From Spirochaetota bacterium (GTDB lineage Bacteria > Spirochaetota > UBA4802 > UBA5550): 64,000 bases of DNA. The DNA lies in NCBI GenBank assembly GCA_963664815.2, contig CAXXHB010000002.1, positions 224,001-288,000 on the forward strand. The letters run 5' to 3'. Made by a program: the position numbers and the translations under genes. Of this stretch, positions 1 through 64,000 are shown one piece after another. Numbering within the stretch: the stretch's first letter is position 1; each line of letters begins with the position of its first letter. A model generated the notes under the pieces. The model was given only the letters and a program-made list of their open reading frames with translations. It was not told where the DNA came from and did not search any database.

Positions 1-1
1 T

Positions 2-457
2 GATAAGGTTATAGGCACCCATTTTTTTAATCCGGTTCCCGTTATGCAGCTTCTGGAGCTGATAAGGGCTTTTCAGACTTCTGATGAAACTCTTCAGTCT
101 GCAGTTGAATGGGGGGTCAGGCTTGGCAAAGAATGTATTGTAGTAAAAGAAGCTCCTGCTTTTGCCGTAAACCGTATACTCTGTGCTCTTCTCAACGAGG
201 CGTTCCTGGTTCTTGACGAGGGTATTGCCACAGCTGAGGATATCGACAAAGGTATGGTCCTCGGATGCAATCATCCAATAGGCCCACTTGCTCTTGCGGA
301 TCTTGTCGGCAACGACACCCTGCTGCACCTTATGGAGGGGCTTCACAGGGAACTAGGAGATAAATTTCTCCCGGCCCCGATGTTGAGAAAACTTGTTCGT
401 GCCGGATATTACGGACGAAAGAGTGGACGGGGAGTCTATAATTACAGTAAAGTTTGA
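2..457 (+). CDS. hbd: 3-hydroxybutyryl-CoA / 3-hydroxyacyl-CoA dehydrogenase, 5'-truncated by window edge
   Basis: Frame is open from base 2 (DKVIGTHFFNPVPVMQLLE). Has the catalytic HFFNP motif and the C-terminal motifs FAVNR, DIDKGM, NHPIGPLALADLVG and GRKSGRG. Confidence 0.9.
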   Translation, partial: DKVIGTHFFNPVPVMQLLELIRAFQTSDETLQSAVEWGVRLGKECIVVKEAPAFAVNRILCALLNEAFLVLDEGIATAEDIDKGMVLGCNHPIGPLALADLVGNDTLLHLMEGLHRELGDKFLPAPMLRKLVRAGYYGRKSGRGVYNYSKV

Positions 458-608
458 AATTAACAGCCTTTGTATTATCATATATAAAATCCAGGAAGAT
501 ATATTATGCTTACCCGGCTCTTGTTTAATTTATAGCTTCCTGGAAATTAAAATCACTTTTTTATATTTTCTTTAATAAAGGTTTCGTTTTTACTGAGATT
601 TTGCTAAT

Positions 609-2042
609 TTATAATTCATCAAACAGATTGAAGTGTTGATATCCTCCATACTGGGCAGGGAAATCATCCGCAGCAACCCAGAAATCTCCTTTCTCTGGAT
701 ATATTATAAAACTCCATAAATTCGCGACATGAGCCTTGAAGGTTTTTGCAGGCAAATCTTCAAAAAATATATCATCTTTATATAGGGCACATATTGTTGA
801 AAGCTGATTATTACTCACCGAAGGTGTGTATTTTGGCCTCTCTTCACCGGTGTAGGGGTCAAATCTGTCGCTGAGGATTCTGACGGCAATCTTAAAATCT
901 ATCTGCCCATAATGTTCATTAAGAAGCTCCCGGTATCGTTCAAACCTGGAAGGTGCTGCAACATAAAGATTCTCTGGATCCCTGAGACTCCTCTGCCACT
1001 GTTCAATTGTATCAACTGATTTTAATTCATAAACCGGGGCCTGATCAAAAACCATATTATATCCTGTGAAATTCCCCCAGCCAGGATATGAATTTGAATG
1101 ATTTGTTGTCCAGATACAGCACGAATTTTTTTCCGGCAGTCTCTTCGTTATATTTTCCGATGATACTTCTATAACTGAAGCATCACGTTCTTTTGCATCT
1201 GCTACATGATAAGCAATTCCTGTACATCGGGGATTTTTAATAAAAACTTCATGTGCATCATTTATACTGGCTGCACTATTAAGAACGGTTCTCGATAAAA
1301 TTCCGATTCCACATCCCTCCATTGTTTCATGCACCGAAGGATTATATTGTGTCATCATTGAAATTCCTTTTTCATTAAATCCCCCGTCAATTCCCACCAT
1401 GCCGGGATGAGTCATGCATGCATGTGAAAACCCTTTATCCGGATTTACAATAAGAAGAATCCTGCTTTCAAGAATTCCGGGAAGATTCAGGTTGTCCATG
1501 TTTTTCCCGAATATCAGAGATCCATCTCCCCCGGCTGCTTCTCCCCATGCAGAAAAACTGCTGCAACCACATCCTCCAAGTACAAAGGTACCGGGTAATC
1601 CCCCCCTATACTCAGCCCTTGTACCAGGCCGATAAGGATCCCAGTGTTTGGGATGAGCATATATACACCACTGATCATACATTGTATTCCAAAGACATAT
1701 TGCAGAAAAATCAATACCTGTGATGCCTGTTTTTTTTACTCCGTCACTAATACCTAACATTTCCTCTTTCAGCTCTTCAGGGAAAAAAGGTGTCGCCGCT
1801 TTTACTCCTATATCCATTCGTTCTTTAGCTTCATTAAAAGAACAATGAATTGTTTTTGCAATAACTGCGGCAGCTGCATCAAGAACCTCGGGAACCACTT
1901 TTTTTATTTCATGGGCAAGAATATATCCATGCTGAAATCCTCGAATATAAGGTGATCCTTCAACTTTAAGCACTTTTATTCCATTTCTGAATTTAAGAAC
2001 TCCTTTTTCATAAGATCTTTCTTCATTAATCATAAAATTCAC
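609..2042 (-). CDS. C45-family (acyl-CoA:6-APA acyltransferase-like) autoproteolytic Ntn-hydrolase, apparently cytoplasmic
   Basis: G-spy-rGfqHG N-terminal motif, EEMxGI, GCSSF processing site with nucleophilic Cys, FGKNMD, GFNEKG and TNH. No signal peptide. The start may be the ATG at 2033. Confidence 0.8.
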   Translation of the reverse strand: MNFMINEERSYEKGVLKFRNGIKVLKVEGSPYIRGFQHGYILAHEIKKVVPEVLDAAAAVIAKTIHCSFNEAKERMDIGVKAATPFFPEELKEEMLGISDGVKKTGITGIDFSAICLWNTMYDQWCIYAHPKHWDPYRPGTRAEYRGGLPGTFVLGGCGCSSFSAWGEAAGGDGSLIFGKNMDNLNLPGILESRILLIVNPDKGFSHACMTHPGMVGIDGGFNEKGISMMTQYNPSVHETMEGCGIGILSRTVLNSAASINDAHEVFIKNPRCTGIAYHVADAKERDASVIEVSSENITKRLPEKNSCCIWTTNHSNSYPGWGNFTGYNMVFDQAPVYELKSVDTIEQWQRSLRDPENLYVAAPSRFERYRELLNEHYGQIDFKIAVRILSDRFDPYTGEERPKYTPSVSNNQLSTICALYKDDIFFEDLPAKTFKAHVANLWSFIIYPEKGDFWVAADDFPAQYGGYQHFNLFDEL

Positions 2043-2127
2043 CCCTGAATTTATTTATTTCAATTGCATTAATTACATACATAATTCAATTTTAAAGAAA
2101 ACAATTTTTTCTTCTAAAATGATTTAG

Positions 2128-5100
2128 ATGGAGTTTTATATGGAAATAAACAATAAATCAGCTCTGTTTTTTATCCTTTTTTTGTTTTTTTTCATTTCCT
2201 GTGAACCCATGAAATCAACCACTCCCAGAGCAAATAAAGGGATACTTGATCTAAGAGGATATAACTTCTCATCTGACGAAACTACCACACTGGATGGTGA
2301 ATGGAGCTTCTACTGGAAAAAACTTTTTACTCCGCCTGATATTTATAAAATTTCAGAAAACTTCTATCATGTTCCAGGATCATGGAAAACTGCCGGAGAA
2401 AATTCTTCAGAAGGATACGGAACTCTCTCTCTTGTTATATATAAAGATAAAACATCCGTTCCTCTCGCATTGAAAATTCCCTCTATATCCTCATCATATA
2501 AATTATGGATAAATGATAAACCTGTATGTGAAAGCGGAATTGTTGGCGAGAAACCTGAGAATTCAAAACCTCTATGGCTCCCCCGGGTTGTCATACTGCC
2601 GGATACGGAACGAGAATGTATTCGCCTTACCCTCCAGATATCAAATTTTCAGGACAGAAGAGATGGCTTCTGGGGGAGCATTTTAATTGGCACAACAGAA
2701 AGTATAAACAAGGCTAGGGATAAAAAAATTGCATTTGAGCTTTTTATTTTCGGAAGTATTTTAATTATTGCACTTTATCATTTCTCTCTTTTTATTTTAA
2801 GGAGAGAAGACAAATCGATTTTTTATTTCGCTCTGTTCTGCCTTTTACTGGCAATTCGTACAGTAACCAGTGGAGAATGTTTTCTGACCCTGCTTACAAG
2901 TATTCCTTCAATTATAATCTATGAAACACTCTATATAGCTTTTTTCCTCTTAATCCCGGTATTAACGATGTATATGCTGCATCTTTATCCTGAAGAAGTA
3001 TGGAGCAAATTATACTTAATTGCTGTAATATCTGCCGTGGCTTCTTTAATAATTGTTTTTTTACCTCTTAGAATTATTACAGGATCAGCCATATTTTTTG
3101 AAATAGAACTTCTGCTTTTTATTATCTATGGCACATGGTGTCTCATCAGAGCTATTATTAATCACAGGGAAGGGGCACCGGTTTTCCTTACCGGATGGAT
3201 AGTCCTGTCTTTAACAGGAATAAATGACATTTTATTTGATATGGGTGTTCTCTGGACAGGTCTACTGGCTCCTTTCGGACTTCTCTTTTTTATTTTTTCC
3301 CAGGCATTTATGCTTTCAAAGCGCTATGCCAATGCATTCAGAACGATTGAGATAATGAGTAACAGCCTGCTGTCCCTTGATATAATGAAAGATGAGTTTC
3401 TGGCAAATACATCTCACGAGCTCAAAACGCCACTTAACGGTATAACAGGTCTTGCCGGATCCCTTTTTGATGGAGCGAGAGGGAATCTTCCTGAAGATGT
3501 AAAATCAGATCTTCTTATGATTGTCACAAGTGGAAAAAGACTCTCTTTCCTGGTTAACGATATTCTTGATTTTTCCAAGCTTAAAAACAAAGACGTTGTG
3601 CTTCAGGAAAACACGGTAGATATTAAATCCATTATTGATTCAGTAATCTACCTGACCCGCCCCCTGCTTAAAAGCAGTAATGTAACTCTTGTTAATAATA
3701 TAAAAAACAATCTCCCGCTTATTAAGGGGGATGAAAACAGATTGCAGCAGATATTCTATAATCTCATCGGTAATGCAATCAAGTTTACAGATAAGGGCAA
3801 TATTGAAATCAATGCCAAAGAGATCTCCATAGATAAAAATAAAATGATAAGTATATCCGTAAGCGATACCGGTATAGGGATAAATAAAGAACAACTGGAT
3901 AGAATATTTGAGCCATTCTGTCAGGCAGATGGCAGCATCTCCAGAAAGTACGGAGGTACAGGGATTGGTCTGTCTATAACAAAGCAGCTTGTTATTCTGC
4001 ATGAAGGTCAAATAAATGTAGAATCAGAACCAGACAGAGGATCAACCTTTACTGTTACGCTTCCACTAAAAAAAATACATTTCCCGGAAAAAGTAACTCC
4101 TATAAAAGGATACGGTTTTTATGATACAACAGATAGAGATATCAACCAGAAATACTTCAATAGTGATATTATTAATGATAATAATGCATCATTTTCTCTC
4201 AATAAAAACAAACAGGAATCTTCAGAAAAGAGATTCACAGTCCTCCTGGTGGATGATGATCCTGTAAATCTTCAGGTACTTGAAAACTACCTTTCTCTGG
4301 AAAATTATATAATAAAAAAAACAAATTCTGGTCACGAAGCAATTAATATAATTGAAAATGACCTGTCAATCGATATCATTTTGCTCGATATTATGATGCC
4401 TAGAATTACCGGTTATGACGTCGCAAAAAAAATAAGGGAAAAGTATGCACATTTTGAACTTCCCATTATAATGCTAACTGCAAAAAATCAGATATCAGAT
4501 ATAGTTTTTGGAATTGAATCGGGAGCAAACGACTATCTTTCAAAACCTTTTGACAGAAGAGAACTTATTGTAAGAGTCGACTCTCTTTTAAAACTTAAGG
4601 AATCTGTAAAAGAAAGTAAAAAACTGGCTGTAATAGAACAGGATTTAGCAATAGCAAAAAACATTCAGCTTTCCACAATGCCTTCATCTATACCGGAACT
4701 GGATTCAATGAAAATAGCAGTTCGCTATATTCCCATGGAGAGTATTGGAGGGGATTTCTACAGCTTTCATGTACTTGCAGATAACAAAATAGGAATACTC
4801 CTCACGGATGTAACAGGACATGGTATTCCCGCTGCTCTTATTGCCTCCATGCTGAAAATTGTATCAACTATACTTGCAGAATATGCCGAAACTCCCGCCC
4901 TTTTCTTGACAGAAATGAACCGGATGTTAACCGGCAATATGGGGGATCACTTTATCACCGCAGTATATATATTTATTGACACAAAAAACAAGAGACTCCT
5001 GCATGCAAACGCAGGTCATGAACCGGTTATAATACTTAAAAGAAATAAAAGAATCATTATTGAAGAGAGCCCGAAAGGAAGAATAATCGGCCTTACCAAG

Positions 5101-5358
5101 GATAATGATATTGAATTGTCCGACTCAGAAATTGAAAGCGGTGACAGAATTATACTTTTTACAGATTGCATTGTTGAAGCATATAATGATAATAAAATAA
5201 TGTTTGGAACTGATTCTTTTAAAAACGCAATTTTTAATACTATTGACATGAATACAGAGGAGTCATCCGATTATCTTCTGAATGTCCTCAAAGAATGGAT
5301 AGGCAAAAAAGAAAAATTCGACGATGATTTTTCACTTATCATAGTTGATATAAAATAA
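2128..5358 (+). CDS. 7TM-DISM hybrid sensor histidine kinase with REC and SpoIIE/PP2C phosphatase output
   Basis: Extracellular sugar-binding-like domain (LDGEWSFYW, VPGSW), about 7 TM helices, HisKA (SHELKTPL), HATPase (NLIGNAIKFT, GGTGIGL), REC (VDDD, DIMMP, KPF) and PP2C (GGDFY, DVTGHG, DDFS). The start is likely 2140, after GGAG. Confidence 0.9.
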   Translation: MEFYMEINNKSALFFILFLFFFISCEPMKSTTPRANKGILDLRGYNFSSDETTTLDGEWSFYWKKLFTPPDIYKISENFYHVPGSWKTAGENSSEGYGTLSLVIYKDKTSVPLALKIPSISSSYKLWINDKPVCESGIVGEKPENSKPLWLPRVVILPDTERECIRLTLQISNFQDRRDGFWGSILIGTTESINKARDKKIAFELFIFGSILIIALYHFSLFILRREDKSIFYFALFCLLLAIRTVTSGECFLTLLTSIPSIIIYETLYIAFFLLIPVLTMYMLHLYPEEVWSKLYLIAVISAVASLIIVFLPLRIITGSAIFFEIELLLFIIYGTWCLIRAIINHREGAPVFLTGWIVLSLTGINDILFDMGVLWTGLLAPFGLLFFIFSQAFMLSKRYANAFRTIEIMSNSLLSLDIMKDEFLANTSHELKTPLNGITGLAGSLFDGARGNLPEDVKSDLLMIVTSGKRLSFLVNDILDFSKLKNKDVVLQENTVDIKSIIDSVIYLTRPLLKSSNVTLVNNIKNNLPLIKGDENRLQQIFYNLIGNAIKFTDKGNIEINAKEISIDKNKMISISVSDTGIGINKEQLDRIFEPFCQADGSISRKYGGTGIGLSITKQLVILHEGQINVESEPDRGSTFTVTLPLKKIHFPEKVTPIKGYGFYDTTDRDINQKYFNSDIINDNNASFSLNKNKQESSEKRFTVLLVDDDPVNLQVLENYLSLENYIIKKTNSGHEAINIIENDLSIDIILLDIMMPRITGYDVAKKIREKYAHFELPIIMLTAKNQISDIVFGIESGANDYLSKPFDRRELIVRVDSLLKLKESVKESKKLAVIEQDLAIAKNIQLSTMPSSIPELDSMKIAVRYIPMESIGGDFYSFHVLADNKIGILLTDVTGHGIPAALIASMLKIVSTILAEYAETPALFLTEMNRMLTGNMGDHFITAVYIFIDTKNKRLLHANAGHEPVIILKRNKRIIIEESPKGRIIGLTKDNDIELSDSEIESGDRIILFTDCIVEAYNDNKIMFGTDSFKNAIFNTIDMNTEESSDYLLNVLKEWIGKKEKFDDDFSLIIVDIK

Positions 5359-5374
5359 AAAAAGGAGAAATAGA

Positions 5375-6676
5375 ATGAAATCCTGGAAAAATTTATTTCT
5401 TATTACAATTTTAACAATCACCTCTTTTATTGTCTGCGGATGCAAAAAAGACCGAATAGTCCAAATCCAGGACAAAGGTACTCATTACCTGATGTCGATT
5501 GACTACACAAAAAATAAAACTCATTATGAAACCGGTAAATTTATCGGAAAGGCTATTCTGAAAGATGTTGACTCATACGAGAAACGCGTTGATGAATTTA
5601 TTGCACTTACTGCAAAAAATTATGGCTATCCGGAAGAAGTTCCCGGAACACCGGAAGAGCACTATATGCTCTTTATGAAGCGGGTAGGTGATCTCAAACC
5701 ACTTCTCCCCCAGACTATCAAAGATGAAATAGAAGGTGTAGCTGATTGCTTTTCAGGGAAGAACAATGATATTATGGGTGATGGCAAACTTTCAATAAAT
5801 GAATACTATTTTCTAAATCTTATAATTGAATCATCAGAAAATACAGAGTGCTGCGCAGTTTCGGCATTCAACAGCGCATCTAAAACAGGAAGCACTATAA
5901 TAGCCAGGGTAATGGACTGGTATATTGATACAGAAAAAAAAGAAGTTGAGAATCTTTTCGGAATAACAGAGTTCAAATATAATGATTTTACTCTTTACAC
6001 AATCGGTATAATAGGACACCTCGGAATAATTACCGGGATAAAAAACAATGGTATTTATTCAGCTATACTTTTTTCAAGAAATAATACTCCTTATTCATCT
6101 TCAGGTAAGTATTCTCTCTCTATGGAGCTTCGTTACGCAATGGAAAAATTTTCATCTATTGATGAAATTGCAGATTATATGCGTGTAAAAGACCGTAATT
6201 ATACCATGAACCATAATATCTTTCTTTCAGATAAAAAAAGAAGTATAGTATTGGAAAACAATATACAGGGGGGCCCTACCTCTGAACGTAAAATAAGAAC
6301 ATGTACCTCAAAACTGAATAAAGGTGTAAATTGGGGTTTTGAAAACAGGATAGCCTGTGTAAATTCATTTATTCTGTACGGAAATGACGACAATCATACT
6401 ACCATTCCAGGGAATCAGAACCGATGGCTTTCTCTGGTAAAACTTATGGCGGAAAAAAAAGTTCCACTTTCCTCCAATGATCTGCGCTCAATCATAACAT
6501 TCTATCCTGGTGAAAAACCGGGTGATTTCGATGAAGGGGGATTGTACACCAAATGGTCTAAACAGGTAATGATTTTTCAGCCTGATGATATGTCGCTTGA
6601 AATTTTCTTCAGCCCGAAAAAAGGAGATATTCCTCTTAAACCGGTGTTCGAGAAAATTCAATTAGGTAATATTTAA
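5375..6676 (+). CDS. C45-family Ntn-hydrolase, predicted lipoprotein
   Basis: Signal peptide ending IVCGC (lipobox-like), then DEIEGVA, ECCAVSAF processing site, ARVMDW and ITGIKNNG. AGGAG RBS 17 nt after the sensor stop. Confidence 0.75.
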   Translation: MKSWKNLFLITILTITSFIVCGCKKDRIVQIQDKGTHYLMSIDYTKNKTHYETGKFIGKAILKDVDSYEKRVDEFIALTAKNYGYPEEVPGTPEEHYMLFMKRVGDLKPLLPQTIKDEIEGVADCFSGKNNDIMGDGKLSINEYYFLNLIIESSENTECCAVSAFNSASKTGSTIIARVMDWYIDTEKKEVENLFGITEFKYNDFTLYTIGIIGHLGIITGIKNNGIYSAILFSRNNTPYSSSGKYSLSMELRYAMEKFSSIDEIADYMRVKDRNYTMNHNIFLSDKKRSIVLENNIQGGPTSERKIRTCTSKLNKGVNWGFENRIACVNSFILYGNDDNHTTIPGNQNRWLSLVKLMAEKKVPLSSNDLRSIITFYPGEKPGDFDEGGLYTKWSKQVMIFQPDDMSLEIFFSPKKGDIPLKPVFEKIQLGNI

Positions 6677-6809
6677 CACTTTAACTCTTTCCAGGTTGTT
6701 TGGGGAAATAATTCTATTAGAATAATTTATCCTCATCAGATTCAGAAGGAACAGTTTTTATTTTTACCATTTCCAACTGAATTCCGGGAAAGAGTTAAAT
6801 TTTTTCCTG

Positions 6810-8789
6810 TCAGCGTTTAATCCCGAACTCTTCCATTTTTTTGTATAAAGTATTTCTGGCAATACCAAGTTCCTGTGCTGTCTTCGATATATTGAAATCA
6901 TGTTTTTTAAGGCTTTCCATAATTATCATCATTTCATTGCTCTTGAGGTTTCCGGATGACTTGATATGTTCCGGATGACCTTGTGCGGCAATTAATCTTT
7001 CTGTTTTTTCTCCACTCAGTTCCCTTATATAGGCAGGAAGACAATCTGGTGTTATAGCGTCTCCTTCAGAAAAAACGAATGCTCTTTCTATTATATTTTT
7101 CAATTCTCTCACATTTCCCGGCCAGTTATAGGCTGTAAGAAGCTGAATTACTTCCGGTGTAAGATATTTGTGGCCAGTACTGAACTGTTTCCAGATAATC
7201 TTCAGTATATGTTCCGCCAGCAGCGAAATATCACTTTTCCTGTCCCTCAAGGGGGGGATTGTAAGCTGTATAACATTAATCCGGTAATAAAGATCCTCCC
7301 TGAAATTGCCGATTGCAACCTCTTCAGAAAGACTGCGATTTGTTGCCGCGATTATGCGTACATCAACACGCTTGAATCTGGAACCTCCAATCCGTACTAT
7401 AACCTTATCCTGCAGAAAACGGAGAAGGCTTACCTGCATGTCTTTCTGCATCTCCCCTATTTCATCAAGAAAAAGAGTCCCCCCGTCGGCAAGCTCAAAT
7501 TTTCCAGGCTTTCCCCCTTTTTGCGCTCCGGTAAAGGAACCCTCTTCGTATCCGAAAAGTTCACTCTGTATAAGGTCTTTAGGAATTGAACCACAATTGA
7601 TTGCAATAAACGGACCTGTCGCCCCGCTCTCCATGTGTATTGCCTGTGCTATTAGTTCCTTACCGGTTCCGCTTTCCCCTTCAATCAGAACATTGAATGA
7701 TGATTTAGCCACCCTCAATGCAGAATCGCGGACTTTGAGAAACTCTTCACTCTCCCCTACTATCTGGTCGAATGTAATTGCCGCAAAAGAAAGCTGTCTG
7801 TCACGAATAGGGCTTTTCTTCGTGGAAGTTTTTGTATCTTCCTCAAAGATAAGGAAACTAACAGGTCTATTACTCTCATCCATGATAATTTTGCGGTTTA
7901 CTGTAAACACTCCGCCGGCTGCTTCTTCCTCCAGGCTGACATTTTTTATAATCACGTTTTTAAGTTCATCAACATTGACTGATGCCGCGAGAAGATTTTT
8001 AATCTGCAGATTGCCGGAAATAAAGTCTGTTATGTGTTTACCAATGGCCTCTTTGCGGTCTATTCCTATCCTGTCGAGGAACTTGCGGTTGGCATCCACA
8101 ATATTTCCCTGTTCATCTACAGCCGCAGCTACCTGAGATATAACATTAAGAAGAATCGGTGTATTATGATCGGATATCTGTTCCTTTATGATCTCAGCTT
8201 CAATCAGTCTTGTACCAAGAGATACCATTGACTTAATAGCTGGAAGACTTCCGCTTAAATTTACAACAGCGATAAAACCGGCAATACTCCTGTTATAGTT
8301 GAAAATTGCCGAACCTACTTCGTGCCAGTTATGTGCATGAGAATGAAGATTTTCAAATCCGATAGTTTCAGCTATCTGCCCTGTTCTTATTGCTATTCCC
8401 AGGGCGCTGATAGTACCATTCATCTCATTGCACCTGTGACCAATCCTGATCTGATCATTACCTTTTTCAAGAAGTTCAATAATATCCCCTTCATCATCAA
8501 AAAGCGCCACTACATAAGAATCAGAAATGCCGGAAAGAACCTCGTTAATATCTTTCATGACAGGAACTGATTTCTCTATAAGATTCCTGTTCTTTTCACG
8601 CTTTATTTTTATTTCTTCATCGGAAAGAAGCTGCGGTGTATAGTCGAGCAGATTCCGCTGATAAACCTTCACCCAGGAATCGGCCAGTTCCGGCCTGATA
8701 ACTTCTGTATCAATATTACCGGTACGGATAAACAGTTTCCACGCCTCTTTTATTTGATCGTAATATGACCGCATTATATCATCCCTCAA
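6810..8789 (-). CDS. AcoR-like sigma54-dependent enhancer-binding protein (GAF-PAS-AAA+-Fis HTH)
   Basis: GESGTGKE Walker A, SELFGYEEGSFTGA (GAFTGA loop), FLDEIGEM, WPGNVREL and C-terminal HTH AQELGIARNTLYKK. Confidence 0.95.
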   Translation of the reverse strand: MRDDIMRSYYDQIKEAWKLFIRTGNIDTEVIRPELADSWVKVYQRNLLDYTPQLLSDEEIKIKREKNRNLIEKSVPVMKDINEVLSGISDSYVVALFDDEGDIIELLEKGNDQIRIGHRCNEMNGTISALGIAIRTGQIAETIGFENLHSHAHNWHEVGSAIFNYNRSIAGFIAVVNLSGSLPAIKSMVSLGTRLIEAEIIKEQISDHNTPILLNVISQVAAAVDEQGNIVDANRKFLDRIGIDRKEAIGKHITDFISGNLQIKNLLAASVNVDELKNVIIKNVSLEEEAAGGVFTVNRKIIMDESNRPVSFLIFEEDTKTSTKKSPIRDRQLSFAAITFDQIVGESEEFLKVRDSALRVAKSSFNVLIEGESGTGKELIAQAIHMESGATGPFIAINCGSIPKDLIQSELFGYEEGSFTGAQKGGKPGKFELADGGTLFLDEIGEMQKDMQVSLLRFLQDKVIVRIGGSRFKRVDVRIIAATNRSLSEEVAIGNFREDLYYRINVIQLTIPPLRDRKSDISLLAEHILKIIWKQFSTGHKYLTPEVIQLLTAYNWPGNVRELKNIIERAFVFSEGDAITPDCLPAYIRELSGEKTERLIAAQGHPEHIKSSGNLKSNEMMIIMESLKKHDFNISKTAQELGIARNTLYKKMEEFGIKR

Positions 8790-8963
8790 AGTTTACCCAT
8801 GACTAAGATTAAATAATTCAATTTTTAACGACAAGCACTTTTTAAAAAGAAGCCTATTTCTGTTTTGGCAAACATAGATCTCCATTTTTTCCGGTTCTTG
8901 AATTCAATATTTATTCCTTAATTTTATGTGATAAAATTTTCTGCAAAATATAGACTTTAGCAT

Positions 8964-9025
8964 TGTTCAGTTTTTGAGCAAAAGTGTTCAATAATTTATC
9001 ACCCATGTTGCTGTCTTATTGAACA
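8964..9025. promoter_or_regulatory. Putative upstream activator sequences for the sigma54 EBP
   Basis: Three 17-bp imperfect dyads with TGTTCA/TGAACA half-sites: 8964-8980 TGTTCAGTTTTTGAGCA, 8985-9001 and 9009-9025. They lie about 210-270 bp upstream of the -24/-12 element. Confidence 0.5.
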
Positions 9026-9236
9026 GTTCATTAAACAACAGAACTTATCAATAACATACACCAACTTATCTGAGAAAAATAAAATATTATATATTTATTT
9101 CTTTTTAGAAACCTGAATGAATTCTGGAGCGACTTTTTACTAACATGGCAAATTAAAGTGTTACTTATCATATTTCCTATCTTATAGATGAATAAATATT
9201 TTAAATAATATTTCCATTTAATCAAATTTGATTTTC

Positions 9237-9252
9237 TGGCACGGAATATGTA
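9237..9252 (+). promoter_or_regulatory. sigma54 -24/-12 promoter of the fix operon
   Basis: TGGCACGGAATATGTA versus consensus TGGCACG-N4-TTGC: perfect -24 box, -12 box ATGT. Divergent from the sigma54 activator gene. Confidence 0.7.
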
Positions 9253-9370
9253 TATATTAGTAGTTAAGTAAAGCTATGCTGATACCAATATATCTGGTTT
9301 CAGTACAATACAAATTATAAATTATGCGGTTACTGATCTATAAAACAGATTCAGCCGTAATGAGGTTAAA

Positions 9371-10150
9371 ATGTCAAAAGTAATTGTCTGCTTTAAATGG
9401 GTCAAAGTTGAGGAAGATATAAGAATTGATCCCGCCAGTCTGAACGTCGATTTAAGCAAAGCAAAGGGAAAAATAAGCGAGTACGACAGGAATGCTATCG
9501 AAGCTGCAAAAACTGCTTCCGAAGCAATCGGCGGAGAATCCGTAGCACTAACTTACGGAGCAGCTGATTCCAAAACATCTCTGAAAGATGCCCTTTCTCG
9601 CGGACCTAAACAGGCCTACTGGGTAAACGACCAGTCTGCTGAAAATGCCGACGGATTTGTTACAGCGAATGTACTTGCAGCAGCCATTTCAAAAATCGGG
9701 GATTACAGCCTTGTAATTTGTGCAGAAGGCGCTGCTGATACCTATGCACACCAGGTTGGCCCAAGAATAGGAACACTGATTAATGTTCCTGTTATCTCTT
9801 ATGTGAAAGATATGAAAATTGAGGGGAACAAACTGACCGCTGTAAGAAAACTGGAAAATTCGCTTGAGCAGGTTGAAGTTGAACTCCCTGCAGTGGTTAC
9901 AATTCTTCCAGAAATGAATCCAGCACCGATTCCCGGCCTTAAAGCGGTTCTTGAAGGTGGTAAAAAACCGATAACTGAATTCAAGATCCAGGATCTTGGC
10001 CTCAGCGATGAAGATGTAAAAAGGAAAACAGAAATTGTATCATTTAAAGGCTGCTCGATGTCACGAAAAAACATCATGTTTGCTGAAGGCGATGCTAAAG
10101 AAAGAGTTAACGCTCTTGTCGCCGCATTAAAGAAAGAGGGGGTACTGTAA
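9371..10150 (+). CDS. fixA: Electron transfer flavoprotein beta subunit (FixA-like)
   Basis: VIVCFKWV, ISEYDRNAIE, ADTYAHQVGP and ELPAVVT ETF-beta motifs. Confidence 0.9.
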   Translation: MSKVIVCFKWVKVEEDIRIDPASLNVDLSKAKGKISEYDRNAIEAAKTASEAIGGESVALTYGAADSKTSLKDALSRGPKQAYWVNDQSAENADGFVTANVLAAAISKIGDYSLVICAEGAADTYAHQVGPRIGTLINVPVISYVKDMKIEGNKLTAVRKLENSLEQVEVELPAVVTILPEMNPAPIPGLKAVLEGGKKPITEFKIQDLGLSDEDVKRKTEIVSFKGCSMSRKNIMFAEGDAKERVNALVAALKKEGVL

Positions 10151-11067
10151 TGGCCGGGATCTATGTATACTCAGATAATTTGGATTTAAACGGCGAGCTG
10201 ATCTCTCTTGCCAGAACTTCCGGGCAGGAAGTTTGTGTAATAACAATGAATGATTCCGATACCGTGGAAATTTCAAAGTACGGACCGGATACTGTTTTTA
10301 CGCTGAAGGGTCAGAATACGATCGCAGAAAGTTATACTGATGCTATGGCTAAACTCCTCACTGACCAGAATGCATCGGCATTCCTTGTTGGAGCCACTGT
10401 ACGTGGACGGGACATAGCAGCCCAGGTCGCTGCAAGATTAAAAGCTGGACTTGTAAGTGAAGCCAGCAGCGTATCTTTCAAAGATGGTTCAATTCAGACT
10501 GTGCGCTTTATATACGGCGGCCTCACTGAACTTGCAGAGATATGTAAAACACAAACCGTAATAACAATTTCTTCAGGAAAATATCAGGCTGTAGCAAATG
10601 ATTCTGTAAAAAGCGTCGTGGTATCCATGACCGTTGATACCGATTCACGAGTAAAACTTATCGGATCATCACCGATTATTAAAGAGGGTGCCGATCTTTC
10701 GAAAGCAAAAAGAATTGTTTGTGTTGGTATGGGATTTGATAAGAAAGAGGATTTAAAAATAGCGGAAGACCTCGCCTCTGCATTAAATGCTGAAGTTGGC
10801 TGCACAAGATGTATAGCTGAGGACAGGGGATGGATGCCTGCTGAATTATATATTGGCATCTCCGGAGCAGTTGTTAAACCGGATCTATACCTTTCACTCG
10901 GGGTTTCCGGACAGATTCAGCACACTTTCGGAGTACGGGATTCAAAAGTTATTGTAGGTGTTAACAATAACGACAAAGCAACTATCTTCAGTGTTGCGGA
11001 TTACGGTATAGTGGGAGACCTTTACGAGATTGCTCCTCTTCTTACAGAGGCTGTAAAGAATAGTTAA
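10150..11067 (+). CDS. fixB: Electron transfer flavoprotein alpha subunit (FixB-like)
   Basis: IGISGAVVKPDLYLSLGVSGQIQH FAD-binding motif and ADYGIVGDL. TAATG stop/start overlap with fixA. Confidence 0.92.
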   Translation: MAGIYVYSDNLDLNGELISLARTSGQEVCVITMNDSDTVEISKYGPDTVFTLKGQNTIAESYTDAMAKLLTDQNASAFLVGATVRGRDIAAQVAARLKAGLVSEASSVSFKDGSIQTVRFIYGGLTELAEICKTQTVITISSGKYQAVANDSVKSVVVSMTVDTDSRVKLIGSSPIIKEGADLSKAKRIVCVGMGFDKKEDLKIAEDLASALNAEVGCTRCIAEDRGWMPAELYIGISGAVVKPDLYLSLGVSGQIQHTFGVRDSKVIVGVNNNDKATIFSVADYGIVGDLYEIAPLLTEAVKNS

Positions 11068-11120
11068 TGAGCGCGGGCTTTTGCCCGTCTCCGATTTATT
11101 TATAAGGAGGTAATCACAAA

Positions 11121-12404
11121 GTGAGCGAAGAAGATAAATTTGATGTGATTATAATAGGTGCAGGCCCTTCCGGAATAGCATGCGCTTATACGCTTGCAAA
11201 AGAGGGGAAGAATGTACTTGTCATAGAACGTGGAACATCTGCGGGAAGTAAAAATGTTACAGGCGGAAGATTTTATACCTATGCGCTTGACCTTGTTGAA
11301 CCGGGATTATGGAAAGATGCCGCTCTGGAGAGAAAGGTAACTCATGAGCAGATAATGATGATGGATAAAGAATCTTCTGTCACAATAGACTACTCAAACC
11401 CTGCATTCAGTAAAGACGGGGAGATGCCGCAATCCTTTACAATACTACGGGCTGTATTCGATGAATGGTTTGCTTCAAAGGCTGAGGAACAGGGTGTGGT
11501 TATTGCATGCGGTATAAAAGTTGACGGACTTATCGAAAAAGACGGACGGATAGCAGGAGTAAAAGCAGGCAGTGACGAGATGTATGCCGACCTCGTTATA
11601 GCTGCTGATGGAGTAAATTCTATAATCGCCCGTGAGGCTGGACTTGTTCCGGAACTATCTGCTGAAACAATAGGTGTCGGAGTAAAAGAGGTTATAGAAC
11701 TCCCTGCAAAAATCATAGAAGAACGATTTCGTGTTAAGCCGGGTGAAGGAGTAAGCTTGTTAATGCTCGGATGTACAGAGGGTATTCACGGCGGAGGATT
11801 TTTGTATACAAACAATGAGAGTGTTTCTCTCGGCTGCGTATTTACTCCTTCCGAAGTAACAAAGAATGGCAGGCAGATTCATGATATTTTCCAGGATCTA
11901 AAAATGCATCCGTCTGTATACCCGCTCATTGAAGGTGGCAAAACTGTTGAGTATGCCGCCCACCTTGTACGTGAAGAGGGTCACCGGGGCATCCCTAAAA
12001 AACTTTACCGCGACGGACTCCTTGTAATAGGAGAAGCAGCCGGTTTTGTTGTTAACATGGGTTTTACAATCCGGGGCATTGATCTTGCAATGGTGAGTGG
12101 TGTTGCAGCTGCACGTGCAGTAATAGGCGGGAAAAATCCCGGTCCGTCATATATTGAAGAACTTGATAAGATAAAACTTTTTCCTACAATGAAAGCAGTG
12201 GATGGATACTTTGACCTTCTTGAAATACCCAGAATGTATGCTGCTTATCCAAAAATTGCAACGGGTGTTTTCAATAAAATGTACAGCATCAATAGTGAAA
12301 CTCCAGTCAGTATAAAGAAAGGAATCTTCTCTGTATTGAAGGAAAACAAGGTTTCACTCTGGCAGCTTGTTAAAGATGGTATAAGGGGGTATAGATCAAT
12401 ATGA
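11121..12404 (+). CDS. fixC: FixC-type FAD-dependent ETF:quinone oxidoreductase subunit
   Basis: IIGAGPSG, ERG..AGSKNVTGG, AADGVNS, GGGFLYTN.ESVSLG and EYAAHLV. Confidence 0.93.
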   Translation: MSEEDKFDVIIIGAGPSGIACAYTLAKEGKNVLVIERGTSAGSKNVTGGRFYTYALDLVEPGLWKDAALERKVTHEQIMMMDKESSVTIDYSNPAFSKDGEMPQSFTILRAVFDEWFASKAEEQGVVIACGIKVDGLIEKDGRIAGVKAGSDEMYADLVIAADGVNSIIAREAGLVPELSAETIGVGVKEVIELPAKIIEERFRVKPGEGVSLLMLGCTEGIHGGGFLYTNNESVSLGCVFTPSEVTKNGRQIHDIFQDLKMHPSVYPLIEGGKTVEYAAHLVREEGHRGIPKKLYRDGLLVIGEAAGFVVNMGFTIRGIDLAMVSGVAAARAVIGGKNPGPSYIEELDKIKLFPTMKAVDGYFDLLEIPRMYAAYPKIATGVFNKMYSINSETPVSIKKGIFSVLKENKVSLWQLVKDGIRGYRSI

Positions 12405-12697
12405 GTATAAAACAGATGGAAGCTCCGGAACTTCTTAACCTCAACAGATTCGAAGTCGATGAAGAAGTTCCTCATATAGTTCTGGATAAAGAGATTTGTA
12501 AAACCAAATGCATGGAAAAACCCTGTCTTACAGCTTGCCCTGCTGTTTTGTACAAACTCGATAAAACCGGTGATATTACTTTCGATTATGCGGGATGTCT
12601 TGAATGCGGCACATGCAGAATTGTATGTAAGGCAAATGGTATAACCAAATGGGAATATCCCAGGGGTACTTTCGGCGTCAGTTACAGGCATGGATGA
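12401..12697 (+). CDS. fixX: FixX ferredoxin
   Basis: KPCLTACPA..Y, GCLECGTCRIVC and WEYPRGTFGVSYRHG. ATGA-type overlap with fixC. Confidence 0.93.
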   Translation: MSIKQMEAPELLNLNRFEVDEEVPHIVLDKEICKTKCMEKPCLTACPAVLYKLDKTGDITFDYAGCLECGTCRIVCKANGITKWEYPRGTFGVSYRHG

Positions 12698-12774
12698 TTA
12701 ATTGGTCTCATGCTGTAATCATTAAAATGTAAGCATTAAAAATTAAAGGATATAAATAGGAGGTTTTTTATAAT

Positions 12775-13938
12775 ATGTGGTACATGAATGAAGAAAGAGA
12801 GCTTATGCTCAATGTCGTAAAAGATTTCGTTAATCAGGAAGTAAAACCTGTAGCAATGGAAATTGATAAAACTTCAGAATTCCCCAAAAAACTTTTTAAA
12901 AGAGCCGGGGAACTGGGTCTTCTTGGAGTAACTATTGCTGAAGAGTTCGGCGGGCTCGGCAAAGATCACACAACAAACTGTCTCATAATGGAAGAGATTT
13001 CAAAAAGCCTTCCTGTACTCTGTGTAGCAATGGGAGCTCATACACTCCTTGCTGGCGGACTTCTCAATATGCTTGGCACTCCGGAACAGAAAAAAAAGTA
13101 CCTTGTACCTGCATGTTCAGGGGAAATTATCCTGGCCTGCGGATCTACTGAACCTGCCGGCGGAGCGAATCATATTGAGCATACTACAAAAGCAGTTCTT
13201 GATGGCGATCAGTGGGTAATAAACGGCGGGAAAGTTCTGATAAGCAACATCGGCGTTGCAGATATTTATGTAGTACTCGCAATTACCGGAGAAAAGATGG
13301 ATCCTGTAACAAGAGAAGGTATGAGCGCATTCATAGTACCTGCGGGTACACCCGGCCTTGAAATCGGAAAGCATGAACACAAACTCGGCTGGCACGGTTC
13401 TGCAACTGGAAGTATCTCTTTTAAAAATATGCGGATTCCTAAAGAGAATCTTCTTGGACCAGCCGGAAAATGCATGCAGGCGCTTTTCGTAAGTGCAACC
13501 GATGAATTTCTCAGCTGCGGACCTGTTGGACTTGGAATGGCTGAAGCTGCTTACGAAATGGCATATAAATACAGTAACGAAAGAATCCAGCGCGGTCAGA
13601 CTCAGTACGACAGGTTCCAGGTTACAAGGCATAAACTTGTTAAAATGTACGGGGAGATAGAATCTCTCAGAGCCCTTGTATATCATACCGCTGCACTAAA
13701 AGACAGCGGTGAACTTCCTCTTAAACTTGGCCGTATGCTGAAGATAAAGGGCGCCCAGGTTTCAGAGTATGTCGCAGGAGAGGCAATACAGATATTCGGC
13801 GGAGTAGGTACGATCGTTGACACAGGAGTTGAACGTTTCTGGAGAGATGCAAAAGTCCTTGCCATAGGAGGTGCATCTGTCGAGGCACTTGTTGAAGACA
13901 TCTGTGTTATTACAAAACACAAAATGAGCAGGTACTAG
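12775..13938 (+). CDS. Acyl-CoA dehydrogenase (IVD/LCAD-like active-site arrangement)
   Basis: TEPAGGA, WVINGGK.LISN, KLGWHGS.TG, AIQIFGGVG and ERFWRDAK. The usual YEG catalytic Glu is replaced (AIGGAS). Confidence 0.9.
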   Translation: MWYMNEERELMLNVVKDFVNQEVKPVAMEIDKTSEFPKKLFKRAGELGLLGVTIAEEFGGLGKDHTTNCLIMEEISKSLPVLCVAMGAHTLLAGGLLNMLGTPEQKKKYLVPACSGEIILACGSTEPAGGANHIEHTTKAVLDGDQWVINGGKVLISNIGVADIYVVLAITGEKMDPVTREGMSAFIVPAGTPGLEIGKHEHKLGWHGSATGSISFKNMRIPKENLLGPAGKCMQALFVSATDEFLSCGPVGLGMAEAAYEMAYKYSNERIQRGQTQYDRFQVTRHKLVKMYGEIESLRALVYHTAALKDSGELPLKLGRMLKIKGAQVSEYVAGEAIQIFGGVGTIVDTGVERFWRDAKVLAIGGASVEALVEDICVITKHKMSRY

Positions 13939-13990
13939 TATCCAGATTTCAGATTAACCGGATGATAAACCGTAATCCATAGCAGATTGT

Positions 13991-14028
13991 TTTCCCCCGG
14001 ATAAAAGTATTCAGTTCATCCGGGGAAA
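13991..14028 (+). other. Intra-operon stem-loop
   Basis: TTTCCCCCGGAT...ATCCGGGGAAA inverted repeat between the ACAD and crotonase-family genes, with no U-tract on +. Confidence 0.45.
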
Positions 14029-14068
14029 TGACAATATTAAATCAAAACAAAGGAAGGAGAAATATCAA

Positions 14069-14875
14069 ATGTATTCATACACAAAAACTTTTGACCATGT
14101 AGTTACATTTAAAAAGGAAAATGGAATAGCAACCATTACTCTTGACTGTCCTCAGAATATAAACAGGATCAATGAACAGCTTATTGATGAACTCACTGCA
14201 GCTCTTGAACAGGCAAACTGGGACAGGGAAGTTCGCGTTATCGTACTCAGGGGAACTGGTGAAGTCTCTTTCGGCCCCGGCGATCTTGAAATTATTAAAT
14301 CAAAGCTTGCGAAGAATCTCCTTGAAGCCCGTGAGGTCATGACAGAGATAGGAAGTATGCTGAAAAAAATGTACACTATCGGAAAACCGATAATCGGAGT
14401 TGCGGAGAAAGGGTGTATCGGCGGCGGCTGCAACATTCTTTTATCAAGTGATATAGTTATTGCATCAGAAGAGGCATATTTTCACGAAGTATTCGTTAAC
14501 TTCGCTCTTACCCCGGATTCAGGCGGATTATGGGCCCTTCAGAGGCTTGTTGGCCCGATGAAAGCCAAAGCAATCTGTATGCAGGGCGATCCTGTAAAGG
14601 CAAAAGACGCTTTTGATATGGGTATGGTTTACAAAGTTGTTTCTGCTGACAAAGTATATGATGAAGCGTATGCACTTGCCGCAAAACTGGCAACAAAATC
14701 TCCGGTCGGCATCAATCATATCAAACAGATTTCAAACCGGCTCCATGACTATACCATGGATACCTATTTTCAGATTGAAGCTGATTATCTTTCATTGGGT
14801 GCTCTGAGCAGCGACTTTAAAGAGACAAACATTGCCATGATGGAAAAAAGATTCCCGCAATATAAGGGATATTAA
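14069..14875 (+). CDS. Crotonase-superfamily enzyme, PaaG-like enoyl-CoA isomerase type
   Basis: IATITL..P, KPIIG, GGGCN and FVNFALTPDSGG. Both canonical crotonase Glu residues are absent and the PaaG-type Asp is present. Confidence 0.8.
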   Translation: MYSYTKTFDHVVTFKKENGIATITLDCPQNINRINEQLIDELTAALEQANWDREVRVIVLRGTGEVSFGPGDLEIIKSKLAKNLLEAREVMTEIGSMLKKMYTIGKPIIGVAEKGCIGGGCNILLSSDIVIASEEAYFHEVFVNFALTPDSGGLWALQRLVGPMKAKAICMQGDPVKAKDAFDMGMVYKVVSADKVYDEAYALAAKLATKSPVGINHIKQISNRLHDYTMDTYFQIEADYLSLGALSSDFKETNIAMMEKRFPQYKGY

Positions 14876-15018
14876 AATAAAACTATTTATGAAAAAATAT
14901 TTTTACTGGTGCAATATAAAATCTATGGTGTCTCAGGCTGGTGGTCTTAAAATCCAGATATGGGATACCATCAGATTTTAATGAATTAAATAAAAAATTA
15001 TATAAAGGATAATGAAAT

Positions 15019-15774
15019 ATGAAACTTAAAGATAGAGTAGCAATAGTAACCGGCGCCGGGACTGGAATAGGACGGGAAATAGCCCGTGAATATGCCCGCG
15101 AAGGAGCAAAGGTTATCGTTTCTGATTTTGTCAAGGAAACAGCAGAAGAAACAGTAGCCATGATAAAAAAAGAGGGTGGAGTCGCTCTTTTCATTCAGGC
15201 AGATGCATCCAAAGAGGCCGAAGTTGAGAATTTAATGAATAAAACAGTATCTGAATTCGGTAAAATTGATATACTTGTAAACAATGCAGGTATAGGAGGA
15301 ACTCTTTCCTCAATGAATGAAATCACTGTTGAAGAATGGGACAAAGTTATGGAAGTAAATCTCAAAGGACCATTCCTTGCTGTAAAAAAAGCACTTCCTT
15401 TTATGGTTAAAAACGGTAAGGGTAATATCATCAATATAGCTTCTATGGCGTCATTTGCTGCCGGACGGGGCGGGTTAGCTTATACAGCTGCAAAACATGG
15501 ACTTCTCGGATTTACCAGACAGCTTTCATTTATGCATGGCGCACAGGGTATAAGAACAAATGCTATATGCCCGGGACCTATTGAAACAGCAATGATTAAA
15601 AGAGTTCTTGAAATGCCGCAGCACCCATTGAATATGAAAATCAAGGCTTCTCCTGCCGGAAGAGCCGGCAAGTCTGAAGAAGTTGCCAAACTAGCACTTT
15701 TTCTGGCTTCAGATGATTCAGAATTTATTCATGGTGCAGCATACCAGATAGACGGCGGTTATACTATTTTCTAA
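15019..15774 (+). CDS. Classical SDR oxidoreductase
   Basis: TGAGTGIG, NNAG, Ser-YTAAK catalytic motif and IDGG. Confidence 0.93.
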   Translation: MKLKDRVAIVTGAGTGIGREIAREYAREGAKVIVSDFVKETAEETVAMIKKEGGVALFIQADASKEAEVENLMNKTVSEFGKIDILVNNAGIGGTLSSMNEITVEEWDKVMEVNLKGPFLAVKKALPFMVKNGKGNIINIASMASFAAGRGGLAYTAAKHGLLGFTRQLSFMHGAQGIRTNAICPGPIETAMIKRVLEMPQHPLNMKIKASPAGRAGKSEEVAKLALFLASDDSEFIHGAAYQIDGGYTIF

Positions 15775-15827
15775 AATATACCTGTTGATTTACACATGTT
15801 TGTTTAAAAAACATTAATACTTCCTGA

Positions 15828-15857
15828 AAAAAAGCCGGAATATTTCCGGCTTTTTTT
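15828..15857 (+). terminator. Rho-independent terminator of the fix operon
   Basis: AAAAAAGCCGGAA-TAT-TTCCGGCTTTTTT. Confidence 0.85.
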
Positions 15858-16007
15858 ATTATCTACAACTGAAAATATTACAGATACTACCTGTTAAATA
15901 TTTTTCATTTATTTCTTTCTTTCAAAAAATCACCGGAAAACTTATTCTTTTACCTCTATCCATCATAGCATTATATTTTATATAACATGTGAGCCAGTTA
16001 AAAATGT

Positions 16008-16036
16008 TTGCATTATAAAAACTATTATAATATATT
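16008..16036 (+). promoter_or_regulatory. Putative sigma70 promoter
   Basis: TTGCAT-N17-TATATT upstream of a GAGG RBS and the ATG at 16069. Confidence 0.45.
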
Positions 16037-16068
16037 TATCGCATAATAAAAAATACAGAGGTCAGCTG

Positions 16069-17688
16069 ATGCGTTATAGAATTAATAATAAAAAGATAGT
16101 CTCATTAATTGCATGCGCAGTTTTTTTAGTTTTTCTTTTTTCAACTACTGAATCCTTTTCAAGGGCAGGACGGGGACAGAGCTATAGTTCAAAATCTTCA
16201 AGCTCAAAATCAAGTTCCTATTCCAGAAAAAGTTCTTCAGGAAGCAGCTCCGGTTTTTTCTCCGGCAGCTCAGGTTCAAAAAACTCTTCTTCTAAAACTG
16301 TTATACCAGTTTTTATACCATCATCGGGTGGAACCGGTACTGGGGGGAATACCGCAGCAGGATCTGCATCTCCAGATACAACATCAACCCAGACTTCGGC
16401 GGGGAAAAATGACTGGATTTTCGGTCTTGTCGGCCTTGTAATAATAATCGGGATCTTTGCCCTGATTATTTACCTGATAGTAAAACTATTTAAAAAAATA
16501 TTTGGTTCCGGCGGTTCCGGAATAAAATTTGATGATACAAAGCCTACCGCTTTTGAGTTTGATCCTTCCCTGCTGCAACAGTTAAAAGGTACCGATCCGG
16601 ACTTTTCGGCTGATCTATTTATGGACAAGGCAAAAACAATCGCCGAGCGTCTTCAGAAAGCCTGGAGCGATGGCGACATGATGCCGGTAAGAAATTATGT
16701 CTCACAGGGAGTTTTCAACCGTTTCAGGCTTCAGCTTGAACTTATGGTAGAAGAAGAAAAAGTCCGCAATATACTCTCCGATTATAAAGTACTTAAAATT
16801 TCTGTATCAGATCTCAGTAATTCAAAAAGCTACCAGACTCTCCATGTAAATATCTTTGCGTGTGCAAAAGATATAACCATTACTGCAAACGCCTCAGAAG
16901 ATGAGAAGCAGAAATCTCTCGCTGGAACAAAAAAAACTGCATTCTATGAAATATACTCATTCACACGAAAACTCGGAACAAAGACAAATACCAAAAGCGA
17001 CTGGCTTAAAGGGGAATGTCCTAACTGCGGATATGTTCCGGATAATTTCAGCGAAACAAACAAGTGTGTAAGTTGTGGATCAATATATAACTCCGGAGAA
17101 TTCGATTGGGTTCTTTCTGAAATCACACAACAGGAAGAATGGCAGCCTGGTTCAGCGGATGATATTGACGGACTCAAAGAACTTGAGGGGAAAAACCTTT
17201 CAATCAACAGGGAGGTTATTGAAGATCGAGCCTCATACCTTTTCTGGAGATGGATTTACTCACGGGTGAAAGGAACATCAGCGCCTATGTCGAGAGATGC
17301 ATCGGCAGAAATGCTTGATTCACTCGGAAATGGTAAAGAACCTTTATATAACACATCTGTAGGTTCAGTAGACCTTATTTCTGTCCGGAATGAAAATGGT
17401 AACGCATATGCAGATGTCAAAATTCAATGGAGCACTGCCCGTGTTATAAATGAAGAACCTTATCACCAGGAGCACAATTTCGTATTGAAAATGCCTCTGA
17501 CACAGAAAAACCCTTATGGTCTTGCCGATCATTCATGCGAATCATGCGGAGGACCTCTCCCTGAAAGTGATACAATAAAATGCAGCTATTGCGGTAATGA
17601 ACTTCCATCAACAGTAACTGACTGGGTACTTACAGATGCCGAAGAAATAGACTGGGAATCGGAATACCCGGAGGAGAATGAATATTAA
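16069..17688 (+). CDS. Membrane-anchored Tim44-like domain protein with two double zinc ribbons
   Basis: Signal-like N-terminus ending RAGRGQSY, Ser/Gly-rich linker, one TM, DPDFS..F and lqkAWs Tim44-like motif. Zinc ribbons CPNCG..CVSCG and CESCG..CSYCG, each followed by DWVL. Confidence 0.75.
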   Translation: MRYRINNKKIVSLIACAVFLVFLFSTTESFSRAGRGQSYSSKSSSSKSSSYSRKSSSGSSSGFFSGSSGSKNSSSKTVIPVFIPSSGGTGTGGNTAAGSASPDTTSTQTSAGKNDWIFGLVGLVIIIGIFALIIYLIVKLFKKIFGSGGSGIKFDDTKPTAFEFDPSLLQQLKGTDPDFSADLFMDKAKTIAERLQKAWSDGDMMPVRNYVSQGVFNRFRLQLELMVEEEKVRNILSDYKVLKISVSDLSNSKSYQTLHVNIFACAKDITITANASEDEKQKSLAGTKKTAFYEIYSFTRKLGTKTNTKSDWLKGECPNCGYVPDNFSETNKCVSCGSIYNSGEFDWVLSEITQQEEWQPGSADDIDGLKELEGKNLSINREVIEDRASYLFWRWIYSRVKGTSAPMSRDASAEMLDSLGNGKEPLYNTSVGSVDLISVRNENGNAYADVKIQWSTARVINEEPYHQEHNFVLKMPLTQKNPYGLADHSCESCGGPLPESDTIKCSYCGNELPSTVTDWVLTDAEEIDWESEYPEENEY

Positions 17689-17718
17689 AACTTATTTTTA
17701 AAATAACTATAATCTTTG

Positions 17719-17747
17719 ATACCGACGGATTGGTAATCCGTCGGTAT
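17719..17747. repeat. Perfect 13-bp hairpin (REP-like or terminator)
   Basis: ATACCGACGGATT-GGT-AATCCGTCGGTAT with no clear U-tract. Confidence 0.5.
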
Positions 17748-17898
17748 ATATCTCTGATATACGTTTCTCCGTCCAGTATCTTTATTTTATCCAGTCGTAT
17801 AATTGCAATCTGAACATCAGTTACAGTGCAAAACCAATAAAATAGTTGTAAAGAAAAGGGCAAAATATATCTTTTACTTTAACAATACGGATAATCTA

Positions 17899-19755
17899 TT
17901 GAAAAAACTGAATCTCATATTAATATCAATACACATTAAAAATTCTCCACAGGCTATGCCGCTTGCTGCTGGTCTGCTTAAAGCGCAACTTGATTCAATA
18001 CCTGAAATTAATTCTAAACTTAATGTATCTTTTATGGACTTCTATACAAACACTTCGTCTGAATCTATATCCGAAAGTATATGCCATGAGATGCCCGACT
18101 TAATTGGTTTTTCAGTATACTTATGGAACAGACAGCTGACTGAAGAGGTTTGTCATCTAATAAAAAAAAGACTACCTGAAACTTTACTCTTCGCCGGAGG
18201 TGCAGAAGCCACAGCCCGTCCAGAAAATCTTCTTTTCAGTGCTCCCTTTGACTTTGTTGTTAAAGGTGAAGGAGAACTGCCTCTCACTGAAGTAATGAAA
18301 AGAATACTGAAAAATATGTTATATAATAATATACCCGGAGTCTTTATTAAAAATGAAACAAGCATTATCGCAGAAGACCAATGGCCTCTTCCGCCCCTTG
18401 ATCTTCTCCCCTCCCCTTTTATGACCGGCATTATAAATATCGAAAACTATTCAGGTATTTTATGGGAGCTCTCCCGTGGCTGTCCGTTCAAATGCAGTTT
18501 CTGTTTTGAATCACGCGGAGTTTCCGGAATAAGACAAATCTCGATGGATCGTCTTCAGAGAGAACTGGAGATATTCGAATTTAAAAAAGTAAACCAGGTA
18601 TTCGTACTCGACCCTACATTTAACCAGGATATAAAGCGCGCAAAAAAAATTCTCCGGATAATACAGAAAACAGCACCTCTGATACACTATACCTTTGAAT
18701 TAAGAACAGAATTTATCGACAATGAAATTGCCGGACTATTCGCATCACTAAACTGCAGTCTCCAGATAGGACTTCAGAGCGCCATTCCTGAAGTACTCTC
18801 TAATGTAAACAGAAACATTGATCCGGATAAATACAAAGAAAAAATTTCAATTCTTAACATGAAGGGAGCAGTTTTCGGACTCGATCTGATCTACGGCCTC
18901 CCGGGCGATACATTCGAGGGGTTTAAATATAGCCTCAATTTCGCTCTCAGCCTTCAGCCTAATCATCTTGATATCTTTCCTCTGTCAGTACTTCCGGGAA
19001 CCGTTTTATATGAAAAAGCCGATTCTTTTAATCTTAAATTTCTTCATGAATCACCATATACACTAATCTCTTCACCAGGATTTTCTGAGTCAGATATGGA
19101 TGCTGCTGATCAGTTAAAAAATTCCTGCAACATTTTTTATAATAAAGGTGGCGCTGCGGGCTGGATGTTTATGATTACTGAAACTCTTGGTTATAAACCC
19201 GTCAAACTTCTTGAAGATTTTTCTAAATATATACATCCTGGCATTACGGAAACAGGCTTAACTGAAATCTCTATAACTGAATTACAATTAACATTTATAG
19301 AGGAGCTTTTCAGAAAACATAACATTATGCATCTGTTTCCTGTTATGAAAGATATAATAAATATTCATGGCGCATTAAACCGTTCTCTCTACGCAGGCCC
19401 ATACACAGAAACAATTACCCCTTCACTTAATGACGAATCTCTTTACAAATTATCATCAGGAACAATATTTATCACTCTCAGCTATAATTTTGATGACCTT
19501 ATGGCCGTGGGGGAATTTACCCTGGAGGAATTTCTGGCTCATTATCATCCGGAAACAACATCTGTAATAATTTATAATTGCAGAGGAGTTGTTAAATCTA
19601 TAATAGTAAATAGAAACATCTACAATCTGCTTCAGAACTTTACCGGAGAACTCACATTAAATAAAATTTCAGATAAAAAATCACAAATCAGTACGGAGGA
19701 AGCACATGAATTTATAGAATATGCCATTACTGAAACAATGATTCATCTTATTTAA
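17899..19755 (+). CDS. B12-binding domain radical SAM protein
   Basis: PDLIGFSVYLWN and GGAEAT cobalamin-binding domain, RGCPFKCSFC CxxxCxxC motif and DLIYGLPGD. The start is probably the TTG at 17899 (the ORF is open from 17803). Confidence 0.88.
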   Translation: MKKLNLILISIHIKNSPQAMPLAAGLLKAQLDSIPEINSKLNVSFMDFYTNTSSESISESICHEMPDLIGFSVYLWNRQLTEEVCHLIKKRLPETLLFAGGAEATARPENLLFSAPFDFVVKGEGELPLTEVMKRILKNMLYNNIPGVFIKNETSIIAEDQWPLPPLDLLPSPFMTGIINIENYSGILWELSRGCPFKCSFCFESRGVSGIRQISMDRLQRELEIFEFKKVNQVFVLDPTFNQDIKRAKKILRIIQKTAPLIHYTFELRTEFIDNEIAGLFASLNCSLQIGLQSAIPEVLSNVNRNIDPDKYKEKISILNMKGAVFGLDLIYGLPGDTFEGFKYSLNFALSLQPNHLDIFPLSVLPGTVLYEKADSFNLKFLHESPYTLISSPGFSESDMDAADQLKNSCNIFYNKGGAAGWMFMITETLGYKPVKLLEDFSKYIHPGITETGLTEISITELQLTFIEELFRKHNIMHLFPVMKDIINIHGALNRSLYAGPYTETITPSLNDESLYKLSSGTIFITLSYNFDDLMAVGEFTLEEFLAHYHPETTSVIIYNCRGVVKSIIVNRNIYNLLQNFTGELTLNKISDKKSQISTEEAHEFIEYAITETMIHLI

Positions 19756-19879
19756 CTGAATTTCAGTTTAAATACAACCATTCACTAATTAACTGCCATA
19801 ATCTGTTTATAAAAAACTTGACCTCAATGTAATATCTTTCTTATTAATCCATAAGAGAAAAACAGGAATAATTTATTAA

Positions 19880-21934
19880 ATGACAGAAGAAAAAATATCA
19901 CGCCTTAATTTTAATATTGATGCTGAGTCAAAAAATTCCTCAGCCCGGGCATGCACATTCACTACTCTGCACAATACTGTCCAAACACCTGTATTTATGC
20001 CTGTGGCGACACTGGCGGTTCTCCGTTCTCAGGACACTTCATCAGTTGAAGATCTGGGTTATCCGGTATTACTTGCCAACACTTATCATCTTCTTCTACG
20101 CCCTGGAACAGATGTTTTCAGTAAAATCGGCGGTATACATAAATTCATGAACTGGAAAAGATCCATTCTCACCGATTCCGGCGGATTTCAGGTTTTTTCA
20201 CTATCAAAGGATGTGAAAATCACAGAAGACGGTGCTGTATTTAAAAGCTACCATGACGGCCGAAAAATTCTTTTAAGCCCCGAATCAAGTATCAATACAC
20301 AAAAATTAATCAACAGTGATATTATGATGGCTATGGATCTATGCATACCTTCCACATCTGAAGAGTCCCTGTGTATGAAAGCCGTGGATATAACAGCAAG
20401 ATGGGCGGAGAGAAGCATAACGGTGCGGGGAGATTCTCTTCAATCAGTTTTCGGGATAGTACAGGGTGCATGCTTTTCTGAACTCCGCAAAAAAAGTGCA
20501 GGGCAGATAACATCTCTCCCATTTGACGGATTCGCTATCGGTGGTCTTGCCGTTGGAGAATCCGGTGATGAAAGAAAGGATATTACTGAATTCACCGCAT
20601 CACTTCTCCCCCGCAGCTTTCCGCGTTACCTTATGGGAGTTGGTACTCCTGTCGATATTCTCGAGGCTGTACACCGAGGTGTCGATATGTTTGACTGTAT
20701 ACTCCCCACTGCAATGGCACAGCAGGGAGTTGCCTACACTTCTCATGGAAGAATGGAACTGCGCCGAGGAGTCTATAAGTTTCAGGATCGGCCCCTTGAT
20801 GAAAACTGTTCCTGTCCGGCTTGTGCCAGGTACAGCCGGGCATATCTGCACCATCTTACAAAAACAGGGGAGTACTATGGCGGAAACCTCATAGGGATTC
20901 ACAATCTGACATTCTATCGCAATTTGATGATATCCATGCGCAGAGAGATAATCAATGGAACATTTGCATCTTTTTATTATGAATATAAAGAAAAACTGGC
21001 TATTGACGATGATGAATATCCTGTCTCTCCTCCGAAGACAAAGAAAAAAACTTTTCTTCCAAAACTCGGTGATTATGAAATTATAAAACATAGTACCGGT
21101 TTTCACAGCATACGCCATATAAAATCCGGGGAGGTAATGCATTCCGTTACAGATCCACTGACTGAAGCATATAACCTTTACATAAGCCAGTCAGATATAC
21201 ATCGCATGTTTAAAATTGTCCCTGATGAAAATATCGTTATCTGGGATGTGGGACTCGGCGCAGGAACAAATGCCATGGCGGCAATTTTTGAATTCGAAAA
21301 AATATACGCCGTCAATAATAACGAAAAAGGAGTCCGGATAATCAGCTTTGAAAAAAACCTTGATTCAATGCGCCTTGCTGCTAAAAATCCTGCACTTTTT
21401 CCGCACGTACGCCACTCCGCTCCGTCTGCACTGCTGAAAAACGGAATATGGAAATCGGATTTGTATAATATCGAATGGAATCTGGTTGAAGGAGATTTCC
21501 TCAATAATATCGAAATTACTCAAAGACCTCATTTAATTTTTTATGATCCTTTTTCTATAAACACTGATGGTCCTCTCTGGGATTATTCAGTATTCAGACG
21601 CATCTTTAATCGCTGTGCGGGGAACCCGGCAAAGCTGTTTACTTATTCAAGTTCCACTAAGGTCAGGAGTGCACTCCTGGCTGCAGGTTTCTATACAGGG
21701 ACAGGTGCGGGCACAGGACCGAAAACAGATACAACAGCGGCTTTTACTTCTCCCGACATAATAAATCCGGAAATACTACTCCTGGGTGATGACTGGCTTG
21801 AACGCTTTAGCCGCAGCAGTTCAAGATTCACCAGTGATATCTCTGATGACAGAAAGTCTGAAATCGAAAAACTGATAATAAACCATCCTCAGTTTAAAAA
21901 ATATTCAGTTAAGGATATTCATGGAAAAGAATGA
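19880..21934 (+). CDS. tgt: tRNA-guanine(34) transglycosylase fused to an MnmC-like SAM methyltransferase domain
   Basis: Tgt motifs TPVFMPV, NTYHL, TDSGGFQVFSL, GIVQG, GGLAVGE, YLMGVG, DMFDC and CxCxxC..H zinc site. C-terminal about 290 aa with GEVMHS, DVGLGAGTN, SFE, YDPFS, TYS..VRSAL.AAGF and GPK. Confidence 0.9.
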   Translation: MTEEKISRLNFNIDAESKNSSARACTFTTLHNTVQTPVFMPVATLAVLRSQDTSSVEDLGYPVLLANTYHLLLRPGTDVFSKIGGIHKFMNWKRSILTDSGGFQVFSLSKDVKITEDGAVFKSYHDGRKILLSPESSINTQKLINSDIMMAMDLCIPSTSEESLCMKAVDITARWAERSITVRGDSLQSVFGIVQGACFSELRKKSAGQITSLPFDGFAIGGLAVGESGDERKDITEFTASLLPRSFPRYLMGVGTPVDILEAVHRGVDMFDCILPTAMAQQGVAYTSHGRMELRRGVYKFQDRPLDENCSCPACARYSRAYLHHLTKTGEYYGGNLIGIHNLTFYRNLMISMRREIINGTFASFYYEYKEKLAIDDDEYPVSPPKTKKKTFLPKLGDYEIIKHSTGFHSIRHIKSGEVMHSVTDPLTEAYNLYISQSDIHRMFKIVPDENIVIWDVGLGAGTNAMAAIFEFEKIYAVNNNEKGVRIISFEKNLDSMRLAAKNPALFPHVRHSAPSALLKNGIWKSDLYNIEWNLVEGDFLNNIEITQRPHLIFYDPFSINTDGPLWDYSVFRRIFNRCAGNPAKLFTYSSSTKVRSALLAAGFYTGTGAGTGPKTDTTAAFTSPDIINPEILLLGDDWLERFSRSSSRFTSDISDDRKSEIEKLIINHPQFKKYSVKDIHGKE

Positions 21935-22175
21935 AACATCAATGATGGACCCGACCGTCCTTATTGATCTTACAACAACTGAAATGCCTTTCGGCAAATA
22001 CAGGGGAGTAATACTCTGCAATCTCCCGGAACATTATATTGTATGGTATCATGAAAACGGATTCCCGAAAGGGAGGCTTGGTATGCTTCTTTCCACCTTA
22101 TATGAAATAAAACTTTATGGTCTGGAATATCTTTTAAATCCATTAAAAAAAACTAATTCCTATTATAATGATTAA
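21921..22175 (+). CDS. DUF3820-family small protein
   Basis: MPFGKYRG..L.NLPE.Y..W and GFPKG.LG.LL..LYEIK..GLE.LL signature. Overlaps the tgt fusion by 14 nt. Confidence 0.8.
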   Translation: MEKNETSMMDPTVLIDLTTTEMPFGKYRGVILCNLPEHYIVWYHENGFPKGRLGMLLSTLYEIKLYGLEYLLNPLKKTNSYYND

Positions 22176-22319
22176 TGAAAAAATAAATATATTTTTTTTA
22201 ATTTCTGTAAATATCAATTAATTTATATTTCCACTTCTGTTTTGATTGAAGAATAATATTGTTATAAATCTTTTGTGTTTTATCATCCTTTATAAATAAC
22301 ATTTAAATATTGACTTTTA

Positions 22320-22348
22320 TTGACTCTCTCCTGATTTAGTATTATAAT
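22320..22348 (+). promoter_or_regulatory. sigma70 promoter of the two-component operon
   Basis: TTGACT-N17-TATAAT, near consensus, ending 11 nt before the ATG at 22360. Confidence 0.7.
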
Positions 22349-22359
22349 CGGTTAATATT

Positions 22360-24168
22360 ATGAATTCTGATTATTTATTCCGTGATGATTTATTTAATGT
22401 GCAATCGGGGCTGGCAACAGTTATTCTCGACGAAGATCTCTCTGTAATAAAATGCAATAATGAGTTTCTGAAAATAACAGGTCTCTCTGCCGGAAATGTC
22501 ATACAGAAACACTGGCACGATCTGATAATATATGATTATCCCTACTCTCCGCTTGAAAACGCAGTAGTTTTCAGCAATTTAAATGCAGTCCCTTCCGGAA
22601 AATTCTGGTGTTCAATCAAAGATAAAAATCCCAGGAAACTAATCTCAGCCACGATATCCTATAACCCGGTTCAAGGCTGTTACTACGCAACTTTTTATGA
22701 TATTTCAGAACAGATGGTTCCTGAAAGGATGCTGCAGGATGGCGGTCTTATAATTAACTCAATAGTTGATAACCTGAAAGATGCGGTCACATTTCATGAT
22801 AAATATGGAATCATAAAATTAGCATCAACTGAAGTCTGTAAAATGGCCGGGGTTGAAAAAAAAGATATTCTGGGGAAAAATATCCGTGAATTTTTTGACA
22901 GTGCTCTTGTAGATAAGTGGCTATACTGGATGAACAACAAACCGGATATGCTTCCGGCTTATCTTGAATTCGACAGTTTATTAAACAATGATAAAATATT
23001 TCATGTAATAGCATCCCCGAAACTTTTTTTTGATTTAAACAAAAAGGTTGTCGGCTGCCTCTTTATTTTCTCGGATGTCACCGAATTAAAAATCAATGAG
23101 CAGAAGCTCCGAATCTCTGATGAAAAATACTCCAAGGCATTTCATGCAAGTCCCGCCCCCAGCTCTATAACAACACTCGAGGAAGGTAGTTATGTCGATG
23201 TTAATGAAAGCTATACCAAGCTTGTAGGCTATACAAAAGAGGAACTTTTAGGAAGTACAACCTTAGACATCAAATTTTTTACCGATATGGAGGAAAGGGC
23301 AAGGTTCATAAATGAACTTATTAAAACCGGTAAACTCCGCAATTATGTAACGCATATGTATTCAAAAGTCAAAGGAATAAGAACAGTATCAATCGCTGCT
23401 GAAATTATTGAACTGCAGTCGAAAAAATGTATTATATGGGTCGGATACGACGTTACAGATCAGATTCAGCTTGAAAAAGAGGTACTCACAGCAGCAGGCC
23501 GCGAAAGATATAAAATAGGTCAGTATCTTCATGATGATCTTGGTCAGCATCTCGTTGGAATTGAGGCGATGTGCTCTCTCCTTTTAAAAAGACTGAAAAA
23601 TCAGAATAATTCCGAGGTTAAAATTGCCGAAGAAATACATGAATATCTGAAAGAGGCGCATGAAAAAGCCAGAGTCACCGCAAGAAATTTATGCCCGGTG
23701 AGACTCGAGGAGAATGGACTCAGCATTGCCATTACCGATCTTATTGCAAAAACTGAAAAAATATTCGGAATAACCTGCACCTTTTATAATTACAATCTGC
23801 ATATAAGAATTTACAACAGCCAGGTTGCGATCAATATGTACTATATAGTTCAGGAAGCTATGAATAATGCTGTTAAACATGGAAAAACAAAAAATATTAT
23901 TATATCTTATTCATCAAATAAGGATAATATATATTTATCTATAGAAGATGATGGTGAAGGTTTTGATCTGTCTCAGATCACCTCTCCGGGTATCGGTCTT
24001 GAACTGATGAAATACCGGGCCCGTGCCATCGGAGGTTCTCTTGAAATAACTACCTCACCGGGATCAGGAACAAAAGTTCTGCTGAAATTCCCGAGAATCA
24101 ATAATAATAAAAACGAATGGGACTGGAAGGAAAAAACATATGAAGAAATCACGAATATTTATAGTTGA
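22360..24168 (+). CDS. Cytoplasmic multi-PAS sensor histidine kinase (HisKA_3)
   Basis: Three PAS-like repeats, ERYKIGQYLHDDLGQHL, QEAMNNAVKHG, DDGEGF and GIGL..M.YRA..IGG. No TM segments. Confidence 0.92.
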   Translation: MNSDYLFRDDLFNVQSGLATVILDEDLSVIKCNNEFLKITGLSAGNVIQKHWHDLIIYDYPYSPLENAVVFSNLNAVPSGKFWCSIKDKNPRKLISATISYNPVQGCYYATFYDISEQMVPERMLQDGGLIINSIVDNLKDAVTFHDKYGIIKLASTEVCKMAGVEKKDILGKNIREFFDSALVDKWLYWMNNKPDMLPAYLEFDSLLNNDKIFHVIASPKLFFDLNKKVVGCLFIFSDVTELKINEQKLRISDEKYSKAFHASPAPSSITTLEEGSYVDVNESYTKLVGYTKEELLGSTTLDIKFFTDMEERARFINELIKTGKLRNYVTHMYSKVKGIRTVSIAAEIIELQSKKCIIWVGYDVTDQIQLEKEVLTAAGRERYKIGQYLHDDLGQHLVGIEAMCSLLLKRLKNQNNSEVKIAEEIHEYLKEAHEKARVTARNLCPVRLEENGLSIAITDLIAKTEKIFGITCTFYNYNLHIRIYNSQVAINMYYIVQEAMNNAVKHGKTKNIIISYSSNKDNIYLSIEDDGEGFDLSQITSPGIGLELMKYRARAIGGSLEITTSPGSGTKVLLKFPRINNNKNEWDWKEKTYEEITNIYS

Positions 24169-24808
24169 TGACCATCCTATTTTCAGAAAAGGTCTTATAC
24201 AGCTTATAAACGAAGAAACAGATATGGAGGTTTGCGGCGAAGCGGAAGATGTCTTCTCGGCAACTCACAAAGTACGGCAATTAAAGCCAGATCTCGTAAT
24301 TGTAGATATTACACTAAAGGATACCAGCGGTCTGGAACTTATAAAATTTATTCAGGATAATAATCTGAATATTCCTTCACTTGTTCTTTCAATGCATGAC
24401 GAAAAAGTATATGCTGAAAGAGCCCTGGTATCAGGAGCCAAAGGTTATATAATGAAACAGGAGATGTCAGGACAGGTCACCACTGCCGTCAGGCAGATCC
24501 TTTCCGGGAAAATATATATAAGTGAAAATATGAATGACCGTCTCCTTAATACTTTCTTATCTAAAGGGGGAGAGGCAGGTAAAAAAACTTATGACGATGA
24601 TCCGGCATCCATTCTTACAGGACGGGAACTTGAGATTTTCAGACTTATCGGCAAAGGTTATACCAGAAAAGATATCTCTGAATCTTTAAATCTGAATGTA
24701 AATACAATAGGAACATACAGAGAGAGAATAAAAGAGAAGATGAGTATAACATCATCAAATGAACTTCTCTCCTGTGCAATTAAATGGGTACAAAAGACAG
24801 AAGAATAA
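24140..24808 (+). CDS. NarL/LuxR-family response regulator
   Basis: VDDHP, VDITL, LSMH, GYIMK and LTGRELEIF LuxR-type HTH. Overlaps the kinase gene. Confidence 0.95.
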   Translation: MKKSRIFIVDDHPIFRKGLIQLINEETDMEVCGEAEDVFSATHKVRQLKPDLVIVDITLKDTSGLELIKFIQDNNLNIPSLVLSMHDEKVYAERALVSGAKGYIMKQEMSGQVTTAVRQILSGKIYISENMNDRLLNTFLSKGGEAGKKTYDDDPASILTGRELEIFRLIGKGYTRKDISESLNLNVNTIGTYRERIKEKMSITSSNELLSCAIKWVQKTEE

Positions 24809-24891
24809 GGGTTCCGGCAGCATTTACCTGCTGATATTTATCTTCTGTTTAAATTTAAAGTTTATTTTTAAATTCCGGCTAAACCCCCTCA

Positions 24892-24947
24892 CCACAAAAA
24901 AATAATTAATACGACCACAAGTCAGTGTCCATGACGGCTATTGCATT
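24892..24947 (+). promoter_or_regulatory. Shared regulatory box and -35 element upstream of thiolase (copy 1)
   Basis: CCACAAAAAAATAATTAATACGACCACAA is identical to 27652-27680 and is followed at the same spacing by CTATTGCATT. Confidence 0.75.
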
Positions 24948-25070
24948 AATTTCTGCGATCAGTTATCTCATTATTATGATTTTTAAATTATTAAAAGACC
25001 ATTTGTCAATATTCATCTGTTTCGAAGACAAATGATAAAAGTTTTGAATAATTAATAATGGAGGCTGTTT

Positions 25071-26273
25071 ATGAACGAAGTTGTGGTAGTTGGTGCATGC
25101 AGAACACCAATAGGAAAATTTTTAGGAAGTCTGAAAGATGTAACAGCGAAGGATCTTGCTGTAACTGCGGGAAAGGAAGCGATTAAACGTGCAGGAATAG
25201 ATTCCCAAAGCATTGATGAGATCGTAATGGGACAGGTATATCAGCATATGCAGAATTCTCTACCTGCGAGAATTGTCGGTCTTGCCTGCGGCCTCCCTTT
25301 CAGAAGCTCAGCAATGGTTGTAAATCAGAACTGCTCTTCAGGAATGAGAGCGATGGAGATTGCGGCCAGTAATATTATGCTGGGCAAAACTGAGATTGCT
25401 CTGGTTGTCGGAGTCGAAAGCATGTCTGGTGTTCCTCATATGCTTCCCGGCTCAAGAAGCGGTTTCAGAATGGGGAGTGCAGAGATTGTTGATGCACTTA
25501 CACACGATGCTCTTTTTGATTCACTGGTTCCTGGTCACATGGGTCTCACTGCTGAAAACGTAGCTGTAAAATATGGCATAACGCGTGAAGAGTGCGACAA
25601 ACTTGCCCTTCTCAGCCATCAGAGAGTTGCGAAAGCTGTAGAGTCAGGGGCATTTGAAGAGGAGATCGTCCCTGTTGAAATTAAAACAAAAAAAGGAACC
25701 ACAGTGTTTGCCAAGGATGAGCATTTCATACCTGACGCAAGTGTTGAGTCTATGTCAAAACTTAAACCCGCATTCAAACCTGACGGCGGAGTTGTTACTG
25801 CTGCCAATGCATCAGGTATCAATGACGGAGCTGCTGCTCTTATACTAATGTCAAAAAAGAAAGCAGAAGAGCTTAAACTTAAACCTCTCGGAAAGCTTCT
25901 TAATGTATGCTCATATGGTGTTGAACCGGAAATCATGGGGATAGGACCTGCTGAAGCAATCCCAAAATGCCTGGAAGGAACCGGTATTAAATTTGATGAT
26001 GTTGAATACTGGGAGATAAATGAAGCATTTGCTCCTCAATTTATCGGCTGTCAGAGAAAACTTAAAATTGATCATAATCTTAATCTCGACCTGGATAAAG
26101 TAAATCATTACGGGTCAGGAATTGCCCTTGGACATCCAATCGGCTGTACCGGAGCAAGGATTATTGTTACTTTGCTTTATGAGATGAAGAGGAAAGGTTA
26201 TAAATTCGGAGGGGCATCTCTCTGTGTCGGTACAGGACCCGCGATGGCGTCTCTCTGGACCACTAAAATATAA
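25071..26273 (+). CDS. thl: Acetyl-CoA C-acetyltransferase (thiolase)
   Basis: RTPIG, NQNCSSG (catalytic Cys), NASGINDGAAA, INEAFA, GHPIG and SLCVG. Confidence 0.95.
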   Translation: MNEVVVVGACRTPIGKFLGSLKDVTAKDLAVTAGKEAIKRAGIDSQSIDEIVMGQVYQHMQNSLPARIVGLACGLPFRSSAMVVNQNCSSGMRAMEIAASNIMLGKTEIALVVGVESMSGVPHMLPGSRSGFRMGSAEIVDALTHDALFDSLVPGHMGLTAENVAVKYGITREECDKLALLSHQRVAKAVESGAFEEEIVPVEIKTKKGTTVFAKDEHFIPDASVESMSKLKPAFKPDGGVVTAANASGINDGAAALILMSKKKAEELKLKPLGKLLNVCSYGVEPEIMGIGPAEAIPKCLEGTGIKFDDVEYWEINEAFAPQFIGCQRKLKIDHNLNLDLDKVNHYGSGIALGHPIGCTGARIIVTLLYEMKRKGYKFGGASLCVGTGPAMASLWTTKI

Positions 26274-26301
26274 TAAAAACTTAAGTTTAAAGGAGACAAA
26301 G

Positions 26302-27498
26302 ATGAATACAGTAGTAAACAATAAGACAGACAATTCAATAAGTTTCAAACTCACAGAAGAGCAGGAAATGATCAGGGAGATGACAGCAGAGTTCGCTGAT
26401 AAAGAGATCAAACCCTTTTGCGGACAATGGGATAAAGACGATCATGTCCCTTTGGATGTTCTTAAAAAAATGCATGAGTTGGGATTAACTAATATCGGTG
26501 TTCCGGCAGAATTCGGCGGACAGGGACTTGACAATCTCACAAGATATACAGTTATTGACGAGCTTGGTCAGAGAGATGCAGGGATAGGAACAACTATAGT
26601 TGCTTCTTCACTCCTTGCAACTGATCCTATTATGGTCGGTGCCAACGATGAGCAGAAAAAATGGTGGTTTGGCCGAATGCTCGATGGAGCGATGTGTGCT
26701 TTCTGCCTTACAGAACCCGGTGCAGGTTCAGATGCTCTCGGTATGAGCATGAAATGTAAAAAAGATGGAAACGATTGGATACTCAACGGAACAAAACAGT
26801 TTATCACAAACGGTGGATTTGCCAAGCAGTTCTCAGTATTTGCAACAACTGACAAAGCTCTGGGAAACAAAGGTATATGTTGTTTCATGGTAGATCGCGA
26901 CTTCCCCGGAGTAAAAATCGGGAATAAAGAGGATAAACTCGGAATAAGAAGTACAAGCACTACAGAAGTTATATTTGAAGATGTAAAGGTTCCCGGGTGG
27001 ATGTGCATAGCCGGCGAAGGACAGGGAACAGCCGTTCTTATGGAAACTCTTGACTATTCAAGAACAGCTATAGCTGCGCTTGCTACAGGAATTTCCACCG
27101 GTGCACTTAATGCAGCTCTTGCATATGCCAATGAAAGAAAACAGTTCGGTAAACCGATATCATCATTTCAGGCTATCTCATTTATGCTGGCCGATATGGC
27201 CACAACAACAGAAGCTTCCAGGCTTTTGTACCAGAAAGCCGCATGGTGCCAGGATAACGGGCTGCCATTTAAAATGCTTTCAAACATGGCAAAAATGTAT
27301 GCAGCAGATATGGCAATGAAAAATACAGTAGACGCTGTACAGATTTTCGGCGGTTACGGATATATTAAAGAATACCCTGCAGAAAAATTCATGAGAGACG
27401 CAAAAATCATGCAGATATTTGAGGGAACTGTACAGGTTCAGAGAATGGTTATAGGAAAATATCTTACCAAAGATGGTAAATATACATACACTGTCTGA
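26302..27498 (+). CDS. bcd: Short-chain (butyryl-CoA-type) acyl-CoA dehydrogenase
   Basis: FCLTEPGAGSD, LNGTKQFITNG, KLGIRS, ERKQFGKPI, QIFGGYGY and RDAKIMQIFEGT (catalytic Glu). AAGGAG RBS before the ATG at 26302. Confidence 0.85.
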   Translation: MNTVVNNKTDNSISFKLTEEQEMIREMTAEFADKEIKPFCGQWDKDDHVPLDVLKKMHELGLTNIGVPAEFGGQGLDNLTRYTVIDELGQRDAGIGTTIVASSLLATDPIMVGANDEQKKWWFGRMLDGAMCAFCLTEPGAGSDALGMSMKCKKDGNDWILNGTKQFITNGGFAKQFSVFATTDKALGNKGICCFMVDRDFPGVKIGNKEDKLGIRSTSTTEVIFEDVKVPGWMCIAGEGQGTAVLMETLDYSRTAIAALATGISTGALNAALAYANERKQFGKPISSFQAISFMLADMATTTEASRLLYQKAAWCQDNGLPFKMLSNMAKMYAADMAMKNTVDAVQIFGGYGYIKEYPAEKFMRDAKIMQIFEGTVQVQRMVIGKYLTKDGKYTYTV

Positions 27499-27522
27499 CA
27501 ATTTTTTAAAACATACATGTTG

Positions 27523-27554
27523 TAAGGAAGCCGCTGATATAAGCGGCTTCCTTA
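27523..27554 (+). terminator. Terminator-like hairpin after bcd
   Basis: TAAGGAAGCCGCT-GATATA-AGCGGCTTCCTTA. Confidence 0.7.
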
Positions 27555-27651
27555 TTGCTAATTCAACTGCTTTTTCCGAAGTAATTATTAAAAATCCTGC
27601 CATTAAAAACCATATTTAGTAAAAATATGAGTTAACCATTTAACTGCACTG

Positions 27652-27707
27652 CCACAAAAAAATAATTAATACGACCACAAATCATTAGATACGATGACTA
27701 TTGCATT
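27652..27707 (+). promoter_or_regulatory. Shared regulatory box and -35 element upstream of crt (copy 2)
   Basis: 29-bp identity to 24892-24920, then TTGCAT-N17-TATTTA. Confidence 0.75.
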
Positions 27708-27771
27708 TGTTCATTAAACCGGTTATTTAACATATAGTAACAAAATCTTAATATTATTAAGGATTAAAAAT

Positions 27772-28563
27772 ATGAAAACACAAACTGAATTTGAAAACCT
27801 CAAATACCGGAAAGAATCTCATCTGGGAATTCTCACTCTTTCCAGGCCTAAATTTCTTAATGCCTTAAACTCCGCACTGCTCGTTGAACTTGGTCAGGCA
27901 ATCGATATGATTTCGGATGATTCTGAAATTCACGTTCTTATCATTACCGGTGATGGTAAATCCTTTGTGGCCGGGGCAGATATAAATGAAATGAAAAACT
28001 ATAACAGCGAACAGGGGCGCGCATGGGGAGAGCTTGGATCATCTGTTTTTAAAAAAATTGATGAAATGAAAATTCCTACCATTGCAGCTGTTAACGGATT
28101 CGCTCTCGGCGGCGGGTGTGAACTTGCTTTGGCATGTGATATACGAATCGCCAGTGAAAATGCTAAATTCGGGCAGCCTGAAGTAGGTCTTGGAATTACT
28201 CCGGGATATTCAGGATGCGTACGTCTCCCCAGAATCATTGGTCTGGCAAAAGCTAAAGAGCTTATTTATACCGGCGGCACTATCTCTGCCTCTGAAGCCG
28301 AAAAACTCGGTCTTGTTAATATGGTAGTTCCTTTTGAAGAATTATTAAATGCTGCGACAAATATGGCAGAAAAAATTGCATCCAAAGCACAGATTGCTGT
28401 AAGATATTCAAAAATGGCCATTAACAGGGGAATTGAAACAGATATCAATACAGCTATAACATTTGAAAATCAGATCTTTGCTTTATGCTTTTCAACAGAA
28501 GATCAGAAAGAGGGTATGAATGCATTTATTGAAAAGAGAACACCCGGATTTAAGCTGAAATAA
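27772..28563 (+). CDS. crt: Short-chain enoyl-CoA hydratase (crotonase)
   Basis: RPK.LNALN, FVAGADI, GFALGGGCELALACD and FGQPEVGLG. Both catalytic Glu residues are present. Confidence 0.93.
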   Translation: MKTQTEFENLKYRKESHLGILTLSRPKFLNALNSALLVELGQAIDMISDDSEIHVLIITGDGKSFVAGADINEMKNYNSEQGRAWGELGSSVFKKIDEMKIPTIAAVNGFALGGGCELALACDIRIASENAKFGQPEVGLGITPGYSGCVRLPRIIGLAKAKELIYTGGTISASEAEKLGLVNMVVPFEELLNAATNMAEKIASKAQIAVRYSKMAINRGIETDINTAITFENQIFALCFSTEDQKEGMNAFIEKRTPGFKLK

Positions 28564-28666
28564 TATCAGTTCATGCATCTCATAAGTGAGAAGCAATGGT
28601 ATCAGGAAATTAAACGACCAAGTTAAAACACAAAAATATCATTGAGGAAGAAAAAGGAGAAAAAAA

Positions 28667-30016
28667 ATGTCAAACATCTGGAGTTCACAATATCATGAAA
28701 AATTAAAATCCGCAGGAGAGGCTGCAAAAATTGTCAAATCCGGCGATGTTGTCTTTATGGGGGAGTTTGTCCAAAATGTTGAAGCCATGGATGCTGCTCT
28801 TGCCGAAAGAAAAAATGAACTTAAAGATATTATTATTGTTACAACTACAAGAGCTAAACCATTAAAATGCGTAGAAGTAGATCCTGCAAGAACCGTCTTC
28901 ACATGGGATGACTGGCACTTTTCAGGATTGGCCAGAAAGCTTTCAGAGCAGCGACTTGTAAATTACATTCCATTTACCTATCACCAGGGCCCGGAAATAA
29001 TTTCTAAGTACAATAAAGTCGATGTTGTATGCATTCAGGTAACACCTATGGATGAAAAAGGATTTTTTAATTTCTCTACTTCCAATTCAATTGGATATGC
29101 ATACTGTCAGAAAGCCGATAAAGTAATTGTTGAAGTTAACACCAGCATCCCTCGATGTCTTGGAGGCGCCTCAGAGGGAATACATATCTCCGAAGTGGAT
29201 ATGATAATCGAAGGAAGCAATTGCCCTCTTATTCAGCTTGCTGCAGCTCCTGTTACTGAAACAGACAAAGGAATAGCAAAATATGTTATGGATCTGATCG
29301 AAGATGGTTCAACCATTCAGCTTGGTATCGGTGGCCTTCCCAATGTCGTTGGTTCGATGATAGCAAAAAGCGATTTAAAGGATATTGGCGTTCATACCGA
29401 AATGCTGGCTGATTCATATGTTGAAATGTACGAAGCAGGAAGAATTAATGGAAAGAAAAAAAATATTGATAAAGGAAAAATGGTTTATACCTTCGCCATG
29501 GGATCAAAAAAACTTTACGATTTTCTTGATAATAATCCAGTCTGTGCATCTTACCCGGTTAACTATACAAATGATCCGAGAATAATCGGTTTAAATGATA
29601 AAGTTGTAGCTATCAACAATGCTCTTGAAGTGGATCTCTTTTCACAGGTTGCTTCCGAATCAAACGGATCAAGACAGATCTCCGGTACAGGTGGACAGCT
29701 TGATTTTATTATGGGCGCTTTTAATTCCAATGGCGGAAAAGGTCTTATATGTATCAGCTCTACATATAAGGATAAGGATGGTAAAATACAATCAAGAATA
29801 GTTCCGACTTTTTCACCAGGTACAATAGTGACCTGCCCCAGATCAATAACTCATTATGTCATCACTGAATTCGGCTGTGCCCAGATGAAAGGGAAATCCA
29901 CATGGCAGCGCGCTGAATCATTAATTGAAATAGCCCATCCTGATTTCAGGGATGAAATGATCAAGCAGGCTGACGAACTGAACATTTGGAGAAGAAGCGC
30001 AAAACTGGCCGGATAA
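28667..30016 (+). CDS. Butyryl-CoA:acetate CoA-transferase-like (acetyl-CoA hydrolase/transferase family)
   Basis: WHFSG, QLGIGGLPN.VG, HTEM, ISGTGGQLDF, GGKG.IC, KGKSTWQRAE and IAHPDFR. Confidence 0.88.
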   Translation: MSNIWSSQYHEKLKSAGEAAKIVKSGDVVFMGEFVQNVEAMDAALAERKNELKDIIIVTTTRAKPLKCVEVDPARTVFTWDDWHFSGLARKLSEQRLVNYIPFTYHQGPEIISKYNKVDVVCIQVTPMDEKGFFNFSTSNSIGYAYCQKADKVIVEVNTSIPRCLGGASEGIHISEVDMIIEGSNCPLIQLAAAPVTETDKGIAKYVMDLIEDGSTIQLGIGGLPNVVGSMIAKSDLKDIGVHTEMLADSYVEMYEAGRINGKKKNIDKGKMVYTFAMGSKKLYDFLDNNPVCASYPVNYTNDPRIIGLNDKVVAINNALEVDLFSQVASESNGSRQISGTGGQLDFIMGAFNSNGGKGLICISSTYKDKDGKIQSRIVPTFSPGTIVTCPRSITHYVITEFGCAQMKGKSTWQRAESLIEIAHPDFRDEMIKQADELNIWRRSAKLAG

Positions 30017-30070
30017 AATTTTCAGCCACGTTTTAATATATTTTAAAAAAGATATTTTCTTTCCCGAAAA

Positions 30071-30105
30071 AGCGGGTATCATTTTAATGTAAAATGATAC
30101 CCGCT
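30071..30105 (+). terminator. 16-bp stem hairpin after the CoA transferase
   Basis: AGCGGGTATCATTTTA-ATG-TAAAATGATACCCGCT. Confidence 0.6.
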
Positions 30106-30267
30106 ACCCATATTTCTTAATTCACCCTTATTCTTAAAAATAAATAATTCTTGAAAAAAAACCTCATATTCCTGAAAGAATACATTACTAATTAAAAGGA
30201 TTCTCTTCTGTAATTTAAAAAATATCCTGTTAATTATTGTATTTTAAATATTAAAAAAGGTAATTAC

Positions 30268-32901
30268 ATGCATAAAGTCAGTGATTTACGCAGATCTTTC
30301 ATAGATTATTTCAAAGAAAACGGCCACAGGATTGTTCCTTCAAGTTCACTCCTTCCAAAAGATGATCCCACTCTTCTTTTTACCACTGCAGGCATGGTGC
30401 AGTTCAAACCTATGTTTGCCGGTACAGTTGACCTTGAATATACCCGGGCCGCATCAATACAGAAATGCCTGCGTACAAGCGACCTCGAACAGGTAGGACG
30501 AACAAAACGCCATCTTACTCTTTTTGAAATGCTCGGAAATTTCTCCTTTGGAGATTACTTCAAAATAGAAGCCATTGAATTTGCATGGGAATATTCGACA
30601 AATGTTATTGGATTTCCGAAAGACAAACTATGGGCAAGTATATACGAGGATGATAACGAAGCGTATGAAATATGGAATAAAAAAATCGGCATTCCTTCAG
30701 AAAAAATCGTAAGGCTTGGAAAAGCCGACAATTTCTGGGGACCTGCAGGAGAAACAGGAGCGTGCGGCCCATGCTCCGAACTCTATTACGACAGGGGAGA
30801 GCAATTCGGCTGCGGTTCACCTAATTGCAAACCCGGTTGTGAATGCGACAGGTACCTTGAATTCTGGAACCTTGTATTCAATCAGTTCAATCAGGATGAA
30901 AATGGAAATCTTAATCCACTCCCCCGTACAGGTATTGATACGGGAATGGGACTTGAAAGGCTTACAACCCTTGTTCAGGGAGTGGACTCTGTCTTTGAAA
31001 CAGATGAGCTTAAATCACTTATTGAGTTTGTAAGCAGTGCCTCAGGGAAAAAATATGAAGGCAGCAATACACTCCCTATTAAAGTAATTGTTGAACATGC
31101 AAGAACTCTAACCTTCGCTATGTCTGACGGAATATACCCGTCCAATGACGGAAGGGGCTATGTATTGCGACGAATCCTCCGCCGTGCACTGAGATATAGC
31201 AGATTTCTCGGATTGAAAGAACCTTTTGTTTACAAAGTCGTAGACCCCATTGTTAATATAATGGGTGAATTTTACCCGGAAATAATTGGAAGCGCATCCA
31301 ATGTAAAAAGCGTAATCGAATCTGAAGAGAAACGGTTTCTTGAAACTATTGAAAACGGAATGGACCGACTTGACGAGATAGTAAAGTCAGTAAAAAAAAG
31401 CGGCTATAAAGCTATTTCCGGAAATGATGCCTTTGTTCTATATGATACTTTCGGGTTCCCTCTTGAAATGACAACAGAAATGGCCATTGAACAGGGGCTT
31501 ACTGTTGACACAGAAGGCTTTACAGCCGAAATGTCCAGACAGCGGGAACGTGGCAAGCAGAGCTGGAAAGGAAATGATATCGGACTTGATGCGGTATACG
31601 ACGAGATAATTTCCAGTTGTGGGAACAGTGAATTCCTCGGGTATGAGTCTGAAAAAGCCGAAGGTAAAATACTCTCCCTTTACAGGAATACCTCGAAAGT
31701 TGACACTTTGACTAAAGGAGATAATGGACTTATCGTGCTTGATCGGACACCGTTCTACGGCGAATCCGGAGGACAGGTTGGGGACAAGGGTGAGATAATC
31801 TGCGGCAATGCAGTATTTACTGTTGAGGACACAAAAAAACATAATAAAACAATAATACATACAGGAACCGTTGTTTCAGGGACATTCAAAACCGGAGATG
31901 CAGCAGAGGCCAGTATAGATGTAGTTAACAGAAATCTGATCCGAGCCAATCACACAGCAACGCACCTTCTGCAGGCTGCACTGAGACGTACACTCGGCAA
32001 CCATGTAAAACAGGCAGGTTCAGTAGTTGATCCGGAAAAACTCCGCTTTGATTTTTCACATTTTAATTCATTGACTGAAAATGAACTCAGCCAGATCGAA
32101 AATCAGGTTAATGAAGTTATCTGGAAAAACATAGATGTAACAACCGAGATAATGAATATAAACGATGCTGTAAAAAAAGGAGCTATGGCTGTTTTTGATG
32201 AGAAATACGAGGAGACTGTCCGTGTACTTGAAGTAGCTGGTTTCAGCATGGAACTCTGCGGAGGAACACATGTTTCAAACACAGGAAAAATCGGGTTGTT
32301 TAAAATTCTGAAGGAAAGCTCTCCTGGTGCCGGAATCAGGAGAATTGAAGCAGTGACGCTTAAGGGACTTCTCGACAGATTCAACGAACAAAACCGTATA
32401 GTTTCAGAACTTACAGGAACTATCAATATTTCCGAATCCGGTCTTACTAAAAAGATTGATGAGATAGTCAGCAGGAACAAAGCCCTCGAAAAAGAAATAG
32501 ATAAAATGAAAAAAACATCTCTTTCTTCCAATCTTGAAGAAATCATTTCGTCCGGTAAAGATATTAACGGTTTAAAAATTATATCAAAAGTTTTCAAGGA
32601 AATGGATGTTGATACACTCCGCAGCCTTTCAGATTCAATCAGAGAAAGAGTACAGAATTCTGTAGTATGTTTCGGTTCAGATATCAGCGGGAAAGCAATG
32701 CTGTTATATGCAGCAACAAATAAAGCCGTGGAGAAAGGTATTGACTGCGGAAAGCTTGTTAAGGAAACAGCTGGAATTGTCGGTGGAGGTGGTGGGGGCA
32801 GAAAAGATATGGCCCAGGCTGGTGGAAAAGACACGTCAAATCTTCAGGAAGCAGTTGATGAAGCGGTAAAACTTGCGGAGAAGATGGCAGGTATTAAATA
32901 A
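30268..32901 (+). CDS. alaS: Alanine--tRNA ligase
   Basis: DPTLLFTTAGMVQFK, FEMLGNFSFGDYFK, DTGMGLER, editing HTATH and ELCGGTH, and C-Ala GGGG..DMAQAGG. Confidence 0.99.
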   Translation: MHKVSDLRRSFIDYFKENGHRIVPSSSLLPKDDPTLLFTTAGMVQFKPMFAGTVDLEYTRAASIQKCLRTSDLEQVGRTKRHLTLFEMLGNFSFGDYFKIEAIEFAWEYSTNVIGFPKDKLWASIYEDDNEAYEIWNKKIGIPSEKIVRLGKADNFWGPAGETGACGPCSELYYDRGEQFGCGSPNCKPGCECDRYLEFWNLVFNQFNQDENGNLNPLPRTGIDTGMGLERLTTLVQGVDSVFETDELKSLIEFVSSASGKKYEGSNTLPIKVIVEHARTLTFAMSDGIYPSNDGRGYVLRRILRRALRYSRFLGLKEPFVYKVVDPIVNIMGEFYPEIIGSASNVKSVIESEEKRFLETIENGMDRLDEIVKSVKKSGYKAISGNDAFVLYDTFGFPLEMTTEMAIEQGLTVDTEGFTAEMSRQRERGKQSWKGNDIGLDAVYDEIISSCGNSEFLGYESEKAEGKILSLYRNTSKVDTLTKGDNGLIVLDRTPFYGESGGQVGDKGEIICGNAVFTVEDTKKHNKTIIHTGTVVSGTFKTGDAAEASIDVVNRNLIRANHTATHLLQAALRRTLGNHVKQAGSVVDPEKLRFDFSHFNSLTENELSQIENQVNEVIWKNIDVTTEIMNINDAVKKGAMAVFDEKYEETVRVLEVAGFSMELCGGTHVSNTGKIGLFKILKESSPGAGIRRIEAVTLKGLLDRFNEQNRIVSELTGTINISESGLTKKIDEIVSRNKALEKEIDKMKKTSLSSNLEEIISSGKDINGLKIISKVFKEMDVDTLRSLSDSIRERVQNSVVCFGSDISGKAMLLYAATNKAVEKGIDCGKLVKETAGIVGGGGGGRKDMAQAGGKDTSNLQEAVDEAVKLAEKMAGIK

Positions 32902-32914
32902 AAAATATTTGATA

Positions 32915-32958
32915 ATTAAAGTTCTGCCAACCCCGCGGGGGGTTGGCAGAACTTTAAT
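32915..32958. terminator. Bidirectional terminator between alaS and guaA
   Basis: 20-bp perfect stem ATTAAAGTTCTGCCAACCCC-GCGG-GGGGTTGGCAGAACTTTAAT between convergent genes. Confidence 0.85.
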
Positions 32959-32973
32959 AAATAAATGCAGTAT

Positions 32974-34539
32974 TCACTCCCACTCAATAGTGGAAGGAGG
33001 TTTGGAAGAAATATCATAAACCACCCTGTTTATTCCTTTGACTTCATTAATAATTCTGTTTGATATTTTTCTTAGTAAAGCTTCAGGCAGGTACGCCCAG
33101 TCAGCAGTCATTGCGTCAACCGAAGTAACTCCCCGAATCGCAATTACATTTTCGTATGTTCTCTTGTCGCCCATGACTCCAACCGATTTTACCGGTAGAA
33201 AAACCGCAAATATCTGCCAGAGAGAATTATATAACCCGGCATCACGAATTTCCTGTATAAGTATATCATCAGCATGTTGTAAGGTTTTAATTCTCTCCGT
33301 TGTAACATCTCCTACAATCCGTATTGCAAGCCCCGGACCTGGAAACGGATGCCTGTTAATAAGCTCTTCAGCCATACCAAGCTTAACTCCAAGCTCCCTC
33401 ACCTCATCTTTAAACAACTCCTTCAAAGGTTCAATCACCTTTCCAGATTTTATAAGTTTCAGTATTTCCGGAACTCTGTTATGATGACTTTTTATAGTAT
33501 CGGAGGGGCCCTTAGTAGAAACAGATTCAATCACATCGGGATATAATGTTCCCTGTGCAAGAAAATCAAACCGCCCTATCTTTTTCGCCTCATCCATAAA
33601 TACCGCTAAAAACTCTTTTCCAATAATCCTTCTCTTTTTCTCCGGATCCTCAACTCCTTTTAACAGATCAAGAAACCTCTTTGAAGCATCAACATGCACA
33701 AGATTGAGTTTCATATTCTTTTTGTATCTTTCAACAACACCATCAGCTTCATCTTTACGCATTACACCATTATCAACAAACACGCAGGTGAGTCTGTCCC
33801 CTATAGCTTTATGAATCAGCTCCGCTGTTACAGAGGAGTCAACCCCACCCGAAAGCCCCAGAAGAACCGTTCCTTCACCAACATCCTTTCTTATAGCTTC
33901 TACCGATGTTTCGATAAATGATTCCATTGTCCATGTCGGTTTGAGTTTACATATTCCAAAAACAAAATTGCCTAAAAATTTAGCACCGTTAGTGGTGTGA
34001 AAAACCTCCGGATGGAACTGAACACCATATACCTTTTTCGCCTTATTCTCTATAGCAGCAATCTCCGCATTTTCAGATGAAGCTGTTACTTTAAAACCTT
34101 CCGGCATTATGGTAACTTTATCTCCATGGCTCATCCAGACCTGTTCTTTCTTTTTAAGACCTTTGAAAAGATTCGATTTTTCCTTAATAGTAATAAATGC
34201 ACGGCCATACTCCCGGGATTTTGCCCCTGCGCTCTTCCCGTTAAACGCATGAACCACAACATAAAGCCCATAGCAAATTCCAAGTACAGGAACTCCGAGA
34301 TTGAATATATCATTTGACACCTGAGGAGCACTCTCCTCATCAATTGATGAAGGTCCGCCTGACAGAATAATCGCTGATGGTTTTTCCTTTCTTATATCTT
34401 CAACCGGTGTATGAAAAGGAATAATTTCCGCGTAAACCTTCAGTTCCCTTATCTTTCTCGCAATAAGCTGCGTGTATTGTGACCCGAAATCAAGAATAAG
34501 AACTCTCTCTTGCGGAATACCTGAACCGTGTTCAATCAT
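32974..34539 (-). CDS. guaA: GMP synthase (glutamine-hydrolysing)
   Basis: LDFGSQYTQLIAR, GICYG, QFHPE, SGGVDS, IKSHHN and KPPSTIEWE. Confidence 0.99.
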   Translation of the reverse strand: MIEHGSGIPQERVLILDFGSQYTQLIARKIRELKVYAEIIPFHTPVEDIRKEKPSAIILSGGPSSIDEESAPQVSNDIFNLGVPVLGICYGLYVVVHAFNGKSAGAKSREYGRAFITIKEKSNLFKGLKKKEQVWMSHGDKVTIMPEGFKVTASSENAEIAAIENKAKKVYGVQFHPEVFHTTNGAKFLGNFVFGICKLKPTWTMESFIETSVEAIRKDVGEGTVLLGLSGGVDSSVTAELIHKAIGDRLTCVFVDNGVMRKDEADGVVERYKKNMKLNLVHVDASKRFLDLLKGVEDPEKKRRIIGKEFLAVFMDEAKKIGRFDFLAQGTLYPDVIESVSTKGPSDTIKSHHNRVPEILKLIKSGKVIEPLKELFKDEVRELGVKLGMAEELINRHPFPGPGLAIRIVGDVTTERIKTLQHADDILIQEIRDAGLYNSLWQIFAVFLPVKSVGVMGDKRTYENVIAIRGVTSVDAMTADWAYLPEALLRKISNRIINEVKGINRVVYDISSKPPSTIEWE

Positions 34540-35066
34540 TTTTTACCCTCTAATTTATCAATATAATTCATCAGACCAGTCTCTTTAATGCTTCTGTTTT
34601 TATCAATTATTTTCGCTTCCATTTTTTTTCTGTAGTCGACAAGCTTTTCAGTTATAATTTTATCACTGGTAGCTAGAATACTTAAAGCGAAAAGTGCCGC
34701 GTTAGTGCCACCCGATTTTCCTGCCGGCATTGTTCCAACCGGTATCCCGGCCGGCATCTGAAGAATGGAGAGAACTGAATCAAGTCCACCTGCAATACCG
34801 GTTTCAATTGGAATTCCTATGACCGGCAAAACCGTATGAGCTGCAACAACTCCGGGAAGATGTGCAGCGCCACCTGCAACAGCAATTATAACCTTCATCC
34901 CTTTTTCAGGGGCATTCCTGACCCAATCAACAGTCTGCCCGGGTGATCTGTGCGCTGATGAAACAATTAATTCATATTCAACTGAAAACTGCTCAAAAAC
35001 TTCAAAACATTCCCTTACCTTTGGAAGATCAGAATCGCTTCCCAGAATAACACCCACTAAAGCCAT
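34536..35066 (-). CDS. purE: N5-CAIR mutase
   Basis: GSDSD, SAHR, AGGAAHLPG, PVIGIP and QMPAGIPV. Confidence 0.98.
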   Translation of the reverse strand: MALVGVILGSDSDLPKVRECFEVFEQFSVEYELIVSSAHRSPGQTVDWVRNAPEKGMKVIIAVAGGAAHLPGVVAAHTVLPVIGIPIETGIAGGLDSVLSILQMPAGIPVGTMPAGKSGGTNAALFALSILATSDKIITEKLVDYRKKMEAKIIDKNRSIKETGLMNYIDKLEGKK

Positions 35067-35440
35067 CTTGCACCTCTGCTTTTTAATACAGTTTATTATA
35101 AATTAACCTTTCATCTTCAGTATAACCTTTTGTCAACATTAATCATTTTTCAGTATTATTTCATCAACCATACTGAAGTAAATAAATGAGTCAATCAGCA
35201 TATTCGTTCAATATGGTAATATTAAAATTTCTTCCTGATCACTGTGCAGATGTTAAATATTCAATAAACATTTTCTGAAAAAGTTATCATAAATATAAAA
35301 GTCAGATATTCTCTTATTGAAATATCGAAACATAACAGTTACTTAACTTTTTCTATGATTTTAATAATGTTTTGAATATACTTGACTTTTAAAAAGTGTT
35401 TTTATAGCTTTATTAAAGAATAAATACAAGGAGTTTTAAG

Positions 35441-36037
35441 ATGAAAAGAATAATATTGGCTGCTTTTTTTATGCTTACTTTCTCAGTTTCAGTTTTTGCA
35501 ATAAACTCAAACATCAATATCAAAGGTGGTATTCAGCATCCAGATGCCCCCGGTAAAACAGGACTGGATTCAGCTCTTACTCTGAATATCGGTGTTGACA
35601 AGTATCTTACAATAGGTGCTGAATCCGGATTTGGATGGGTAAGATGGAAAGATGAAACTTCAAAAGTTGCAGTAGCAAAGGTAGCTGGAGCTACAATTGA
35701 TGAAACAAATTTATACACCCTCCCTGTTCTTGGTGTAATGACTATCAGACTTGCAGACATGATGGAGCAGTATGGTTTTATGCCCTATATCACAGGTGGA
35801 GCTGGCTATTCATGGACATGGTACCGTAATCCTGCATTCAAAGACAGGTTTGAGGGCTTTACATGGCAGGCACTGGGTGGAGTTCAGTTTAAACTGGGAG
35901 AAGATTCCGGTCTTTCAATGCTGGTTGAAGCAGGATACAGAGGAGCGCCTGTTCAGAACTCTGACAATGTTGAAGTAGATATGTCAGGATTCATAGGCAG
36001 GATTGGACTGAGCTTTCCTATTGAATCTGCTGAGTAA
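35441..36037 (+). CDS. Small outer-membrane beta-barrel protein
   Basis: Cleavable signal peptide (VFA), alternating aromatic/Gly beta-strands (PYITGGAGYSW, EAGYR) and terminal strand IGLSF. Confidence 0.7.
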   Translation: MKRIILAAFFMLTFSVSVFAINSNINIKGGIQHPDAPGKTGLDSALTLNIGVDKYLTIGAESGFGWVRWKDETSKVAVAKVAGATIDETNLYTLPVLGVMTIRLADMMEQYGFMPYITGGAGYSWTWYRNPAFKDRFEGFTWQALGGVQFKLGEDSGLSMLVEAGYRGAPVQNSDNVEVDMSGFIGRIGLSFPIESAE

Positions 36038-36050
36038 TTATTACAGTTAC

Positions 36051-36091
36051 ATACAAAAAAACCCCGCTTTTCAGGCGGGGTTTTTTTGTAT
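36051..36091. terminator. Bidirectional terminator between the OMP gene and flaB
   Basis: ATACAAAAAAACCCCGC-TTTTCAG-GCGGGGTTTTTTTGTAT. Confidence 0.9.
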
Positions 36092-36122
36092 TCCCTATTT
36101 GAAAATAATCGTCTGTTTTAAA

Positions 36123-36977
36123 TCAACCGCCGCCAAGAAGCTGAAGCATGGATCTTGTTTTCATGTTCGCCTGAGCTAACATCGCAGTACCACTCTGAAT
36201 AAGAACCTGATCTTTTGTTAAATCCACCATTGTTTCAGCCATATCAGCGTCTCTGATCCGACTTTCGGATGCTTGTATATTTTCATAGGCAGTCATGAGA
36301 CCTCTTGTAGCATAATCGAGCCTGTTATAATATGCACCAAGGTCCGCTCTCTGCTTTGAAATTTTGTGAAGAGCATCATCGATCACACCAATTGTTCTGT
36401 TTGCGCTGCCAGCAGAAGCCAGATCAGCGATAAAGGCGCCGCTTTTTTCTTTAAGACCAAGACCATTAGCAGTCATTGTCCCAATATAAACCCTCTCCCT
36501 CTGATTCATATTTGAACCCATATGAAACCACATACTTGATTTTGGAGCAGTTTTGGAGAAATCACCAAGAAGCAGTTTAAACTTGTTAAACTCCGCCTGC
36601 GATGCAATCCTGTCAACTTCATCGACAAGAGCTGAAACTTCAACCTGAATAAGAATTCTGTCCTGATCAGAGTAGATACCATTTGAAGATTGTACTGCAA
36701 GAACCCTGATCCTTTGAAGTATTTCAGTTGTCTGGTTCAGATACCCTTCAGTGGTCTGAACAAAAGACATCCCATCTTCAGTATTTCTCTCAGCCTGTCT
36801 TAAACCATTAATCTGTGTTCTCATTTTTTCTGATACTGCAAGTCCTGAAGCATCATCTCCGGCTCTATTAATTCTGAGACCAGAGGATAAACTCTCCATC
36901 GACTTGTTTGTATCCCACTGCTTGAATTTCAACGCTTTATTCGCGTTTATTGCACTCATGTTATGATTGATAATCAT
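36123..36977 (-). CDS. flaB: Periplasmic flagellar core flagellin FlaB (downstream copy)
   Basis: [34 protein letters not shown] and [10 protein letters not shown]. About 284 aa with no large variable domain. AAGGAG RBS before the ATG at 36977. Confidence 0.96.
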
Positions 36978-37030
36978 ATTAAACACTCCTTTGTTTAATT
37001 AGATGCTCACTCCCTCCTACAGAAGTGAAC

Positions 37031-37052
37031 TGCCTGACATCCTTATCAGGCA
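37031..37052 (-). promoter_or_regulatory. CsrA-type GGA-loop hairpin in the downstream flaB leader
   Basis: Minus strand TGCCTGATA-AGGA-TGTCAGGCA. More GGA motifs follow nearer the SD. Confidence 0.7.
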
Positions 37053-37144
37053 TTTGATACCAGGTTTGTACTCGTACATAGGGAATACAGACGCCTTTAT
37101 TACAGCGACCATACATTATTAAATATATAAGACAGCTTTATAAA

Positions 37145-37189
37145 GCCCCCGCACCCGGATAGGGCTTTGCCCTTTCCGGGTGCGGGGGC
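37145..37189 (-). terminator. Long GC-rich hairpin, possible terminator between the flaB genes
   Basis: 15-bp perfect outer stem GCCCCCGCACCCGGA/TCCGGGTGCGGGGGC plus an inner AGGGC/GCCCT stem, followed by TTTAT on minus. Confidence 0.55.
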
Positions 37190-37228
37190 GACCACATTTA
37201 ACACTGTATGCTCGCCATAATTTTTTCG

Positions 37229-37241
37229 TTTTCAAAGAGCA
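37229..37241 (-). promoter_or_regulatory. boxA-like Nus-factor element
   Basis: Minus strand TGCTCTTTGAAAA, matching rrn boxA (E. coli TGCTCTTTAACA; Bacillus-type GTTCTTTGAAAA). Preceded by a CCCTTTT/AAAAGGG hairpin. Confidence 0.5.
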
Positions 37242-37253
37242 CCCTTTTTAAGG

Positions 37254-37291
37254 AAAAGGGAAACCCGGCGGTCTCTCCCAAGGCCGCCGGG
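37254..37291 (-). terminator. Terminator after the upstream flaB
   Basis: Minus strand CCCGGCGG..CCGCCGGG followed by TTTCCCTTTT. Confidence 0.65.
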
Positions 37292-37319
37292 GCAAGAATG
37301 AATGATAAATAAAACCTAA

Positions 37320-38165
37320 TTATCTGAGTAACTGCAATATACCCTGAGACTTCGCATTTGCCTGAGCAAGCATCGCCGTACCACTCTGTACAAGTATCTG
37401 GTTTTTTGTAAAATCAACCATTGTTTCTGCCATATCAGCATCTCTGATACGACTTTCAGAAGACTGGATGTTTTCATATGCTACCATTAAACCCTTGGCT
37501 GCATGTTCCATCCTATTGTAATAAGCACCGAGATCCGCTCTCTGCTTTGAAAGAACGTGAAGAGCATTGTCCATAACCCCGATGTTTCTGTTTGCTTCTC
37601 CGGCCGTAGAAAGAGTAATGGGATTCCCTGTCATGTTTTTTAGCCCGAGAGCTTTTGCTGTCATGGTCTGAATAAAAATTCTTTCCCTCTGATGCATATT
37701 TGCTCCCATGTGTATCCACATAGACGCTGTTACACTTACTCTCGCAAAATCACCCTGAAGCAGATGCATTTTGTTGAACTCCGCCTGAGAAGCAATTCTA
37801 TCTACTTCACTTACAAGCTGAGAAACTTCAACCTGAATCATCTGGCGGTCTTCTGCTGAGTAAATACCATTTGAAGACTGAACTGCAAGAACCCTGATTC
37901 TCTGAATGATGTTTGATACTTCATCAAGGTAACCTTCAGTTGTCTGAACAAGAGACATACCATCTTCAGTATTTCTTTCAGCCTGTCTTAAACCGTTAAC
38001 CTGAGTTCTCATCTTTTCAGAAACTGCAAGTCCTGAAGCATCATCTCCCGCCTTGTTGATTCTTAAGCCGGAAGAAAGTGATTCCATGTTTTTTGAAACA
38101 TTCCAGTTTTGAAATTTTAAAGCCCTGTTAGTATTAATAGCGGACATATTGTGGTTAATAATCAT
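37320..38165 (-). CDS. flaB: Periplasmic flagellar core flagellin FlaB (upstream copy)
   Basis: [47 protein letters not shown] and [11 protein letters not shown]; 281 aa. Confidence 0.97.
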
Positions 38166-38168
38166 TTT

Positions 38169-38210
38169 GATTCCTCCATGAATCTTTGTTGTAAACCCGG
38201 CATCCTTGCC
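38169..38210 (-). promoter_or_regulatory. Two CsrA-type GGA hairpins in the upstream flaB leader
   Basis: Minus strand GGCA-AGGA-TGCC (38199-38210) and GATTC-ATGGAG-GAATC (38169-38184), the second containing the SD. Confidence 0.75.
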
Positions 38211-38244
38211 ATGGGTATCAGAAATAGACTTCCTGACATTTATA

Positions 38245-38271
38245 GATTCGGGAGCATATCCCTTTTTATTA
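38245..38271 (-). promoter_or_regulatory. Putative sigma28 (FliA) promoter of flaB
   Basis: Minus strand TAAT-N15-CCCGAATC versus consensus TAAA-N15-GCCGATAA. Confidence 0.55.
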
Positions 38272-38569
38272 AGTCCGATTATAACCAGTTATTAGCATTT
38301 ATAAACGATTATAATCATTTATAATAATATATAACACTTATTTAACTTCATTAACATTTTTTTTGCATATTTTGCCTTATTCTTATATTCGGGCTTTTCA
38401 CCTTTTCCTTTGACAAAAAAATTTTTTAATCTAACATAAATATTCATCTGATAAATTTTTCTTGATTTTTTAGTAATTGAAATGATCTTATAAGATAAGA
38501 TCTCTGCTCCAATCATACCCTCACAAAGAATTTCAGCGGATATCTGTAAATTAAATACAGGAGATTAAA

Positions 38570-39328
38570 ATGATCAGAAAAGGTTTTCTTTTATCGATGG
38601 TTTTAGCGCTATCAGTGTGCTGTGCAGTTTCCGGATGCAGTAAAGAAAGTGCAAAGACTAAAAAATTAGTTATTGCAACTGACGCAACATGGCCTCCGAT
38701 GGAAAGTGTTGATGCTAATAAAAATATTGTTGGTTTCGATATTGATATGCTTAATGCTGCAGCAAAAGAGGGCGGTTTCCAGATTGAATTCATCAATCAG
38801 GCCTGGGATGGGATTTTCGCAGGACTGGCTGCTGCAAAATATGACGCTGTTGTCTCTTCTGTTACCATAACTGCAGAAAGGCAGAAAACCATGGATTTCT
38901 CAGTACCATATGTAAACTGCGGACAGATAATTGTTGTTAAAAAAGAACTTAATGGAATGGATAAGCTCTCTCAATTTGAAGGAAAAAAAGTCGGTGCCCA
39001 GATTGGAACAACAGGTGCCATCGAAATTGCAAAAATCAGCAAAATAACTCTTAAAAACTATGACGAAATAGGTCTTGCCATTGAAGACCTTGCCAAAGGA
39101 AGAATTGATGCTGTAGTATGTGATTCTCCTATCGCGGCAAATTATGCCCTCCAGAATCCCAAATATAAACCAATTCTTAAAATCGTCGGTCACCCTTTTA
39201 CAACTGAAGAATATGGTGTTGCAGTAACAAAAGGAAATAAAGAAGTCCTTGACTTAATCAACTCCGGTCTTAAAAAAGTTAAAGAAAAAGGGATAGACAA
39301 AGAGTTAGAGAAAAAGTGGCTAAGATAA
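38570..39328 (+). CDS. Polar (basic) amino acid ABC transporter substrate-binding lipoprotein
   Basis: Lipobox VSGC, DATWPPME, GFDID, WDGIF.GL, GAQIGTTG and EEYGVAV. Confidence 0.93.
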   Translation: MIRKGFLLSMVLALSVCCAVSGCSKESAKTKKLVIATDATWPPMESVDANKNIVGFDIDMLNAAAKEGGFQIEFINQAWDGIFAGLAAAKYDAVVSSVTITAERQKTMDFSVPYVNCGQIIVVKKELNGMDKLSQFEGKKVGAQIGTTGAIEIAKISKITLKNYDEIGLAIEDLAKGRIDAVVCDSPIAANYALQNPKYKPILKIVGHPFTTEEYGVAVTKGNKEVLDLINSGLKKVKEKGIDKELEKKWLR

Positions 39329-40140
39329 ATAACAAAACAAAAATCGAAATAACAGATGGAGTACTCATCCCTGCAAGGGATGATTCCTCCATATTCTCAG
39401 CATGGAGAATCGCATTTTATGGGGCAATATCAACACTGATATTGCTCCCTGTAATTACACCTGATCCATATCGTAAATTATTTAAGTTTGTCATAGGTTT
39501 TGATGACAACTGGAATTTTGACTTCGGGAACAGCGGTTTAATTAAGACATTTGAAGTAACAGTACTTTCCATAATTTTTGCACTACTTATCGGATTGATT
39601 GTAGGTCTTGGCAGGATTTCAAGATATCCTGTAATCAATTTAATATGCACTGTCTATGTTGAAGTAATAAGAGGGATCCCTCTCCTCGTTCAACTCTTTT
39701 ATATCTATTTTGCTCTCGCTAAATTTGTGAAAATAATGGATATCAGTGCCGCTGTAATTGCAATGGCCATCTGCTATGGAGCATATATCAGTGAAATATT
39801 CCGAGCAGGTATACAATCAATACCGAAAGGGCAAATGGAAGCTGCTCTCGCTCTTGGAATGTCGAGATCGCAGGCAATTTTCAGAATTATACTACCTCAG
39901 ACAATAAAAGTTGTTCTGCCGCCAATCGGAAACGAATTTATAGCGCTTCTGAAGGATTCCTCACTTGTATCAATTCTCGCCGTATCAGATCTTTTAAGAA
40001 GAGGAAGAGAATTTGCTTCAACAACTTTTTACTATTTTGAAACATTCACTATGGTTGCAATAATTTATCTGATCTTAACCCTTTTCTTTTCTAGACTCGT
40101 TGCAATTATGGAAGAGAGGATGAAAACAGATGCAAAATAG
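39316..40140 (+). CDS. Polar amino acid ABC transporter permease
   Basis: [34 protein letters not shown] and LLKDSSL. Confidence 0.95.
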
Positions 40141-40867
40141 AGTTAAAGTAATCAATGTTTCAAAGAATTTCGGTCACGTTACAGCCCTTAAAAATGTCAG
40201 TCTTGAAGTTAAAAATGGTGATGTTTTTTTTATAATCGGTTCATCCGGAAGCGGAAAAAGTACTCTTCTGCGATGTATAAACAGACTTGAAAATGTCACA
40301 AGCGGTGATATCTGGATTGAAGAAGATCTTGTTACAGGACCAACAGCTAATATCAGGCTGATAAGAGAGGAGACGGGCATGGTATTCCAGTCTTTCAATC
40401 TATTCCCTCATCTAACAGTACTTGATAACATTACTCTTGCACCGAGAATTGTAAGAAAAATTGATCCGAAAGAAGCTGAAGAAAAGGGACGTGCCCTCCT
40501 GAAAAGAGTGGGTCTCTCTGATAAAGAAAAAGCATATCCCGAACAGCTGTCCGGGGGTCAGCAACAACGTGTTGCTATAGCCAGGGCTCTTGCTATGAAT
40601 CCCAAGGTAATACTTTTTGACGAACCGACATCGGCACTGGATCCTGAGATGACAAAAGAGGTTCTTGATGTAATGCTCGATCTTGCCAGGGAGGGAATGA
40701 CGATGATAGTTGTTTCCCATGAAATGGGTTTTGCCAAAGCTGCTGCAACTAAAGTAATATATATGGATGAAGCAGAAGTGATAGAAGTGGGAACTCCTGA
40801 TGAGATTTTTAATCATCCCCAAAAAGAGAGAACTCAGCGTTTTTTGAAAAATGTTCTGCATGCTTAA
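40130..40867 (+). CDS. Polar amino acid ABC transporter ATPase (GlnQ-like)
   Basis: [24 protein letters not shown] and [11 protein letters not shown]. Confidence 0.96.
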
Positions 40868-40890
40868 TATATCTTTAACACGCACTTTTT

Positions 40891-40916
40891 AAACCGGTCA
40901 ATAAGACCGGTTTTTT
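40891..40916 (+). terminator. Rho-independent terminator
   Basis: AAACCGGTC-AATAA-GACCGGTTTTTT. Confidence 0.75.
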
Positions 40917-41022
40917 ATACTTCAATAATATTTTCAAATTTCTGTTTTTATATACGATTAGAATTCTATTTGATATTTCTGACCAGTATCTGATAATAGA
41001 CAAAAAAAATGAGGTATCTCGT

Positions 41023-42627
41023 ATGAAAATTGAGTTTGTCGGCGGAGCAAGAACAGTTACAGGTTCTTCCTATATCATTAAAGATGACGACTTCACAATA
41101 ATGATAGATTGCGGCATGTTTCAGGGCAAGCATGAACTTATAGAGAGAAATCAGCTGCACCTGATCTATGCTCCTCATAAAATTGACTGCATGCTTCTTA
41201 CACACGCTCATATAGACCACAGTGGATTGATCCCCAAACTTGTAAAAGAAGGATTTTTTGGAAATATATATGCTACAAAAGCAACCGTTGACTTATGTTC
41301 TGTAATGCTTCCTGATAGTGCCCACATACAGGAAATGGATACCAAATGGACAAATAAACGGAACAAAAAACTTGGAAGACCTGAAGTAGATCCTCTTTAC
41401 ACAGTGGAGGATGCTGATAAATCATTAAGCCACTTTGTTCCTGTTAATTACGGTGAAATGATTCAGATACATCCCAGAATACAGGTAAGATTTCGTGATG
41501 CCGGACATATTCTTGGTTCTTCCTTTATTGAAATGTGGATAGATGAAAAAGGTAAGAAAACAAAAGTCGTATTTTCAGGAGATATAGGAACCAGAGACCA
41601 GCATATAATAAGGGATCCTGAACCGCTTGACGATGCGGATATTATTCTTATTGAATCCACTTATGGTGACAGATTACATAAAAACAGGGACGATACATAT
41701 ACTGAATTTAAAACTATTCTTCTGAATTCTATAAACAAAAACGGAAATATAATAATCCCCGCTTTTGCTATTGAAAGAACTCAGGAAATCATTTATACAC
41801 TTAACAGATTATTTAAAAACGGAGAACTGCCCCGAATCCCTGTTTTTATAGATTCACCATTAGCAATTTCCGCAACGGAGATATTCCGGGAAAATAAACA
41901 ATGTTTCGATGAAGAAATGATTCAAATTCTTATGTCAGGGGATAATCCTCTCGATTTCCCTAATTTAAAATTTACAAAAACAACCGAAGAATCCAAACTT
42001 CTGCAGGAAGCTAAAGGTGCAATTATTATCTCTGCAAGCGGAATGTGTACTGCAGGAAGAATTCAATATCATCTTCAGAACAATTTATATAAGAGTGAAT
42101 CCAGTATAATTTTTGTCGGTTATCAGGCTGAAGGGACTCTGGGAAGAAGAATCATTGACGGAGCAAAACAGGTAAAAATCTATGGAGAAGATATAGCGGT
42201 GAAAGCCCAGATTCATACTCTCGGAGGTTTTTCAGCTCATGCCGATAAAGACGGTCTCCTTAAATGGCTCAGCACTAATAAAAATCCCAAATTAAAAGTC
42301 TTTATTGTTCATGGAGAGGAGGAATCTGCTGAATATTTTGGAAAACTTGTAAGCAGCGAATTCGGCCTTGCTGCTTATGTTCCCAGATGGGGAGAGATAG
42401 TCGATCTTGAAACAATGCAGTCTGAAGTAGCTTCATATGGAACATCTGCTGATGATAGATTCTCACCTGTAGACAGTCAGATTGAAGCTCTTACCAACAG
42501 TTTAAAAATATTAAAAGAAAAATATAACAAAGCAAAATCTGAAAACAGGCTTGAATCTCTTAAAAAGCTTCAGGAAGATATTAACGATGCTAAAGAAATG
42601 TTATCAATGATAATAGACCGGCTTTAA
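41023..42627 (+). CDS. MBL-fold beta-CASP ribonuclease (YSH1/TTHA0252-like) with C-terminal coiled-coil tail
   Basis: GGARTVTGS, THAHIDHSG, AGHILGS, SGD, ESTYGDR, SGMCTAGRI, FSAHAD and VHGE. Confidence 0.92.
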   Translation: MKIEFVGGARTVTGSSYIIKDDDFTIMIDCGMFQGKHELIERNQLHLIYAPHKIDCMLLTHAHIDHSGLIPKLVKEGFFGNIYATKATVDLCSVMLPDSAHIQEMDTKWTNKRNKKLGRPEVDPLYTVEDADKSLSHFVPVNYGEMIQIHPRIQVRFRDAGHILGSSFIEMWIDEKGKKTKVVFSGDIGTRDQHIIRDPEPLDDADIILIESTYGDRLHKNRDDTYTEFKTILLNSINKNGNIIIPAFAIERTQEIIYTLNRLFKNGELPRIPVFIDSPLAISATEIFRENKQCFDEEMIQILMSGDNPLDFPNLKFTKTTEESKLLQEAKGAIIISASGMCTAGRIQYHLQNNLYKSESSIIFVGYQAEGTLGRRIIDGAKQVKIYGEDIAVKAQIHTLGGFSAHADKDGLLKWLSTNKNPKLKVFIVHGEEESAEYFGKLVSSEFGLAAYVPRWGEIVDLETMQSEVASYGTSADDRFSPVDSQIEALTNSLKILKEKYNKAKSENRLESLKKLQEDINDAKEMLSMIIDRL

Positions 42628-42739
42628 ACACTTTTAAACCGGATCAGAAAACATCGCGGCGCAGATTTCTATCTTCTGCGCCACTTTTTTAAAAATTTCT
42701 CTATACTATAGCATTTCACAATTGAAATAGAACATAGTC

Positions 42740-42845
42740 TGTCATTTCGAAAAAGCGATAGCGACTGAGAAATCTGGTATTTGCAGTAACTTTAATATTT
42801 CTCACACTTGTACTGAGTCTGTCGAAGTATACGTTCGAAATGACA
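42740..42845. repeat. Composite palindromic extragenic (REP/MITE-like) element
   Basis: 12-bp terminal IR TGTCATTTCGAA/TTCGAAATGACA, inner IR TGAGAAAT/ATTTCTCA and a nested ACTTGTACTGAGTCTGTCGAAGT unit. Confidence 0.65.
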
Positions 42846-42888
42846 AGACCTAATTATTTCGTTAACTTCTATGATAAAATAATAATAT

Positions 42889-43365
42889 TTATTTTAAGAA
42901 CATACCTTTTCTGCTTAACTGATGACAGATGGCAATAGCAAGTGCATCTGCCGCATCATCCGGTCCTTCAATAATATCAAGTTTAAGCAGCTTTTTCATC
43001 ATAAAATAGATCTGCTCTTTTGTTGCTTTCCCGTATCCTGTAACAGAATGTTTTATTTCGGTAGGAGAATACTCCGTAAAGTTAATACCTTTCAGCTTTA
43101 GTGTCAGACTTATTACACCTGCCGCTTTGGCAACTGGTATCGCAGTTTTTACATTTTTCTGGAAAAAAATTTTTTCCACAGCAGCACAGTCAGGAGTAAA
43201 TTTTTCTATAATATTATTAAGGCTCCTGTGAATATTCAGGAGCCTTTCATCAAAATCATCATTAACAGATGTTTTTATTATGCCATAGTTTTCTACTTTA
43301 AAATTATCATCAAGGATGGACCACCCGACTATATCATATCCGGGATCAATTCCAATAATTCTCAA
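42889..43365 (-). CDS. ruvC: Holliday junction resolvase
   Basis: IIGIDPG, AVEKIFF, EYSP..IK..VTGYG.ATK and PDDAADALAIAICH. Confidence 0.97.
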   Translation of the reverse strand: MRIIGIDPGYDIVGWSILDDNFKVENYGIIKTSVNDDFDERLLNIHRSLNNIIEKFTPDCAAVEKIFFQKNVKTAIPVAKAAGVISLTLKLKGINFTEYSPTEIKHSVTGYGKATKEQIYFMMKKLLKLDIIEGPDDAADALAIAICHQLSRKGMFLK

Positions 43366-43366
43366 A

Positions 43367-44116
43367 CTATTCCCCGATCTTAGCCATTATCTCATCAGGG
43401 ATATCGTAATTTGAATAAACTTCCTGAGTATCATCCTGATCTTCAAGCTGTTCCATTATCCTCAGGCACTGAGTTGCTTTTTTCTCATCAAGTACAACTG
43501 TAGTTTTTGGAATATATGTCAGCTGATTCATTAAAAGATGAAATTCTTTTTTTGAAAGAAAATCTGAAACCTGAACATACCCCTCAGGAGATGTTGTAAT
43601 TACAATGTTACCATCTTCACTCTTGATATCTTCAATATCAAAATCCAGAAGCATCTCTATAACTTCATCTTCGGTGATTTTTCCACCTTCAATAATCAGT
43701 ATCCCTTTCCTGTCAAAGAGGTAATTTACAGACCCTGTTTCTCCAAGGTTCCCGCCATTTTTACCCAGTATTGATCTGATTTCCGGAGTAGTCCGGTTTT
43801 TATTATCAGTAATACAATCAACCATGATAGCTACTCCACCTGGGCCGTAACCTTCATACCTGACCTCTTCATATACAGCTCCTTCAATGTTACCCATTCC
43901 TTTTTTTATAGCCCTGTCAATATTGTCATTGGGCATGTTTGAATCTTTGGCTTTTAAAACAGCTGTACGAAGCCTTGGATTTGAATCCAAATCCTCACCA
44001 CCAGCCCTCGCAGCAACAGTAATCTCCCTTATGAGTTTTGTAAAAAGAGCACCTCTTTTTGCATCAGTAACACCTTTCTTTCTTTTAATTGTAGACCACT
44101 TATTATGTCCTGACAT
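43367..44116 (-). CDS. yebC: YebC/PmpR family protein
   Basis: MSGHNKWSTIK, NPRLR, YEGYGPGG and TDNKNRT. Classic yebC-ruvC synteny. Confidence 0.97.
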   Translation of the reverse strand: MSGHNKWSTIKRKKGVTDAKRGALFTKLIREITVAARAGGEDLDSNPRLRTAVLKAKDSNMPNDNIDRAIKKGMGNIEGAVYEEVRYEGYGPGGVAIMVDCITDNKNRTTPEIRSILGKNGGNLGETGSVNYLFDRKGILIIEGGKITEDEVIEMLLDFDIEDIKSEDGNIVITTSPEGYVQVSDFLSKKEFHLLMNQLTYIPKTTVVLDEKKATQCLRIMEQLEDQDDTQEVYSNYDIPDEIMAKIGE

Positions 44117-44251
44117 AAAAACCTCTTAGATAAATACTTATTTTAATATATGGAAAAAAACTATTTTTCTTTTATATAATATTCAATGATATAATACAAA
44201 CAGATTTTAATATGGAAAAATAATATATTTTTAAATATGAATTGCAATATA

Positions 44252-45538
44252 CTAATACCCCCTTTTAATTTTCAACTGTAATTTTACAATCATCTTTCTT
44301 GCATCATTAGAGTTATAATCATATTTCACTGCTTCCCTGTAAAACTTAATCGCCTCTTCATATCTTTCATTCTTTTCATTTGACACAGCAATTAACCATC
44401 TAAGTCTCCCCGGCTCCAGTTTATTGAATTCTAACTGAAGATTTTCCAGTTCTTTATCAATCTTATTCCTGTCATCTGTCAGAATTTCATAATCTTCATA
44501 TTTCTCAAATTCTTTGTTATTAATTAACGCTTCTTTCAGTTTATTCATTCTGGAATTAACTTCATTTCTTTCACTGGTTTTTGTTTCAATCAATTCAAGA
44601 ACTTTAATCTGGTATTTAATACATTCATTATAAAATATCAGGGCTTTATCATATTTTAAATTATTATAAGACATATCCCCAAGATATTCATATGATTTTG
44701 ATCTTCTGAAAATATCCCCCTCTTTAAGGATTTTAATAGCCCTTTGAAGAGATGACTCTGCTAAAATATAATTCCCTGTTTTTTTATAAGAAATATACCC
44801 AAGTGCAAAAAGAATTTCAGCATTATCCGGCTTCATGCGCAGATATTCATTATAGTATTTTTCTGTTTCGAGATATTTTTCCAGGCTCTCATAAAGGTTA
44901 CCGAGCTTTAAATATATTTCCGGTTTTATCTCATTTTCTGTATTTTCAACATATCGTTTTAAATGGAAAATTGCCTTTTTTTTATCTCTTGTTACAGATA
45001 ACTCATTACCTATCTCTAATGAATATTTATATTCACCCGGATTTAAATCATACGCCTGTTCCAATGCATCAATATATCCCTTAAAATATATTTTTTCGTT
45101 ATACATCCTGAAAACCTGGGCAATTTCATAAAATACGACATCATCCCTGCGTAATTCGAGGTTCCTGAACCGCAAAGACTGTATATAATGGTTTAATCCA
45201 TCCTTTTTTTTCCCGAGTTTTATATAGCATCGCGCAGCATAAAAATGTAATTCCGCCAAATCCTTATTTTCCTCTATGAAAAAACCTTTCTCTTTTCTCT
45301 TTCTGAATAGAGTAAGAAGATCAGCGCTTTCACTGACATTACTCAATGCAAGATACCCTGCCGGAATTCTTTTATCTTCAATTTTCTTTTCATACATGAT
45401 TGTTAGCTTTGAATTAATGATCTCAAGCGATTTGTCATATTCTTTATTATTATAAAAAGAAATATAATCCTCCCCGCTCTGACCGAACAGAGAACTGAAA
45501 AAAAATATTAAAAACAGCAATACTAATTTTTTTTCCAT
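44252..45538 (-). CDS. Exported TPR-repeat protein
   Basis: Signal peptide, several TPR-like repeats (IYLKLGNLYE, YEYLGDMSY..Y.KAL.FY) and an inserted coiled coil. Confidence 0.7.
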   Translation of the reverse strand: MEKKLVLLFLIFFFSSLFGQSGEDYISFYNNKEYDKSLEIINSKLTIMYEKKIEDKRIPAGYLALSNVSESADLLTLFRKRKEKGFFIEENKDLAELHFYAARCYIKLGKKKDGLNHYIQSLRFRNLELRRDDVVFYEIAQVFRMYNEKIYFKGYIDALEQAYDLNPGEYKYSLEIGNELSVTRDKKKAIFHLKRYVENTENEIKPEIYLKLGNLYESLEKYLETEKYYNEYLRMKPDNAEILFALGYISYKKTGNYILAESSLQRAIKILKEGDIFRRSKSYEYLGDMSYNNLKYDKALIFYNECIKYQIKVLELIETKTSERNEVNSRMNKLKEALINNKEFEKYEDYEILTDDRNKIDKELENLQLEFNKLEPGRLRWLIAVSNEKNERYEEAIKFYREAVKYDYNSNDARKMIVKLQLKIKRGY

Positions 45539-45738
45539 TTTACATTTCCCGCTGAAACATAAATTACATATTTTTACTCTTTATAATTATCGGAAAAAAT
45601 TGATTGTAAAAATCATTCTTTGCTTTTTAATTTTTGCATAATAAATTTATAATTTTTAACAAAAACATACCGATTTTATTATAGATAATCTTTTAAAAAG
45701 AATTTAATAGTACGTGTTCTAATGAGGAGTCTCCATAA

Positions 45739-48732
45739 ATGAGTCATTTTAAACAATTCAGTTATCCTGATATATCAAAAAGATGGATGATTCTTATCTC
45801 TGTTTTCCTATTATTTTTCGAACTGATAACACTGCTATCAGATATAATAATCTCACTTAAGCAATTTTTTCCATATTTTCCTATAATAAGAACAGTTCTA
45901 ATTATTGCGTTGTTATCATTCTTAGCTGGAAGTATAATTGGAAAAATTATTTATTCATCATTAAAAAAATTCAGACTTATCAATATAACATCATCATTTC
46001 TTCTTTTTTCAATATTCTTTTTTTATTATTTTAAAGTTCAGCTTTTCGGTCAGAATTTTACACATTTTAATCTTTATGTTCAATCAAGATATCTTGCAAC
46101 ACTATTAATAGTTATTCCATCATTTTTAGCTGGTTTGATTAATTGTTATTTTATCAAGATCTCAACAGGAGATTTTATTGATGAAAAAAATCTCCTCTCC
46201 AGCTATCTGATTTTTTTCTTTCTGGGCATCTCTTCAGCAGCTGCTTTTTCATTAATCATGCATTTAATATATCCGGAAGTTTTTTATCTCCGGTATTTCT
46301 ATATTTTTATAACATTTATCCTCATAGTTTTCGCATGTTTTATTAATATTCCATTTATTCCTGAATCACTGATAGCTCAACATTATCCCGATGATGACCA
46401 TATAGAACAGGAAATGCAGATTCACAGGGAAGATCTTTTTTATGCATATATCAATTTTTCATATATAATCATTTACCTTTACCTTGGATTGATTTCATTC
46501 AATAAATTCTTTGGAAATATATACTATTATAACTCTGTTTTTATATCTGTTTCATTGATATCTCTTGTAATAGGAATAATTATTGGAACGATTAAAAAAT
46601 TTTCTTCCTGGCATATATTCAGCGAAATGCTTTTCCCTCTCTTCTTTTTATGTTACCTGTTCTTTCTCTTTAATTATGAAAATAAAATCAGCGCTCCGAC
46701 AGGATTTCTTATTCTGATTCTGCCATCTCTTGTCTTCGGTTTCTCTTTGAAACAGACAGTACTCAATATTACTCACCATTTTGATCATGAAAAAAGATTC
46801 AATATAATTAATTTTTCACTATTCATCCTTCCAATCCCCATTGTTATAGCAGCATCCCTTGTTCCTTATACAAACCTTTCTTTTTTTCTGATACTCTATG
46901 TCATAACGTTTCTCAATATAATCATACCAGGTTTATACCTGTTAAATTCATCCCTGAGTTCGGGGAAAAAACTTTTTTACTTTTTCTTCTCACTTCTTTT
47001 TATTCCTGCAATAATCTTCATGCACCTTTACTATAAAATTCCATTAAATAATAAAGCATTTGTTAACAATATTTCAAATTTTGAATTACTGCGAAACACA
47101 AATTATAATCTGCCATATATTGGTGAAAGAGGTGAAATAAAAAAATCTGATTCAACAATTTTTTATCTGTCTGACAACACAATAAAAAATTTAAAAAGAG
47201 CCGTGGCGACCACCTCCCTTTTTTGTGAAGAAGATTCAAAAATACTTGTGATAGACAGTAATCAGAAGTTTTTCAGAAATCCGCTTTTCGGATTTTATAA
47301 TAATGCAACTATAATTGATAATATCTCTTCAGAATTTGTAAATAATAATAAACTCCCTGTCTCAGGAAGAGAGTTATATGTCGCTCAGGAGAAAGAGATT
47401 TTAAATTTTCTGATAGATAATAAAGATAAGTACTTTTCAATTATTGATGCTCCGAATATTCTCGATCAGAATTTTCACTCATATCGATTTTCTAAAGAAT
47501 ATTATTCATTAATAAAAAACAGACTCCCCCAAAACGGACTATATATAAATATAATAGACCTTCAGCTTGCAAACTATAATCTGATTAACAATTCATTATC
47601 AGCCATTTCCGATTTATATAAATATCACCTTGTTTTTCTTTTCTCAAACTTTGCTCTTACAATTTCATCTGATAGTATTGAAAGCCTGAAAATCAGTCAA
47701 AACTCCATTAAACGAATCAATAAAATAATACAGAATAATTCCATTTATGGACTGATCTTCTTCGATGAAACACATCCTTTCAATAATTTACTGTTTAATG
47801 ATCTTAACATCTTTCAGAATTTTCTTACTACATCAACAAAAATAAACTCTTATATATACTCTTCTGTTGAGATTAAAAACATTCCTGAACAGCTAACCGA
47901 ATTCTATTTTTCATATAAGAATGAATGGATAAATTCTCTTTTTATAATTGATAAAGATAGTCAGACATTTATGACTTCATTTAAATCTGATCTGCAGAAA
48001 AACGAACCAATTCTTGAAATTATTAAAAAAGCTGAATATGCTGAATCAATAAATGCATATGATCAGGAAACAATTCTCCTTTTTCAATTAAAGAAATACG
48101 AACCCTACAATATTGAAATGAAAAATTATCTCCAGCGAATCATGGAATTTAAAGAAAACTATTATTTCAGTGAAGCGCTGAGACTTGAAAAAGAAAAAAA
48201 ATGGGATGATGCAGCAATTCTGTACAGAGCAATTCTGACTATGAACAACGACAACTTTGATGCAAATTACAGATTTGGCCTTTTATACATAACGCTTCAG
48301 GACTTAAATAATGCCTTCAAATACCTTGATACGGCCTTGAAACTTAATAAAAACCATCCACAGGTTCTTTATCAGATGGGTATCCTGTTATTTTCCAGTG
48401 ACAAATTTAAAGAATCAATAGATTATCTCGAAAAAGCCAAGGAACTTGGAATTAATACCGCTACTCTTTATTTATATCTTGGAATTTCTTATGAAAAACA
48501 AAATCAGCTTGATAAGGCTAAAGAAAATCTCGAAAAAGCTGCCGTTCTGGATCCCAGCGATGCAAAACTTCAATCACTAATAAACCAGTTGAATAATAAA
48601 ATCATTATTGAGACAGATCAGGGTTTGACTGAAGAAAAGAAAAATATGTCAGATGATGAGCAGGATGAAGAAATAAAAATCCCTGTCAATAAAAAAGCAA
48701 TCAAAGCGAGGCTTAAAGATAATGAACAATAA
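45739..48732 (+). CDS. Polytopic membrane protein with degenerate spermidine-synthase-like domain and C-terminal TPRs
   Basis: About 12-13 TM helices. The soluble domain has KILVID, KYFSIID.P and FSKEYY..IK.RL..NGLY. About 4 TPRs (DANYRFGLLY, VLYQMGILLF, LYLYLGISYE). Confidence 0.6.
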   Translation: MSHFKQFSYPDISKRWMILISVFLLFFELITLLSDIIISLKQFFPYFPIIRTVLIIALLSFLAGSIIGKIIYSSLKKFRLINITSSFLLFSIFFFYYFKVQLFGQNFTHFNLYVQSRYLATLLIVIPSFLAGLINCYFIKISTGDFIDEKNLLSSYLIFFFLGISSAAAFSLIMHLIYPEVFYLRYFYIFITFILIVFACFINIPFIPESLIAQHYPDDDHIEQEMQIHREDLFYAYINFSYIIIYLYLGLISFNKFFGNIYYYNSVFISVSLISLVIGIIIGTIKKFSSWHIFSEMLFPLFFLCYLFFLFNYENKISAPTGFLILILPSLVFGFSLKQTVLNITHHFDHEKRFNIINFSLFILPIPIVIAASLVPYTNLSFFLILYVITFLNIIIPGLYLLNSSLSSGKKLFYFFFSLLFIPAIIFMHLYYKIPLNNKAFVNNISNFELLRNTNYNLPYIGERGEIKKSDSTIFYLSDNTIKNLKRAVATTSLFCEEDSKILVIDSNQKFFRNPLFGFYNNATIIDNISSEFVNNNKLPVSGRELYVAQEKEILNFLIDNKDKYFSIIDAPNILDQNFHSYRFSKEYYSLIKNRLPQNGLYINIIDLQLANYNLINNSLSAISDLYKYHLVFLFSNFALTISSDSIESLKISQNSIKRINKIIQNNSIYGLIFFDETHPFNNLLFNDLNIFQNFLTTSTKINSYIYSSVEIKNIPEQLTEFYFSYKNEWINSLFIIDKDSQTFMTSFKSDLQKNEPILEIIKKAEYAESINAYDQETILLFQLKKYEPYNIEMKNYLQRIMEFKENYYFSEALRLEKEKKWDDAAILYRAILTMNNDNFDANYRFGLLYITLQDLNNAFKYLDTALKLNKNHPQVLYQMGILLFSSDKFKESIDYLEKAKELGINTATLYLYLGISYEKQNQLDKAKENLEKAAVLDPSDAKLQSLINQLNNKIIIETDQGLTEEKKNMSDDEQDEEIKIPVNKKAIKARLKDNEQ

Positions 48733-48789
48733 AACCGCAGATTTTTTTATTCTACGGTTTTAAAAGACATTAAACAGAATTTAATTTTT

Positions 48790-49980
48790 TTATAATTTAT
48801 ATGAAGCCATAGCTTCTTTAAATTTCGGAACAGCTCTCTGTATTATATTTTCAGATATGCAATAGGCAATACGAATATAACCGGGTCCGCCAAAACCAAC
48901 CCCTGGAACAGCAAGAATATTATATTTCTGTAAATGCCTTACAAAATCTACATCATCTCCGCCTGGCGCTTTGCAGAATAAATAAAACGCACCTTCCGGT
49001 TCAGAAAATTCATACCCCGCATCCTTCAGCCCGGCCATTAAAATATCACGCCTTCTTTTATATATATCAACATTAACAGCTGCATCATTCAGCTCGGCTA
49101 CAATTCTCTGCATTAATGCAGGAGCATTAACAAATCCAAGAATTCTGTTACTGAGATTTAAACCTGCAATAAAAAGATTAACATTTTTCATTGAAGGATT
49201 AACTGCAACATAGCCGATTCTTTCACCGGGTAATGACAGGGATTTAGAGTAAGAATTTACTACCAGTGCATTCTCATATTTTGAAAGTACCGGTGAAACC
49301 TCTTTATTGTCATAAACAATCTCTCTGTATGGTTCATCACAGATCAGGGAAATCGCCCTGTCTCCGCTGTTTTTCCTTTTCAGCATATTACACAGATTAT
49401 CTATATCTTTCCCGCTGTATATTTTACCTGTCGGATTATTCGGGCTGTTTATTATAATTCCTTTTGTTTTAGGTGTTATTGCTTTCTCAATGGCATCAAC
49501 ATTAATCGAAAAATCATCATTTGAATCAACGAGTACAAGAACACCCTGGTGGTTTGATACATAAAAGCCATATTCAGCAAAATAGGGTTTAATTGCTATT
49601 ATTTCATCACCAGGATCAAGAATTGTTTTTAAAATAATATTCATTCCACCGGCAGCACCACAAGTCATTACAATAGAATTACCATCCAACTTAATTTTAT
49701 GATCTTTCTCCACTTTGTGAGCTATGGAACTTCTTACATTCTCAAAACCGGAATTTGACATATATCCATGTACACCCGGTTTTATTGTATCTGCCATCTG
49801 CTTCAATGTTTTAAAAAATTCTTCCGGAGGTTCAATATCAGGATTTCCCAGACTGAAATCAAAAACATTATCAGCGCCAAACTCCGCCTTTAACTTCGCA
49901 CCTTCTTCAAACATTTTCCTGATCCATGAAGATTTCTCTATTGAATCCTGTATTTTCATTGAAACTGACATATTCACCAC
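48790..49980 (-). CDS. Class I/II PLP-dependent aminotransferase (aspartate aminotransferase-like)
   Basis: IINSPNNPTG, DEPY, SYSKSLSLPGERIG and GAFY. Confidence 0.92.
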   Translation of the reverse strand: MVNMSVSMKIQDSIEKSSWIRKMFEEGAKLKAEFGADNVFDFSLGNPDIEPPEEFFKTLKQMADTIKPGVHGYMSNSGFENVRSSIAHKVEKDHKIKLDGNSIVMTCGAAGGMNIILKTILDPGDEIIAIKPYFAEYGFYVSNHQGVLVLVDSNDDFSINVDAIEKAITPKTKGIIINSPNNPTGKIYSGKDIDNLCNMLKRKNSGDRAISLICDEPYREIVYDNKEVSPVLSKYENALVVNSYSKSLSLPGERIGYVAVNPSMKNVNLFIAGLNLSNRILGFVNAPALMQRIVAELNDAAVNVDIYKRRRDILMAGLKDAGYEFSEPEGAFYLFCKAPGGDDVDFVRHLQKYNILAVPGVGFGGPGYIRIAYCISENIIQRAVPKFKEAMASYKL

Positions 49981-49981
49981 C

Positions 49982-50713
49982 CTATTTTCTGTTTTCTTCT
50001 ATCTTTTTCATCAGGCTTTTAATCGCTTCATTTTCCGGTGCAATTCCAAAAGCTTTTTTTGCATAACTTTCAGCATCATTGCTTTTCCCCATCATTACAA
50101 GACTTTGGGCAATATTAAAATTAATCTCAACTGATTCCGGATCGATTGCAAGAGCTACAGAAAAAGCGGCATTGGCGTCACCAAATTTGCCTAATTTCAT
50201 CAACACCATTCCAAGATCGTTATAAGAAAAATAAAATTCAGGATCCATTGCATTTGCCTTTTCCAGTAATTCCTTTGCCCTGCTTAAATTCCCTTTTTTA
50301 TAATAAACTCTTCCCAAAATCCAGAAAAGCATAGGATCTTCCTTTATATTAAAACCATCTTCAATAACCGATTTTGCCGCATTCAGTTTTCCTTTTTCCG
50401 AAAGCATTATTGCCAAATCTATATATGGATCTACTTTAGTTTTATCTATAGCCATACATTTTCTGAAATGAGAAGATGCCGAATCTACATTTCCAAGTTT
50501 CCAGTGATTATGCGCTGCGAGAAATCTTATTTTGTAATTCGGTGAACCCTGTTTAAAATCATCTGCAACAATTAAATCCTTTCCGAGAACTGCCAGAGAA
50601 TCCTGATATTTTTTTTCCTGAAACAACACAAGCGCCTGATCATAGGCCGCAAAAACATCCGAATACATAATTATGAACATCAATGAAAAGAAAAACAGCT
50701 TTTTCATACGCAA
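49982..50713 (-). CDS. Exported TPR-repeat protein
   Basis: Signal peptide (VFA) and tandem TPRs (LGRVYYKKG, YNDLGMVL.KLG, NFNIAQSL). Confidence 0.75.
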   Translation of the reverse strand: MRMKKLFFFSLMFIIMYSDVFAAYDQALVLFQEKKYQDSLAVLGKDLIVADDFKQGSPNYKIRFLAAHNHWKLGNVDSASSHFRKCMAIDKTKVDPYIDLAIMLSEKGKLNAAKSVIEDGFNIKEDPMLFWILGRVYYKKGNLSRAKELLEKANAMDPEFYFSYNDLGMVLMKLGKFGDANAAFSVALAIDPESVEINFNIAQSLVMMGKSNDAESYAKKAFGIAPENEAIKSLMKKIEENRK

Positions 50714-50914
50714 TCCTTTAAATACATTTTGTAAAATTTTAAAGAGTCGTTTATAAAATAAAAACCACTATCTCTATCCTTATAATTCAACAACCTTTAA
50801 GATTTATAGAATGTTTAATTTAAATAAATATCTTTAATCTATGATTATATAAGATTTTTTAATACTGCAATTTATTTTCAATAACTATTTACTGATTTTT
50901 TCATTTTTTAAACT

Positions 50915-50950
50915 AAAAGGGGCCGGTCATTCTTCAGACCAGCCCCTTTT
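50915..50950 (-). terminator. Terminator after ppdK
   Basis: AAAAGGGGC(C)GGTC...GACC(A)GCCCCTTTT inverted repeat with T-tracts. Confidence 0.75.
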
Positions 50951-50979
50951 TATTAAATAAAAAAACTTAAAATTTTATT

Positions 50980-53703
50980 CTACTTTTTTTTCTCATCATT
51001 CATTATCGCAGCCTGTGCAGCAGCAAGTCTTGCAATAGGAACACGAAATGGCGAACAACTTACATAATTGAGACCCAGAAGATGACAGAATTCAACTGAA
51101 TTAGGATCTCCTCCATGTTCTCCGCAAATACCCACCTTCAGATTTTTGTTTACTCCCCTTCCTTTGGTAACTCCCATTTTCATCATTTCACCAACGCCTG
51201 ATCTGTCAATTGTCTTAAACGGATCTGTGGGTAATATTTTTTTATCGATATACTCAGGGAGGAAAACTCCGGCATCATCACGGCTGTACCCGAATGTCAT
51301 CTGTGTAAGATCATTTGTTCCGAAAGAGAAAAATTCCGCTTCGCCTGCTATAACATCCGCAGTTATACACGCCCTGGGAATTTCAATCATTGTACCTACA
51401 TGATAATCTACTTTTACTTTTTTCTGCGACATAACTTTTTCTGCTGTATCAACAATTATCTGCTTCTGCAGCGTAAATTCCTTAATTGTTCCAACAAGAG
51501 GAACCATAACTTCAGGTTTAACATCAACTCCCTTTTTCTTGAGTTCACATGCAGCTTCAAAAATTGCCTGAGCCTGCATCTCAGTAATTTCCGGGTATGT
51601 TATTCCAAGACGGCATCCCCTGTGGCCAAGCATCGGGTTAAATTCATGAAGTGAAGCAACCCTTTCCTTTACCTTTTCAAGTGAGATGCCCATCTCTGTA
51701 GCCATCTCTTTCTGGCTCTCTTCATCGTGTGGCACAAACTCATGCAGCGGAGGATCAAGAAGTCTTATAGTTACTCCATATCCTTCCATAGCGCTCAGAA
51801 TACCGGTAAAATCTTTTTTCTGCATTGGAAGAAGTTTTTTCAGGGCCTTTTTTCTTCCTTCAAGATCTTCAGCAAGAATCATCTCTCTGACAGCCTTAAT
51901 TCTGTCCCCCTCAAAAAACATATGTTCTGTACGGCAAAGGCCTATGCCCTGGGCGCCGAAATCACGCGCAACCTGCGCATCTTTTGGAGTATCCGCATTT
52001 GTCCTTACAATCAGCTTTTTATATTCATCAGCCCATTTCATAATAGTTGAAAAATTTCCGGAGAGTTTGGCATCAATTGTATTTACCTTGCCGAGCATGA
52101 CATCCCCTGTTGATCCATCGAGTGAAATAAAATCACCTTCCTTAATGATAATATCGCCAACCTTCATGATTCTGGAGGAATAATCTATCGCAAGAGTTCC
52201 GCATCCGGAAACGCAGCATTTACCCATACCCCTTGCAACAACTGCCGCATGTGAGGTCATTCCGCCTCTGGCAGTGAGTATTCCCTGCGCAGCATTCATC
52301 CCTTTCAGATCTTCAGGAGATGTTTCTATACGTACAAGAATAACTTTTTCACCCCGTTCATTCCAGTCATCCGCATCATCTGCATTGAAAACAACCTTAC
52401 CTGTAGCTGCTCCCGGAGAAGCCGGCAGGCCCTTTGCGATAATCTGTTTTTTAGCCTTTGGATCGAACGTCGGATGCAGAAGCTGGTCAAGTGAAGCCGG
52501 TTCAACTCTCATAACTGCAGTCTTTTTGTCTATCAGTTTCTCTTCAACCATATCAACTGCAATTTTAACAGCTGCTGCTGCTGTCCGTTTACCGTTTCTT
52601 GTCTGAAGCATCCACAGCTGTTCATCCTGAATAGTGAATTCAATATCCTGCATATCCTTATAGTGTTTTTCAAGTTTCTGATAAACATCTACAAGCTGTT
52701 TATATGCTGAAGGCATATATTCTTCGAGAGAAAGAAACTTTTCTTTCCTTTCTTTTTCTGAAACTTCATTTTCTTTTGCCCATTTTTTAGATCCCTGGGC
52801 TGTTATCTGCTGAGGTGTTCGTATTCCGGCAACAACATCCTCCCCCTGTGCATTGATCAGGTATTCACCAAAAAACGCTTTTTCTCCGGTAGCGGGGTCT
52901 CTTGTAAAAGCGACGCCTGTCCCGCTCTTGTCACCCATGTTGCCATAAACCATAGCAACAACGCTTACTGCCGTACCCCATGAGTCGTCAAAACCGTTCA
53001 TTTTTCTGTAGAGTTTGGCTCTTTCATTATTCCATGACCCGAAAACTGCACCAATCGCCCCCCAGAGCTGCTCCTGAGGGTCATCCGGGAAAGGTTTCTT
53101 CAGTTTTTCCTTGATAAGAGCTTTAAACCTTTTTACCAGCTCTTTTAAATCATCAACATTCATTTCAAGATCAGACTTATAACCTTTTGAATGCTTGAGT
53201 TTTTCCATTACATCTTCAAAGGGATCAGTTTCATCTTTTCCTTCCGGTTTAAGGCCCATAACGACATCGCCATACATCTGGATAAATCTTCTGTACGAAT
53301 CCCATCCAAATCTTTCATTTCCTGATCGTTTAATTATACCCTTAACGGTATTGTCATTCAGACCAAGATTCAGAACTGTATCCATCATCCCCGGCATTGA
53401 AACCCTTGCCCCGGATCTTACAGATACAAGAAGCGGATTTTCAGGATCGCCAAAATTACGGCCCATAATTTTCTCTGTTTTTTTCATGGCCGCTTCAACA
53501 TCCTTATCAAGGCCTGCAGGAAATTTTCTGTTATTTTTGTAATATTCCGTGCAGACTTCTGTTGTTATGGTAAAACCCGCCGGAACGGGAACACCTATAT
53601 TTGACATTTCAGCAAGACCTGCACCTTTACCACCAAGGAGATTCTTCATATCAGAACTCCCCTCTCCGGAACCTCCACCAAAACTATAAACTCTTTTAGC
53701 CAT
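50980..53703 (-). CDS. ppdK: Pyruvate, phosphate dikinase
   Basis: LLGGKGA, SVRSGA.VSMPGMMDT, GGMTSHAAVVARG (phospho-His), LCRTEHMF and GICGEHGG. AAAGGAG RBS before the ATG at 53703. Confidence 0.99.
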   Translation of the reverse strand: MAKRVYSFGGGSGEGSSDMKNLLGGKGAGLAEMSNIGVPVPAGFTITTEVCTEYYKNNRKFPAGLDKDVEAAMKKTEKIMGRNFGDPENPLLVSVRSGARVSMPGMMDTVLNLGLNDNTVKGIIKRSGNERFGWDSYRRFIQMYGDVVMGLKPEGKDETDPFEDVMEKLKHSKGYKSDLEMNVDDLKELVKRFKALIKEKLKKPFPDDPQEQLWGAIGAVFGSWNNERAKLYRKMNGFDDSWGTAVSVVAMVYGNMGDKSGTGVAFTRDPATGEKAFFGEYLINAQGEDVVAGIRTPQQITAQGSKKWAKENEVSEKERKEKFLSLEEYMPSAYKQLVDVYQKLEKHYKDMQDIEFTIQDEQLWMLQTRNGKRTAAAAVKIAVDMVEEKLIDKKTAVMRVEPASLDQLLHPTFDPKAKKQIIAKGLPASPGAATGKVVFNADDADDWNERGEKVILVRIETSPEDLKGMNAAQGILTARGGMTSHAAVVARGMGKCCVSGCGTLAIDYSSRIMKVGDIIIKEGDFISLDGSTGDVMLGKVNTIDAKLSGNFSTIMKWADEYKKLIVRTNADTPKDAQVARDFGAQGIGLCRTEHMFFEGDRIKAVREMILAEDLEGRKKALKKLLPMQKKDFTGILSAMEGYGVTIRLLDPPLHEFVPHDEESQKEMATEMGISLEKVKERVASLHEFNPMLGHRGCRLGITYPEITEMQAQAIFEAACELKKKGVDVKPEVMVPLVGTIKEFTLQKQIIVDTAEKVMSQKKVKVDYHVGTMIEIPRACITADVIAGEAEFFSFGTNDLTQMTFGYSRDDAGVFLPEYIDKKILPTDPFKTIDRSGVGEMMKMGVTKGRGVNKNLKVGICGEHGGDPNSVEFCHLLGLNYVSCSPFRVPIARLAAAQAAIMNDEKKK

Positions 53704-54341
53704 TGATCGTTCTCCTTTAAACATATTAGCGACTAATTATAAGGTTGTTATAAAACCAGAAAATATTTTTTAATACTACCTCAAATACAATATTTCACAT
53801 TATTAAATATAAAAAAAAGAATATTTTTTCAAAAGCATCAAATTGTAAAGGTTTTTTTTCTATTTATTAAATAGTAATAAATTTATAATCAATGTCAAAA
53901 ATTGTTTAATATTAATATTATTATTAATATCATTCCGTGAGCAGTAAAAATTCTGTTTTTTATACTTAACCGGAAAGCTCTGCAAAAATCTGAAATATTT
54001 TATCATTCCTATCTTAAAAATGTTTATTTTTATTGCCATTATACTCTACAGTGGTAATAATTATATTAAAAATTTGATCTCTGATATATAAATTCTTAAG
54101 TCTTCTTTAAAATTATATGATTTACTGTATTTAATCCCGTGATATACGATTATTATACTCAGTTGTTAAAGTAATTAAATTACTTTCTGGTTAAATAGTA
54201 TTAATCAATTAATAAAATAATAGAAAAATATAAATCTTTTCTTCAATTTTTCTTAAAATATTTAATTATTTTCTTTTTAATTAAAATAATTTATAATGTT
54301 CATTAAAAAACCGATATAACATATATAGTATAATATCTGAT

Positions 54342-55388
54342 ATGACAACAATAGACAATAAAACTCTAAACTCACTTGACCGGGATAATCTGGAAAAAAT
54401 GGTTTTTGATCTCCAGAACCTTATTGAAATAGCTCTGAGTTTATCATCAAATCTTGAATTTGACAGTCTCGTTGAATCAATATTATATATATGCATTGGA
54501 CAGATGATTGTTGATAAAGCGGCCATTTTTTTAAATTCCAATCTTGAAAATGATGATTTAACCCTGTATATGTCCCGCGGTTACACTCTTGAACCCGATT
54601 TAAAGATTATTTCCAGGTCTGCACTGATAAATTATTTATATTCAAATTGCGGCATCCTTGATTCTGAAAAAGCAAGAGATTTAATGTCCAGTGATCCGCT
54701 TACGAAAGATACTTATGAAAAATTAAAACCTGAAATTGTAATACCCCTGAAATCCAAAAACTCAATAAACGGTTTAATCTTTTTAAGCCAGAAAATTATA
54801 GATAATTCATATACAGAACAGGATTTCCAGTTCCTTGAAAAAATGGCAAAATTTGCCTCCATATCAGTTGAAAACTCACGGCTTTACAGAATGGCAACAC
54901 TGGATCGCATGACCGGCCTGTTTATTCACCACTATTTTCAGGAAAGGCTGATAGAAGAAATTAAAAGATCTGACAGAAAAGGGACACCTCTTACTTTACT
55001 TATGGCTGATCTTGATCATTTCAAAACTGTTAATGATACATTCGGACATACGCAGGGAGATGTCATTCTTAAAGGAACATCCTCCATCATTCATCAGAAT
55101 ATACGCGGATTTGATATTGCCTCAAGATATGGCGGGGAAGAATTTGCCATAATTCTTCCTGAGACTGATATACAAGCTGCGGAAATAATTGCTGAAAGGC
55201 TTAGAAAGAAAATTGAAGATGCTAACTATAAGAATGATGAAAATCTGATTAAAGTTACTATAAGCATAGGATTAGCCCAGTACAATCATAAAATTGATAA
55301 AAACGGAATGGATCTGATTAATAGAGCTGACTCTTCCCTCTACACTGCAAAAAAACTTGGAAGAAACAGAGTAATAAAATCAGAATAA
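54342..55388 (+). CDS. GAF-GGDEF diguanylate cyclase (spirochaete DgcA-like)
   Basis: N-terminal GAF (L.EIA.SLSS.L, IPLKSK..INGLI.L), DRMTGL, DLDHFK.VND.FGH, RxxD I-site (RGFD) and GGEEF. Confidence 0.92.
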   Translation: MTTIDNKTLNSLDRDNLEKMVFDLQNLIEIALSLSSNLEFDSLVESILYICIGQMIVDKAAIFLNSNLENDDLTLYMSRGYTLEPDLKIISRSALINYLYSNCGILDSEKARDLMSSDPLTKDTYEKLKPEIVIPLKSKNSINGLIFLSQKIIDNSYTEQDFQFLEKMAKFASISVENSRLYRMATLDRMTGLFIHHYFQERLIEEIKRSDRKGTPLTLLMADLDHFKTVNDTFGHTQGDVILKGTSSIIHQNIRGFDIASRYGGEEFAIILPETDIQAAEIIAERLRKKIEDANYKNDENLIKVTISIGLAQYNHKIDKNGMDLINRADSSLYTAKKLGRNRVIKSE

Positions 55389-55414
55389 AGAATAACATTA
55401 TTAAGGAATTCATA

Positions 55415-56215
55415 TTGAATAAAAACATTCAAAACGCCTCGTTTCCTGATAACAGAGAGGAGCTTAACAGTATAATTGATCTTATTAAAAAAAATCCTGA
55501 TAATCATGAAGGGTATATAAAACTGGCTGTTAAATTATCACAAATGAAAAGGTATGATCAGGCTATAAAATCATTTAACAAAGCCAATTCAATAAAAGAA
55601 GATTATATTACACTATATAATATTGGTTGTCTTTATTACGAAAAAAATGATTTTAAAAATGCAATTATTGCCCTTGAAAAATCCAAACTCCTGAATAACA
55701 ATTTTCATATGATCTACTTGCTTACCGGACTGTGTTATGGCAGATTAAATAACTTCAAAGCCTCTGAATCAAATTTTATAAAAGTTCTTATGACTGATCC
55801 GGAGAATCCCACTGCACTTACAGCCCTTGCAGTCCTTTATTACAATCAGGGGAATGTTTTTGATTCATTGAACATTATACGAAGCATTTCCAGCCAGAAA
55901 AATAAATCGGTGCAAAAAATTAAATCGGAGATACTCTTCAATTCAGGAAGGACCTCCGAATCTGTAAATGAGATTAAAGAATATAAGAACAGTAATGAAA
56001 AATTTAAAAATTTTAATGATTATATAAAATCGATTCCTGTAGCAATCCTCTGTGACAAATATGGCTCTATCGAAGAAAAAATACAACAGCTTGAGAACAA
56101 GCCGTCTAAAACCCCGGATAACCTGATCTCTCTCAGTCTATGCCACCTTTTCTCAGGAAACACAGATTCCGCCATTGATTACCTTTATGAAGCAAGAAGC
56201 AGTATAGCCATTTAA
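55415..56215 (+). CDS. TPR-repeat protein
   Basis: TPR-like repeats (GYIKLAV.L, TLYNIGCLYY, ALTALAVLYY). TTG start after AAGGA. Confidence 0.7.
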   Translation: MNKNIQNASFPDNREELNSIIDLIKKNPDNHEGYIKLAVKLSQMKRYDQAIKSFNKANSIKEDYITLYNIGCLYYEKNDFKNAIIALEKSKLLNNNFHMIYLLTGLCYGRLNNFKASESNFIKVLMTDPENPTALTALAVLYYNQGNVFDSLNIIRSISSQKNKSVQKIKSEILFNSGRTSESVNEIKEYKNSNEKFKNFNDYIKSIPVAILCDKYGSIEEKIQQLENKPSKTPDNLISLSLCHLFSGNTDSAIDYLYEARSSIAI

Positions 56216-57841
56216 TTATTTCTTTTTGAAAATAGATTTTATTTTTCCTATTAATGATACCTTTTTCTCTGACGATTTTACACGGGATTTTTTCCCGCTT
56301 TTCACAGGTTCGGCTTTTATCTCCCTTTTAATAGTAAAATCTTCTCCGTATCTCTCTTTATAATAATCCATTCTCTTATCAAGGGTCAGATTCTTGGACA
56401 ATCGTTCTTTCCCGGCAGCAGCAATATTCTCTTTTTTCCTGTCATTTTTTTCCGATTTATCCTTAACAGCAATCCGATCTGATTTTATTTCTTTATCAGT
56501 CTCTTTAAATCCGGATTTTATCTCTTTCTTCCTTTCGGGTATTTTTTTATAGTCTTTTTTATCAGTTTTTGCAGCAGATACAGGTTTCTCACTTCGTTTT
56601 TTACCTTTGCCCGATTTATCAGATTTTTTCTCATCATGTTCTGATACAATTCTTATCTGCTTTGACTCTTTCATAAAATTACGGATAAACTCATCGCTGC
56701 TTACATCCTCCAGAAACAATTCATCTGCAGCCCATTCTACAGGTATTTTCATTTTAATGTATGCTTCTATAGCTTCAAGCCCATAAACAAATTTTTCACA
56801 GGCAAAGGTTACTGCCATTCCCGTCTTTCCTGCCCTTGCAGTCCTTCCAATCCTGTGGACATAATTTTCGTAATCTTCCGGGATATCAAAATTTATCACC
56901 AGATCAAGATCATTAATATGAAGCCCCCTGGCTGCTACATCTGTCGCGACAAGATATCTCAGTTTTCCTGATTTAATATTTTCAATAATCTTTGTTCTTT
57001 TACTCTGAGGTAGATCCCCGATTATATAACTGCATTCATATCCGTTGCCTGCAAGCCGGGCGGCAACTTTCACTGCATCCTGTTTGGTGTTTGTAAAAAT
57101 CAGCGTATTCTGGGGATTTTGTTCTTTAAGAATACCGAGTAAAAGATTTATTTTTTCATTTGTACCTACATGATACAGAACCTGTTTTATTTTATCTACT
57201 GTAACCTGCCCTCCGGAAACATTAACCTCGGCAGGATCGTTCATATATTCCCAGGCAAGATTTTTTACCTTTGAACTTAACGTAGCGCTGAAAAGCATTG
57301 AAATCCTTTCAGATGGTGCGGCCATTCTTTTAAGCATACGTTTTATATCCGGGAAAAATCCCATATCAAACATTCTGTCTGCTTCATCAATTACCAGTAT
57401 CGAGAATTCGTTGAATTTAATCTTTCCGCTACCTGCAAAATCTATTAATCTTCCCGGAGTTCCTACATAAATATCAACACCCTCTTTAAGGGCTGTTTCC
57501 TGCTGATTGTACCCCACTCCTCCATAAAAACTTTTAATTTTAAAATCTAGGAATGTACCTAAAAGCTTTCCCTCTTTTTCTATCTGAATTACAAGTTCTC
57601 TCGTCGGCGCGAGAATAAGAACTTTTCTGTTTTTCATTTTTTCATTTGTCAGGAGAAGATGATAAAGTGGTATCATAAAAGCAGCCGTTTTCCCTGTACC
57701 GGTCTGGGATTGCACAAGAATGTCTCTTCCGGCAAGAGTATATTTAAGAGATTCTGCCTGTACTTCTGTGCAGTCTATAAAACCTGCCTTTTCAATACCT
57801 TTTAATATCCTTTCATCAAGATTGAATTCACTGAATTTCAT
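56216..57841 (-). CDS. DEAD-box RNA helicase (RhlB/RhlE-like) with Lys-rich tail
   Basis: Q motif, SQTGTGKT, PTREL, TPGR, DEAD, SAT, ARGL and HRIGRTAR. Confidence 0.96.
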   Translation of the reverse strand: MKFSEFNLDERILKGIEKAGFIDCTEVQAESLKYTLAGRDILVQSQTGTGKTAAFMIPLYHLLLTNEKMKNRKVLILAPTRELVIQIEKEGKLLGTFLDFKIKSFYGGVGYNQQETALKEGVDIYVGTPGRLIDFAGSGKIKFNEFSILVIDEADRMFDMGFFPDIKRMLKRMAAPSERISMLFSATLSSKVKNLAWEYMNDPAEVNVSGGQVTVDKIKQVLYHVGTNEKINLLLGILKEQNPQNTLIFTNTKQDAVKVAARLAGNGYECSYIIGDLPQSKRTKIIENIKSGKLRYLVATDVAARGLHINDLDLVINFDIPEDYENYVHRIGRTARAGKTGMAVTFACEKFVYGLEAIEAYIKMKIPVEWAADELFLEDVSSDEFIRNFMKESKQIRIVSEHDEKKSDKSGKGKKRSEKPVSAAKTDKKDYKKIPERKKEIKSGFKETDKEIKSDRIAVKDKSEKNDRKKENIAAAGKERLSKNLTLDKRMDYYKERYGEDFTIKREIKAEPVKSGKKSRVKSSEKKVSLIGKIKSIFKKK

Positions 57842-58182
57842 TTATATAGACTCCATATGCTTATAAAACGTACCCATTAATAAACTATCTGTAAAGTATA
57901 TTCAGACTAAGATTCCGTACCTCAACAGATAAACACTGCAATAATTTAGTATATACTATCAATATTAATTACTTAACATATATTTTGTGTATAATCAAGG
58001 ATTATATCTCCACCGCCTTCAGCAGCAAAAAAAATAGAATATTTTATATTAAAAATGTTCAGAAATTCTTATTAATATACTGTTAAGACATATGCTGATA
58101 AAAGATTCTATTTGTAAAGTAAAAGGAAAAAATTTACAAAAATAAAAAAATTGACATTCTGTGAATAAATACCCCAATGGTA

Positions 58183-58197
58183 ATTGGTTCAACCAAT
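58183..58197. promoter_or_regulatory. FadR/GntR-type operator
   Basis: Palindrome ATTGGTTCAACCAAT (TGGT-N3-ACCA) with extra flanking half-sites. Lies downstream of TTGACA (58151) and just upstream of the GntR gene. Confidence 0.75.
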
Positions 58198-58215
58198 AAA
58201 CCAATGAGAGATTAA

Positions 58216-58917
58216 ATGTTCACTGAAATCAATAAAAAAAACCTGAGTGACGCGGTCGCTTCCCAGATAATAGATCATATTGTTACCGGCGCAATAGCTG
58301 CCGGTGAAAAACTCCCTCCGGAAAGGGAAATTTCAGTTAAAATGAATGTTAACCGCCATACAGTCCGGGAAGCACTCAGAAAAATCGAGTCAATGGGACT
58401 TCTATCAATACGCCAGGGTGACGGTATCTACATTAAAGAATACCGCGATTCCGGAAATCTTGAACTTCTGAAACATATCCTTTACCGTCAGAATGATAAA
58501 ACATCCGCAGTTCTTAAGGATATTCTTGAAATACGAAGGATAATATCCCCCGAAATGGCCGAAAAAGCTGCACTTAACCGGACTGAGCATGAAATTTCAC
58601 TGCTTCAGAAAATTCTGGTTTCTCAGCAATCAGTAATAGAACGTGACATTGCCATTCACCACGCAATTGCTGAAGCTGGAAATAATATTCTCTATATATT
58701 TATTCTGAATTTCTTTAATGATATTTTCAAGGATTTCGGCCATCTTTACTTTTCATCAGAGGAGAATAAAAAAGTAACCAATAAATTTCACACAGATATT
58801 TCAAAAGCAGTAATTTCCGGAGATGGAAAATCATCAAAAAAAATTATGCTGGATGTCATGATATATTCTGAAAAAAAAATTCTGATCAGCCTGGAGAAAA
58901 ACAATGATAAGAACTGA
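58216..58917 (+). CDS. GntR/FadR-family transcriptional regulator
   Basis: GEKLPPERE, VNRHTVREAL, RQGDG wHTH and an FCD domain (EIR, H.AI..A.N). Confidence 0.93.
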   Translation: MFTEINKKNLSDAVASQIIDHIVTGAIAAGEKLPPEREISVKMNVNRHTVREALRKIESMGLLSIRQGDGIYIKEYRDSGNLELLKHILYRQNDKTSAVLKDILEIRRIISPEMAEKAALNRTEHEISLLQKILVSQQSVIERDIAIHHAIAEAGNNILYIFILNFFNDIFKDFGHLYFSSEENKKVTNKFHTDISKAVISGDGKSSKKIMLDVMIYSEKKILISLEKNNDKN

Positions 58918-60532
58918 GTTTAATGAAATTAAAGAGTATGATATTATAGTTATCGGAGGGGGTATCACAGGTGCCGCTGTTGCCTACGACGCTGCTTCAA
59001 GAGGTCTTTCTGTAGCGCTAATTGAAAAAGACGACTTCGGATCGAAAACCTCTTCCGCCACATCCAAACTCATTCATGGAGGACTGCGTTATCTGGCAAA
59101 TTTTGAACTTTCACTTGTCAGAGAATCATTAAAAGAGAGAAGGATTCTTGAAAATATCGCTCCGAATTTTGTCTATCCTGTACCAAACATGATAATATTC
59201 AACAATCCTTCGATTAAAAAGCAGAGAATTCCATTAAAGATAGGGATGATTTTATATGATATACTCTCCTTTGATAAAAAATTTACATGGGATAAAAATA
59301 AGAGACTGCCTTCTCACAAGAGTATTTCAAGAGAAGATACCATCAAGGGTGAACCACGGCTGGACAGCAAAAACTTAAGCGGTTCCCTTGTTTATTATGA
59401 CTGTGCCAGTCTCTTCCCTGAACGCCTGACCCTTTCCTTTATCAAGTCTGCAGCAGCAAAAGGGGCTGATATTGCAAACTACATGGAACTGACCAGTTTT
59501 GTTATTAATAACAATAAAATTGAAGGTATCAATGCAGATGATAAAATAAGAAACCGCAAAGTTTCAATAAAGGGAAAGCTTACAATTAATTGTGCAGGCC
59601 CCTGGGCTGACCGGGTTCTTTCACTTACAGGGAGCGCCAGACATCACGAGATTCTCCGCAGATCCGAAGGTATACATATTATAACCAGACAGATATTCAC
59701 TAAATATGTTGTTACATCAACTACACCCGGCGGCCGGCATATCTTTATAATCCCGTGGAGAGGCTACTCTCTAATAGGAACAACCGACAAAGAATATATC
59801 GGCAGCCCCGATGACTGGAAAATAACAAAAGAAAGCATTCATGAACTGATTGATGATGTTAACGCATCTTTCGGTGAAAATGTAAGAATTTCATACGATG
59901 ATGTTGTTTACTGCTACGGTGGACTAAGGCCTCTTGTCGAGGATCAGACTGAAGATGTATACGAATCCTCACGAAAATATGAAATCTTTGACAACACTAT
60001 TGATGGCTTTGACGGACTTATTACTGTTGAGGGTGGGAAATTTACAACCAGCCGGAATCTTGCAGACAATGTAATGAAACTCGCCATGAAAAAACTAAAG
60101 ATCCCGTATAAAAAAGCCGGGACTGAAACGGAGTATCTTTACGGTTCCGAGATAGAAGACATTGATGCCTTTATCAGATTCTGTAAAAATAAATATTCCT
60201 TTCTTCCCGAAAACGCTGTAGATTACCTTGCAAGAATATACGGCACCGAGATTGATTCTCTCCTTGAATCGGTCAAAAAGGATAAGTCTCTTATTCAGCC
60301 GTTAACACCTGAGGGTGAAATTCCGGCACAGATCGTTTACGCAATACAGAATGAAATGGCAACCAGTCTCGCAGACATTTTATTCAGGAGAACTGGACTT
60401 GGAACCCTGGGCCATCCGGGGAAAAAAGTCCTTAAAAGAACTGCTGATATTGCCGGGGATCTTTTAAAGTGGAGCGAAAGCAGAAAAAACAGAGAAATTA
60501 CCGAAGCGGAAAAGCTTTTTTTAAAACCATAA
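58904..60532 (+). CDS. glpD: FAD-dependent glycerol-3-phosphate dehydrogenase/oxidase-like protein
   Basis: IGGGITG, TSSATSKLIHGGLRYL, GIHI, GTTD, GLRPL, GGKFTT and RRT. The true substrate may differ. Confidence 0.85.
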   Translation: MIRTEFNEIKEYDIIVIGGGITGAAVAYDAASRGLSVALIEKDDFGSKTSSATSKLIHGGLRYLANFELSLVRESLKERRILENIAPNFVYPVPNMIIFNNPSIKKQRIPLKIGMILYDILSFDKKFTWDKNKRLPSHKSISREDTIKGEPRLDSKNLSGSLVYYDCASLFPERLTLSFIKSAAAKGADIANYMELTSFVINNNKIEGINADDKIRNRKVSIKGKLTINCAGPWADRVLSLTGSARHHEILRRSEGIHIITRQIFTKYVVTSTTPGGRHIFIIPWRGYSLIGTTDKEYIGSPDDWKITKESIHELIDDVNASFGENVRISYDDVVYCYGGLRPLVEDQTEDVYESSRKYEIFDNTIDGFDGLITVEGGKFTTSRNLADNVMKLAMKKLKIPYKKAGTETEYLYGSEIEDIDAFIRFCKNKYSFLPENAVDYLARIYGTEIDSLLESVKKDKSLIQPLTPEGEIPAQIVYAIQNEMATSLADILFRRTGLGTLGHPGKKVLKRTADIAGDLLKWSESRKNREITEAEKLFLKP

Positions 60533-60547
60533 TCTGGAGTATATACT

Positions 60548-62266
60548 ATGAGCGGAAAAACATTTGAACCAGCCTGGAGAGAAACCCCCCCGGTTGAAAA
60601 AAGCAGCAGATCCATCTTTAAATGGGGCGCATCAGCTGAATATAAACACCCCAATCATAAACTTTACGAAGAGATTAAAAATACCTTCCACCTTGACGAC
60701 ACGCATTTTTCATCAGTTACAACTACCGGTGATGAATTAATTTCTTTTAAACGACCTTTGAAACTCAAAAAAACAGATGTTTCCAGACTTGAAAACATTG
60801 CAGGAAAAAATAATATACAAACTGACGAATATAGCCGTTTGAAATTTTCCACCGGTAAGACCGTTGAAGAGGCCATTAACCTCCGTAATGGTAAATTCAG
60901 CTCAATTTCTGATATTGTAATACACCCCGAATCAGAATCTGTCATTTCTGAAATTGTCAAATACTGCAACTCCCGGAAAATCCCGGTTTATGTTTTCGGC
61001 GGGGGCTCATCTGTCAACTTCGGCCTTAAGGCTTCAAAGGGTGGAGTTACCCTGGTGATGAATACACACATGAACAAAGTGCTGGAGCTGAATGAGCTTA
61101 ACCAGACTGTCACAGTACAGGCAGGAATAATGGGGCCAGCCCTTGAAAATTCACTCAACAATGCCGCAGAGATTTTCGGCGCCGGAACAGCTTATACATG
61201 CGGACATTTCCCGCAGTCTTTTGAATATTCATCTGCCGGCGGCTGGGTTTCAACAATAGGGTCCGGCCAGGCTTCATCATATTATGGAGATGCCTATGAT
61301 CTGGTCATAAGCCAGAAATATATCACACCATCCGGCAGTTTTACTACATTGAACTATCCGGCAACAGCAACCGGGCCGAAGGTAAATGATATAATGAAGG
61401 GAAGTGAAGGGACTTTCGGTATACTTGTTGAAGTCACTCTTAAAATTTTTAAGTATATGCCGCAGAACAGGAAAAGATTCGGCTTTATTTTTCCGACTTT
61501 CCAGGATGCAGTAAACGCCGGGAGAGAAATTTCCCAGGGTGAATTCGGGATGCCTGCGGTCTTCCGTATTTCCGACGAGGAGGAGACTCATATAGGACTT
61601 AAGCTCTACGGTATAGACGGAACAATTCTTGACAGGGCAATTCAGCTTCGCGGCTTTAAACCTATGAAACGCTGCCTGTTTCTCGGATCAAGTGAGGGTG
61701 AAAAACACTTTACAAAAAATGTAAAAAAACAGGTAAAAAAGATCTGCCGCAAACATGGAGGAATGTACATTTCCGGTCTGCCAGCCAGGATGTGGGAACC
61801 TGGCCGCTATAAAGATCCATACCTCAGAGAAGATCTTCATGATTACGGCATTTTAATTGACACGCTTGAAACAGGCGTATGCTGGGATAACCTTCATAAA
61901 ATCCATTCCGAGGTAAGAGAATATATCAAGGCACGCCCTGAAACCATATGCATGACTCATTCTTCACATTTTTATCCGCAGGGGACAAACCTCTATTTCA
62001 TTTTTATCATGAAAGACAACGGAGTTAAAGATTATATAAAATTTCAGGAAGGCGTTATAGATTCAATCTGTAAAAGCGGCGGATCCCTCAGCCATCATCA
62101 TGGTGTGGGAAAAATGATTGCACCATGGATGGAAAAACATCTCGGGAAGGAGCAGATGGATATCCTCCGGGCAATTAAAAAGCACCTCGATCCCAATAAT
62201 ATAATGAATCCGGGAGGACAGCTGGGCCTTGATATTAAAGACAAAAACTGGAGAGATATAAAATAA
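60548..62266 (+). CDS. Alkyl-dihydroxyacetonephosphate synthase-like FAD oxidoreductase (VAO/PCMH family)
   Basis: GGGSSV, GHFPQSFEYSSAGGWVST, GSEGTFG, DTLET, NLYFIF, SHHHGVGK and DPNNIMNPG. Confidence 0.85.
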   Translation: MSGKTFEPAWRETPPVEKSSRSIFKWGASAEYKHPNHKLYEEIKNTFHLDDTHFSSVTTTGDELISFKRPLKLKKTDVSRLENIAGKNNIQTDEYSRLKFSTGKTVEEAINLRNGKFSSISDIVIHPESESVISEIVKYCNSRKIPVYVFGGGSSVNFGLKASKGGVTLVMNTHMNKVLELNELNQTVTVQAGIMGPALENSLNNAAEIFGAGTAYTCGHFPQSFEYSSAGGWVSTIGSGQASSYYGDAYDLVISQKYITPSGSFTTLNYPATATGPKVNDIMKGSEGTFGILVEVTLKIFKYMPQNRKRFGFIFPTFQDAVNAGREISQGEFGMPAVFRISDEEETHIGLKLYGIDGTILDRAIQLRGFKPMKRCLFLGSSEGEKHFTKNVKKQVKKICRKHGGMYISGLPARMWEPGRYKDPYLREDLHDYGILIDTLETGVCWDNLHKIHSEVREYIKARPETICMTHSSHFYPQGTNLYFIFIMKDNGVKDYIKFQEGVIDSICKSGGSLSHHHGVGKMIAPWMEKHLGKEQMDILRAIKKHLDPNNIMNPGGQLGLDIKDKNWRDIK

Positions 62267-62291
62267 ATTTATTTTATATCTGTGCAGAAAG

Positions 62292-62325
62292 GCCTGTTCC
62301 AATAGATATTTATTCCGGAACAGGC
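62292..62325. terminator. Hairpin between convergent genes
   Basis: GCCTGTTCC...GGAACAGGC with a long loop. Confidence 0.45.
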
Positions 62326-62347
62326 AGATATTTAAACCACAATAATA

Positions 62348-62710
62348 TCAGTTGTCTGTCTGATGTTTCAGATGTTTAAAAATTATTTTCTGATCTTCAG
62401 GATCAGTGAAATATGCGCCGATACTTCTTTTACCTTCAGTTTCTTCACTGAATACACAAAGGCATTTAATATACGAATCAATATCGTAGTATTTCAGATA
62501 AAAAAAATCACCGGATGTAACAGATATATTAATGTCTACATTAATACCTATCCCAAGGGGGCTTAAATTTTCTATTTCAGATTTTACTTCTTTGTCATCA
62601 ATAAGAACTATCGGCTTTTGCAGAATTTCCGGGATTTCTTTGATTGATAATCTTACTGTTTTTCTTGTATTCATATCAGCTCTTGACGGTTTTTTAAAGT
62701 TATCTGTCAT
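62348..62710 (-). CDS. Stand-alone PilZ-domain protein
   Basis: RKTVR (RxxxR) and NLSPLG ([D/N]xSxxG) c-di-GMP-binding motifs, then IGAYF. Confidence 0.7.
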   Translation of the reverse strand: MTDNFKKPSRADMNTRKTVRLSIKEIPEILQKPIVLIDDKEVKSEIENLSPLGIGINVDINISVTSGDFFYLKYYDIDSYIKCLCVFSEETEGKRSIGAYFTDPEDQKIIFKHLKHQTDN

Positions 62711-62914
62711 TTTATGGCTATTCCTGCATTAATAAAAATCAGAGAAATGTTTCAATACTTTTAACAATATTGAGACAGCTCTTAATATATAATATATGCT
62801 GAATGCAGAATTAAAAAATATTATCTGATATTTTTTATACCAGTTCTTTTACTGTCATGCTGTGCAGGTATGTTTTTTATAAAACGCTGTTTTTCCTTTT
62901 TTATCTGCATTTAC

Positions 62915-62950
62915 AAAAAAAAGAGGGAATCGTTCAGAACCCTCTTTTTT
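62915..62950. terminator. Rho-independent terminator after the VWA gene
   Basis: AAAAAAAGAGGG...CCCTCTTTTTTT. Confidence 0.7.
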
Positions 62951-63017
62951 ATTATTAATACAGATCCGGAAATAAAAATACTATATTAATAATCAAAGCT
63001 GCTGATGTAATTTTATT

Positions 63018-63998
63018 TTACCGGTTATATAATGAACATTTTCCTGTCATAAGATATTTAACCCCTTCATCCAGCCCGTCCAGTGTAAGTTCAAACATCG
63101 GGAAAACGTCACGGACCATTCTTATTGAATGAACATACTCCCACGATCTTTTAGGAAGAGGATTAAGCCATATTGCATCTTTAAACTTGTCTTTGAAGCG
63201 CTGCATCCAGACTAGCCCTGGAATATCATTGTGATACCAGTAATCAACCGCGCCGTTGGCCCATGTCAGTTCAGACGGAGCCATCTCTGCATCTCCGACT
63301 ATTATCACTTTGTAATCAGAATCTTCACTTTTCAGCATTTCCAGCGTTGATATGGAAGTGTTTCTCTCCATATCTGTCCATAAATCCTGATAAAACGCAT
63401 TGTGAAAATAGAAATGCTTAAACTTGCTGATCTGTGACGCAGAGGCGGAAAACAGCCTTTCAACAAGTTCAGCAAATGGAGTCATTGAACCTCCGACATC
63501 CATAAGCAGCATAACTTTTGAACTCTTTTTTTCCTTATCCTGCCAGACAAGCTCTATCTCGCCGGCATTTTTATTGCATGTCACATCAATTGTCTTTTTA
63601 AGGTCGAGCTTCTCCCCGACACCCATAGGCAAAAGCGATCTCAGGTGGGCAAGAGCAACCCTCATCTGTCTGGTATCAAGAGTAATATCACTGGAATAAT
63701 TTCTGAATGTCCTTTTCTCGGCTATCTGTATTGCCCTTTTATGTCTGGACTCACCCTGCCCTATTCTTATCCCTGCCGGATTATATCCCCACGCGCCCTG
63801 AGTGGAACGTCCTCCGGTTCCGATAGCTTTGTTTCCCCCTACATGTTCCTTGTAGTGCCCCTGTTTCAGCTGCTCCTCAAAATTTCTGAGAACCTCATCC
63901 AGATTAAGCTGCTCAATCTGCTTTTTCTCCTCCTCTGAGAGATGAAGCTCTTTAACTTTTTTTAACCCCGCAAGAATCTTTTCAAGCATTTCATCAGT
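63018..63998 (-). CDS. VWA-domain (CoxE-like) protein, 5'-truncated by window edge
   Basis: H.GGNK.IGTGG.S, MIDAS DVGGSM, FYFHN, IIVGDA.M.P.EL and WLNP. The frame is open to the window end. Confidence 0.85.
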   Translation of the reverse strand, partial: TDEMLEKILAGLKKVKELHLSEEEKKQIEQLNLDEVLRNFEEQLKQGHYKEHVGGNKAIGTGGRSTQGAWGYNPAGIRIGQGESRHKRAIQIAEKRTFRNYSSDITLDTRQMRVALAHLRSLLPMGVGEKLDLKKTIDVTCNKNAGEIELVWQDKEKKSSKVMLLMDVGGSMTPFAELVERLFSASASQISKFKHFYFHNAFYQDLWTDMERNTSISTLEMLKSEDSDYKVIIVGDAEMAPSELTWANGAVDYWYHNDIPGLVWMQRFKDKFKDAIWLNPLPKRSWEYVHSIRMVRDVFPMFELTLDGLDEGVKYLMTGKCSLYNR

Positions 63999-64000
63999 AG

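Follow-up and report, generated by a model that had tools for sequence, protein, structure and literature searches.

A widespread fusion of an additional Tgt to an MnmC2-like methyltransferase, a candidate writer of N-methyl-preQ1 in RNA

Two enzyme families provide the closest described counterparts of the protein reported here, namely bacterial Tgt (EC 2.4.2.29; Z. mobilis structures 1efz and 1q2r) and MnmC2/DUF752, represented by the Aquifex aeolicus protein (3vyw) and by the N-terminal domain of E. coli and Yersinia MnmC (3awi, 3ps9, 3pvc, 2qy6). MnmC2 N-methylates the aminomethyl group on base 34, and E. coli MnmC carries this fold on one chain with the enzyme creating the aminomethyl group, providing a precedent for consecutive steps within one polypeptide. 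To our knowledge, MnmC2-type enzymes act on uridine derivatives only. Two Tgt paralogues within one organism are found in eukaryotes (QTRT1/QTRT2), with QTRT2 having lost catalysis. A combination of a Tgt-superfamily transglycosylase and a methyltransferase leading to a methylated 7-aminomethyl-7-deazaguanine is described from phages, where DpdA and DpdM make methyl-dPreQ1 (mdPreQ1) in DNA and DpdM is a DUF3109/YkgJ-like metal-binding protein carrying a CxxxCxxCC metal motif (PMC10516641).

The window analyzed here, a stretch of 64,000 nucleotides from a Spirochaetota bacterium, contains a gene uniting both families (Table 1). An earlier note on this DNA had described a single ORF joining Tgt to an MnmC-type methyltransferase, which is confirmed by the ORF itself and its Pfam and NCBIfam matches; all motifs quoted there are present in the translation (SGEVMHS, WDVGLGAGTN, FYDPFS, TYSSSTKVRSALLAAGF, GTGPK, MPVAT, and PTAMAQQG). 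Pfam TGT covers residues 21-372 with 444 bits, and the Tgt equivalog TIGR00430 is matched with 437 bits, exceeding its cut-off of 306.75. Pfam Methyltransf_30 (PF05430) assigns residues 530-622 to its family with 43.1 bits (cut-off 22), by a match to the C-terminal part of the model alone (positions 30-122 of 124). The best non-Tgt NCBIfam match is MnmC2 (NF033855, residues 415-621), scoring 67.5 bits and thus below its cut-off of 136. The columns of the linker between the two domains are missing in aligned non-fused Tgt. A literature search retrieved no paper on a Tgt-MnmC2-like fusion and none on methyl-preQ1 in tRNA.

Table 1. Features of the fusion gene and the overlapping downstream gene (positions in the window).
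Feature	Position (nt)	Strand	Details
Whole fusion ORF (Tgt paralogue, linker, MnmC2-like methyltransferase)	19880..21934	+	684 aa, zero internal stops
Tgt domain, residues 1-372	19880..20995	+	Pfam and NCBIfam scores, residue map to Z. mobilis Tgt
PTAMAQQG, residues 276-283, helix without canonical Arg286 and Arg289	20705..20728	+	
Basic linker, Pro- and Lys-rich, residues 373-395 (DDDEYPVSPPKTKKK...)	20996..21064	+	
MnmC2-like class I SAM methyltransferase domain, residues 396-675	21065..21904	+	
Methyltransferase motif I, WDVGLGAG, residues 455-462	21242-21265	+	
Methyltransferase motif IV, DPFS, residues 556-559	21545-21556	+	
Other methyltransferase-domain motifs			GEVMHS; acidic Glu491; Gly538-Asp539; C-terminal HPQF
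DUF3820/QSregVF_b (PF12843) gene	21921..22175	+	84 aa, 100 bits; 14-nt overlap with the fusion stop

The Tgt half shares fold, catalytic Asp pair, preQ1 pocket, and zinc site with bacterial Tgt. Superposition of the fusion model on Z. mobilis Tgt gave a target-normalised TM of 0.95 and an rmsd of 1.5 Å at 42% identity, and a fold search with this model re-found Tgt alone. By HMMER alignment, Asp99, Asp272, and Asp153/Cys155 of the window protein correspond to D102, D280, and D156/C158 of Z. mobilis; its pocket GGLAVGE spans residues 221-227 and its zinc site consists of C310/C312/C315/H341. The pocket and catalytic residues D102, D280, D156, C158, G230, L231, A232, V233, E235, and M260 (Z. mobilis numbering) are all present in the window protein. 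Across 186 distinct fusions, D102, D156, C158, G229, G230, L231, A232, V233, E235, Y258, G261, and D280 as well as the zinc site C318/C320/C323/H349 are invariant, while M260 is kept in 185. We take C158 and V233 to be the determinants of preQ1 versus queuine. Positions matching the residues studied as contacts in the Tgt dimer interface are also conserved in the fusion family, where they read F89, Y318, Y322, H325, E331, and R49. Unlike QTRT2, the extra Tgt paralogue described here retains every catalytic residue checked.

Apart from its C-terminal extension of ~310 residues, the fused Tgt differs from bacterial Tgt in a distinct set of residues. Arg286 and Arg289 occur in 36/36 non-fused Tgt but in none of the 186 fusions, being replaced mainly by Ala (93), Gln (59), or Ser (27) in the first position and by Gln (173) in the second; in addition, Leu/Ile stands in place of Arg174 and Tyr in place of His127. 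The PTR..R.G helix has hence indeed lost its two Arg, as noticed earlier in the window protein, and this throughout the family. MPVAT, likewise put forward as diverging from ordinary Tgt, does not mark the paralogue, as the canonical Tgt of this genome has MPVAT, too; its Ala position is occupied by Gly in 72/186 fusions and by Ala in 9/36 non-fused Tgt. Both Arg286 and Arg289 presumably have a direct role in RNA contact. The sole relevant passage retrieved in a literature search on these contacts locates Arg286 next to the ribose-34/phosphate-35 pocket (PMC5395182). With Arg286, Arg289, Arg174, and His127 lost, the nucleic-acid target may differ from tRNA position 34. Such changes speak for both chemistries taking place on an unexpected target, i.e., another RNA or position, or for a transfer of the methyl group onto a different atom or an adjacent nucleotide, an explanation we regard as unlikely. 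It gains from the minimal demands of bacterial Tgt, which needs little beyond U-G-U in a 7-base loop and accepts non-tRNA substrates (PMC4425180). A dedicated or unusual tRNA gene, which would suit a special target, is absent from the window genome; its 45 tRNA genes are the usual set, in which tRNA-Tyr, -Asn, -His, and -Asp are each encoded once.

The C-terminal domain can be aligned from end to end with Aquifex MnmC2 3vyw (profile E-value 8.7e-17) and the MnmC methyltransferase domains 2qy6, 3pvc, 3awi, and 3ps9, sharing MHS, D-x-G-x-G-xxx-N, the acidic Glu, GD, D-x-F-S, LW, TYS, R, AGF, and G-x-K. The residues D456, G458, G460, N464, E491 (the acidic residue following strand 2), G538-D539, and D556-x-F-S559 are common to the fusions and 18 stand-alone MnmC2. 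Descent from the MnmC2 family is the best explanation for this half and, judged by sequence, the catalytic, pocket, zinc, and SAM motifs of the fusion are intact. The organization is also reminiscent of MnmC, which likewise fuses the methyltransferase fold to the maker of its aminomethyl substrate; its partner, however, is the FAD oxidoreductase MnmC1 instead of Tgt. The fusion C-domains nevertheless form a clade apart from the 18 stand-alone MnmC2 (support 0.856, stem 1.36), and the loop following motif IV (DPFSPxxNPELW in MnmC2) has changed: P560, N563, P564, and E565 are fixed in 18/18 stand-alone MnmC2 but variable across 179 fusions. We infer that this loop sets substrate choice, and its dissimilarity to that of MnmC2 is a further point in favor of an unexpected target. 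Near-invariant residues peculiar to the fusion C-domain are W455, P426, Y434, F540, H509, H512, W524, W533, T618, W639, and HxQF. Phage methyl-dPreQ1, which the earlier note had mentioned, involves a different enzyme: DpdM belongs to DUF3109, acts on DNA, and is unrelated in fold to the fusion C-domain and not MnmC-like (PMC10516641). A Pfam scan of the fusion gave TGT and Methyltransf_30 only, with neither the DUF3109 fold nor CxxxCxxCC found. In respect to a role in DNA, relatives of the C-domain were detected neither among 50,697 phage records nor in a viral contig collection, and no Dpd-like gene cluster was located near the fusion in 11 Spirochaetota and 80 many-phyla loci, which argues against such a role.

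C-domain derivatives that stand alone after loss of the Tgt domain nest within the fused members and are kept in 5/5 genomes possessing a canonical Tgt (PTRxAR) and no other. Their persistence implies that the substrate of the methyltransferase is obtainable without the fused Tgt. This counts against an unexpected target, which is harder to reconcile with it if the specialised Tgt is the sole maker of the substrate, and it supports the same product being formed in reversed order, with free preQ1 methylated before N-methyl-preQ1 is inserted by the fused or any Tgt. Structure prediction points in the same direction. AlphaFold modelled the full fusion with a mean pLDDT of 89.3 and a pTM of 0.59, pLDDT dropping below 50 at residues 387-390; both domains are confidently folded, while no confident arrangement between them is predicted across the disordered linker. 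A flexible linker lacking a fixed two-site geometry would suit the reversed order, and the predicted inter-domain geometry (pTM 0.59) lends no support to two active sites on one bound RNA. Moreover, bacterial Tgt is used in RNA-TAG to insert substituted preQ1 analogues into RNA. The reversed order is opposed by the MnmC2 family being known to act on tRNA-bound and not on free bases, by the Lys-rich linker suggesting nucleic-acid binding, and by a pocket that has not been enlarged and has the same residues as in preQ1-inserting Tgt; we consider it very improbable.

The architecture is widespread and of single origin. In a species-genome collection, Tgt and methyltransferase are joined in one ORF at at least 583 loci from many phyla, and this recurrence rules out an assembly or sequencing artefact, the possibility that the earlier note had named as fatal to its proposal. 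Both Pfam domains were found in 117 of the 120 best database clusters, and the homologues match the window fusion in length and architecture. Among 79 genome loci with a recognisable C-domain, 71 carry the fusion in a single frame; of the remaining eight, seven have frames running from the very start of the locus, in most cases a contig end. The carriers include the cultured Chthoniobacter flavus Ellin428, where the gene is a frame of 708 aa (locus L226, 4786-6912). On the level of phylogeny, the Tgt domains of 186/186 fusions form one clade to which none of the 36 non-fused paralogues belongs (support 0.989, stem 0.68).

Each of the 36 fusion-bearing genomes examined also encodes a non-fused Tgt. 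In the window genome, this is a canonical protein of 370 aa encoded elsewhere, reaching 513.6 bits with Pfam TGT and thereby scoring higher than the fusion with 446.6 bits. Given its separate clade and this higher-scoring counterpart, the fusion is not the housekeeping Tgt of the organism. Of the genes proposed for checking, a second canonical tgt, queA, queH, preQ1 synthesis genes, and mnmG were found in the window genome. With canonical tgt, queA, queH, queF, and queC in place, the suggested QueA/QueG-independent alternative to queuosine had to be abandoned. QueA was found in 34/35 other fusion-bearing genomes, and QueF exceeded the cut-off in 32/35 of them as well as in the window genome; from this nearly constant presence of both enzymes we conclude that the fusion does not replace queuosine synthesis. 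Within Spirochaetota, QueF occurs in 11/11 fused genomes versus 149/301 overall, an association that is statistically weak since the 11 genomes represent only five families, in two of which (f1 and f14) nearly all sampled genomes have QueF. A fusion targeting G34 would compete with canonical Tgt and QueA.

Stand-alone MnmC2 is kept in 6/11 fused Spirochaetota genomes, including 4/5 of the window's own family, and in the window genome a gene of its own, some 10 kb away from mnmG, encodes an MnmC2 of 272 aa whose loop has the canonical sequence DPFSPSKNPELW. Both halves of the fusion are thus extra paralogues and not replacements. These data bear on a plain bifunctional enzyme performing the ordinary queuosine step and the ordinary conversion of nm5s2U to mnm5s2U on other tRNAs. 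The family assignments (Tgt equivalog cut-off exceeded, MnmC2 as best non-Tgt NCBIfam match), the MnmG of the window genome, and 5/11 fused Spirochaetota genomes with no separate MnmC2-like gene detected by the query used agree with such an enzyme. Its Tgt half would, however, be redundant in 36/36 genomes and its methyltransferase half in the window genome; the C-domain stays below the MnmC2 cut-off in a clade of its own with an altered loop, and two unrelated substrates would not explain halves staying fused as a single clade. A plain bifunctional enzyme accordingly appears improbable to us.

The genomic surroundings provided no partner. All-against-all neighbour clustering revealed no conserved neighbour around 11 Spirochaetota loci, nor around 80 loci from many phyla (largest non-fusion cluster 5/80) or 80 mostly Chthoniobacterales loci (largest non-fusion cluster 12/80). 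In the absence of a conserved neighbour in ~90 loci, the fusion gene looks self-sufficient. The overlap of a DUF3820 gene with the fusion stop, emphasized in the earlier note, is real (Table 1), but this gene is a lineage-specific companion and not a family-wide partner: in ~90 loci compared, direct adjacency to the fusion is limited to the window and the loci L041/L074 and L077, while in L044 the two genes are 2.4 kb apart. An upstream gene for a B12-binding radical SAM protein was rejected as a partner, as among the 11 Spirochaetota loci it accompanies the fusion in just two, the window and the locus most closely related to it. Neither a preQ1 riboswitch nor any other Rfam element was matched in the 64-kb window, and a search of 20 related loci yielded only two incidental tRNAs.

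A catalytic preQ1-type Tgt joined to an aminomethyl-N-methyltransferase fold suggests N-methyl-preQ1 as the product explaining this anatomy best, an idea strengthened by both halves being extra paralogues in clades of their own, by the invariant preQ1 pocket, and by the presence of QueF. We infer from these features which base is inserted, what accepts the methyl group, which step comes first, and which RNA is acted on. In the proposed mechanism, a dedicated second Tgt would be tethered to the methyltransferase by a flexible basic linker. The Tgt half would exchange guanine in an RNA loop for preQ1 via the usual Asp nucleophile and Asp base, the likeliest site being G34 of GUN-anticodon tRNAs or another U-G-U loop. 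Subsequently, the methyltransferase half would use SAM to methylate the inserted base on its exocyclic aminomethyl nitrogen, yielding 7-(methylaminomethyl)-7-deazaguanosine (N-methyl-preQ1), and part of the pool of preQ1 or preQ1-RNA would be diverted from QueA and queuosine. That preQ1 is inserted into RNA and then N-methylated is our tentative reading, held at somewhat less than an even chance; that the fusion performs insertion and N-methylation in either order has about an even chance of being correct. We are evenly divided, too, on whether it writes 7-(methylaminomethyl)-7-deazaguanosine, a nucleoside uncatalogued in RNA, through a branch leaving queuosine synthesis at preQ1. A chosen subset of tRNAs, or a different RNA, may be singled out for the modification by the altered RNA-contact residues.

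If this holds true, queuosine biosynthesis would gain an unrecognised branch and RNA another 7-deazaguanine derivative, and the substrates of the MnmC2 fold would extend from uridine to a deazapurine. Bacterial species carrying the fusion gene number several hundred at least and span many phyla, with cultured hosts among them. Although this family is large, its members are labelled plain Tgt in the sources and count as ordinary tgt when the queuosine pathway is inferred from genomes; the missing Arg286 and Arg289 together with the C-terminal domain tell them apart precisely.

The fusion is encoded by one open frame, whose translation contains all of the motifs quoted in the earlier note, and ORF as well as Pfam/NCBIfam analysis confirmed the fused architecture and the overlapping DUF3820 gene described there. 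On NCBIfam models, the fusion scored 437 bits for the Tgt equivalog TIGR00430 (cut-off 306.75) and 67.5 bits for the MnmC2 domain model NF033855 at residues 415-621, which is below the cut-off of 136.

Positions of features in the window, in its own genome (G000), and in three further genomes (G264, G241, and G171)
Feature	Position	Strand	Evidence or remark
Fusion ORF, 684 aa, no interruption	19880..21934	+	Translation of window
TGT domain	Residues 21-372 of fusion		Pfam, 444 bits
Methyltransf_30 domain	Residues 530-622 of fusion		Pfam, 43.1 bits (cut-off 22)
84-aa ORF, PF12843 (DUF3820 / QSregVF_b), overlaps fusion stop codon	21921..22175	+	Pfam
650-aa B12-binding radical SAM protein	17803-19755	+	125 nt upstream of fusion
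539-aa protein	16069-17688	+	Tim44-like domain PF04280, 45.5 bits; C-terminal zinc-ribbon matches below Pfam cut-offs
Stand-alone MnmC2, 272 aa	G000:C2:333021-333305 (locus L003 1129-1947)		~10 kb from mnmG
mnmG	G000:C2:322187-324022
QueG-like frame	G000:C3:2805830-2806831		Below TIGR00276 cut-off
QueG-like frame	G000:C3:1117686-1118707		Below TIGR00276 cut-off; broken over two frames
Third, divergent Tgt-like frame, 389 aa	G264:C16:168567-169640 (locus L073)		323 bits
Decaying copy, C-domain-only frame	G241:C25:24194-25030 (locus L051 9195-10028)		Internal TGA
Decaying copy, fusion	G171:C62:55535-56407		Internal TAA

The fusion is a real and widespread gene. Within a large protein collection, both Pfam domains were found in 117 of the 120 best-matching clusters (54-100% identity), and scanning one genome per species with an alignment of the C-terminal methyltransferase domain (C-domain) yielded at least 583 confirmed loci. 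Record titles of the best 80 of these cover Spirochaetota, Opitutae and other Verrucomicrobiota, Oligoflexia, Bacteriovoracaceae, Binatia, Thermodesulfobacteriota, Riflebacteria, Chitinispirillaceae, and others. Among the 79 of these best 80 loci having a recognizable C-domain, 71 carry a Tgt motif in frame with it; in seven of the remaining eight, the frame runs from the very start of the locus, in most cases a contig end. In a second scan, whose loci were mainly from Chthoniobacterales, 61 of 73 were fused, including one of Chthoniobacter flavus Ellin428. The profiling across genomes suggested earlier revealed recurrence in one frame. Fused-length frames were furthermore detected in 11 of 301 sampled Spirochaetota genomes, distributed over five families.

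No conserved neighbour genes were found around the 11 Spirochaetota loci, 80 loci from many phyla, and 80 mostly from Chthoniobacterales. Adjacency of DUF3820 to the fusion is limited to the window, the nearest relative (L041), and a single additional Spirochaetia genome, and the B12-binding radical SAM gene accompanies the fusion in the first two only. No Rfam family, tRNA included, reached its gathering score in the whole 64-kb window (1-64000).

The QueA/QueG-independent alternative to queuosine put forward in the earlier note is contradicted by the window's own genome, which encodes a second, canonical Tgt (370 aa, reading PTRIARNG) as well as queA, queH, queF, and queC; thus, together with mnmG, the second tgt, queA, and queH that the note had proposed to search for were all found. 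The stand-alone MnmC2 of this genome has the canonical DPFSPSKNPELW loop. Two QueG-like frames accompany the clear QueH. All 10 other fused Spirochaetota genomes and all 25 fusion-bearing genomes sampled outside this phylum also encode a non-fused Tgt, which is fragmentary in two of the 25 (lying at a contig end in one, broken over two frames in the other). In the same 35 genomes, QueF exceeded its cut-off in 32 and QueA was found in 34. Across Spirochaetota, QueF occurs in 149 of 301 genomes overall and in 11 of 11 fused ones, an association that is statistically weak because these represent only five families. Consequently, the co-occurrence of non-fused Tgt, QueF, and QueA with the fusion shows that it is no replacement for queuosine synthesis. 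Three Tgt matches were observed in G319 and in G264, the latter holding its divergent frame besides a canonical Tgt and a fusion.

Residues were mapped to Z. mobilis Tgt numbering via HMMER alignment, and 186 distinct fusions were set against 36 non-fused Tgt paralogues of the same genomes. No fusion deviates at the catalytic Asp102 and Asp280, Asp156, Cys158, G229-G230-L231-A232-V233, Glu235, Tyr258, Gly261, or the zinc ligands, and Met260 is retained in 185. The loss of two Arg noted earlier holds throughout: Arg286 and Arg289, which probably contact RNA directly, each occur in 36/36 non-fused Tgt versus 0/186 fusions. Arg286 is placed beside the ribose-34/phosphate-35 pocket in PMC5395182. 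His127 is replaced by Tyr in 184 of 186 fusions, Arg174 by Leu or Ile, and Val282 by Ile. MPVAT, considered a divergent mark of the fusion, proved not diagnostic when judged against the genome's canonical Tgt and both residue sets. The Tgt domains of fusions form one clade with a long stem (support 0.989), and on superposition with Z. mobilis Tgt, the predicted structure reaches a target-normalised TM of 0.95.

Over its whole length, the C-domain profile aligns to MnmC2 of Aquifex (E 8.7e-17) as well as to MnmC methyltransferase domains. Compared with 18 stand-alone spirochaetal MnmC2, fusions share the SAM-binding motifs and motif IV (D-x-F-S), whereas the P-x-x-N-P-E fixed after motif IV in MnmC2 is lost and near-invariant Trp, His, and Tyr positions plus a C-terminal HPQF are specific to fusions, which form a separate clade (support 0.856, stem 1.36). 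A plain bifunctional Q/mnm5U enzyme is improbable, since each half has a housekeeping counterpart that makes it redundant, and each has diverged. A different target or methyl acceptor appears rather unlikely. In the predicted model, the basic linker is disordered, and a low pTM of 0.59 despite a mean pLDDT of 89.3 gives no fixed inter-domain geometry.

A protein-representative search returned 182 C-domain relatives at E up to 1e-30. Many short ones start within the Tgt C-terminal helices and are therefore fragments of fused proteins; others begin exactly at the domain boundary. In Chthoniobacterales, stand-alone genes of the latter type branch from within the fused members at three points of the tree, and all five tested genomes with stand-alone genes contain a single, canonical Tgt. 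Hence, selection can maintain the methyltransferase even where it lacks a Tgt domain of its own, which fits a substrate also made by canonical Tgt, e.g., preQ1 in tRNA, or free preQ1. Methylation preceding insertion, leading to the same product, seems improbable. Decaying copies were found in G241, whose only Tgt is canonical, and in G171. A further stand-alone subgroup of ~275-300 aa (representatives P0189, P0192, P0197, P0198, P0205, P0208, P0214, P0222, and P0226) matches the C-domain at E 1e-33 to 1e-45 but retains the MnmC2-like DPYSPxxNxEMW loop and EIMHN motif and may lie between MnmC2 and the fusion clade.

The analogy for a two-step enzyme is MnmC, in which a methyltransferase of this fold is joined to the enzyme making its aminomethyl substrate. 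The insert-and-methylate proposal of the earlier note was supported in part: replacement of queuosine did not hold, and a two-step enzyme acting on RNA is, tentatively, the most economical reading. The Tgt half would insert preQ1, and the methyltransferase half would then methylate the aminomethyl nitrogen of the inserted base. DpdM, the only known preQ1 methyltransferase, acts on phage DNA (PMC10516641); it belongs to DUF3109, a fold unrelated to the C-domain. No C-domain relatives were found in 50,697 phage records and a viral contig collection, and our literature search returned no report of a Tgt-methyltransferase fusion or of methyl-preQ1 in tRNA. The fusion combines known protein kinds, has a predicted function, and is present in addition to queuosine synthesis rather than in its place.
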